Shown here piece by piece: positions 1 through 64,000 of a DNA stretch of 64,000 nt. The DNA lies in contig OZ024742.1 of NCBI GenBank assembly GCA_964016885.1, positions 204,228,001 through 204,292,000 of the forward strand, written 5' to 3'. The translations under genes were made by a program, and so were the position numbers. Under the pieces are notes generated by a model, which worked only from the letters and a program-made list of their open reading frames with translations, did no database searches and was not told the DNA's origin. Positions within the stretch are counted from its first letter, which is position 1; every line of letters starts with the position of its first letter. Source of the stretch: Eledone cirrhosa. Taxonomy: Eukaryota.

Positions 1-354
1 TAATGAGTTTAATGTTTAAATGTAAGAATTAAAAAAAAAGTCTTTTTTTTATATAAATTCTTTGAATATATTCCTTCTTTATATATTTATTTCCAAGCTT
101 GTAAACATTCTAGTTTCTCTATTATTTTGAATATTGGCGTGGTGTGGTGGAGGGGAGGTCTGCATAAAGCTGTAAATTCTATCTTCGGTTTTATATTCAC
201 CTCAATCATGTCAATGGTTTCACAATTTACCGAGGTGAAATAACGTCTCTATGAATCTCTGGCTGCTAAATCACTTCTATTATGTCAACAGTTTCACAAT
301 TTGCTAAGTCGAAAAACCATGTTCATTTTCTCGCTAAATCTGTTTGGTATTATT

Positions 355-540
355 GTGGGTTGGCAGTATCGGTAGAGAGTCGGACGCCATGCTTTCCAGC
401 ATAGTTACGTCCCTTTACGATCTGAGTTCAAATCCCGCCGAGGTTGACTTTGCCTTTCATCCTTACGGGGTCGATAAAATAAAGTACCAGTAATGAACTG
501 GGTAATTGCTGTCCTTGTGCCTAAAGTAGAAACAATTATT
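355..540 (+). mobile_element. tRNA-derived SINE, family A (Meta-domain-like core)
   Basis: A box TGGCAGTATCGG, B box GAGTTCAAATCC, core GACTTTGCCTTTCATCCTTACGGGGTCGATAAAATAAAGTACCAG; near-identical copies at 50950, 60020 and 63537. Confidence 0.9.
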
Positions 541-636
541 AAAGTGAACTTTAAGTTGTGGGCTATTTGCTTCATAGATTATCAAATTATTCTTGGAAAA
601 GGGATGATGGATGAGCATGCCATTCTCTCTATCAAT

Positions 637-969
637 TACTCTCTAGTCTTAAATAATAGAGTGGAGTGGAATAAGTGCAGGGGTTGTAAAATCAGTAATT
701 TTTCTAGGCTGTCTTCGTTGATTTTAAAAAAAAACAGAATTAGTCGTTTAGTTTACGCCAACCCATCCTATTTATTTTATAACGTATGGGATTTCTAATG
801 ATGTACTTTTTTTGTCATGTATAATGTGTTTTAATGTCTAAAGAAAATTAATTGTTGCAGGAATGCTACCACTTAAAACAAAGTTTCGCCGGAGATAGAT
901 TAGCAAGATTTAATAGGCGGGGGTGGGGTCTGAAAAATTAATAGGCGGAGGGTGGACGATTCTACAGTA
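637..969 (+). mobile_element. Degenerate dispersed repeat, possibly a non-autonomous DNA transposon
   Basis: Starts TACTCT..AATAATAGAGTGGAGTGGAATAAG, resembling the minus-strand end of 26700-27100 (TACTCTCGG..AATAGGGGTGGTGGTGGAATAAG). Confidence 0.35.
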
Positions 970-1199
970 TTACAACTAAGCTGGGTATTTTAGGAGCCAA
1001 CTAACAGATATATCAACCAGAGAAAAAAGCAGACACATATTGTCTAAAACTCCTCTGGTTACTTCTTATAGTCTGGAGCTTCAAACCATGAAGAACAAAC
1101 TGTCTGTCACCTCTTCATTGTTAATATTGCAATATATCGTCAAATTTGTTCATTTCCAATATTCTGGTGGGCAGTTTTATGTATCGGTTATTTTCAATT

Positions 1200-1972
1200 C
1201 TTTTCTAGTCAATCTAACCATACGATAGGTTTTCTTGTCAATCTAACCATTCAATAGGTTTTCTTGTCAATCTAACCATACGATAGGTTTTTTTGTCAAT
1301 CTAACCATTCAATAGGTTTTCTTGTCAATATAACCATAGGATAGGTTTTCTTGTCAATCTAACTATACTATCGGTTTTCTTGTCAATCTAACCATACGAT
1401 AGGTTTTCTTGTTAATCTAACCATACAATAGATTTTCTTGTCAATCTAACCATACAATAGGTTTTCTTGTCAATCTAACCATACGATAGGTTTTCTTGTC
1501 AATCTAACCATACAATAGATTTTCTTGTCAATCTAACCATACGATAGGTTTTCTTGTCAATCTAACCATACGATTGGTTTTCTTGTCAATCTAACCGTAC
1601 GATAGGTTTTCTAGTCAATCCAAGCATACTATAGGTTTTCTTGTCAATCTAACCATACTATAGGTTTTCTTGTCAATCTAACTATACTATCGGTTTTATT
1701 GTCAATCTAACCATACAATAGGTTTTCTTGTCAATCCAACCATACGATAGGTTTTCTTGTCAATCTAACTATACTATAGGTTTTCTTGTCAATCTAATCA
1801 TACGATAGATTTTCTTGTCAATCTAACCATACGATAGGTTTTCTTGTCAATCTAATCATACGATAGGTTTTCTTGTCAATCTAATCATACGATAGGTTTT
1901 CTTGTCAATCTAATCATACGATAGGTTTTCTTGTCAATCCAATCATACGATAGGTTTTCTTGTCAATCCAAG
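1200..1972. repeat. 29-bp minisatellite, about 27 copies
   Basis: Unit TTTTCTTGTCAATCTAACCATACGATAGG. Confidence 0.95.
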
Positions 1973-2147
1973 CAATTGATTTCCTTGATAAAATAAAATT
2001 CAGTCAATTCAATAAGAATCTGTCAGATTGGAAAACAAATATAAAATGCCACATATACTCACTGAACAACATCGAAAAAACAGACTTTCATTTAGTTAAA
2101 TTCAGTAAACACCATTTCTTCTGGAATTTTTATTATTATTGTTACAG

Positions 2148-2257
2148 TTAAGGATGAAAGGCGAGGTTGACATTGCCTTTCATCCTTACGGGGCCGATAA
2201 AATAAAGTACCAGTAATGCACTGGGTAATTGCTGGCCTTGTGCCTAAAGTAGAAACA
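2148..2257 (+). mobile_element. 5'-truncated family A SINE with short 5' inversion and 13-bp TSD
   Basis: TSD ATTATTGTTACAG at 2135-2147 and 2258-2270; inverted AAGGATGAAAGGC precedes GCCTTTCATCCTT. Confidence 0.85.
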
Positions 2258-2419
2258 ATTATTGTTACAGCTGTCACCTGTGTAGGTTTAGCCGGCCACT
2301 TCGAGCTTTCTTCGTTGTTTTAATGATAGAGACACTTTCATATCGTCCACAAAGAAGCTAAGTGTGAGGGCAGTGTTTCTACATAAACAATTACGTATCC
2401 TTCCTATTTTCTCAGCATA

Positions 2420-3812
2420 AAGGGTTTACTGACTCTATAAAGAGACTTCTGCGCTATTCTATTTTATCAGTGAGAATATAGTCCCCTTTCTCTGTATTTA
2501 AATTCAAGACAGTGATATAAGAGGTTAGGTTGTCTAATATTCTGATAATGATATCTGGGAGTTCAACAAGTTGAAGGACCTCTAGTATCCAACAGTGGGA
2601 AACAGAATCGAATACTTTCTTCCAATCCAGTTAGACTGTAATCAAGTCCCTCCTATATCATCACACATCTGACATTGTACTTTTGTCAATTAAGAGTTGC
2701 TCATTACACCCCCAAATTCCTTTCTTCCCACCTTCCTGCTCATCTGTGATGATATTGTTATTGTCACAGTGTTCCTAGAGGAATTAGTTTCTGCCATGAA
2801 ATTGGTTGATAGTTTTTTGCCCAAGTGGACTTCTTTGTTTTGTTTTGTTTTGTTTTGTTTTAACCAATCCTGTCTCAACGAATGCCAACCAGCCAGCTTG
2901 GTATGTGTATCCCCATTGAGAAACTCCTGATTGAGGTTGATAAGATATATCCAATAGAAAATAAATTACTTGTACCAGTAGCAACAATCAAGTCTCTTTG
3001 TGATGCTTTCTTATCCTGAAGTTTTCCTACCTCAATCTCATCATTGATGCTGTTGGTATTTTGGTGTAATGCAGAGGCAATAGTTCGTTCAGATCTTTTT
3101 CAACCTCTCTACATCTTGGTTGAATTTCTTTTCCTCACCCCAAATTTTCCTCCAGAAGAAATCCATGTCTTTCTATGATGGGGCCTCAATGACATTTATT
3201 GAGTTGTCTCTCATATCTCTATAAATTGATGTTTGAATTTGGCTGAATCTTTTATTAATCTTTTATTAATTATTTATCTTTTAGCTTTTCTCTTCTGATA
3301 CCGGGGTTTCTCACTGACAGCTCTCAATTCTTGTTTAATAATGATCAGCTTGTATTCAAGACTTCCTTTTTTATTGTCTTTAGACGTCCTTTCTATTTTG
3401 TTTCACACTTTGTTGGATCTCTGCCATTTTATAACAACTAAATACATCGTTATTGACTTTGTAACACCAAGAAAATTGTGATTTATAATTTCGGTTTCTT
3501 CTGTAACTACAACTAAACATATTCTGTTTACCTTTCTCGTTATTTTTTCTATGATTCTTCTATCGTGTTGTAGATGTTGATGTTGTTGTATCAAGCTATG
3601 CTGTTTGTAGCAAATCCTTGTAAGTGGACTTCAATTTTTAAACGGATATCTCTACGATTTCAAATAAAAGGTGTACTCGTCTTCAATAAATATCATCAGA
3701 AAAACAATCAATTATTTAACAAGGCTGGTAGTTGTAGCATTACTGTTGAAGATTATTCATTTTAATTTTATGAATACTCTCCTACGCCCTATGTGCGACT
3801 GCTTGCATCGAA
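2420..3812 (-). pseudogene. Degraded R4/Dong-type LINE fragment (region N-terminal to and entering RT)
   Basis: Minus strand reads DFFWRKIWGEEKKFN and HCWILEVLQL, similar to FWRGIWEQ and HSWITKSLE in the 56756 ORF; many stops; abuts (TATG)n. Confidence 0.55.
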
Positions 3813-4257
3813 ACTGTATGTATGTATGTATGTATGTATGTATGTATGGATGGATGTATTATTATGTGTATACGTATGTATATGAGTGTGTGTATATATA
3901 TGTATATATATATATGTGTTTATGGTTGTATGTATGTTTATATATATATATATGTAGATAATTTAATATATCTACTAACATAAGCGCACAGATGTACGCT
4001 AATGCCAGCAAATACACAGGTTATGTCATAGTACCTAGGTGGTTCAATGCAGGAGAATGCATATATATATATATGTATGTATAAATGTATGTATATATGT
4101 GTGTATGCATGCATGTGTATATTATGTGTGTTTATGTATGCATGCATGTATGTATGGTGTATTTGTATATGTATATGTGTGTGTGAATATATAAGTATGT
4201 ATATTTCTATGTATTTGTGTGTATAAATATATGTATGTGTATATGTATGTGTGTATG

Positions 4258-4320
<63 letters not shown>

Positions 4321-4710
4321 ATGTGTATGTGTATGTGTGTGTGTATGTATGTGAGTGTGTATGTATGTGTGTATATGTGAAATTGTGTATAGAGAATTCC
4401 AGTTCTTTAGAGAATTATTTCACCTAAAAAAAGATTCACTGCAAAAAATAGAAATTCAAGGCTCGCAATTATTTCTGCGTCTTTTAATTACATTTCTGCT
4501 GACTAATTAGTGATCAGGTGTAATTAAAAAGGTATTGTATTGTTTCTTCTCATATTACTTCACCAAAAATACACATATATACACATACACATGAAAAAAT
4601 ATGCATATACACATATGTTCACATACGCATAGATACTTACAGACATACATACACATGGGAAAATATATATATATACATACACTCATACACACACATTGAA
4701 AAATATACAA

Positions 4711-4785
<75 letters not shown>

Positions 4786-5570
4786 AGGTCTATCCATCAT
4801 GAGTGTTCTACTAGCCATCATAGGTATTTCTTCGCATCACAGACTATATACCTCCGGCTAGGGCAATACAATAACTAAATTAAGTTATTGGGATAAAAAG
4901 AGTTGGGTGGAGAAAGAGAGACAGGTAAACAAACACGAATGGTGAGGCAACGTAAAGAGAGGAAAAAATGAGAAAATCAAGTCAATGATTCATTTTCAAC
5001 ATAAGAACTTGCGAATATTGACGAGAAGGCAAAAGACACATCTTGGCCGTGCGAATGTGAGCGAGGAAAGAATTTCGTACGGTGTGGATGGAGGAAGTGA
5101 GAGAGAGGGTCAGTAGCAGAGAGTGAGTGAGGGAAAGTGTGAGGAAGAGGCTAGCCGAGAGAGGGTGACTCTCAGAGGATGTGAGTGAAAGTAAGAGGGA
5201 GAAGGAGAGAGAAGGGGGAGAGAGAAAGAGGATAGCAGTAAGGGAAGAGAAAAAGACAGGTCACAGCGAAGGAGAAAGCATATATGAATGACAAATGGCG
5301 AGCTGTGTTCTTGCAAATATTCTTTATTATATATATGTCATATTTGCAACAACACAGCTCGCCATTTTTCATTCATATATATATACATATATATATAAAA
5401 TACAATATGTTGAAAAGGTAACAGACCAGAGAGAGATATACAGTGCGTTATCAATAATACAGGGAAAAAACCACCAGTGTATGGAATCTATAACCTATGA
5501 AAGGCAGACTATAGACACGATAATTAAAAATATAAACTAAAGCGTAAATAAATACCTCTATAACTATATA

Positions 5571-5650
5571 ACACACGTACAAATCCAAAAATATGTTTCA
5601 CCAAAATTTTGTTGAAAGAAATGGGTTAGTCTCGGTTCATCAGCGTGTGT
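5571..5650 (-). ncRNA. Type I hammerhead ribozyme
   Basis: ACACACG-CTGATGA-ACCGAGA..TTTTGGT-GAAA-CATAT..GATTTG-TA-CGTGTGT; 7-bp stem I, GUA cleavage triplet. Confidence 0.8.
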
Positions 5651-5859
5651 AAGGCTATACATATATCGTGATATTTCGCTCCTAATGACAGTCTTTCCTA
5701 TCTCTGTTTGGTTGAGCACACTTCTCTGAGTGGCTTTGGGCTGACCTTTCTAGCAGTTCGTCCCTCAGAGGCCACTGGTTCACTGACTTCTCTATCCCAC
5801 GTGTAGCTGGACAGTCAATTTTAAAAATTCTCTTAGTGTTGTCTGAAATGTATAGCCTT

Positions 5860-5939
5860 ACACACGCTGATGAACCGAGACTAACCCATTTCTTTCAACA
5901 AAATTTTGGTGAAACATATCTTTGGATTTGTACGTATGT
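5860..5939 (+). ncRNA. Type I hammerhead ribozyme (mirror copy)
   Basis: Same motif on plus strand; stem III ACATATC-TTTG-GATTTGT; one stem I mismatch. Confidence 0.75.
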
Positions 5940-6194
5940 TATATAGTTATAGAGGTATTTATTTACGCTTTAATTTATATTTTTAATTATCGTGTCTATA
6001 GTCTGCCTTTCATAGGTTATAGATTCCATACACTGGTGGTTTTTTACCTGTATTATTGATAACGCACTGTATATCTCTCTCTCTGGTGTGTTACTTTTTC
6101 AATATATTGTATTTTAAAGTGCTCAGGATTTCTTCTCCTTTGAGCACATTATTTACAGGGAATAGCGAGGGCCTATGCCTCCGTTAATTTATCG

Positions 6195-6241
<47 letters not shown>

Positions 6242-6406
6242 CTTATAAAAATATACATATAAACACACACTTTAAAAATATATATATATATATACACACA
6301 CATACATACATATATACACATACATACATTCATACGTACATACATACATACATACATACATACATACATACATACATACATACATACATACATACATACA
6401 TACATA

Positions 6407-7300
6407 GATTAGCACGAAATACCTGATTCACAAAAGAGATAGGGATGCAGGCAAAACACCTAGATGTGATAACAAGTGCAGACTCTGCAGAACTAACATC
6501 GAGGATATCACCCATGTCATCATCAGCTGTCCAAAGATGTCATCGCGGTACTATCTACCTATGAAGCATGATGTAGTGGCCAAATCACTGTACAATGCAG
6601 TTCGTAAAAAAGATAGCCCCGATAATAAACACATTAAAAGCTACAACACTGTGGAAGACATCCATGTACATAATATGAAAGAGTACTGGTGGAATGTTCC
6701 AGTAAAAACCCCAATAAAATGCAGGTATAACAGACCAGATATTATGATATGGGACAGGGAGAAGAAAACATGCACAGTAGTGGAAATTAGCTGCCCAGCA
6801 GATGCTAATATAATATCAAAGATTAGTGAAAAGGAGAATAGTTATGCAGAACTGATGAGAAATCTGCAGATACTCCACCCTGATTACACCTTCAGATTTA
6901 TGCCTGTGATTATTGGGGCACTGGGATATGTTAGTAACTGCCTCAATACAAATCTTGAGAAGCTAGGCTTCACAGGAACAGAAAGAACACAACTAGTTAG
7001 GAAACTACAAGTACAATCCATTAATGGAACAGTAAAAATATGTAAAACATTACAAAAATGTTGCATCTAATAACTGCATATACACATGTACAGATAAAAA
7101 GCATATACACATGCACACATACAACTCAAAACATACACATCCACACATACAATAACATCCATATCTACACATGCATGCATACATACATATCTACCTAGTT
7201 GATGTTGTGTAAATTCCAATGAGAGAGTCTTGTGTCTATGTTAGAAACCCACTCTCTCTCTATTGGTAAAACTTTGTGAAATTATAAAACCAGAAGAACA
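6407..7300 (+). mobile_element. 5'-truncated R4-clade (RLE) LINE: CCHC knuckle, PD-(D/E)xK nuclease, 3' UTR
   Basis: CRLC..H..C upstream of ORF 6537-7070; RPDIMIWD..VVEISCP; flanked by (CATA)n. Confidence 0.9.
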
Positions 7301-7306
7301 TACATA

Positions 7307-7770
7307 CTACACCCTAACTATACTTTCAGATTTATACCTGTGATTATTGGGGGCACTGAGATATGTTAGAAATTGCCTCAGTACAAATCTTGAGAAGCTA
7401 GGCTTCACAGAACCAGAAAGAACACAACTAGTTAGGAAATTACAAGTACAATCCGTTACTGGAACAGTAAAAATATGTAAAACATTCCTAAAAAAAATCT
7501 GCATCTAATAACTGAATATTCACTTGTACAGATACAAAGCATATGCACATGCACACATATAACTCAAAACATCCACATCCACACGTACAATAACATCCAT
7601 ACCTGCACGCACATGCAGGCCATGCATGCAGAGATATATACATATCTACCTAGTTGATGTTGTATAAATTCCAATGAGAGAGTCTTGTGTCTATGTTAGA
7701 AACCGACTCTCTCTCTATTGGCAAACATTTGTGAAATTATAAAACCAGAAGAACATACATACATACATCT
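7307..7770 (+). mobile_element. Second, shorter tandem copy of the same RLE LINE 3' end
   Basis: Direct repeat of about 6875-7305, ending in (CATA)n. Confidence 0.9.
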
Positions 7771-8548
7771 ATTTCAGAAATTCCCACGAGATTTACCAAA
7801 ATATTTAAACGAAGCTGTTCACAATAGTTGAATTGTTTTGTATAAAGGAGAAGGGAGTAGTCTATAGTCATTGCACTAGCGTCAGGTAAGAACATTGGAA
7901 AATAAATGTGTAGGTAAGTGATTGCTGAAAAATATTCATTGAAACTAAATATATTTCCAGCAAATGATGGTGTTATTAGTGGATAAGACATGAAACAATA
8001 CGCTACCAATTCCTGGGGTGGTGGTTCAAATCTTGACAGTGTCAAAGTGTTGCACATTCTCTATCATAACAGTGACGTCTTAAGTTACCTACATTTCAAT
8101 TTTAATTAATCATCATATAATAAAGGGAGGAGAGCAGGACTGTGTCTTGAATATATTTTTTTATTCCGTTAGTAGTTGGATTACTTTGAATAAATGATGA
8201 ATGAATATTACGTAATGTATGTACTAAATTTAGTAGCTCTTGATTAAATATAAATATTCTTATATATAATTGTTGATTGCTTATTTTAAGATTCACTTCT
8301 TTTAATTATATTATATCACGTTTATAAACATTCCCATATTTGCATCGTTATATAAGGGTTATATTTCCGTCGCTAATGTTCTCCTTTTTCGTTACATTTC
8401 ACTGTAATGCAGTTTATATATAATATCGTATTTTTTAAATGTATCATGGATTACTTTACTGATTACAAAAAGGGTGTAACACAGTCTCTCTTCAATTTTT
8501 GTGCATATTGTCAATTACGATTTTATTTGATGAATCATATCTGATACG

Positions 8549-8800
8549 TTGTGTCCTTGAGCAAGAGACTTTATTTGACGTTGCTCCAGTTCACTCAGCT
8601 GACAAAAATGAGTTGTACCTGTAGTTCGAATGGCCAGCCTTGTCACATTCTGTGCCACGCTAAATCTCCCTGAGAACTACGTTAAGTGTACGCGTTCTGT
8701 TGAATGCTTAGCCACTTGCACGTTAATTTCACGAGCAGGCTGTTCCGTTGATGGGATACAACTGGAACACTCGTCGTCGTTGTAACCGACGGAGTGCTTA
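8549..8800 (+). mobile_element. SINE family B (CORE-like), 5'-truncated
   Basis: GTGTCCTTGAGCAAGAGACTTTATTTGACGTTGCTCCAGTTCACTCAGCTG core shared with 15162 and 37256. Confidence 0.8.
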
Positions 8801-9033
8801 ACAATGTATGTATGCATGTAGGTGAGCTATTTGAATTGTTCTACTGAATCTTGTACATGATGTGAGCTGTTCCTAGCAGAGTTATTTTATGGACAGTAGT
8901 GTGTAGTATTGTGGGACCCTGGTATGGTTGCTGTTATTTTTAATATTTTCTTTATATAACTTGTGCATTGAATATTACTAGTACCGTTTTTACCTTCATG
9001 TCACACATCTTGTATATTTCAATTTCAGGATCT

Positions 9034-9230
9034 AGTACTACTACTACTACTACTACTACTGTTGCTGCTGCTGCTCTTGTTACTACTATCACCAACACTA
9101 CTACTACTTCTGCTGCTGCTGCTACTGCTGCTACTACTACTATTATTGTTACTAGTAGTAGTAACCATACTGCTACTATTGCTACTACTACCACCAACAC
9201 TACACCTACTACTGTTACTACTTCTACTAG
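9034..9230. repeat. Degenerate (CTA/CTG)n trinucleotide repeat
   Basis: Direct reading. Confidence 0.9.
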
Positions 9231-9889
9231 AAATAAGTGACTTGAAATTATAGACATAAAGCAAGTTTTAAATTATAGTAATCACAATTCTTCTCTAGCG
9301 ACAGAGGAACCAGCGAAGAGTAAAGAATTCCAAACATGCAAAGAATAAATGTCGGTCATCGGAAGCTTCTGGAAGCTTATAGAATCATCTGGACACTTTC
9401 GATTCTCTTAAAAGGAAGAAATCGAAATATAATTAGGTGTTACTTTGTTCCTTTCGGTTGTTCTTGGTAAGAGCAACTATCGGAATGGCGTGTAACCTTG
9501 TCATTTGAACAATTATTCCTAACCAAACTTCGTTATTGATAATGACTGATTTTAATAACAGATTCTTTGATAGCTGGCTTTAATAACAGACTTCTTTGAT
9601 ATCTATTCTCTTGGAGCAGAGGAGATGACTGAAATAGCAGTAGAATAGAACTTACACTATTTAGTCACAACCGTTAACGGTAAATTAAATACCTTGCGGT
9701 ATTGATCCACGCATTGTGCTCTGACTAGAAATCTCTCAGAGGTCAAATTTACCTTTCATATATTCGGAGTTGATAACTAAAGTACCGGGGTTGATAACTA
9801 AAGTACCAGTCCAGGATGTTAGAGTGGCGGAATTGTTAAAGCATCGGACATCGTACTTTGGAGTATTTCTCTATCTCTCTAAGAGTTTG

Positions 9890-12800
9890 GCGTTCTCATC
9901 AGATAAAATAGGGAGACATGATATGAAGCTTAAAAAACACTTGTGAATAGTGAAGTTTTAAATCAACATATTAAAAATAAATTAAGATTGACGTATGAGA
10001 TTGGGAAAAAGTGAGGGAGGTTGGAAAAAGTAAGGAAGAGATGAGAGTAAAGGATGGTGGCGTAGGAGTATAAGAAGGAAGGATGAGAGAGGAGGAGAGA
10101 TGGGTGATAGAGAGAGATAGCCTTTACAACTGAGAAAAAATATATATTGTCTCACAGAGAGAAATTAAAAAGCCGTTGGAAGATAATAGATAATTTAAAA
10201 GATTTTGAAATTAAAAGTTAATGAGGTTTATGCATGAAGAAAAAGGAATTAAGAATAGTATTAAATTAAGGTTTGTATATTAAAGGGTTTAATAATATGT
10301 GCGAGGAAAAGAATTTATTAATATGTATTATTAAAATAAAATATTAATGTTATTGAGGATATAATGTGAAAAAGAAGGAGAGAAATGAATGAGTTATGAA
10401 TTTAGAGGAATTAGTTAGGGTTTAAGTTTGTTTTTATGTAATGTAATATGTGTACGTAAATAGTTTGTTTAAAATGAGCGCGGAAGGAAAGAAGAAAAAA
10501 GAATGTTTAAGGAAGAAAATATCTAACCTCAAAAAGTATATATGTTTACGAAATATTTTCTAATGGTAATAATATAATATATTAAAAGAAATTAGTTAGG
10601 GTTTAAGTTTGTTTTTATGTATTGTAATATGTAAAAGTCAAATTAAGTAGTAGTTTAAAACGAGCATGAAAGGATGGAGAACATAAGAAAAATTTAAGGA
10701 AGAAAAATATCTAACGTCAAAAATTATGTTTACGAAGGACTTCTAACGGTAATACTATAATGTATTAAAAAAATAATTTTTATGGCCAATGATATGAGGA
10801 AAGATGGAAGAATGGATAATGTTGTGGTGAGCAATAATAAGAATTGAGAAGTAGTTGGGAAGAAAAAGTACAGATTAGAGGTTAGAAATTAAAAAGAAAA
10901 AAGGAAGAAAGGAAAATGATAAAGAGGAATGATATAGAATGAGTAAATTGTATTATATAATTTATAATATTGAAATAAGGTAAAAAGATGGGTATATTCG
11001 TAAAAGATATATAAGCCTTTGAGAAAAAGGATTTTAAGGTATTATAATATTAGCTGTATACTTTATGGAATATTCTGTGGAATTTATGCAAGCAGAGAGA
11101 AAATAAATCCGTGTGTCTATTTATTATAGAATTGAAATTAGATATAATGCTAAATTTCTCTGCTAGGCAGAGATTACATGTTCTGGATAGGGAGGAATTC
11201 AAGTAAGGAAAGGCAGAATAAACCTTCCTCCAAGAGATGTTATAGTTAATATTTTTGTCTTTCAAGCACCATATGAGTTCCGGGAGTGCCGTGTTAGTTC
11301 TTTTAAGTTGGTATCTAAAAGACGAATTGTGATTATAAAATCTAGCTTTGAAGGAAGTGGAGGTGGAAGCGAAATAGGTAAAGGAATTGGTATCAGGTAT
11401 AACCTTACATTCATAGACTAAGTTTTTATCAAGTTATTAAGAGGACATTTAGTTCTAACAGGGCAATTACAGTTACGATTAGAGAAATTAACAGAGTTAT
11501 TAACAAGTGACCTAGTGTTATTTATAGAAGGAATTGGATTGGAGAAGTTATTTACGATAGGAATAATAGTTTCCTGATTTAGATAGGTATTATGAACATT
11601 CAACGAAGTTACGTTTGACGTCGTATTTAAGTTTACAGAATCTAGCCTAGAGTTAACAATGACGTCGGGAGTACTACTGCTATTATTATGACGCTCGGTA
11701 TTGGAAAGATGTGATTTATTATTTAATATTTAATATTTTATTGTTGTGTTTAGAGATAATGTTAGAGATGTTGGAAGAGGTGGAATAAGAAAATGTTATT
11801 GTATGTTTGTTAAAGATTTTACTATAGATATGTGAGGGAGGGAAGCATTTATCTAAGGCCCTAAAGAATAGTTTAGGAATATTATTATTAATAGAAATAG
11901 AGAAAGGAGCATTATACCAGATTATATTTTTGTATCTAGGTATTTTATTAAAGTTATTGGAATGTTCATAATTAATTATTTTACTGTAAGACCTTCTAGG
12001 ATTGGTTTCTTTACTGTATTTAATTTTATCAGGATAACCGGCTTTAGAAAGCGCATTATTATAGTAATTGGCGTTAGCATGGAAGATATCTTTATTAGAG
12101 GATAGGTTTGAGATTTTTTTTCAAATATTACTGACTATAGCATTTTTAATGTTAGCGGGGTGGTTAGATTTAAAATTAACATAATTTAGATTCTCATTGT
12201 TTTTATGGTAAGGGTAATATAGGCCACTGTCAAGATTAAGGGATATATCCAAGAAGTTAGCTAGTTTGACGTTGTTATCAAATTCAATTTTAAGGTTATG
12301 TTGCTTAAAGAGATCACATATATTGTTCTTAATAATATTAAGGTTAACTAAGTTGTAGTTTAAGATAGTAAAAAGTCCATCGTCACGATAAATTCCACCG
12401 CAAAGTTGAGGAATTTTCCGATTTAAAGAATTCAAAATAAAAATACGAATCAAATCAGTCAATTGCGATGAATCGGAAGCACCCATTGTGATATCAAAGT
12501 TGTTGGAAATATCGGCTCTAGTCCAGTATTCACTGTTGAATTCTAAGATAGTTTTTTCTTGCGGTGAGAATGATGTAAAGTTCATCTGTGGTGATGTCAG
12601 AATATTTAAATGCGAAAGATAGAGCGTTGTTGAGGAGTGAAGGCGAAATAAAAGAATAGTAGCTGGCAATATCAAATTGAATAAATTTTTGTTTGTTTTT
12701 CTTATTCAGGTTGTTGAACCAGCCAATTACTTCAGATGTACCAAACCATAAATTTAAGTTAGAAATAGAACAATTAGAACGAACCTGTGGGATAATTCTA

Positions 12801-13215
12801 TCCAAGATGGCTTTACTAACAACCCCCAGATCTGATTTAGAGGGGGGCGATTAGTCTAACAGGCAGTTCCGTTCGAAAATTACTTTTATGATCCTTGAGA
12901 TTTATCCTCGGAGTTCTTGGGAGGAATGGTTCGGTCTTTTTTTCAATGGCAAGTTTAGACATAATCTCAGAAGCTTCAAAGTTTATAGATATTCCAAATT
13001 GTCATGGTTAGTTTTACGATAGTTCTTCTTTAGTTCCTTAAGGATAAGGTTATTATAGTTATCCCTAGATAGGCCATATAAATTATTAGTTTTGTCGGAG
13101 TGGACTAAGACATTTTTAGAGGAACTAAGGTTTAAAATCGTATTCCTGAGATTTACAAGGTGCTCTTGTCCTCTGTAAGGGTTTCTCTTGAATTTAAGAC
13201 TTCTTATAATATTAG
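9890..13215 (-). mobile_element. Naiad-type Penelope-like element, degraded (RT + GIY-YIG)
   Basis: FIQFDIASYY, FDITMGASDS, GIYRDDGL, NFLDISLNL, SNHP, CNC..CPL, FKARFYNH, CNLCLAEK across frameshifted ORFs at 11050-12805. Confidence 0.92.
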
Positions 13216-14200
13216 TTATAGTATTACCATTAGAAGTCCTTCGTAAACATATAATTTTTTATGTTAGATTTTTTTCTTCCTTAAATTTTTCTTATCTCCT
13301 CCATCCTTTCATGCTCGTTTTAAACTACTACTTAATTTGACTTTTACATATTACAATACATAAAAACAAACTTAAACCCTAACTAATTTCTTTTAATATA
13401 TTATATTATTACCATTAGAAAATATTTCGTAAACATATATACTTTTTGAGGTTAGATATTTTCTTCCTTAAACATTCTTTTTTCTTCTTTCCTTCCGCGC
13501 TCATTTTAAACAAACTATTTACGTACACATATTACATTACATAAAAACAAACTTAAATCCTAACTAATTCCTCTAAATTCTTAACTCATTCATTATTCTC
13601 CTTCTTTTTCACATTATATCCTCAATAACATTAATATTTTTATTTTAATAATACATATTAATAAATTCTTTTCCTCGCACATATTATTAAACCCTTTAAT
13701 ATACAAACCTTAATTTAATACTATTCTTAATTCCTTTTTCTTCATGCATAAACCTCATTAACTTTTATTTTCAAAATCTTTCAAATTATCTATTATCTTC
13801 CAACGGCTTTTTAATTTCTCTCTGTGAGACAATATATATATTTTTCTCAGTTGTAAAGGCTATCTCTCTCTCTATCACCATCTCTCCTCCTCTCTCATCC
13901 TTCCTTCTTATACTCCTACCCCCATCATCCTTTACTCTCATCACTTCTTCTTCCTTACTTTTTCCCAAACTCAAACATCAATCTTAATTTATTGTTCATA
14001 TGTTTATTTAAAACTTCACTATTCACAAGTGTTTTTTAAGCTTCATATCAGGTCTCCCTATTTTATCTGATGAGATCGCAGATATCATCCCATGATGATA
14101 TTTATTTTTGAAATGCGCATAATAAAATAATTGGAACTCTTTTAACCATCTTTTGATCTTATATTATCTATACTCCAGTCCTACAAACTGTAGAGTGCTA
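13216..14200 (+). repeat. Inverted pseudo-LTR of the 9890-13215 PLE
   Basis: 13216-14079 is the reverse complement of 9890-10760; it continues through a complete HHR. Confidence 0.9.
14059..14129 (+). ncRNA. Hammerhead ribozyme with palindromic minimal stem III
   Basis: TATTTTAT-CTGATGA-[GATATCATC-CCAT-GATGATATT hairpin]-GAAA-TGCGCA-TA-ATAAAATA. Confidence 0.8.
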
Positions 14201-14629
14201 CTTATCCGATATTTGCATTGCTTTACTGTGCTACAACCCGTTACATACAGTGAAAAAGTGTATACAGGAAACTCCGCTTTGGGTTGCAGGTGCTATATCA
14301 GAGATTTTCTTCTCCTAGAATTCTGCCTTGACAAAGGCAGAATTCTAGGGGACATATACACACACACACATATATATATATATATAGTTGGATTGATAAT
14401 GTTTTCGAAAAAACTGATTAACCCGCGTGTATATTATTATTTTTTTCCTCCTCTCGTGGATCGTAGTTGTCTCCCCTTCCCGCTTAGTGACGCTATAATA
14501 CTTCCTCAGTCAAAAACTGCTGGAATTTCAAATTTGCCGGTCATTCGATGCGGGAAGGAGCAACTTAACAGACACGAATTTTAACTGCAGTAAGAAAATT
14601 TTTTTTCTTATATCAAAGTTTAATGGGCT

Positions 14630-14750
14630 TCCACTGATGATTTATAAACGCCCACCTAAATATATTCTTACATGAATGTATATTAGGCTTCTACATAAAC
14701 TGGAAATATTCTCCGAATTTGTAGATAACTTATAATGAAACAATTGTTAT
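14630..14750 (+). ncRNA. Hammerhead-like motif with branched stem II (stem I decayed)
   Basis: CTGATGA-TTTATAA..TTATAAT-GAAA-CAATTG-TT; two internal hairpins; homologous to 31488. Confidence 0.6.
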
Positions 14751-14920
14751 ATTTTAACTTTAATTATATCTCATAAAATAATACAACTGGCTTTTCCACA
14801 TAATACATATTGTTAGCACCCAAACACTTAAATTGGGTTTATATTAAAATATAACCTAATGTTTGTTGAGTGAGATGGTTACCAGTCAGAGTTTAGCTTT
14901 AAACTATCTCTGTTTTTGTA

Positions 14921-14978
<58 letters not shown>

Positions 14979-15161
14979 AAATGAAAATCCGAAGGCAATG
15001 TGAAATTTTGATACTTGATACTTATACTCCGTTTTACATCATCTAGCTGTTCCCTCGAATGGAATTGGAGATATACAAAAGCGTGGAGAACTTAATATTG
15101 GTAACATAAAGTTATTGGACAATTTTACACAACCAATAATGCACCTTACTATATATATATA

Positions 15162-15430
15162 GTGAAGGCGCATGGCTTAGTGGTTAGAGCATTGGGCTTG
15201 CAATCGAAAGGTTGTGACTTCAATTCTCGGACCGAGTGATCTGTTGTTTCCTTGAGCAAGATACTTTATTTCACGTTGCTCCAGTTTACTCAGCTGTAGA
15301 AATGAGTACCGTCCTGCCCGCCCAGCCAGTGGGATGGCGTTATCTTATGGTTAAAACACCACGATGGGCTGTGACCAGCGGCGCCGATTGGCGCCCGACA
15401 GACTGGTCGGTCAAGGTGATCAAGGTGATA
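15162..15430 (+). mobile_element. SINE family B (tRNA head + CORE-like)
   Basis: GGCGCATGGCTTAGTGGTTAGAGC head, CCTTGAGCAAGATACTTTATTTCACGTTGCTCC core; lies between (TA)n tracts. Confidence 0.85.
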
Positions 15431-15874
15431 TGTATATATATATATATATATATCAACAGAAAATACACACACAGAAACAGTTGGCGTGCATTTTCGCGCA
15501 TTAAAGTGGTACTGCACAGATTGGAAAACTTCTCTGTTCGTAAGATGTATGTAAGACGATAGCAAAACAAAGAATAGACAGAAAACTATGGCTGTCTTTC
15601 GAAAAAACAGAGATACATACTTAAAATATTAAGATTAGAAATATATATATATCAGACACGTTATATCAAGTGTCTTAGTTGTAATACTTTCTTTAAATAA
15701 AGATTAGTGAAGCAGTTTCAAATTACAGTTAGATGTTTGCCAAATACATTGGCAATATCTTCTGTGAAAATAAGGAATGTGGAGTTTCCTGTCATTGGAA
15801 AATAAATATATAAATATGTATATGACTTAGGTTTACTTTTACGGCATAGATTCAATTCTTTAAAAGCATTTGTA

Positions 15875-15935
<61 letters not shown>

Positions 15936-16144
15936 ACATGAGTGTGTCTTTGTATGCATCTGTATGTGTGTATATGTGTGTGTATGTGTATGCGTGAATA
16001 TATATATATATATATATATATGTGTGTCTATGCGTGTTTACATGTATGTGTATTTTTTCATTTGTATGTGCGTGTGTATGTATGTGTGGGGGGGGGGGAG
16101 TTATTAATGTTCGGCTGTATATTTAATATCATACCACTTCTAAA

Positions 16145-16350
16145 GAGTGCTGGTTTGTCAGAATTGGTAGAGCATCAGATAAAATACCATTGTGGTATTT
16201 GTTCAGGCTGTTTACGTTCTAAGTTCAAATCCCGCTGAGGTCAACTTTAGCTTTCATCCTTCCGGGGTCGATAAATTACTAGGGTTAATTTAATTAACTT
16301 TGCCCTTCCCCTAAAATTTGGTGGCCTTGTGTCTAAATTGGAAATCAACA
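16145..16350 (+). mobile_element. SINE family A, diverged
   Basis: AAGTTCAAATCCCGCTGAGG..CTTTCATCCTTCCGGGGTCGATAAA. Confidence 0.8.
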
Positions 16351-16499
16351 TTATGTTATTGAACAGTTGCTGAAATTATTACTGTGATATATGCGATTCC
16401 CCTCCGCAATCTGTACAGAATTCAGCATGCTTGTAGTTATGAAGAAGTCAGAGCAAAGCTATTTGTGTGTGGTCAGCACGTTATTGTATGTGAAAATAT

Positions 16500-16780
16500 T
16501 TGTTTGACATCACAGTGCCAGAACGTTTGACATCACAGTGCAAGGAAGTTTGACATCAGTGTGCAAGAAAGTTTGACATCAGCCTGCAAGAAAGTTTGAC
16601 ATCACAGTCCAAGGAAGTTTGACATCAATGTGCAAGTAAGTTTGACATCAGTGTGCAAGGAAATTTGACATCACAGAGCAAGTAATTTTGACATTACAGT
16701 GCAAGGAAGTTTGATATCACAATGAAAGGAAGTTTGACATCGCCGTCCAAGAACGTTTGTCATCCGCGTACAAGAACGTT
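16500..16780. repeat. ~22-bp minisatellite
   Basis: Unit GTTTGACATCACAGTGCAAGGAA with variants. Confidence 0.9.
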
Positions 16781-16784
16781 TGTG

Positions 16785-17030
16785 TGGCTGGAACTCAGAA
16801 CGTACAGAATCGGAACAGATACCACAAAACATCTCACTATACCAATACACTTTATTTATCGACCTCAAAAATATGAAAGGCAAAGTTGATCTTGAGGGTA
16901 CACAAAACATTTCACCAAACGCTGTAACAATTCCACCAACCCCCAACCCCCACTTCTGGGATGTTATTTTATTTATCGGCCTCAAAAAGATGTCGACAGG
17001 ATTTGATCTCAGATCGCACAGATCCGGAGA
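16785..17030 (-). mobile_element. Stacked degenerate family A SINE fragments
   Basis: TTTATCGACCTC..ATGAAAGGCAAAGTTGA and GGATTTGATCTCAG on plus strand. Confidence 0.6.
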
Positions 17031-17314
17031 CAAAAAAGTCACGTGCCAAACAAATAACATTATCAATAACTTACTTTGACGTTTAGGGAAAAAAGTTTCG
17101 AATTTATATAAAAAATACAAATATTTCTTTGACAGCTAGAGAAATGTCTTCTTCTGCAAGGAAACAACAGAGCAGAGATCAATATCTGATCTAAAAATAC
17201 TTCGTATTATTGAAGATTCTGGCGGGGTGGCGGTGGGAGGGAGCAATATATATTTAAGAATGATGAGAGAAACTTTTATATTGCATATGCATATTAGAGT
17301 TATTTACTCTTTTA

Positions 17315-17810
17315 TTGCTGGTGGTGGCGGCGGCGGTGGTGGTGGTGGTGGTGGTGGTGTGGCAGGTGGTGGTGGTGATGATAATGTTGTTGGCGATGGT
17401 GGAGTTAGTAATGGTGGTCGTGGTGCTGTTGATACGTTTGTTGTTATTGTTGTTGTGTTTTGTGGTGATGATGATGGTGGTTGTGATGGTGGTGGTGGTG
17501 GTGGTGGTGGTGATGGTGGTAATGATATTGTTGTTGGTGATGGTGGGGTTAGTGATGATGGTCGTGGTGTTGTTGTTATTGTTGGTGTGTTTGGTGGTGT
17601 TGATTGTGATGGGGGAGGTAAAGATGGTGGTATTAGTGGTGATGATGTTGTCGGTGTTGTTGCTGTAGGTGATGTTGGTGTTTGTGTTGGAGCTGCTGAT
17701 ATTGTTCGTGCTGCTGCTGGTGGTTTTGTTGTTGGTGGTGTTATTGGTACTGATGCTGGTGTTGTTGATGTTGCTGTTGGTGTTCATGGAGTTGTTGGTG
17801 GTGTTGTCTC
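17315..17810. repeat. Degenerate (GGT/GTT/GAT)n low-complexity tract
   Basis: Direct reading. Confidence 0.9.
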
Positions 17811-17904
17811 TGTTTTGTATTTGTGTGTGGGGGGGGGGGGTTTATTGCTTTTTTTATATCTTGTTATTTAATCTAGAAAGAGATGGTAGAGTTACAGAAA
17901 TGGT

Positions 17905-18650
17905 TGAGTTGTGGGCTGATGTGATATTACCCATACATATCCAATCATATCTTCACTGGTTTAATGTTATCCCGAGAGATTTATTGTTCCCTGACTGATG
18001 TAATATTACCCGCACAGATGCAATGATAATCTTACAGGTCTAATGTTATCTCTACAGATTTAATAATATTCCTACAGATGTAATGTTAACCTTACATATG
18101 TAATGATACCCTTACAGATGTAATGGTGCTCTTATAGATGTAATGATGCCCTTACAGATGTCATATTATCCTTACAGATGTAATGATACCCTTACAGATG
18201 TGATATTATCATTACAGATGTAATGAAACCCTTACTGATGTAATGTTACCCTTACTGGTGTAATGATGTCTTTATAGATGTAATGATGCCCTTATAGATG
18301 CAATAATACCCCAAAAGATGTAATGATACCCTTACAAATGTTGTGTTACCCTGACTGATGTAATGATATTCTTACAGATGTAATGATACCCTGACAGATG
18401 TAATATTACCCTTACAGATGTAATAATACACTTACAGGTGTAGTGTTACCATTACAGAACACTGACTGAGGTAACGATGCCTTGACTGATGTAATGTCAC
18501 TCTTACAGATGTAATGAATCCCTTACAGATGTAATATTACCGTTACAAACGTAGTTTTATCCCTACAGATATAATGTTATTCTGTTTGATGTAATGATAC
18601 CCTTGCAGATGTAATATTACCCTTACAGATGTGTTACCCAGACTAATGTA
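17905..18650. repeat. 20-bp minisatellite, degenerate
   Basis: Unit GATGTAATGATACCCTTACA. Confidence 0.9.
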
Positions 18651-18786
18651 ACGTTTCCTTTTCTCAAATAGATAGATATTGAGGGCTAATTATATGCAAA
18701 TTAGAACGTCCATTCAGAATACTACTATGAACGGGTATATAAACCCATCACATGCCTGTTTCTTTGTTTTTGTTTAGATGATATTC

Positions 18787-18835
18787 ACACCTTCTGATGA
18801 AAACCCAACTATGTCCGAAAATCGGTTAAATGTGT
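18787..18835 (+). ncRNA. Degenerate minimal hammerhead
   Basis: ACACCTT-CTGATGA-..GTCC-GAAA-ATCGGT-TA-AATGTGT; stem II partly lost. Confidence 0.5.
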
Positions 18836-19075
18836 TTAGCATTTTTACAATTTACAGGTAAATTTATATTTTCTGTCACGTTTACATGTCTATACATTAA
18901 ACTGTGCATATTTATACTCTGTACATATACCGATATAACTTTATAGTACCCCTCGACTGTACATATATATACATACATACATACATACATGCATACATAC
19001 ATACATACATACACATATATATGTGTGTGTGTACGTATGTGTATATATATATATATATATACACATACATATATA

Positions 19076-19153
<78 letters not shown>

Positions 19154-19732
19154 CTGTGAAAGGTACATGAAAATTCCATTTCCTCCACCTATCATTGACC
19201 CTAGAGCCGTATATCTAACAATATGAATGTCGGTTTATAAGCTTTTGGTGTACATACACACATACACACGAACACACACACACCGAATGTTGGTGCCGGC
19301 AGAGCTATATGCTGAATGCTGCAACTAGTAAAATAAAATTCACACACACATAAATACACACTTATATAAATACATGAATTTTTTTCCATTATTAGAAATA
19401 TTGATTCATATAACCTCACATAAATGACTGCCACGCTGATGGTGTCCGTTTTTTATTCTATGAATAAATATGAATACAGAATAGGTCTGTATATCTATAT
19501 ATATCAGATCGGTATTATGTGAGTTAATTAATTAAAATTAATTAAATAGTTGGGATTGTCTTTGTTTAAACACTCCCCTCGTGTACGGGAGCTTCTTTTG
19601 TCGTTACGATTTCATCAGTAACAGATTATCCCTCTTTTAACGTGGTCACATTGTATATATAGTCACTATTATATAAAACCAGACTTCGGTTACAGATATG
19701 TGTGAAATGCAAATGAAAATGAAAATAAAAAT

Positions 19733-20600
19733 GACAGCTAACACCTAAGTAGGTTTAGCTGGCCTCCAACAGCTCACATCTATGTAGGTTTAGTTGGCCT
19801 CCAACAGCTCACACCTATGTAGGTTTAGCTGGCCTCCAGCAGCTCACACCTATGTAGGTTTAGCTGGCCCTCTACTACAATTCACACCTATGTAGGTTTA
19901 GCTGGCCTCCAACAGCTCACACCTATGTAGGTTTAGCTGGCCTTCTACAATTCACACCTATGTAGGTTTAGCTGGCCCTCTACAATTCACAGCTATGTAG
20001 GTTTAGCTGGCCTTCTACAATTCACACCTATGTAGGTTTAGCTAGCCTCCTACAGTACACACTTATGTAGGTTTAGCTGGCCTTCTACAGCTCACACCTA
20101 TGAAGGTTTAGCTGCTCTTCTACAGCTCACACCTATGTAGGTTTAACTAGGCTCTTACAGCTGACACTTATGTAGCTTTAGCTGGCCTCTTACAGCACAC
20201 AGCTATGTAGGTTTAACTAGGCTCCTACAGCTGACACTTATGTAGCTTTAGCTGGCCTCCTACAGCTCACACCTATGTAGCTTTAGCTGACCTCGTACAG
20301 CTCACACCTATGTCGCTTTAGCTGGCCTCTTACAGCACACAGATATGTAGGCTTAGCTAGCCTCCTACAGTACACACTTATGTAAGTTTAGCTAACCCCC
20401 TACAGCACACACTAATGTAGGTTTTGCTGAACTTTTACAATTCCCATCTATGTAGTTTTAGCGGACCTCCTACAGCACACATGTAGATTTAGCTAGCCTC
20501 CTACGATATTCTATCTCATAGGAGGTTTCTATGGTGTTTTAATGATATCAGCACACATCTATGTAGGTTTGGCTCGCCTCATGCAAGGCTGCATCTCATA
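19733..20600. repeat. 35-bp minisatellite
   Basis: Unit ACAGCTCACACCTATGTAGGTTTAGCTGGCCTCCT. Confidence 0.95.
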
Positions 20601-22360
20601 GGTAATTTTTTCGGGTGTTTTAATTACCGGTAATCGTGACAACCCTGAAAATGTTATTTTTAATCTCAGGCGATTATATTATTTGTGTGTGCGTGTGTGT
20701 GTGTGAGACACATAAATAAAACAGTGGCAGTTGCAATAAGCACTCAGCTACTGGCGATTTCTCTATTTACAATGAGTGTTTGGCAAGTCCTGTGCAATCA
20801 TATGTTCTAAAGCGCATCTGGTGATATCAAATATAGATTAATTTCTGCTTGAAAATCTAGAGATAAGCTCTTAAATTCGAATCCTCCATTGTCTAAGCCA
20901 GTTCTATCAATATTTAAAATGTATTAGACACTGAATAATGTTAATAAACAAAGTCTGTGCTAATTTCAAACGGGTCATATACAGTTGAACTATATTTTAT
21001 CAAGAACAGGTCGTAGAGAATCACTTGTATGTTCTTGTGGAGATTACTCAGAAACATTTTAACACTATTTGTTTCAATGCAGAAACTAGCCCCTAGCAGT
21101 AGAGACTTCTGGTTTCCTTGGTCTTAGGGCTACCTCCATACTTACGACCATAGGCGCTGAGCTGGCTAGCCGCAGGTGTGAGCCTCACAAGATGGAATGG
21201 CTCTTCCAGCACATCTCCCTTACCATCCTTTGGGGAAACGCGCGTTCCATTCTGTCCGCCGGGGCCGTGGGGCGGCCAGCACGTGGGACCCCATTTACTC
21301 ATAATACAGAGAGATGGGGAGGGCGAGAGAGATGGAGGCGATGACAGCGGGAGTTCGGCTCTTCCATGTTTGGACACATTTATCAATTCTATGTTGCTTT
21401 TGATAATTAGCCATGTTGTATATAAATAGGCTTTGTTATGTGTGTTCCTCATCTAATTATACTTGTCAAACCTTTACTGTTTGATCGTGTTTCCCCTATT
21501 TTAAGACCTACCCATCAGTCTAAAGGAAGCATCTTGAAGCAGGTCCTTAAAAATCTACATAGATAGGAGGTACAATATATTGTCAAGGATCTACCAAATA
21601 TAGACAATATATTTCAGTATACAAAGGCTACAAAAAAATTCAACAAAAACTTTTATTTTATAGTTAGCTGTCCTTTTTTAAAACTTGTTTTATCTTATTT
21701 ACGCTATTTTGCTTCCCGTTGGCCTATTCTATCTTGTTTGTTTATTTGTTTGTTTATTTGTTTTTTTTTGTTTTTGTGTTTTCATTTACTGTAAGAGGTA
21801 CTAGTTACCTCCTCTAGCCTGTCATTGCTTACTAGCTCAATACGGACATTTAAAACGATTAAATAAATAAATACATACATACATGATGGCTGCAAACTCT
21901 TGTCAGATTATAGAAAATGGTGCACTTTTAGACTACGGCCTGCCACACGAACCTGTAACAGATCCTGAACGAGCAATGCCTGTGAATACATACATACATA
22001 CATACATACGCAGATACATACATACATACATACATACATACATACATACATACATACATACATACATACATACATACGCAGATACATACGTACACACATA
22101 TATGCCTGCATGGTTCCGTAACTCCTGAAGGAATCGTAGGGGCACCGTATCGACATACGGCGTTTCTAGGGTATTTTTTTAAAACCTGGCAGAGCCCAAC
22201 TCTTCTCCAGGTCTGAGTACAGCAGATTTCTTCCAGAGAAGGGTAGAGAGTGAGAGAATGTGAGTGAGAAAGAATCGATATCAGTACTTGACTGGTACTT
22301 TTTTATCCACCCGGAATGGATGAAAGGCAAAGTTGACCTCGACACACACACACACACACA

Positions 22361-22399
<39 letters not shown>

Positions 22400-23176
22400 A
22401 CACACACACACACACGCACATGCATGCATGCATACATACATGATGGCTGCCCCCTCGTTATCGAGTATGCCCGTTGCACTATATACCATTATGAATAATT
22501 ATTAATTAATTCTATCGTGCAATGCCTGTGCGTGAAAATATTTTTTAAAGTGAGGAAAGACTGTGCACTGAGCCAATCCCACTCTCTGAACGACAGTAGC
22601 TATAACCCGAAAAGAAGGAAAGATCAACATCATACATACATACACACACATACACATACATGCATACGTACATACATGCATGCACACAAATTTAGCCCAA
22701 TATGTTTGATGAAAGGAAATTGACATATCACATTGAAGCGAAACTTTTATTTCATATAGTATGATAAACTTCAAAACAACAGAGAATAAGATAACTAAAG
22801 GCCCAATGACGTCACATATTCCCAATCCCTTACACCCTATCTCTGTTTAACACTGGATCTTACAATAGCCCCTCATAACTTTCCCCTCTCTACTCCCTTT
22901 TACACCTCTTTACTTTGCCTCTTATTCCTACTCTGTTAAAAAGAGAAAATAAGAAGTTATATAAACAAAATCCATTGACGTATTAACATACTGGATCAGT
23001 AATTTCTTGTAGATAAAAGCATAAATGTTGCAGTTTTTCTTCCTTTCATCGTGCAGTTATTGTGTAAGGAAATTTAAATCGAATGTAAATCAGATTCTCT
23101 TAACGTTTGTTGTCCCCCATGAAATCGACTGCAAAAAGAATTGGCTTCCTGTTTTAGATTGAACTCATTTGTATTG

Positions 23177-23251
<75 letters not shown>

Positions 23252-23257
23252 TCTCTC

Positions 23258-23342
<85 letters not shown>

Positions 23343-23346
<4 letters not shown>

Positions 23347-23504
23347 GAATAATCGAGTATCGAAATAGTAGAGTGGATAATAGGAACGAGTAGGACCCCG
23401 ACGGCTGAGCTCAAGCCGTTTCGACGGCTAATTCTGGACGGAATTAGCAGTCCAGAATTAGCCGTCGAAACGGCTTGAGCTCAGCCGTCGGGGTCCTACT
23501 CGTT

Positions 23505-23510
<6 letters not shown>
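23343..23510. mobile_element. Head-to-head fold-back insertion of the Naiad terminal repeat in (TA)n
   Basis: Arms about 23379-23439 and 23449-23510 match 34290-34352; spacer GGAATTAGC. Confidence 0.9.
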
Positions 23511-23595
<85 letters not shown>

Positions 23596-24139
23596 CTTTC
23601 TTTCTTTCTCTGACTCACTCTATCTTTTGATTACGAGGTTATTTCAATAAAATTATATACTAGCTCACTATATAGATATAGTACTTTATTACATACAAAA
23701 TATTCCGAAATGCTAATTTTAATTCAGAATTACAAAATAAACCCGAATATTTCAATGAATTCTTTAAAAGAAAAAGAAAGAAAATAAACTCAAGCGAAAA
23801 CAAACATGTCGGCCATTTTCTTTCAGATAATTTTGTTTTTTCTTTACGAAGTTTTTGAAAATTAAAATAGAAATTAATGGAAAAGATTGAGAAATATAAA
23901 TTAAGAATCGATAAAATGGTTCTTGTTCTAGCATTGTTCAACAATGAAGTGCACCTAGCAACTAATTCCGGGTATCTAAATATGTGTTTACGAGAGATGT
24001 GAACAGCAGAGCAGATGCAGTGCTAATCTACTGGATCTTGTACTTGTGTTGACGGTCACCTAAGATGGATCCAGTCAGGTGGAATCAGTGAATCCACAAC
24101 ATCGTCAACAGAGGCTGTCTTATATTACCGAAGTCTAAT

Positions 24140-26308
24140 ACAGATATTGTTAGCTAGACACCATTCTAATAGTAAATACAATATATGTGAGAATCAGATA
24201 TTGTTAGCCAGTCACCATTCTAACGGTAGATACCATATATGTGAGAATCAGATATTGTTAGCCAGTCACCATTCTAATGGTAGATGCCATATATGTGAGA
24301 ATCAGATATTGTTAGCCAGTCACCATTCTAACGGTAGATATTATATATGTGAGAAACATATATTGTTAGCTAGACACCATTCTAACAGTAGATATCATAT
24401 ATGTGAGAACCAGATATTGTTAGCCAGTCACCATTCTAACAGTAGATATCATATATGTGAGAACCAGATATTGTTAGCCAGTCACCATTCTAACGGTAGA
24501 TATCATATATGTGAGAACCAGATATTGTTAGCCAGTCACCATTCTAACAGTAGATACCATATATGTGAGAACCAGATATTGTTAGCCAGTCACCATTCTA
24601 ACAGTAGATATCATATATGTGAGAACCAGATATTGTTAGCCAGTCACCATTCTAACGGTAGATATCATATATGTGAGAACCAGATATTGTTAGCCAGTCA
24701 CCATTCTAACAGTAGATACCATATATGTGAGAACCAGATATTGTTAGCCAGTCACCATTCTAACAGTAGATACCATATATGTGAGAACCAGATATTGTTA
24801 GCCAGTCACCATTCTAACGGTAGATATCATATATGTGAGAACCAGATATTGTTAGCCAGTCACCATTCTAACGGTAGATATCATATATGTGAGAACCAGA
24901 TATTGTTAGCCAGTCACCATTCTAACGGTAGATACCATATATGTGAGAACCAGATATTGTTAGCCAGTCACCATTCTAACAGTAGATATCATATATGTGA
25001 GAACCAGATATTGTTAGCCAGTCACCATTCTAACAGTAGATATCATATATGTGAGAACCAGATATTGTTAGCCAGTCACCATTCTAACAGTAGATATCAT
25101 ATATGTGAGAACCAGATATTGTTAGCCAGTCACCATTCTAACAGTAGATACCATATATGTGAGAACCAGATATTGTTAGCCAGTCACCATTCTAACAGTA
25201 GATACCATATATGTGAGAACCAGATATTGTTAGCCAGTCACCATTCTAACAGTAGATACCATATATGTGAGAACCAGATATTGTTAGCCAGTCACCATTC
25301 TAACGGTAGATACCATATATGTGAGAACCAGATATTGTTAGCCAGTCACCATTCTAACGGTAGATACCATATATGTGAGAACCAGATATTGTTAGCCAGT
25401 CACCATTCTAACAGTAGATACCATATATGTGAGAACCAGATATTGTTAGCCAGTCACCATTCTAACAGTAGATACCATATATGTGAGAACCAGATATTGT
25501 TAGCCAGTCACCATTCTAACAGTAGATATCATATATGTGAGAACCAGATATTGTTAGCCAGTCACCATTCTAACGGTAGATACCATATATGTGAGAACCA
25601 GATATTGTTAGCCAGTCACCATTCTAACAGTAGATACCATATATGTGAGAACCAGATATTGTTAGCCAGTCACCATTCTAACAGTAGATACCATATATGT
25701 GAGAACCAGATATTGTTAGCCAGTCACCATTCTAACAGTAGATATCATATATGTGAGAACCAGATATTGTTAGCCAGTCACCATTCTAACGGTAGATACC
25801 ATATATGTGAGAACCAGATATTGTTAGCCAGTCACCATTCTAACGGTAGATATCATATATGTGAGAACCAGATATTGTTAGCCAGTCACCATTCTAACAG
25901 TAGATACCATATATGTGAGAACCAGATATTGTTAGCCAGTCACCATTCTAACAGTAGATATCATATATGTGAGAACCAGATATTGTTAGCCAGTCACCAT
26001 TCTAATGGTAGATACCATATATGTGAGAACCAGATATTGTTAGCCAGTCACCATTCTCACGGTAGATACCATATATGTGAGGACCAGATATTGTTAGCCA
26101 GTCACCATTCTAACGGTAGATACCATATATGTGAGGACCAGATATTGTTAGCCAGTCACCATTCTCACGGTAGATACCATATATGTGAGGACCAGATATT
26201 GTTAGCCAGTCACCATTCTAACAGTAGATATCATATATGTGAGAACCAGATATTGTTAGCCAGTCACCATTCTAACGGTAGATACCATATATGTGAGGAC
26301 CAGATATT
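24140..26308. repeat. Homogeneous 54-bp minisatellite, about 40 copies
   Basis: Unit CAGATATTGTTAGCCAGTCACCATTCTAACAGTAGATACCATATATGTGAGAAC. Confidence 0.97.
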
Positions 26309-26345
26309 TGTTCAAGATGCAATTTGATCATGCCAGTCCCTATCT

Positions 26346-26561
26346 TCAACTGTCTATCTTGTCATTTAAGCCACCATTGGAGGGGCTCTGGTGTGATTCC
26401 ATTGTAGATGAGTTCACCTGGTGGACGGTGAGGTGCGTAACCAAGCCACCTGGTTCAAAGACACTAAGTGAACAGATTAAATCCTGGGACCGACATGGTG
26501 TTATGTTCCTATTAAACAGACCTAGCTCCCTCGTTGACCCAGTCCACTTAACTGTCAATAT
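26346..26561 (-). CDS. Candidate terminal coding exon of an unidentified host gene
   Basis: ttag|ATA acceptor (phase 0); ILTVKWTGSTRELGLFNRNITPCRSQDLICSLSVFEPGGLVTHLTVHQ..DKIDS*; non-repetitive sequence; minus-strand AATAAA at about 23685. Confidence 0.4.
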   Translation of the reverse strand: MLTVKWTGSTRELGLFNRNITPCRSQDLICSLSVFEPGGLVTHLTVHQVNSSTMESHQSPSNGGLNDKIDS

Positions 26562-26699
26562 CTAAATGCCATATCAGATTCTTATGATTAAATACAATAT
26601 CTAATGTGCATTACAAGACACAGTAATAGACTTGTGATGTCCATGTGTTTACAATTGATATAAAATTACAATAGGTCCACATCTTACATGGTTTCCCAA

Positions 26700-27100
26700 C
26701 TTGCACGTTATTCAAAATCCACATAATCGCAGGTCTTGAATAACCCCATCCCATCCCTGCTTATTAATTTTTTTAGATTTTTTTTCCAACACCACCCGCT
26801 TTTATTCCCCACCTCGCTTTGGCTAATCTATCTCCAGCCAAATTTTATTATAAATGAATCCTATCGATACAGCAGCTGGGGAATCTAATAATTATTTTAT
26901 TTTACATTAAAAAAAACATTATATATATCAAATAAATACATTACAAGAAATCTCATATTTACGAACGTACACTATACAAATACCGATTCCACCCCCTCAA
27001 CCTCAGTTTATTCCAATCCCCGTTTATAAAAATGTAAGCAAATGTCCACCCACCCACCACTTATTCCACCACCACCCCTATTGTTTGGGAACCGAGAGTA
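26700..27100 (-). mobile_element. Degenerate dispersed repeat related to 637-969
   Basis: Shared terminal motif; G-rich GGAATAA repeats. Confidence 0.35.
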
Positions 27101-27415
27101 TGTTGAAGATTCTTCTGGGACATTTGTGTATTTTTGTTTAGCTTGTTTTCGTATTAATTCTGCAAGTTACCCATTACGTTGTCAACTATTTTTAAATTAT
27201 GTCACGCATCCATGACTGTCTCTTGTCTGCGAAATAAAAAAAACAAAGGTTGTCTTTTTCTAGTGACAGGTTGTGTATATGTGTGTGTGTGCGTTAGACC
27301 TACAGCTGTTTCGACAACTTTTCTTGTTAATTCGATCAACAGCTTACTCATAAAACTAACGCTCAAGGAGTATAAAATACCAGAGACACTTCTTGTTCTT
27401 GCTCTTGCTCAATGA

Positions 27416-27690
27416 GGCCGGGGTTATCCTAAGCCAACGATCCCAGAATCCTCATCGTGCGTATAGCCGACAAAGTGATGTCGAGACTCCGGAGATCTTC
27501 CCTGGTGACATCCAGCCATCTGGTGCGGCGCCTGCCATGTGACCTCTTCCAGCCTGCAGCCGCTGCGTCGAATGAGAGTAAGGCCCTGTAGGATGATCTG
27601 CTGGAAAGTGGCGGACATTGTCCGTACCAGCGTATGCGGCGGATAGCTATGGGGCGGGAAGCTCTGGGCTGATACGTGTGTGCACGCAAC
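27416..27690 (-). pseudogene. RTE-clade LINE 3' fragment
   Basis: IRRIRWYGQ..GWKRSHGRRRTRWLDVTREDL matches the RTE C-terminal RRLRWFGH..RPRGRP.RW.D pattern. Confidence 0.75.
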
Positions 27691-27894
27691 ACTTACATAT
27701 ACCCTTAATAACTGGCATGTTTGTTAATAACTTATCCACTGTAATATGGAAGTCACAAGTGATTGATTATCTTTATGAAAAAAGAAATTAAATTATTTTC
27801 CTATTTACAACTTTGTGGCAACTAATTATCCCCCCTTACATCGATATCCGTGTTACAATAATATGTGTGGCTGCCATATCACTGACACAGTCCA

Positions 27895-28130
27895 ATATAT
27901 AGCGAATTGTTAAAGTCGTTCAGTACGTTGGATTAAATGATTTACGCTGTTGGTTCCAGCTCTCTGCAGTCTGAGTTCAAATCTTGGCTCGTCCTCCTTC
28001 AGGTATAGATAAAATAAAGTATCAGTTAACTACTGGGGTGGGTTGATGGAATTGTTAGAGCATCGCAAGATGCCTTGCGGTGTTTATTATCGCACTTTGC
28101 ATTCTGAGTTCAAAATCTGCCAAGAGATTC
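27895..28130 (+). mobile_element. Two degenerate family A SINE fragments
   Basis: CTGAGTTCAAATC / CTGAGTTCAAAATC B boxes; GATAAAATAAAGTATCAG. Confidence 0.6.
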
Positions 28131-28169
28131 GAATCCTACAATATTTAAAGAAGAAATGACATTTTAAAG

Positions 28170-28380
28170 AGCAGATGACATTTACTAAGTCTAAAAGTTG
28201 ATTGAGAGGAAACAGGCGACACTTACCAAATCTAAAATAGATTGAGAGAAAGCAGACGACACTTACCAAGTCTAAATTCAGATCGAGAGACAGCAAGCGA
28301 CACTTACCAAGTTTAAAATCTGATTGAGAGAAAGCAGACGACACTTACCAAGTCTAAAATCTGATTGAGAGAAAGTCCGA
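28170..28380. repeat. ~41-bp tandem repeat, about 5 copies
   Basis: GATTGAGAGAAAGCAGACGACACTTACCAAGTCTAAAATCT. Confidence 0.85.
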
Positions 28381-28701
28381 AGTCAACGCTAACAGTTGAG
28401 CTTGCATTTCGGACAGGACGGGAAAGTGAGTTGTAATTGTCAAATAGTTGTGCGAATAATCGTCGCTCCACCCCATGGTACTGATTAATCCGGGAACGAC
28501 CTGAAATTAGAATTGATCTATTATAGACATACTGAATTGGTAAATTGACAAATTCACTCACACAATACATACACACACATACATACATACACACATACAC
28601 TTACATACATACATGTAAAAAGTAAGCAGATATAACAAAGGAAACGGTACAGTACATTGAAGAAATATATCAGTTTAACGCTTGAAATAACTGGAAAAGT
28701 G

Positions 28702-28737
28702 TCTTAACGTTTCGGATACTGGTTCTTCATCAGAAGA
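28702..28737 (-). ncRNA. Minimal hammerhead ribozyme (PLE type)
   Basis: TCTT-CTGATGA-AGAACCAGTATCC-GAAAC-GT-T-AAGA; relatives at 60875 and 40846. Confidence 0.65.
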
Positions 28738-28864
28738 TGAAATTAAAAATAAAAGATAAATAGAAAGATAAAGGGTGGGAAGAGGAAGAAACGGAAGAAA
28801 ATGAGAAAAGCACACATGCGCATTCAGTCAGCCAATCAATAAACGTAATGAAGGCTTAACAAAT

Positions 28865-28908
<44 letters not shown>

Positions 28909-29902
28909 ATACATATATATGTATGTAACTTAACTCTCGAGATAGCCATGATGCTCTTTCCTGTAAGCATATTCAGTTTCTGGACTATTTTCCCGTCCAT
29001 TATATAAGAATTTGCCGATATATGTGAATGCATGCGGGTGTGTGTGTGGGGGGGGGGGTGTAAAGGTATAGCCCCAACAGAGCAACCTCTGCCTATACAT
29101 CATTTCTAGACCTATTCTGCAAATATACATTCATCACATACAAACCGGATTTGCAGTTTTCCCCGTTTTCGAGCCGTGAATACTTCGTATGTAATATGGT
29201 CGTCTGTGTGCATGTGTGGAGAGAGAGGGCTGAGAGAAAGATAGAGAGGGAGAGAGGAAGAGAGAGAGAGAGAGGGGGGAGAGTATACGTGTATTTGGCT
29301 GTAGAAAGAAGAAATATAATGCGCTAAATACAGACAATGACGTCCATTCTTTTATTGAATGTTTTAATGAACGTGGTGGTAGAGGGACTTGGAGAGAAAC
29401 CTCCGCTTTCAAGAAACCAATCAATATTAATATAGATAATACCTGGTGTGTTGATTGATTGGTTGGCCGTTTGGCCTGCTGTCAGATGTCACGTTTAAAA
29501 CACACATACTCATATATATATATATATGTATTCTATTTTCTCCTAGTTTATTTTACACCTAATTCTGTTTAATTGACTGTATCTGGGCGATTATGCTGAC
29601 GAAATATTCGATAAATATTCCGTTGCGGCCGACGCGAAGGGCTAGTTTCGGTTATTTGTTGGAGATTTCTTCATAGAAGCCTCATTCTTATAGTCTGGTC
29701 TATTCGATTTTTTATATAGTTAATTATGCTAATTGGGAGAGGAAATGGTATATATTTTATCTTGTGATTCTATAGACATGTTTTATGATATATATATATA
29801 TACATATATAGTAATAATAATAAATTTGAAGACTAAAATCCAAAGAGGGCTCGATAAGGATAAATATATATCAAATATATAAGAACCGTAGAGCAAATAA
29901 TT

Positions 29903-30940
29903 ATTAAAATAACAGATTAAAGTTTAAGCAAAGAATCGCTGCTTTCACCCTTAACGGGATTTTCTGAAACTAAAAAAGTCAATCTGTGAACGCATATTTG
30001 CTTGTATATGTTATGGAGTATATATTATATATTCTGGTGCATGTGCATTTGGTTATGTATATACGTGAGTTTTCGTCTGTGTGAGTATGCGGGTTCGTAC
30101 GTATGTAGAGTGTGTGTATATGTGTACTTTGTGTTTTGGGGGCGTACGTCTGCGTACATATGTGTATTTACATGTGGGTATGTGTGTGCGCGCGTTATAT
30201 ACGTATTTATTTATTTATATACGTTTATTTAATTATGTGTATACACGCATTCACACACACACATATATATATATATATTTTTTTTTTATATATATAGTTT
30301 TATGTATTTGGTGTATACATTCGTATGCGTGCGGGTACAGGCGTTGCGTAGGTTCTGTATGTGCGTGCGGGTTTTTTGTGTACGTGCTTGTATACCCATG
30401 GCGAGTGTTTTTCGAATGCTTGTGTTTGTACATATATGGACGTGTGTATGTATATATTTAATTTCAATTACCTCTGTATTTTATTTACTTTATTCTTAAC
30501 TCTGAAGCCGAGGATCATTCGGTTTCCTAGATAGAATTTTAGTCTACGACTTCGGTTATACCATTTACGCGGTTTTGTCTTTGCGTGTAATTGTTCTCAC
30601 GCTCCACATAATGACGTATTATCTTCGTTTTTCCGTTCATTGCCAGAGAACGTCTCCACGAACAACCTAATAGAATATTAGTCTACGACTTCATTTATAC
30701 CATAAACGTGGTTTTGTCTTTGCGTCTAATTGTTTTTCACCGCTCGAAATAATGACGTATTATCTTTGTTTTTTTTTCGTTCTTTGCCAGGGAACGTTTC
30801 CACAAACCAAAGTATCGTCTTCCTGTCTTCCTCCGGTTGCAAGGTTTTTTTTAAATATTTACTTCTTGACTTTTTAGTTTCAGGAGATCCAGTTATGGGT
30901 GAAAGCAGCAATTCTTTAAACTTTAATCTGTTATTTTAAT
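29903..30940. repeat. Diverged ~80-bp inverted repeat (29903-29982 / 30866-30940)
   Basis: TTGACTTTTTAGTTTCAG..GGGTGAAAGCAGC..TTTAATCTGTTATTTTAAT on opposite strands; right arm ends in (TA)n. Confidence 0.75.
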
Positions 30941-31157
30941 ATATATATATATAATTGGAAATCAGTAAAATCGAATCTCTGGCGGTTTGCAAGTAGATTC
31001 GGCCTACTTATATGAAATGATGAGTTAGCAAAGCACTCGATAAGATAGGACCTCAGAGTAATAACATACGTTTAAATAGCTTGACAAATCGAACATTGTG
31101 GTAGGCGAAACTAACACACAATACATACCAAAGTAACGATAGAACTAATCAGGTTGA

Positions 31158-31230
<73 letters not shown>

Positions 31231-31487
31231 TAGATATAGATATAGATATAGATATTTTCTCAATTTCCAATTGAGTTCTAGCACGTGGCCTGAATTCCTT
31301 TTAGAGTTCATTGTCATGCGCATGTATTGTTTATTTTGGCGGTAATTTACTTCCTCATTTTTGAATCAGTTTGAGCATTTCTTTAGAACTGCTGGACTAG
31401 CAACCTGACAGATACCTCAGGCACTGATGATGATTATCGCTAAATACTAATGTTGATTAGATTATCAATATTAGTATTATTGGGGCA

Positions 31488-31614
31488 CCCACTGATGAAT
31501 TATAGGAGCCCACTTGAATATATATCTATTGATGGTATACAAGCTCCTACATAAATTGGTATAATTTCACCCAAATTGTAGGAATCCTATAATGAAACGA
31601 GACGTCCGTCTGGG
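31488..31614 (+). ncRNA. Hammerhead ribozyme with extended, branched stem II
   Basis: CCCA-CTGATGA-ATTATAGGA..TCCTATAAT-GAAAC-GAGACGTCC-GTC-TGGG; intact core, GUC site. Confidence 0.85.
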
Positions 31615-31785
31615 AAGAGATATATTCGATATGTCTCATATGAAATAATACAGCCAATTTTCCACGCAATACTTTTAGTTAGTACCCTGAACGCTTAATC
31701 AGGAATATAATCACTTATTTCCTAATGTTTGTTGCGTGAGTTGGAATTTGGCCGGAGTATCGCTAAAAAGCTTTCTCCAATATTG

Positions 31786-31848
<63 letters not shown>

Positions 31849-31852
<4 letters not shown>

Positions 31853-32696
31853 TTATCCGTAGTGTTGTAATATGAATATTATACACAGTAGATGGACAGC
31901 TCACGTAGGGTTTGCTCGACGGTTCCAGTTGTAGTTTCAAAAGTAATCCGGAGAAAATAGAAAGATTTAAATGGATACAGTTCAGTAAAAGGAATTTATT
32001 GACACGTGTTTCAATAACAGTTATATAACCTGAAAACACCTGCTATCTACAAAGTATTAATTATGCAGACACTCAATATTTCAATGTTATTTTCAACTAC
32101 CATTTCATTAGAATAATATCATTGAGAACTTGTTTGGTTTTTATAGAGAATATTATGAGGGAGGAGTGAAGTTGTTAGAAGAATAGTTAAGGGAGTGGAT
32201 AGAAATTTTTGATAGCAGTGGGTAATTAGATTCCCATCTGATATTTTGTTAGTTGAGTTTGACATTTTTATAGAATATTCATTATTTGGCGTTGGTTGTA
32301 TTGGTTATTTTTCTAAATCTATAGAAGGATTAGAGATACTAAAGATATGCATGGTTGGTTTTGTGTTTGCACTTAATTCACATACAGACTTAAATTTTTC
32401 TTTCAAGTGTACGTATCCGTTCGCCCACACATAAATATATGCGTATATATACTTATTTTTTAAAAAACATACACATTCACACACATACATATATGTACAT
32501 CTCTACAAATACATACACTCACATACACATACTTACATGCTCATACTTACATACATATATACCTGTACATATATATATATATACATATATATATGTGTAC
32601 ATACATACGCATTCATGTATATACACTTTCATACTTTACTTATCTTCATATACACACATATAGACACACACATATATACATACATACTCTTGTCCA

Positions 32697-32740
<44 letters not shown>

Positions 32741-34200
32741 CACATATACATGAATACACATACATTTAATTATATACATCAAACATATATATATATACAC
32801 ACTCACCCACTTGTTTACTTATTTATATACATTTTCACATATATACATTCATATGGTCGCTTTTAGACACATTCATTATAGCATATTCGCACCTATTCTC
32901 ACCAGCATATTTATCCATTATTAGTGTGATAATTTAAGGTTATTAATAGTACATATATATGCTGAGAAGAGATTGTTTTTATATTTTTCTACCAAGATTG
33001 AGGATTTGTACAGTTGGGAGGATGTCCCTCGTTTATGTAATATTCAGCTTGTAGTGGGAAAAAAGGGTTTTAGTTCGGTGACGGCAGAATAATGTTCGAT
33101 CAATTCTGTTATTAAGCAATTTCTTCTTGTGTGTGATTATGTAATAAATCTCAAGATTACATAATTTGCAGAAATTTTGGCTCCTGGAAAAGCTATGGGT
33201 TTTAGCTAATTTATCTCATTTTAGGGTAAACTTTTGATCGCTATCCCTGAGCATCCAAGCTTTTTCTGCTAAAGTTGTTACATTTCTTTGGCTCTGGTGT
33301 TTTATTGAGTAAGAATGCCTATATAATCGAGATTTAAACTATGTTGCCGTTGATCCCACGTAATACCACTCGTTGCCTCCGGATTCAATGGTACACTTAT
33401 AGATGATATTTTTTTCAAGGCAGTTATTGCCGAGGGGGCAATTGTCAGGATAGGTGCAGTTACAGTTGTGTACGTTGGTTTTGTAGTTAGGTTCACTCTG
33501 GAGTAGTATTGCGGACGAACTTAGGTGTGGTTTATTTATGTTCTGTAGTGTCTACTGGGTTTTTTTTGTGCTCTTTGTACTTAAGTTTTTAGTGTTTTTG
33601 TTTAACCTTCTAGTATTAATCTTTTTTATGTGTTGTTCAAGGTTTAACGCTGTAGAGTCTGACGGTCTTATAGTGGTAGGGTTTAGGATTTTGTGGTATT
33701 TGTGTGATGTAGGAAAATGTTTCTTAACTATTTTAAAGAAAAGTACTGGTAAATTTGTACTAATGGAACTATTGTATTCAGGGTTATACCATAAGTACTC
33801 TTTGCATCGCTTTCTATTAGTTTTGTTTGTTGGTTTATTGGTGTGTACACTATGGTAGTAAGTGTGGTTTGGTGTTGTGTTATTATTTCTACCTATGTGG
33901 GATTTATTTTGGGTGTTTTGATTGTTTTCATCTATATATTCTATTTTGTTGAGGTAGCCTGCTTTACTAAGGGCGTTATCGTAGTACTCGGCGTGTTCCT
34001 TAAATACTTGTATGTTAGAAGATAGACCCGAGATTCAAAGGGAAATATTTTTAGGGATAGATTTAATTATAGAGATGGGGTGGTTAGACCCAACATTCAC
34101 GTACTTGAGATTTTCATTCAATTTATGAAACGGTTTAATCAGACCAGAGTTTAAATTGAGTGTGACATCCAGGAAGTTAACTACTTTAAGGTTGTGTTCA
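31849..34200 (-). mobile_element. 5'-truncated Naiad-type PLE, degraded
   Basis: NFLDVTLNL, SNHP, CNCTYPDNCPLGNNC, CKLCNLE, CRHR; bounded by (TA)n at both ends. Confidence 0.88.
31996..32116 (-). ncRNA. Hammerhead with long stem II and one core substitution
   Basis: TTATT-CTAATGA-AATGGTAGTT..AACTGTTATT-GAAA-CACGTG-TC-AATAA at the 3' end of the PLE. Confidence 0.7.
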
Positions 34201-34212
34201 TATATATATATA

Positions 34213-36993
34213 TAACGAAGGAAATGTGGTAAGGAACCATATGAACCATAACGCACCAAAGTACTCAATACTTAGGGTAGTAGAGTGGGTAATAGGAACA
34301 AGTAAGACCCCGACGGCTGAGCTCAAGCCGTTTCGACGGCTAATTCTGGACTGAAGGAAAATTTATTCTGGTATTTAAATAGCCGAGCTTATCAAGAGGT
34401 AATTCCATATATGGTCAAAGAGACAATCACCAGGATTGGTCACATCACAAGTTAGTAGTAAATCGGTGATGGCAAATTGGTGGGGGAAGGGGTAGCTAAA
34501 CCTGCCGGTAGGAGAAAAAGGGAGAGGGGGTGGAGTAGACCCATTCATGCGTTGGTAGTGCTGGCTCCAGCTGGGCGTGAGGTCAAATGGATACTGGGGA
34601 GGGGGGGGGGGAATTCGAAACGGTAAGTAGAACAATGTAGGGTAAAACTATAAACAGTACTGAGAGAGAAAAAAAAAAAAAAAAAAAAGCAAAGTCTGGT
34701 TACTAAGACTTAAGTCTCTCGCTATTGCTAGGCTAAAGAAATACATAAATAAATAAATAAACAAATACGTGAATAAAAGAATAGATAAATAAATTAAAAA
34801 ATATATATAATGAAGAATAAAATACTAAAGAGACTGCCACGAAATAATAAAGGTTTCTACCCCAATCACAGTGCAAGAAAGTAAACTAGTACGAGAATAT
34901 AATTTAGGGTCCCGCAAAAAAATACTAGTGCTAACTCTAAGGGTACCGCCACGAAACAAAAAGTCTTATACAAGCTACATGAAAGATCGTACGAAGTAAA
35001 AGTAAAGAACGGAAAATTAATACAGAAACACCCCCCCCCACCCCCCACAAACAAAAAGGAAAAAGAAGAAAGAAATACTGGATAAACGAGAAATTAAAGC
35101 AAAGATGCCACTAAGAAATATAGAAGTCACGGAAAAAAGGACAGCGGTCGGAGGAGGGAGAAAATATCCGAAGTCTAACACCTCTGCTATAAAAAGCGGA
35201 GTCAGCCAAATCTATCATAGAATAGGGGAAGGGGTGGGGTGTTGAAGCTACAAGGGACCGAGGGGCTACCTCGGGTGGGCGAGAAAAAGACGACGACAAA
35301 GAAAAGGAACTGGGGTAGAAGGACTAGGGAGGGATGGGGGGGAAGAAGGAAATATAGAGGAAGCGATAAAAGAATGTAAAAGAAGATCTTACGTCTCCAT
35401 TGGCAAGCAGGGGTTACCCATTACAAAATAGGCAAGTGGGGTGTTATAGCCCTAGTCTACTCCCCAGCCCCCGGGTCATTTTGGGGTTTGAGGGCGAAGT
35501 AAGTCCTACGTAATCGGTGTTTACATGCAGTAACCAGTTCATCTTTCTTGTTTAGGAGTTGGTCCGTCGAAAACAACATTTGTAAAGTTTCCTCCGAGCA
35601 TAAATTGTACGGACGGCGTCCTCCCGTGTAAGAGTTGGCGCTGGACAGTAATTTCCAAGTGAGATCGTAGTTGATGTTGTTGTCCTTGAGGTCCCATATG
35701 TGGGCCGAAAGTGTAGTGGCGTGACGCCGGGCCGGGTTTCGGAAGGTATGTCTGTGTTGGTATAGCCGGGTCTTGAAGTCACATGCGGTTAATCCTATAT
35801 AAGCTTTGTTGGAAGTGTCCGTGCTCACGTTGCACTGGTAGATCACATTACGGTCTCTGCATCTGTTGTCGAGGGGGCAACTGGATCTATCAGGACAATT
35901 GCAACTCCTGGTCGGCTCTCCACTGCTATTTGGGTTGTTTCTTCCATCGGGGTTGAGTTTTTTGTTGTTGGAGGAGACGATGTTTTGTGCGAAGTTAGGT
36001 GTAGTGCTGTAAGAGAGTTTGATAGTATTTTTGTTAATTATGTTGTGGTAGCGGTGTTGTGGTGGGAAGTGTTTTTCAATGAGCCTAAAGAAAATTTTCC
36101 CGATGGGAGTTGTCACCTCGGCGTTGTGGGGAGGATTGAACCATGATACATTGCGTGAGCGGCGGTGTCGCCTGCTGGTTCCGCTAATGGGAGCTGGACA
36201 GTAGGATATTTCCTCCCGGAAACCACTCCGCTTGAGGGCCTGGTTGTAGTAAGGCGCATGTTCATCGAATATCTTCTCATTAGCTGACAAACGGGATATG
36301 CGGAGGGAGATGTTTTTGACCAGGTTGTTGGTGATGTTCCTAGGATGTTTTGACCGGCGGTGGATGTTGTGCAGGTTGTCGTTAGGTTTCCTGTATGGGT
36401 AGTACAGGTCATTATTGAGATCAAGGGTAACGTCCAGGAAATTAACTCGGGTCAGGGACGTTTGTAGGGTTATTTTAAATCCCCAGTCGCGGAAGAAGCT
36501 GATTAATTGTTTACGGACCCGATCTGTACTACTGGGGTTGTACCCTTTAAGGGTAAGGAGCCCATCATCACGGTACAATCCACCACCGAAAGCAGGAAAC
36601 ATATCGGTGAGTTTGGCTATAAGGAATAATCCTATAAGATCTGTGACCTCCGCCGAATCCGTCGCGCCCATGCTGACGTCGAAGGGTGAGTCGGGAGCTC
36701 TTTTTATCCATTTGGAGTTGTCAAAGAGTAAGACTGTCTTCCTGGCGTGGAGGATGATTTTTCTTTCCTGGTCGGTGATGGGCACAAGTGCTTCGGCGAA
36801 GTCCAAGGCGGCAGTAAGTAGCGGTAAGGTGATTGAAGCATAGTAGCTCTCTATGTCGAACTGGATAAATTTAGTGTCTCGTTTATCCTCCATATTGCTG
36901 AACCATGAGATAACTTCCTGGGTGTTGATCCATAGGCTAAGTCGGGCGTGTTGCTTGACTTTTGGTATCACGCGGTCTATGATTCTTTTGCTG
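34213..36993 (-). mobile_element. Young 5'-truncated Naiad-type PLE with ~1.2-kb 3' region
   Basis: Uninterrupted ORF with RT and GIY-YIG; both ends join (TA)n. Confidence 0.95.
34349..34439 (-). promoter_or_regulatory. Putative Pol II core promoter in PLE 3' repeat (CCAAT about -85, TATTTAAA -29, Inr TCAGTC with +1 at 34352)
   Basis: Canonical spacing; short dispersed copies at 23449 and 43633 begin exactly at AGTCCAG. Confidence 0.65.
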
Positions 36994-36996
36994 ATA
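35457..36996 (-). CDS. PLE reverse transcriptase + GIY-YIG endonuclease (N-terminally truncated)
   Basis: [63 protein letters not shown]. Confidence 0.93.
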
Positions 36997-37034
36997 TATG
37001 TATATATATATATATATATACATATATACATATA

Positions 37035-37487
<453 letters not shown>

Positions 37488-37503
37488 TTATATATATATA
37501 TAT

Positions 37504-39620
37504 AGCCCCTCCTGATGACTTTAAATTAAGACTCATAATAGCAGGCACCACATGTGAAACCCACCGCCTAAGCAACTTCCTAGATATTCTGCTTAAACCT
37601 TTCCTGAAACACATAAAAATCTTCATAAGGGACGACCTTGACTTGCTCAACCACCTCCCAACAATACTCAATAACGAACATACCCTACTAGTAACCTTTG
37701 ATGTCATCAATTTATATTCCAATATCCCACACAACCTAGGTATAGACGCAATACAATTCTGGCTTGAACATTTCCCTAGTGAACTCCCACAGCGCATCCA
37801 TAAATAATTTGTGTTGGGGGGACTCAAATTCATCTTGGAAAACAATTTCTTCGAATTCAATGCCAAATACTACAGACAGAAATCTGGGACTGCCATGGGC
37901 ACGAAAGTGGCCCCCTCATACGCCAACCTTATCATGGGATATTTGGAAACCATTCTCTACCGCAAAATTCTAGACAAATACGGCAACCGCTTCTACCAAC
38001 ACATAGAAAAGAACTGGAAGAGATATCTGGGCGCTCCTTCATCCTCTGGCATGAAAGTATAGACTGTTTGAGTTTAAAACCCTTCTGAATGAGGTCAACA
38101 CTAACTTACAATTCACAATGGATTACAGCCATGAACACCTCCCTTTCCTCGACATCCTCATCAAGAAAACAAGCAACAAAATAGAAACAGACATATACTA
38201 CAAACCCACAGACTCCAAACAATACCTTCCATTCAACTCGTGTCACCCTAGACACACCAAAATGGCAATTCCTTATAGCCTAGCCAGAAGGATCTGCACA
38301 ATAGTTTCAGATAAATACACATGCTACACACGACTAGAAGAATTAAAAAACACACTTATCAGCAGAAACTACTCACCAACCCTAATCACCAATGGATTCC
38401 AACGTGCCCTAAAACTAGACATCCAGGAATTCAGACACCCCAAACCCAGGAATGAACCGCAACAAAAAACTCTACCATACATCTCCACACACTACCTCCT
38501 CAACAATGAGGCATTCGACACTATCCTCCAGAACATTCCTTTACTAAAAAGAGACCCAAGAATGAACAAAATCTCTAAACACACAACATCATAAAGAGCA
38601 AAAAACAACCTAAATCCATAAAAACATCCTCACACAAGCCAAAATCCAACAAACCACACAAGAACCCTACAATAACAAAATTCGGAAGGCCCTACTGTGG
38701 CATATGCATAAATCTAATAGAAGGTTCAACATTCCATTTTAAACAACGACAGCGTTTCACAGTTAAACACAACTTTACATGTGCATCTGAAAACCTTATC
38801 TATGTTTTGACCTGCTCAGGTTGTCAAGAGCACTATATAGGACAGACAAAAAACAGCCTCCGTCAACGCATGACCGTCCATAAATCACAAATTAAAATAC
38901 AGGAATACAGAAACATTGCATTTAGTGAACATATCGCCAATTGTGTCCACAACCAACATACAAACTTTAAAATTTACCCCATTTACAAATTCATAGACAA
39001 CGATACTTCCATCCAACGTTCCAATAAGGAAACATATTTCATTAATAAATTCCAACCCCTACTTAATGCTCTAAAAATCGGACCAATCTAAAACTGCAAC
39101 GAACAATCAAACATTTGCAAGAGTTACCTCCTAATCTTACCTAATCCTTTTTCTTTAATAAATTAAATATCGTCCAGCAAGAATTGCTTCCCCCTACATA
39201 TTAACTCTCTAAAATGGGAAATCATATCAAACCTCAGTCCACCATTTGCCTCCATCATGGAATCATGGATCATCTAAGCACTCTTGCTATATAAACACAT
39301 TTTGATCTGCTTAACTTCAATGACTATGCTTGTAAATAATATTATTTTTTCTTACACATTGACTTTTTATGCTATACATTATGCACGTTTTTTTACTTTT
39401 TCTTTTTTCTTTTCACTTCATAAACCTTGTTTGTAAATAACATTATTCTTTTTGCACCTTCTGTTTATCATGTGCGACAGCACACTAATACATTTCACTA
39501 TCATTTGATAATGCATATCAATGCTGAAACCGGTAATAGAGAATAATTAAATATATAAATAGATAAATAAATGCCATTGTTAAATAACCACAAAGTAAAA
39601 CATTTCGTTTTAATCATTTT
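37504..39620 (+). mobile_element. Neptune-type Penelope-like element, 5'-truncated and frameshifted
   Basis: FDVINLYSNIPH, GTAMGTKVAPSYANL, LPFLDI, YYKPTDSKQYL..SCHP, Cys linker, LIYVLTCSGCQEHYIGQT; starts at (TA)n. Confidence 0.92.
39498..39539 (+). ncRNA. Degenerate hammerhead at Neptune 3' end
   Basis: TTGATAA (from CTGATGA)-TGCA..TGCT-GAAA-CCGG-TA-ATAG. Confidence 0.45.
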
Positions 39621-39700
39621 CTAACCCAGAAAAAAGAGAGAGAGAAACAAAAAAGGAAAAAATATTTTTTTCTTCCTCATAATCGTCTCTTTCTCCCTGT

Positions 39701-39804
<104 letters not shown>

Positions 39805-39816
39805 AGAGAGAGAGAG

Positions 39817-39876
<60 letters not shown>

Positions 39877-40527
39877 CCGACCGCAGCGCCAAGCCGAAAC
39901 CGCTTGGCACCGCGATCGGGATTTTACATATCTCTATACCCACTCTACATCTCCCCTTTTATCGTGTACGCACAGGATTAGTGGTCTCCTGGTTCTTACC
40001 ACCGCACAGACTCTGCCTCTCTCTCTCTCTCTCTGTATATATATATATATATATACAAAGAGAGTTTCAGAGAGAATGGGTTCAAGGAGAAGGTCAGGAG
40101 TGACCAACAAACACTGGAAAGTGCATACACACATACACATACACACATGCACACATACACACACACGCGCGCGCACGCACACATACACACTCATATAAAC
40201 ACGCACACATACATCGGGAATAAGCGAATACTTATAGCGTTTGTACAAAATCGTTTTATTTTCACCTTTTCTTCTCTATGGTTGATGAATGAAATATATA
40301 TTTTGAAAATACATATTATTCCTTTCCTTAATTTCATTTCTGCTCCAAATCGTTGTATGGTTCAAATATTATATTTGTAGCGTTTGAGCATGAAGAATAT
40401 AATAAATAGATTTACTCAATATAAAGGAATTTATATATTTATTTTAAGACATTCATACATTTTTATTTATTACCCACAGTGGTACACGTATACTTCCAAA
40501 TTTATGTCATATAACGGGTAATATCTT

Positions 40528-40560
<33 letters not shown>

Positions 40561-40563
<3 letters not shown>

Positions 40564-40700
40564 CAAAGAAAGTGTGGTAAGGGACCAGGTGGACCATAAC
40601 GCACCAGAGTGCTCAATACTTAGGGTAGTAGAGTGGGTAATAGGAAAAGAGACAGGACCCCGTCGGCGGTCAACTGTCAGGGTCCTGACTCAAGCGACAA
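40561..40700 (-). mobile_element. Copy of the Naiad terminal repeat
   Basis: Matches 34213-34315; joins (TA)n. Confidence 0.85.
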
Positions 40701-40755
40701 CGATTGTCATTGAAATATGTATCACGGACTCTTTACCATCTACAACTACACATTT

Positions 40756-40828
<73 letters not shown>

Positions 40829-41451
40829 ATATATATATATATATTCTGATGAAGGACTAGCGTTTAGACCCTCTTCCTGCTATTTCAATCGTTAAACTAA
40901 TATATTCCTTCCATATACTGTACCATTTGTTTTGTTATTTCTGTTACCTTTTACATTTTCAATCACATAAATTTTTTCAATCACATAAATTTTTTCAATC
41001 ACATAAATTCTTTCAATCACATAAACTTTTTCTAAATTTTTTCAAATTTTTTCAAAAAATTTTTCAATCACAAATTTTTTCAATCACATATTTTTATTTG
41101 TTTGACCCGAATTGCTTGGTCGTTTTTATGGCGGATGATTGTTTAACCATCGTCTCAGTGTGTTTGGCCTTTAACGTATGTTGTAGCTCTGGTTCATCTG
41201 AATCATTGAGCGCTTGCCACACATCTCGGAAGTTGTTTTTCGTTAATTCCTAATCCGAAATACGATTCTCGCTAATTTATATTTATATATATATATATAT
41301 TTCGTTTCTGAATTTGTTTAGCAAGATTCTTTATCTGAAATCATGTGTTGAAACCGATATTGTTATACTTTGGGAGGGTCATGTTGCCAAGAAACAAAAT
41401 GGCGTAGTACAGAACAAAGGAGAGGCATAGAAACAAAGAAAGGAATCCCCA

Positions 41452-41494
41452 GTCACTGAAGAGGTCACAGAGTGTGTGACGAAAGAACTATGAC
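41452..41494 (+). ncRNA. Minimal hammerhead inside a ~40-bp inverted repeat (41357-41396 / 41601-41643)
   Basis: GTCA-CTGAAGA-GGTCAC..GTGAC-GAAA-GAAC-TA-TGAC. Confidence 0.65.
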
Positions 41495-41635
41495 AATATA
41501 TAAACAACTATCTGGTTGTGGAACCAACCAACCAACTAGAAATTTATAAATTTATTATAAATTTATTATGATAAATTGAAGTGAAAGCGACTGGTGCGTG
41601 TGTTTCTTATTGGCAACATGACCCTCCCAAAGTAT

Positions 41636-41682
<47 letters not shown>

Positions 41683-41747
41683 CGATGTTATATGAGTGGT
41701 AACATCTAGCATAGGCTCAGCCTCTCGGTTGGGACACTAATAGAGTA

Positions 41748-41960
<213 letters not shown>

Positions 41961-42603
41961 CGTGTGTTATACATACTGGATTTAAATGTAATCTACAAAC
42001 TGGATTTAAAACAAACTACCGAAAGCCGGATTTAAAATATCTTATACAACTGGATGCAGTAGAAATTCAACATACTAGATTAGAAAAATATTCAGAGATT
42101 GATTCCAGAAGATATTCTCATACTGGATTGCAGACGATATTTATAAATTAGGTATAAAGCTAACAACTGAATTTAGACGACGTCGATAACATTTTGAAAT
42201 ATTTAATCATTTCCTTTCTCCATATTCAATCAATACATGCTGGATTGAAAAATATCTCAGCTATTATTGGAACGAAGCTGGTCTGGGAATATTCCATATA
42301 CCGGGGGAATCAGTTTAACATGAGAATGATCTTTCAATACACAGATCGCAAGCGTTCATAGTATTCGATAAAAAGGAAATTTCCTACTCTGCTGTACTGG
42401 AAATTAACTTTCAATGTCCCAAGCCAAGTTACCTGTAGTGTCTGAGTGGTTATAAAGTTCGACTAGTAATCACCGGCTTTTGTGTTCGATCTCACTATAT
42501 ATATGATTGATGTTATATGACTGGTAACATTTAGCATAGGCTCAGCCTCTCGGCTGGGACACGTAATAGAGTAATATATATATATATATGCGTGTGTGTG
42601 TGT

Positions 42604-42693
<90 letters not shown>

Positions 42694-42816
42694 CAAGTTT
42701 CTTCTACAATGCACACAATTCAAGCAATATCCCTGTGAGTGGAATTTAGTATATGGCAACGTTGTGTGCGTACATGTATACATGTATAAACACAAACTGG
42801 CAAAAATGCAAACATA

Positions 42817-42895
<79 letters not shown>

Positions 42896-43357
42896 CATAA
42901 TAAACAGCACAATATAATTATTCCATTATTATGGAATACTTATATTGTGCTGTTTAGTATGTAATTAGATAGCTCTGCACTATACATAGAGCACGCTTCT
43001 TTCCTTTACCTTTTCTACGGAAATACATAACATATATATATATGTATGTGTGTGTGTATAATGTAGATTTATGATATATATATATATGTACATATATATA
43101 TATATATATATATTGCGATCGCCGTTTAACGTCCATTTACCACACTAGCATGGGTTAGACGAGTTGTCGCGTTGTGAGACTAGCAAGCTCAGATGAGCGT
43201 GTCCTGTTCATACAGAACTGATTTGGGCTTGGCTTCAACGGCATAACATCCTTTTAAGTCCTGACTCTCCACATGATGCCTTTGACACTAAAAACAATTA
43301 TGTACCCTAAACGTTCTGAATGACTAGGATTTTAGTCACATGTATCGACATTCCCTA

Positions 43358-43404
43358 TGCTCCGATGATTCCAGACTTCCCTCTGGAAGAAACAATTGTC
43401 AGCA
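43358..43404 (+). ncRNA. Minimal hammerhead, core CCGATGA
   Basis: TGCT-CCGATGA-TTCCAGA..TCTGGAA-GAAA-CAATTG-TC-AGCA. Confidence 0.75.
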
Positions 43405-43688
43405 AATAAATGTTCTAAACTAAAATGTGATCGTTTTAACACTTTGTATCTCGGCTCTGTAAAACACTTGAAAATTTGCATTGAGCCTTTTGTCATACCG
43501 GTAACTGGCTAGTACTTAGTACTACCCTCCATATTTATAGCTGTATTAAACATAAATAAATATAAATATTCTTATTACTATATATATATATATAACGAAG
43601 GAAATGTGGTAAGGAACCAGGTGGACCATAACAGTCCAGAATTAGCCGTCGAAACGGCTTGAGCTCAGCCGTCGGAGTCCTACTCGTT

Positions 43689-43775
<87 letters not shown>

Positions 43776-44020
43776 ATAAGGATATTTAATTTATATATAT
43801 ATTATGATATATATATATAGTAATAAAGATATTTATATTTATATATGTTTAGTACAACTATAAATATGTAGGGTAGTACTAAGTACTAGCCAGTTACCGG
43901 TATGACAAAAGGCTCAATGCAAATTTTCAAGTGTTTTACAGAGCCGAGATACAAAGTGTTAAAACGATCAAATTTTAGTTTAGAACATTTATTTGCTGAC
44001 AATTGTCAGCAAATAAATGT
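43393..44020. repeat. Inverted repeat (43393-43580 / 43817-44005) with terminal hairpin and a nested Naiad-repeat insertion (43593-43692)
   Basis: Reverse-complement arms separated by (TA)n; ACATTTATTTGCTGAC-AATT-GTCAGCAAATAAATGT hairpin. Confidence 0.9.
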
Positions 44021-44078
44021 ATATATATATACATATATATATATATACATATATATATACATATATATATACATATAG

Positions 44079-44156
<78 letters not shown>

Positions 44157-44167
44157 CACACATACAC

Positions 44168-44243
<76 letters not shown>

Positions 44244-44293
44244 AGTATGTATGTATACGTACATACATATATGTATACAGACGTACAGTAGCA

Positions 44294-44359
<66 letters not shown>

Positions 44360-44796
44360 CATACAGGTACACATACATATATGCACGCATCAGTTTAGCG
44401 GACGTTTATTATAACGCCGCTTTGTTCGTTTGTTTGTCAACAAACCGAACACCCTGAATTTATGCCATACGGTGTTAAGGCAACCACGTCACCTTTTTGT
44501 TCAACACTGACACAGGAACGATGTACTAGTTTCAAGCTTGTTAGCTATCATCAGCACCGTTTACCCATCTGCCAGATAGTTGAACGTTCGAAAGTATATA
44601 CTTTCCTTATGAAAATTAACGGCTGAGCAGCCTAATTTGCATATTGAGTGAGTTAAATCGGTCAGGCATACCGAAAACGATAAGTTGAAAAAAAATGAAA
44701 ACGAAATTTCATTTCTCACTCTTAGTATGGCACTTACTTAAATATAAGTATGTATGCATACGTACATACATATATGTATACAGACGTACAGTAGCA

Positions 44797-44854
<58 letters not shown>

Positions 44855-44932
44855 TACATACAGGTACACATACATATATGCACGCTAAACTGATGCGTGC
44901 ATATAAGTATGTGTACCTGTATGTATATATGC

Positions 44933-45038
<106 letters not shown>

Positions 45039-45507
45039 CATTATAAAGAAAGAAGAAACATTAGACATGAATAAAAAAATAAATACCCATTATTTATCCC
45101 TATAAGTATACCTATCAATTAATTTAATTTCTTGTTATAGATCTAAATTCCTTGTATTTTAAATAAGATTGGTATTTCTGACTAACACCTTTACTCTAAA
45201 ATTTTATTCTTCTTCGGTAACATTATTCTTTAATAGCATCAAATGTTCGTGTACCCTTCATCAACTTGACCTCTTTTCATCCCCAAAGTATTCTTTTCAT
45301 TCAAAGTATTCTTTTCATTCAAAGTATTCTTTCCATTCAAAACTGAAGTCTGCATTCCTCTACCTCTAAATTAAATTTCTACTACTACTATTCTATCAAC
45401 TTGACCACTTGCTACTTTTCTATTGGTCAATTCAAAACCTGTTCCCAAACAGACCTATTATATTAAATCTTTGTTGGTTTTTTTGAATAAACAAATATCA
45501 TTATTTC

Positions 45508-45597
45508 TAACTTTGCCTTTCATCCTTACGGGGTCGATAAAATAAAGTACCAGTAATGTACTGGGTGATTGCTGGCCTTGTGCCAATAGTAGAAACA
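45508..45597 (+). mobile_element. 5'-truncated family A SINE with TSD
   Basis: ATTATTTCT on both sides; SINE 3' half. Confidence 0.8.
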
Positions 45598-45733
45598 ATT
45601 ATTTCTGAAGACAGCATATATATGTGAAGGTATGTATATTTCCTCGGAAAGTTTGTAAAATATGTTTACATAGATCTATATGATATACATACCAACACAC
45701 ACATATATATCCTAGAAACGATCGTAAAATGAT
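45598..45733 (+). ncRNA. Hammerhead with very long stem II
   Basis: ATTATTT-CTGAAGA-CAGCATATATATGTG..CACATATATATCCTA-GAAA-CGATCG-TA-AAATGAT. Confidence 0.75.
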
Positions 45734-45890
45734 GAATTTTTTAATATAAGGAACTTGTTCTTTGTTTTTCTTGATTGTTTTTATTAATTTATTTTGACTC
45801 GAAAATTTTTGAATGCATCCTCTCTTTTCATGATATTTGGATTACATTGAGTTCTTCATACGGATTGGACACTACCGTATATTTTGGTAG

Positions 45891-45955
<65 letters not shown>

Positions 45956-45988
45956 GAAAATTGCAAACTTGACTGTCACCACATATTA

Positions 45989-46027
45989 TGAACCTGAAGA
46001 TTGCGAAAGCATGAAAGTACTTGTTCA
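45989..46027 (+). ncRNA. Minimal hammerhead
   Basis: TGAAC-CTGAAGA-TTGC-GAAA-GCAT-GAAA-GTAC-TT-GTTCA. Confidence 0.75.
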
Positions 46028-46185
46028 ATTAACACTTAGAATTTAATATTCTATCATACTATTTCATTATAATACCATTATATATATTTTAAAGGATTGT
46101 AAATAAAACGAGTAAATCAGACAAAGTTGGAATTCCTCTTATTAATATAATCTTCTATACACAATCATACACACCCCTGTATATT

Positions 46186-46253
<68 letters not shown>

Positions 46254-46371
46254 CGTTAAGAACTCAGCCGTCGGCGCCCCGACTGTTTATGACATAACCA
46301 TACTCTTCTATCCCAAGTATCGTGTACTCTATGGTTTAACCAGTTTCAAACTTAATCCATCCTGATTTATA

Positions 46372-46436
<65 letters not shown>

Positions 46437-46441
<5 letters not shown>

Positions 46442-46730
46442 GAAATTAGAAATCATAAGCTTTCACCGTATTTTAGACTAAAGACATTTCTAGCCTGATA
46501 GTGGGGTTTATAACCCTCGGAGAAATGGAAAAAGATGAGTGTTGCCGTACATGAGTGTTCCCATGTACGGCAACACTCATCTTTTTCCATTTCTCCGAGG
46601 GTTATAAACCCCACTATCAGGCTAGAAATGTCTTTAGTCTAAAATACGGTGAAAGCTTATAATTTCTAATTTCTAATTTCAAACTCGCGCACCGTTTCAA
46701 AAACATACTTACATGTTTACGTTTATAATT

Positions 46731-46735
<5 letters not shown>
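46437..46735. repeat. Fold-back insertion with ~117-bp arms in (TA)n
   Basis: Arms 46437-46553 and 46562-46678, 8-nt spacer; same family as 59523-59757. Confidence 0.92.
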
Positions 46736-46827
<92 letters not shown>

Positions 46828-46844
46828 ACACATATATATATATA

Positions 46845-47391
46845 TATATATTTCGATGATAGCCATTGAATGGCTATGACCTCATCCGGCAGTTAGCCAG
46901 TTCTTAGATATGCCAGCTCTGTGTGTATAGTGTTGATGGTATCAGAGCCTTGGGACATATGAGCTTGTTTGATTTTCACAAAAGGCATTCTTGTTCAGAT
47001 ATATTTTCAAATAAGGTTAATAGTATGAAATAGATACTACAGGTCATTCTTAAATTGAGGGATTTATGTGGAGTGGTGCTACTGAAAATTATGGTTGGAG
47101 TAGAAACTTTACAAATAAAAAGGCTTATGTAGGTTGGCTTGCACTACACTCACACCCACCTCCACAGACACACACATCCACACATACAAAAAGTGGGGTA
47201 GTAATACTTAATATAATGGTTAGAGTCCAATACTTAGATAGTTTAGAAAATTTAGAAATAAAAGTTTATGCTGGTTCACTTGTACATACACTCACACCTA
47301 CCCCCTCAAACACTCACACATCTACACACACAAATCCATACAGGTGTGTATATATATATATATATGCATGCATGAATGTACGCACAAGTAT

Positions 47392-47459
<68 letters not shown>

Positions 47460-48211
47460 TATATATACACAGAACATACATATATATAAAATATATACAT
47501 ACAAAAATATAAAAAATATATATATACATAGAATACACACACACACACAAAATATATACACACGTAAAACATACATATATATTAAAAAAATACACACACA
47601 CATACACACATATATATATAAAATAGATACATACAGATACGCACACATATATAAAATACGCATACATACACATAAAATACACTTATATATACACATGATA
47701 CATATATATATAAAATTATGTTCAATAAAACATTGTTTAGATGACTCCTAACCAGTAGAGGATCCGGTGGACCATCCACCATAGGGACCGCAAACCATGG
47801 GTGGTTGTTGTTGTCCATTGGTCATTGTTGGTACGGAGTGTAGGGGGGGGGGGCTTGTGGGAGGCCGTAACCGGGGTTTATCCATATAGCTTGAGGAAAG
47901 TTCCCGTCCTTAGGTGTCTGCAGGCACCGAATAGGTCCGCCCTAATGTTTAATAGCTTGGTTCCGCCATGAAGAACCTCGAGTGTCTCACTAAGACAGAG
48001 CTTGCAAATACCAGACCCGCCTCTGTCTGGGGGAACCTTTCTAACCACGTACCAGACCAGAGAGTGCGGGGTCTTTTCAAGTTTGAGCTTCCAGATCAAT
48101 TCAGAAAGGGTCGTACATTTCCTCTTATCTATTCTGTTAAAGGAATGGCGATGATTATACCACCGACCTTTGAAGCTCGTCGCTGTGGATCCTATGTAGT
48201 GGCGCTCCGAG

Positions 48212-48213
<2 letters not shown>
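46845..48213 (-). mobile_element. Short Naiad-type PLE 3' fragment (GIY-YIG C-terminus, UTR, HHR-like motif at 46845-46892)
   Basis: HYIGSTATSFKGRWYNHRHSF..IWKLK..CKLCLSET..CRH; CGGATGA-GGTCATAGCCA..TGGCTATCATC-GAAA-TATATA. Confidence 0.85.
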
Positions 48214-48244
<31 letters not shown>

Positions 48245-49990
48245 TGTGTGTGTATAAAATATATTTTTGATTTCGACTAGAATGCTAATTGGAACAGTTT
48301 AAACCTCTCAACATTTCGATGAATAGCTATATGATCAGTGATAAATTGATTGATTGATTTCTAAGAGGAGCTAAGGTTCATATTAACATTCATTCTGCAT
48401 CAAGATATCAATTTTCACATCTCGATCACGTGATGATAACTATGACAGATTGCTGTTTGTTTGTAACGATAAGCATTTTGTTGTTGTTGTTTAGTCCCAG
48501 GTCGACCCTAACCGAGTTGATGTATGATCAAAAGCATTCCAGGCGTGACCATGCCCTCAGAGAAATTTATTTAACACAACATCCAATGTTTTTGTTTGTT
48601 CTGGTTTTTTTTTTTTCAATTTTTAAGACAGTACAATGTATTTTCAGGGAGATTTGGTTTCTATATCTAGCACATGCAGTAACCATATGGAGGTCTCCTT
48701 TGTGGCTCTGTGGCAAGTTATTTTTCCTTGTAAACATCATTGTAGACCTACTTGAGAGTGAGTTCTTGTATGTGTAGGATCTTTATATACGACAGACAGA
48801 CATTAATTAATATATGATAGACAGGCTAATCAATATATGAAAGACAGGCTAATTAATATATGATAGACAGACTAATCAATATATGAAAAACAGGCTAATT
48901 AATATGCAATAGACAGGCTACTGTCACAATATGTTCAATATTCAAGTCGATAATCTGACTGGCTAAACAACAACAGCAGCAACAACAACGACAACGGCAA
49001 CAACAGCAGCAACAACAACGACAACGACGACAGCAACGACGACGACAACAACAGTAATAAGGACAACACCAATGTATCACGTGATGTTTGTTACATTTGA
49101 GATAAATAGATAGATAGAAGCATAACTACATCTTAAAGAAGGCGCCTCAGATTCATTCACCTTCAGTGATGTTATCAGACGGTGTCCAATGTTCCTTGGG
49201 TATTGCGACCCTTAACCGTAACACCCTTTCATTTATGGGTCTGCAATGGTGACGAAACTACTGCCCATCTTTTCATCATGGCTTCCAGTTTATCTCCTCT
49301 CTCCTGCTCTATAATCAATAAGAGGTCCTTTCCGCTGTCTCTCTTTTCTTGTACAATTTCTGTTTATCAAATTTCACGCACAGGAATTTGATCAAGCAAG
49401 ACCTACTCTAGAAGACGCTTTGCCCAAGTTGCCTCGCAGTATACCAGTCATGAAAGGGTTTTGATATCAATTTTTCCTCCCTACCCTATAAATTCACACC
49501 CTTTCTTCTGCGCTTTCTACTACGATCAATAAAATAATTGCCAATAATGTCCTATGTTCGATTAAATCGATTACATGCCCCTCCTAAAATTGGTAAACTT
49601 TTTCTAAAGGGAAAAATCAATACGATTACTATTGTATAGTTTTCTTTCTATCTGAGAATTTCATTGAAACTGAGGTCGTCTTTTATATACTCTGTGTATG
49701 TCACATATGCAAATTAAAATTAATTTAGTAAATCATATCTGAATCATATCTATAATATGAGTATTGAAATCTTCTTTGATGTGACGTAAAATGTATGATA
49801 CAGTCTATTTTAGGTGTTAAACAAATAGAGGCAGTATTATATATGAGTAAATGATGTTGGCTGAACTGAGAAACAGTTTCTAGATTCTCCTTTGATAAAA
49901 CAGACAGTGTGTTAATGTTAAATGTACAAAGGAAAGTCTGTATACATCACCCCTGCTGGATAGACTGACACAGTCTCGAGTGAGTGCCGC

Positions 49991-55090
<5,100 letters not shown>

Positions 55091-55113
55091 CATTATTATT
55101 ATTATTATTATTA

Positions 55114-56575
55114 CAGTTGCATTTATCTTGCTTTATGTTCATACGAGTTATCACCAAGTCACAACCAGTGACCTCAAGAGACAACAAGGTCCGCCATATT
55201 CAAGGAAGAACATACATACTCACACATGCATCTTTAGTGTTTAGACTTGTGATGTACTTATATTGACAGAATCTTCCTTAGTATATGGGCAGTTCCCATT
55301 AGTACTATCTTTTGTATTTCTCCTATACGCGGGTTTCCTGGGATCTGCGATAAGTAATCATTAGACCCCTTCGGTATCATTCCCAGAGCGCCTACAACCA
55401 CTGGTATTGTTTTAGTTCTCAATTTCCACATTTTTCCAATTTCTATCTCCAGGTCCTTATACTTGCTCAATTTTTCAAATGTTTTTATAGATACATTCTT
55501 GTCTATTGGAACAGACATATCAATTAGCAGGCATACCCTCTTTTTAAAGTCCTTCAATATTATATCAGGTCTATTTGCATCTATTTTTCGGTCTGTTTGG
55601 ATGCTAAAGTTCCACAAGATTGAGATGTGATCTTTTTCAAGTATGGGAGGTGGTTGATGCTCCCACCAATTCTTTTGATGGGGCAGGTCAAAATGCTTAC
55701 ACATTATCCAATGTATGTATTGTGCAGCTCTGTCATGTTTAGGTATTCGGTTGGAGCTATAGGACTGCACATTGAAATTATATGGTCAATGGTCTCTGGT
55801 TGTTTTTTGCATACACGGCATAATGGGCTGCATCCATTTTTTATTATGTTGGCTTGGTAATTTTTTGTTGGCAGACACTGATCTTGTGCTGATATAATCA
55901 GTCCTTCAGTCTCCGATTTCAGTCCAGAGGATGCCAACCACTGATGGGTTAAAGTTTTGTCAACATCAGGATTGTTAGCTCGCTCTGGGTATTTTCCATA
56001 CAGAGGCTTTTCTTGCCATTTCTTAGCCAGTTTCTGTAGCAGTTCTTTCTTTGCAGTTAATTTTACCTGCTTTGCTTTTTCTGTGTTTTCCATTTCAGCA
56101 GTAAATGGGACTTCTGAAATTTGTAGTCCACTACTGTATCTTTGTGCATCTTTTGTAATGGAATATGATTTTTTGATGCTTTCGTGTTTCAAAACGAGTT
56201 TGATCATCCAATCATGTGATTTCCTTAGATATGTAGATAATCCAATTGTTGCAGTTTTCAACGCAATGTCTAACTGGATTAACCCACGTCCTCCTTCTTT
56301 CCTAGGGAGATATATTATATCTATATCTGCCTTAGGGTGATGCATTCTGTGCATGGTTAAGAATTTTCGAATTTTTGTATCGAGCCTACGGATCTCTGTG
56401 CTTGACCAGTTGATGACATTGTAACTGTAGGTTACTACTGGTATGGCAAGCGTGTTTATGGCATCGATCCTATTCCTTGCATTCAATTCCGTTCTTAAGA
56501 TTGCTCTTACTCTGCGGTAACATTCCTTCCTTATCCTTTCCCTCATTGTCGAGTGCTTGATTCCGTCTCCTTCAC
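55114..56575 (-). mobile_element. 5'-truncated Dong-like (R4 clade) LINE
   Basis: YLPRKEGGRGL, CRVC..H..C, RPDIILKD..LIDMSVP; one frameshift; 3' end joins (TAA)n. Confidence 0.93.
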
Positions 56576-56641
56576 AAACAAGGGAAGATAATAAAGAAGT
56601 CCTTGAGGCTTTCTACACTGCCATGTACTACCCATCAAATA

Positions 56642-56681
<40 letters not shown>

Positions 56682-56682
<1 letters not shown>

Positions 56683-59076
56683 CTTGAATCTCAGTCATTG
56701 ATGTTGGTTAACTGGAAAGTCCGTTGGATTGAATATCAAGCCACTACCTGCAGCCTCAGATATTCAGGACGTATCGGAGGGTTCTTGCCGTTCCAAGCAA
56801 GCATGCCTTTTGAAGCGTTCCAAAAAGCGTGAAGGGGCCGATTTTCTTTAACCATCCCTGGAAACCTTTGGAGATAGTCCCCAGTGCGCCTATGACAATC
56901 GGGATCACTTTGACTTCATGGCAGTTCCAAATCCTTTTCACCTCCCACTTTAGGTCCTGGTATCGGTTAATTTTCTCCCTCTCCTTCTCTTGCACTCTCG
57001 TGTCGAACGGGCAGGCCACATCCACAATCAGGCACGATCTTTTTTCTTTGTCCACAACCACCAGGTCAGGTCTATTGTGTTCCAGTTTTTTGTCCGTCTG
57101 TATCCTAAAATCCCACAGCACCTTCACCTGACTGTTCTCCATCACCGCCTCTGGCCTATGCTCATACCATTTCTCAGAATGTGGTAGATTGTTTACTTTG
57201 CACAGGTGCCAGTGGATCACCCTGCCCGTCACATCGTGTCTCCAGCCCTTATAGTGGGTCTGGGCTAGGTGTTTACACTCGGACACAATGTGAGCCACAG
57301 TCTCCTCTCTCTCTCCACAGATCCTGCACAGTGGGCTAGCCTCTTCCTTGTAGATATGGTGCTTCAACCACTTCGTTTTGAGGGCCTGCTCCTGCGCAGC
57401 CATTAGCATTCCTTCTGTAGCCTTTTTGAGGTCTCCTCTTCTCAACCAGTTCCATGTCTGTGGATCTCTAAATTCAGTTTTCTCAAAGAAGGTACTATGA
57501 AGGGATTTTCCCTTAAGGCTGCTCTTCCTCCTTGATGTTATTTCCTCCTTGGGTATCCCCTGGCCTACTGTCCCCTCCTTCAGTACAGCTCTGAGCATTG
57601 GCTCCTTACTATAGGTCACGTATTTGTATAGGTTGTTTTTCTCCATCTGAACACAGTCCTCTATGCTGATAAGACCTCTTCCACCCTCAGATCTCCTTAG
57701 GTAGAGTCTATCGACATCACTCCTCTTGTGGAACATGTTGTAGATAGTCAATAGCTTCCTAGTCTTCCTATCCATTTCTTTTTGTTCAGCAACATTCCAT
57801 CTCAGAATTCCCGCACTGTACCTAATAATAGACACAGCTCGGGAATTTACTGCGCTTATGGCATTTCTGCTGTTCAGATGTGACTTCAATACGCTCCTTA
57901 CTCTCCGAATGTATTCAGTTCTTAACAATTCCTTCATTTTTTTGTTCTTTATGCCATCAGCCTCCAGAACGCCCAAATACTTGTATCCTTCCTCAGAGTC
58001 AATTTCCTTTATCATCTCACCTGTTGGTATCTGGATCCCGTTACTTCTGCTCAACCTACCCCTCCTCATCACAATGACTCCACATTTACCAATACCAAAC
58101 TGCATACATATATCACTGCTGAAAATACGGACAGTGTCAACAAGCACATCCAACTCCTTCTCACTTTTCCCGAAGAGCTTAAGATCGTCCATGAAGAGGA
58201 GGTGATTGATGGTAAGCTCTCCCCTTCCCAACTTGTATCCTGCTCTCACTTTTCGCAGCATAATGGTCAAGGGCATCAGGGCAAGGACAAACAACAGAGG
58301 GGACAGGCTATCTCCCTGGAAGATACCTCTCTTGATCTTCACGCTTCCCAAGGATACTCCAGTTGATGTCAACTCTGTCTCCCAGGACCCCATACTCCTG
58401 CCCAGCAACTGTCTGATGTTATCTGCCACCCTGAAGATCTCCAGGCTTTTGGTGATCCAGGAATGAGGCACCATGTCAAATGCCTTTCTGTAGTCTATCC
58501 ATCCCATGGCAAGATCAGTGTGTCTCCTCCTGCAATTCCCCATTACCATCTTATCAATAAGCAACTGGTCCTTTGTACCACGTGACTTCTTTCGGCATCC
58601 TTTCTGTTCGTCCGGCAACAAGTTGTTTGTGTGGAGGTGATGGTAGATTTCCTCAGACACAATGCTCGTCAACAGTTTCCACATTACGGGCAGACATGTG
58701 ATAGGTCTATAGTTGGTAACATCATTACCCTTGATTCGGTCTTTCATTATCAGAACTGTGGTACCTTTTGTCAACCACTCTGGCACCTCACCCGACACCA
58801 AGCAGTCATTGAACATGGCCGTCAGCTTCGGGTGGAGGGATGTTAAATGTCTAATCCAATACCCCTGCACACCATCTGGGCCTGGTGATTTCCAGTTGGT
58901 TAGTTTTTTGGCTTGCCCCTTAAGAGTTTCAACTGTGATACTCAAATCAGTCTGTTGCTGTGCCTGCTCACCGATCTCCCTCTGTACTGTCTCAATCCAC
59001 CCTGCCTGGGCATTGTGTCTAGCATCCTGCTCCCATATTCCTCTCCAGAATGTTTTAGCTTGTTCCGCCCCAGGGA
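56682..59076 (-). mobile_element. Young 5'-truncated Dong-like (R4 clade) LINE, uninterrupted ORF 56756-59076
   Basis: NYRPITCL, DYRKAFDMVPH, GIFQGDSLSP, LFMDDLK, CRIC..H..C, RPDLVV..DVACP; (TAA)n on both sides. Confidence 0.96.
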
Positions 59077-59125
<49 letters not shown>

Positions 59126-59280
59126 ATAACAATATTCGTGTATGTATATATGTGGGAGTAAAGTGAGTTTGCAGGGTCGTTGGAGAGCAAGATGGAATGC
59201 TTTGCGGTATATGTTCCGACTCCCTGTACCGCTGCCTACCCTTTTTTCAAGATCAATGAACATAGTAGCATTGCAGAGAG

Positions 59281-59320
<40 letters not shown>

Positions 59321-59325
<5 letters not shown>

Positions 59326-59510
59326 AAAAAGTATGACCCCGACGACAGAGCTCAAGCCATTTCGACGGCTATTTCTAGACATAGCTGTCGAAACGGCTTG
59401 AGCTCTCCCTCGGGGTCATACTTTTTCCTATTACTCACTCTACTACCCTAAGTATTGAGTACTGTGGTGCGTTATCGTCCATCTGGTTCCTTACCACAAA
59501 TCCTTCGTTA
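59321..59510. mobile_element. Head-to-head fold-back insertion of the Naiad terminal repeat
   Basis: Antisense arm TAGGAAAAAG..TTCTAGAC followed by a sense arm running to CCTTCGTTA. Confidence 0.88.
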
Positions 59511-59522
59511 CATATATATATA

Positions 59523-59757
59523 TCAAGTAAGTATGTTTTGAAACAGTGAGCGAGTTTGAAATTAGAATATATATAGCTTTCACCGTATTTTTAACTAAAG
59601 GAATTTTAGCTTGATAACGGGGTTTAGAACCCTCAGATAAATGGAAAAAGATGAGTATTGACGTCAATACTCATCTTTTTCCATTTATCTGAGGGTTCTA
59701 AACACCGTTATAAAGCTAAAATTCCTACAGTTAAAAATACGGTGAAAGCTATATATA
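59523..59757. repeat. Spacer-less fold-back centred on GACGTC
   Basis: Arms 59567-59662 / 59663-59757; same family as 46437. Confidence 0.92.
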
Positions 59758-59902
59758 TATATATATATATATGTGAAAAAATGGGGAGAAGAATACTGCA
59801 GGTTGCACATGGATATATATATATATGTGTGTGTGTAGAGGTTATTTTTAATTTGTTGGGATACAACAACCAAAATATTTTTATAACTGATTATTGGAGT
59901 AA

Positions 59903-60464
59903 ATATACAATATATTAACAAATGGAAACTATATTTATAAAACCATATTTATTTCATTATACATATTTCAAGAGCCACCTGAGCAAACTATGGTGCGCTT
60001 TCATCAGATAAAATATAATTGTTTCTATTTTAGGCACAAGGCCAGCAATTACAGTACATTACTGGTACTTTATTTTATCGACCCCGTAAGGATGAAAGGC
60101 AAAGTTAACCTCGGCGGGATTTGAACTCAGATCATAAAGGGACGTAACTCTATGCTTCAAAGCATGGTGTCCGACTCTCTACCGATATAAAATATAATAT
60201 AGGTTAGTTTTATAAATAAATATTGACATACCCTTAAAAAATGCAACCATTCTGGTTGGAATCTCCTGGATAGTCATCCAACAGATTCCAACCAGAATGG
60301 TTGCATTTTTTAAGGGTATGTCAATATTTATTTATAAAACTAACCTATATTATATTTTATCTGATGAAAGCGCACCATAGTTTGCTCAGGTGGTTCTTGA
60401 AATATGTATAATGAAATAAATATGGTTTCATAAATATAGTTTCCATTTTTAATATATTGTATAT
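59903..60464. repeat. Fold-back with left arm interrupted by a SINE
   Basis: Spacer 60265-60282; arms reverse-complementary except for the SINE. Confidence 0.9.
60020..60186 (-). mobile_element. Family A SINE with 12-bp TSD
   Basis: ATAAAATATAAT at 60008-60019 and 60187-60198. Confidence 0.92.
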
Positions 60465-60874
60465 ATATATATATACATATACATATATGCTTTTCAGTCA
60501 CGAATGTCCATAGGGTTTTTATCTAGAAATTCCCCTCTGAGCCACAAGCCTGAGCACGTAATGTAATCTCAAGTATTAATAAATGTATAATTGAACATCA
60601 ACAAATGTGCCTTGTTTTTCTAATAACCATTCTATATATATATATATACCTGCCGCACTTACTGACTGCTAGTGACGGAGCTTCAGACACATTTTCACCT
60701 TCCATTAATCCTTTTCTGACCTCTCTCACGGTAAAAACAATGTTAGCCCTGTCTGACGTCCTTTTCCAATATATCTGCCACTTAACACACGAATATTTTT
60801 CTTTCTTATCCTTTTCATTGTTCCCCTTTTCCACCTCCTTTAAAAATGTCCTTTTCTCTTTCCATGTTTTTTTT

Positions 60875-60911
60875 TCTTTTGGATGAAGGACCAACATCCG
60901 AAATGTTAGAC
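60875..60911 (+). ncRNA. Degenerate minimal hammerhead
   Basis: TGGATGA-AGGA-CCAACA-TCC-GAAA-TG-TT-AGAC; related to 28702. Confidence 0.45.
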
Positions 60912-62029
60912 ATTTTTATTCTTTCACTAATACACTATTATTGTAATGTGTTGTTTTTTGTTGTTGTACTTTAGTGAGTGAGAAACAGACAGACAGAAAG
61001 ACGGACGGACGGACAGACAGATATATATGCATGCAGACAGACATGTAGGCAAACTGACGAACGGACAGACATACAGACATATAGATAAATGAGAGCAAAG
61101 GTGTTTAGAGTGAAAGCGTTTTAAAAGTGACTGGCTATACACGCTGCAGTCAAACTTTGACTGGATAAATCTGACCACCATCTACAGCGAATGGATAATA
61201 TCTAGATAAACATATTTAGCTGCTATCTACTGAAGAGACACGTTTATTAGATAAAGATTAGCTTCGACTGACTTCGATTAAATCAAAACAGCTTTTGCAG
61301 ACGACCTTCACAGAATAAGATATTTGTATGGAACTAATAGTACTTAATACATAAGCGGTGGATTGGCAGTGTCGTTAGAACGTCTGGTTAAATATTTCAC
61401 GGTATTTGTTCCAGTTCTCAGTCTTTTAAGTTAAAAAATGTGTCTTTCATCATTCAAGAGGTCGATACATTAAGTAACAATACTAGGATCAATTCTCTCG
61501 CTCTCTCTCTCTCACTCTCTCTCTCTCACACACACACACACACATACAAGCACTCTCTCACGCACACACACATACACAGGCACTCTCTGTCGCACACACG
61601 CACTCTCTCGCACATTAGCCATCTCTCTCTCTCTCTATCTCGTGCATACATACACTCTCTCTCTTTCTCTCTCTCTCTTTCTCTCTCTCATACACTCTCA
61701 TACAGACACACTCTCTCTTTCTCTCTCTCGTACACACACTCTCATACACAGTCTCTCTCACACAATATCCCTCGCTCTCTCTCTGGCACATTCTCTCTCT
61801 CACACACACACACACACTCACACACTTTGAAACTAATCAGCTATGTCCAAACCTGGAGAGAGGTGAGCGACACTATTAAGGAGTTAAGATATCAATGAAT
61901 GAATAGTAAACAATAGTTGGTAGAGCGCCGGATTAAATATTTTGCGCCATTTGCCCCAGTTCTCTGCGCTCTTAGTTTAATATTTGCCAAGGTTAATATT
62001 GACTTTCATTCCTTAGGGTAGGGTTGGTG

Positions 62030-63068
62030 GGTTGTCTGTGGTTATTATAGAGTGCCAGCCTAGGGGGGGGTCTGTGGTTATTATAGAGTGCCAGCCTAGG
62101 GGGGGGGGTTGTCGGTGGTTATTATAGAGTGCCAGCCTAGGGGGGGGGTTGTCGGTGGTTATTATAGAGTGCCAGCCTAGGGGGGGTCTGTGGTTATTAT
62201 AGAGTGCCAGCCTAGGGGGGGGTGTCGGTGGTTATTATAGAGTGCCAGCCTAGGGAGGGGGTTGTCGGTGGTTATTATAGAGTGCCAGCCTAGGGGGGGG
62301 GGTTGTCTGTGGTTATTATAGAGTGCCAGCCTAGGGGGGGGGTTGTCGGTGGTTATTATAGAGTGCCAGCCTAGGGGGGAGTCTGTGGTTATTATAGAGT
62401 GCCAGCCTGGGGGGGGGTCTGTGGTTATTATAGAGTGCCAGCCTAGGGGGTGATTGTCGGTGGTTATTATAGAGTGCCAGCCTAGGGGGGGGTTGTCTAT
62501 GGTTATTATAGAGTGCCAGCCTGGGGGGAGGGATTGTCGGTGGTTATTATAGAATGCCTGCCTAGGGGGTGTTGTCGGTGGTTATTATAGACTACCTGCC
62601 TAGGGGGTGTTGTCGGTGGTTATTATAGAGTGCCTGCCTAGGGGGTGTTGTCGGTGGTTATTATAGAGTGCCAGCCTGGGGGGGGGTTGTCGGTGGTTAT
62701 TATAGAGTGCCTGCCTAGGGGGTGTTGTCGGTGGTTATTATAGAGTGCCAGCCTAGGGGGGGTTGTTGGTGGTTATTATAGAGTGCCACCTAGGGGGGTT
62801 TTGGATAGTTATTATAGCGTGCCTGTCTGAGGGGGGGGGTCGGCGGTTATTATAGAATGCCAGCCTAAGAGGTGGTAGGTTATCGATATATATAGTACCT
62901 GTCTAGGGATGGTGGGTTGTCAGTGGTTGATATATATATATATAGTACCTGTCTAGGGGGTTGTCAGTGGTTGATATATATAGTACTCGATAGGGGGAGG
63001 TGGGTTGTCTACCTGTCGGGGGTTGATATATATTGAGTACCTGTCGGGGGTTGATATATATTGAGTAC
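62030..63068. repeat. G-rich ~37-bp minisatellite grading into TAGTACCTGTC units
   Basis: Unit TTGTCGGTGGTTATTATAGAGTGCCAGCCTAGGGGGGGG. Confidence 0.93.
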
Positions 63069-63163
63069 CTGTCCAGGGATATCTGTTGGGCTCCCAAGTT
63101 CAAATTCTGCACTCTGTCCAATCCACACATGACCAGCGTGGACAGGTAGGCCTAATATCATAA
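63069..63163 (-). CDS. Candidate internal coding exon of an unidentified host gene
   Basis: ctctacag| acceptor, MILGLPVHAGHVWIGQSAEFELGSPTDIPGQ, CAG|gtact phase-0 donor; 5' boundary uncertain. Confidence 0.4.
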
Positions 63164-63536
63164 CTGTAGAGTTACTGAGACCTTATACTTCATTGAATAT
63201 ATATATATGTGTGAGGGAAGGGGGTTGATCGATAAATCGACAAGCAGGTAGTGGTTACGTCACTACCTGTTTCTAGCTTCGAAATCCCTGATCAATCTCA
63301 CCGCCTTCCTCAGAAGCAATGAACTATGATTTTAATATTATATACTAGACCACCCGTGACCCGTTGTGTCACGTTCACTTAAAAATATTTTTTTTAATCG
63401 TGTTCACTTAAAAATAATTCTTAAATAATTAAAATATAGACAGACATGTATATAATATAAAATGAAATTGAGGCCCATATATATATGTATATGTGTGTGT
63501 GTTTGTGTATTTATATATAAAAATAACAAAAATAAT

Positions 63537-63720
63537 AATTGTTTCTACTTTAGGCACAAGGCCAGCAATTTCCCAGTGCATTACTGGTACTTTATTTTAT
63601 CGACCCCGTAAGGATGAAAGTCAAAGTCAACCTCGGCGGGATTTGAACTCAGATCGTAAAGGGACGTAACTATGCTGCAAAGGATGGCGTCCGATCCTCT
63701 ACCGATACTGCCAATCCACA
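63537..63720 (-). mobile_element. Family A SINE
   Basis: Reverse complement of 355-540; ATAATAAT on both flanks. Confidence 0.9.
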
Positions 63721-64000
63721 TAATAATGCTGATGTTACATAGATCGTGTAGTCATTATAATTATTTCCACGGTTCTCATGCAGTCGAGAAGTCCTTCATG
63801 CATTTGTTGTTGTTATGAGAACGGTATCCTCAGATGAAATCCGATTTAGTGATATGCTACCGGCAGGAAAAGATACACGTCCTTCTGCCTGTGTGCCCAG
63901 AAGACATATGAGTTCCTGAAAGGGTCTCCCAGCCGTGGTGCTTGCTGGAGCAAGATGTTATCAACGTGTCAATTAGTGAAAACAGGATTCACGCATCCCC

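What the first reader, a model, noticed from the sequence alone, without database searches (positions are those of the whole stretch)
34213..34439. Naiad 3' repeat appears to use a Pol II promoter rather than a hammerhead, and its short RNA seems to be mobilised from the +1
Seen: the youngest PLE (intact ORF 35457-36996) shows no canonical CTGANGA..GAAA motif in its 3' region, unlike the other four PLEs here. Its sense strand instead has CCAAT (34435-34439), TATTTAAA (34381-34374) and TCAGTC, with the Inr A at 34352, 29 nt after the TATA and about 140 nt before the element end. Dispersed short copies begin at exactly this AGTCCAGAATT (23449, 43633) or turn within about 8 nt of it (59370 area). 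Established: PLE pseudo-LTRs usually carry hammerheads that define RNA ends. Inference: here a TATA/Inr start defines the 5' end of a ~140-nt structured RNA (AGCCGT-CGAA-ACGGCT hairpin) that the PLE RT mobilises as a non-autonomous unit.
Basis: partly seen in the sequence, partly recalled or inferred. Interest (0 to 1): 0.78.

Follow-up and report, generated by a model that had tools for sequence, protein, structure and literature searches.

The report
Retrotransposon start site inside its hammerhead
This is the end repeat of a Penelope-like jumping gene in which a variant hammerhead ribozyme fold overlaps the likely transcription start, and thousands of tiny genomic copies stop at that start, many with an extra G that likely records the RNA cap, so they likely show how these elements copy themselves.

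Summary
The motifs are real, and short copies do stop at AGTCCAG: 118 of 160 arms end within -4..+8 of 34352, none between -5 and -60. An extra G often precedes the A (80 G to 20 A), as expected from a capped Pol II start. Three claims fail. The element is Hydra-clade, not Naiad. The window ORF lacks its first ~208 codons. A hammerhead is present: a type I, U3-A8 variant at 34400-34307 with compensatory changes in stem II, and the start site lies inside its loop II. TATA and CCAAT are absent from a sister family whose copies stop at the same initiator. In tandem copies this +1 lies 231 nt before the ATG, so it is the element's own mRNA start. Most short copies (59 of 90) are head-to-head pairs ending at two fixed sites (+61, +140), best read as two target-primed cDNAs that ran off the capped 5' end. 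A separate 140-nt RNA is not needed, though not excluded. No RNA data were available; cleavage is untested. New variant of known PLE biology, with a useful genomic record of mechanism.

The parts
35457..36995 (-). 5'-truncated ORF of a Hydra-clade Penelope-like element: RT core and thumb, CxCx5C linker, C-terminal GIY-YIG-like endonuclease; equals residues ~209-719 of the full protein
34353..35456 (-). 3' UTR and upstream part of the pseudo-LTR
34435..34439 (-). CCAAT (second copy 34476-34480); present in subfamilies A and C, not seen in family E
34307..34400 (-). Type I hammerhead motif, U3-A8 variant: stem I 34400-34396 with 34311-34307; core TTGATAA 34395-34389; stem II 34388-34380 with 34343-34335; GAAA 34334-34331; stem III 34331-34326 with 34318-34313, loop holding the palindrome GAGCTC; predicted cut after GUC, between 34312 and 34311 (+41/+42)
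   Evidence: activity untested
34374..34381 (-). TATA-like TATTTAAA at -29, overlapping stem II and loop II; varies to TATTCAAA/TATTCATA and is absent in family E
34349..34356 (-). Initiator-like element in hammerhead loop II; inferred capped start at A34352 (+1), with a likely second start near -4
34292..34352 (-). +1 to +61: the short arm; its 3' end (…CCTAT) is the inferred inner reverse-transcription start site
34213..34291 (-). 79-nt 'tail'; its 3' end (…GTTAT) at +140 is the inferred outer reverse-transcription start site, joined to (TA)n
23366..23509 (.). Head-to-head short insertion: + arm 23449-23509 = +1..+61; - arm 23366-23443 starts near +2 and is cut short at about +75
43593..43693 (.). 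Head-to-head short insertion: + arm 43633-43693 = +1..+61; - arm = last 40 nt of the tail only
59321..59510 (.). Head-to-head short insertion of an older subfamily (D type): short arm from about +2, tail arm from about +9
40561..40690 (-). Short copy of the divergent sister family E

Best explanation
This is the pseudo-LTR of a Hydra-clade Penelope-like retrotransposon, holding a variant (U3-A8) hammerhead fold with the element's likely capped transcription start inside its loop II, and the thousands of short genomic copies that stop there are likely cDNAs primed at two fixed internal sites that ran off the 5' end of that RNA. Steps: (1) shown: tandem units place +1 231 nt upstream of the ATG of a 719-aa RT-endonuclease ORF. 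(2) inferred: Pol II starts at the initiator (+1, sometimes -4), giving a capped RNA that lacks the 5' half of the hammerhead and so cannot fold it; only read-through RNA entering the next repeat holds the whole ribozyme. (3) shown: copies end at +61 and +140, both after TAT and joined to (TA)n; inferred: the endonuclease cuts both strands of a (TA)n target and the RT primes at these two sites. (4) inferred: when priming is in the first repeat of the RNA, the RT reaches the cap after 61 or 140 nt, often adds a C opposite it (read as G before +1), and the two cDNA ends are trimmed and joined head to head; priming in the second repeat of a read-through RNA gives the rare long, variably truncated copies. 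(5) inferred, weak: the hammerhead cuts a minority of read-through RNAs at +42, which would explain a small class of insertions whose two arms both start there.
For: Wall at +1; same step in depth and loose ends at the equivalents of +1 and -4 in independent contig runs. Extra G: 80 G to 20 A in the first 100 of 2,630 arms with a purine at -1 (counted by hand; 45 G remain after removing 35 that the opposite arm could supply) against 14 G to 32 A at other 5' ends; Fisher p = 2e-8 and 9e-5; hand-picked examples with (TA)n-G-+1 and with G on both arms. Extra G marks the cap in full-length L1 insertions (PMC11702581, passage). +1 to ATG = 231 nt. 59 of 90 copies have an inverted arm ending at +61, and in 7 of 59 the tail arm starts downstream of +61, so it cannot be a fold-back copy of the short arm. 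Two internal RT start sites, extension of both strands and the tail are shown in vitro for another PLE (PMC11167929). Hammerhead: 87% of cells paired, three stem II pairs with changes on both sides across 30 copies; position 7 varies (T/G/A) while U3-A8 holds in 76 of the first 100 of 5,132 A-D matches and 81 of the first 100 of 287 E matches; U3-A8 is a known PLE variant (PMC4209133) and active in vitro in other contexts (PMC3088659).
Against: No RNA evidence: the start and the cap are read from DNA copies only. The G control is small (46 ends), came from other loci than the test set, and in my own loci alone the excess was not significant (7 G to 4 A, p = 0.08). Ends are spread over about 12 nt, and calls at -1..-4 are inflated by chance matches to a T-rich template. 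Covariation rests on few events between related families. One successful subfamily has a C3-A8 mismatch (22 of 100) and a few have U3-G8, which argues against strict catalytic constraint; in the window copy and subfamily C the rival hairpin is predicted to beat the hammerhead fold. The +42 class has no neighbouring-position control and could be an RT stop at the foot of stem III. Both arms nearly always share a subfamily (43 of 45 typed pairs), which also fits fold-back copying.
Confidence: 0.72

Rival explanations
1. Same capped start, but the main templates are short non-coding RNAs from solo 3' repeats (or from the short copies themselves, through an internal promoter) that run into (TA)n and are mobilised in trans.
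For: Exact (TA)n-G-140 nt-(TA)n copies exist; over 5,000 repeats keep the upstream region; the D. virilis Penelope promoter is internal and its 3' pseudo-LTR can drive transcription (PMC2377424, passages); an RNA running into UA repeats would give the same +140 end.
Against: Junctions are varied, as expected of fresh insertions; every short-copy type seen (A-E) has a counterpart with upstream sequence; the anole PLE needed RNA beyond its start sites (PMC11167929), and here that sequence exists only in tandem units; the 140-nt RNA is not unusually structured (z = +1.1).
Confidence: 0.18
2. The wall at +1 is not a transcription start but an RT stall, a fold-back hot spot, a 3' splice site or another processing site in read-through RNA.
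For: The site also reads as a pyrimidine tract plus AG; some turns do fall on palindromes and on the AGCCGT-CGAA-ACGGCT hairpin.
Against: Ends include the AG, so not a splice junction; +1 lies in a predicted loop, not at the foot of a stem; copies with no inverted arm also stop there; the extra G is unexplained by a stall; no Rfam ribozyme was found there and no hammerhead geometry cuts at -1/+1 (scan).
Confidence: 0.07
3. The hammerhead-like fold is real but no longer catalytic; it is kept for another role such as RT binding or promoter spacing (this concerns step 5 only and is compatible with the rest of the best explanation).
For: C3-A8 and U3-G8 cores in amplified subfamilies; 37-nt loop II; long copies run through the cut site intact; cleavage was dispensable for insertion in the anole PLE; only 2 of 90 copies end at +42/+43.
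Against: All core positions, G10.1-C11.1, A15.1-U16.1, GUC and the palindromic loop III are kept across families A-E while loop II diverges; 470 arms break at +41/+42 genome-wide and about 13 of the 100 listed have both arms starting at +42 with one A or T between.
Confidence: 0.35

Closest known systems
Hydra clade of C-terminal EN+ Penelope-like elements (Craig et al. 2021, PMC8557442)
   Same: RT then GIY-YIG-like EN, RWR (RWK in the paper), DKT, CxCx5C linker, CxxC and CxH round the conserved E and N, (TA)n targets, partial tandems, inverted 5' copies, tail.
   Different: Unit is 3.54 kb (most described are under 3 kb); tail is 79 nt (30-40 described for PLEs); the hammerhead is U3-A8 with a 37-nt loop II, whereas all Hydra rows of the paper's file S2 have CTGANGA cores and loops of 3-10 nt.
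Poseidon PAc of the green anole (Frangieh et al. 2024, PMC11167929)
   Same: Two internal RT start sites that bound the tail; AT-rich targets; both strands extended; hammerhead in the pseudo-LTR, dispensable for insertion.
   Different: Here both start sites lie in the 5' UTR and end in TAT, matching the target by 3-4 nt; PAc starts inside the ORF without homology. The paper's main text gives no transcription start relative to the hammerhead.
U3-A8 minimal hammerheads of Schistosoma Cercyon PLEs (Cervera and de la Pena 2014, PMC4209133)
   Same: Type I, U3-A8, short stem I, long stem II, palindromic loop III.
   Different: Here stem III is 5-6 bp and loop II carries the start site.
Penelope of D. 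virilis and Pen2a_Av of A. vaga (PMC2377424, PMC3846280)
   Same: Promoter and start in the pseudo-LTR; Pen2a_Av has a putative TATA and initiator; head-to-head inverted repeats.
   Different: The A. vaga paper favoured self-priming on an antisense template; the extra G at the sense +1 here points to a capped sense template. No intron was identified here.
Non-LTR retrozymes (bioRxiv 2026.07.22.740005)
   Same: Short PLE-derived repeats related to pseudo-LTRs.
   Different: Retrozymes are tandem units with whole hammerheads; these copies are head-to-head, carry only the 3' half of the ribozyme and start at an initiator.

Membership tests
Naiad PLE | GIY-YIG endonuclease N-terminal to RT | tested here: not met
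   YRDD at 348, YIGLT at 606 of 719 aa; full ORF starts with the RT N-terminal region
Naiad PLE | DKA motif | tested here: not met
   DKT at 117
Hydra PLE | C-terminal endonuclease, single ORF | tested here: met
   Pfam itself gave no hit
Hydra PLE | RWK and DKT motifs | tested here: met
   RWR at 37 (relatives have RWK/RWR), DKT at 117; both are missing from the truncated window copy
Hydra PLE | CxCX5C linker; no CCHH; CxxC and CxH round E and N | tested here: met
   CNCPDRSIC at 572, CNLC at 670, CKH at 698; definitions
Hydra PLE | (TA)n insertion preference | tested here: met
Hydra PLE | Canonical hammerhead and length under 3 kb (general traits in the paper, not the protein definition) | tested here: not met
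   variant hammerhead, 3.54-kb unit; hence filed as a variant
Hydra PLE | Groups with named Hydra proteins in an RT tree | not tested
   no named Hydra protein was held; top relatives are unnamed, 38-54% identical
Type I hammerhead ribozyme | Core (3-8 pair, U4 G5 A6, A9, G12 A13 A14, A15.1-U16.1, H17) | tested here: met
   U3-A8 variant in the window copy; 3-8 paired in 26 of 30 aligned copies; C3-A8 mismatch in subfamily C
Type I hammerhead ribozyme | Three stems round the core, G10.1-C11.1 | tested here: met
   Rfam models did not detect it
Type I hammerhead ribozyme | Self-cleavage after H17 | not testable with these tools
   only an indirect, uncontrolled hint from arms starting at +42
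Pol II core promoter | Initiator at the start | tested here: met
   YAGTY context kept in A-E; consensus YYANWYY is recalled, not from a call
Pol II core promoter | Conserved TATA at about -30 | tested here: inconclusive
   present in A and B, weakened in C, absent in E
Pol II core promoter | Capped RNA starting at +1 | tested here: inconclusive
   extra G in DNA copies; no RNA run was listed
Non-LTR retrozyme | Tandem units each with a whole hammerhead | tested here: not met
   short copies are single or head-to-head and lack the 5' core half

The most novel reading that the evidence does not exclude
The start site is built into the hammerhead as a switch: the capped mRNA cannot form the ribozyme, only read-through RNA can, and it does cut in vivo. 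The tens of thousands of tiny head-to-head insertions are then a genomic record of a capped sense template, of priming at two sites on opposite target strands, and of in vivo hammerhead cleavage, which together would answer what PLE hammerheads do and how head-to-head repeats arise.
Probability: 0.3. Interest if true: 0.78.

Novelty: new variant of a known kind. Interest (0 to 1): 0.55.

Why it matters
How Penelope-like elements make their inverted repeats, which strand is the template, and what their hammerheads do are open questions in the papers read. This family leaves over 20,000 short insertions whose ends map the likely RNA start, a likely cap, two RT start sites and perhaps the ribozyme cut, all testable with CAGE, a cleavage assay and an in vitro insertion assay. 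It also shows that 'no CTGANGA' does not mean 'no hammerhead', which bears on PLE clades reported to lack one.

Tried and rejected
Rfam scan of the window: only microsatellite artefacts, no ribozyme. Unconstrained fold of 34410-34290: z = -0.04. Pfam on the PLE ORFs: no hit for this family. No RNA holder listed; this is not evidence on expression. A second lay of contigs on 34250-34338 did not list a loose end at 34311 among the rows shown, 213 rows hidden: uninformative. The '1 TGA' flag on many ORF hits suggested a selenoprotein, but translation of fetched copies showed no shared in-frame TGA. One search used a misregistered structure string and is discarded; one search is the corrected one. 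A 9-bp pairing between +68..+76 and +157..+165 is possible but weak (probability 0.11-0.91 in 7 copies). No AATAAA in the subfamily B 3' region checked, so the mRNA 3' end is unknown. A splice-acceptor reading and an alternative hammerhead cutting at +1 were rejected. Earlier findings look-up returned nothing. Lunse et al. 2017 on PLE hammerhead variants was not held, so C3-A8 activity could not be checked.

Full report
Observation. I number from A34352 = +1; the element end 34213 is +140. The window lies in a 3.0-Gb genome in which the family is very abundant: 23,805 exact matches of a 28-mer and 22,312 of the 3'-terminal 24-mer.

The element. The window ORF has RT first and a GIY-YIG-like domain last. 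In tandem copies the +140 end runs on into about 90 more bases of 5' UTR and an ATG 231 nt after +1. Uninterrupted ORFs of 717-719 codons were seen in L182, L185, L195 and L199, and tandem spacing is about 3.54 kb. The protein has RWR, DKT, CxCx5C, CxxC and CxH motifs, which match the Hydra clade definition (PMC8557442 section 11) and not Naiad. The window copy starts at residue ~209 after a (TA)n run, so it is truncated. No tree with named Hydra proteins was made.

Where copies end. I took 90 of the first 100 listed 3'-end matches (all from the first 27 Mb of contig C1; one was skipped and the last nine not fetched). 53 of 90 end at 34343-34368, 32 are shorter and scattered, 5 are longer. Counting every arm that holds +42..+61 in those loci, 118 of 160 end at -4..+8, 32 at +11..+42, none at -5..-60, and 10 go further. 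Genome-wide, 4,592 of 18,307 exact matches that begin at +1 extend 6 nt upstream; sequence variation lowers the longer count somewhat. Contigs from public runs of unknown kind show the same depth step and loose ends at the equivalents of +1 and -4 (one study, possibly not independent).

Cap signature. Among the first 100 of 2,630 arms with a purine just before +1, 80 have G and 20 have A (hand count). Removing 28 G that the opposite arm or a duplication can supply and 7 ambiguous ones leaves 45. At other 5' ends where G and A are both free the ratio is 14 to 32; p = 2e-8 and 9e-5. In my own loci alone the excess was 7 to 4, p = 0.08. Ten hand-picked loci show (TA)n-G or -GG before +1, or G on both arms. 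An extra G is read as the cap in full-length L1 insertions (PMC11702581, passage). This is indirect; no RNA run was listed.

Architecture of short copies. 59 of 90 carry an inverted arm ending at +61; 53 of the 59 have at least one arm reaching +8 or beyond; 7 have a tail arm that starts downstream of +61 and so cannot have been copied from the short arm. The search looked only for arms holding the +61 end. Both fixed ends follow TAT and abut (TA)n. This fits two internal RT start sites bounding a tail, shown in vitro for the anole PLE with both target strands extended (PMC11167929, abstract and main text). Inverted truncated copies and tails are known PLE features (PMC8557442, passages).

The hammerhead. 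A scan allowing U3-A8 finds a type I motif at 34400-34307 with the cut predicted at 34312/34311. U3-A8 is reported in Schistosoma PLEs (PMC4209133, results and discussion) and as an active covariation (PMC3088659, section 8). Subfamilies differ at the free position 7. A divergent family E, found from the window copy at 40561-40690, keeps core, stems, GUC and the GAGCTC palindrome while loop II is unrelated. These rest on few evolutionary events. Against strict constraint: 22 of the first 100 of 5,132 matches have C3-A8 and 2 have U3-G8, and the hairpin, which would hide GAA, is predicted to win in the window copy and in subfamily C, whereas the hammerhead fold is favoured in B and most E copies. 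Rfam missed the motif.

Promoter. Family E copies show neither the TATA nor CCAAT in the ~70 nt read upstream of the core, yet 15 of 45 arms end at -2..+2 of the same initiator, 6 at -3..-13, 3 beyond -30 and 21 downstream (a second set of 44 arms shows a weaker pile). So the initiator position is the shared feature. Promoters in PLE pseudo-LTRs are known: internal and TATA-less in D. virilis (PMC2377424, passages), putative TATA plus initiator in A. vaga (PMC3846280, passages).

Does the ribozyme cut? 2 of 90 copies end at +42/+43; 5 of 160 arms fall in the +42 bin, which is an edge bin. Genome-wide 470 arms break at +41/+42, and about 13 of the 100 listed have both arms starting at +42 with one A or T between (hand count; ten viewed). 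Many others sit on a CCCCGGGG palindrome and may be microhomology joins. I had no search left for neighbouring positions, and an RT stop at the foot of stem III would look alike. Inconclusive.

Mechanism. Most likely the mRNA starts, capped, in loop II and lacks half the ribozyme; RT priming at +61 and +140 of that first repeat yields the tiny head-to-head copies; priming in the next repeat of read-through RNA yields long copies, and only that RNA can fold the hammerhead. A separate short RNA from solo repeats remains possible. Every short-copy type seen has a longer counterpart, but no genome-wide tree was made.

What is in print. Searches of the held library listed no paper whose title, abstract start or the passages I read place a PLE start site inside the hammerhead or report cap-type G on short PLE copies. 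Hydra rows in file S2 of PMC8557442 all have canonical cores (part 2 of 59 read). bioRxiv 2026.07.22.740005 was seen as part 1 and passages (supplements closed); PMC6765202 as passages. Lunse et al. 2017 was not held and may list such variants. Initiator and TATA consensus and spacing are recalled.

Verdict. The parts are known PLE biology; the nesting and the genomic record are new variants. Interest 0.55.

Noticed in passing
window 33552-34200 (-): Fragment of a different Hydra-like PLE ORF directly beyond the (TA)n run that ends the young element; similar fragments at 11050-12705 (-) and 47878-48276 (-).
   Followed up: no
window 9902 (-), 14067 (+), 60007 (-), 60361 (+): A family with TATTTTAT-CTGATGA cores; the two near 60 kb form an inverted pair.
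   Followed up: no
window 41449-41495 (+): Canonical minimal hammerhead (CTGAAGA core, 6-bp stem II), about 2.4 kb downstream of the PLE ORF fragments at 38055-39091 that carry a Pfam GIY-YIG hit.
   Followed up: partly
window 5643 (-) and 5867 (+): Inverted pair of CTGATGA-core repeats of another family.
   Followed up: no
window 24027-26327 (+): 766-codon open frame made of a near-perfect tandem repeat of about 19 codons (57 nt).
   Followed up: no
window 37255-37400 (+): Repeat that looks like a tRNA-derived SINE by eye (recalled resemblance); ARAGORN found no tRNA in the window.
   Followed up: no
window 51423-54855 (+) and 55258-59368 (-): Non-LTR retrotransposon ORFs (endonuclease and RT frames) of other superfamilies.
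   Followed up: no
L181, L184, L185 (tandem arrays, period about 3.54 kb): Subfamily B forms head-to-tail arrays of near-identical units, some sharing the same premature stop.
   Followed up: partly
L040, L044, L126: T-runs directly before +1, which could be untemplated A added to cDNA ends.
   Followed up: no
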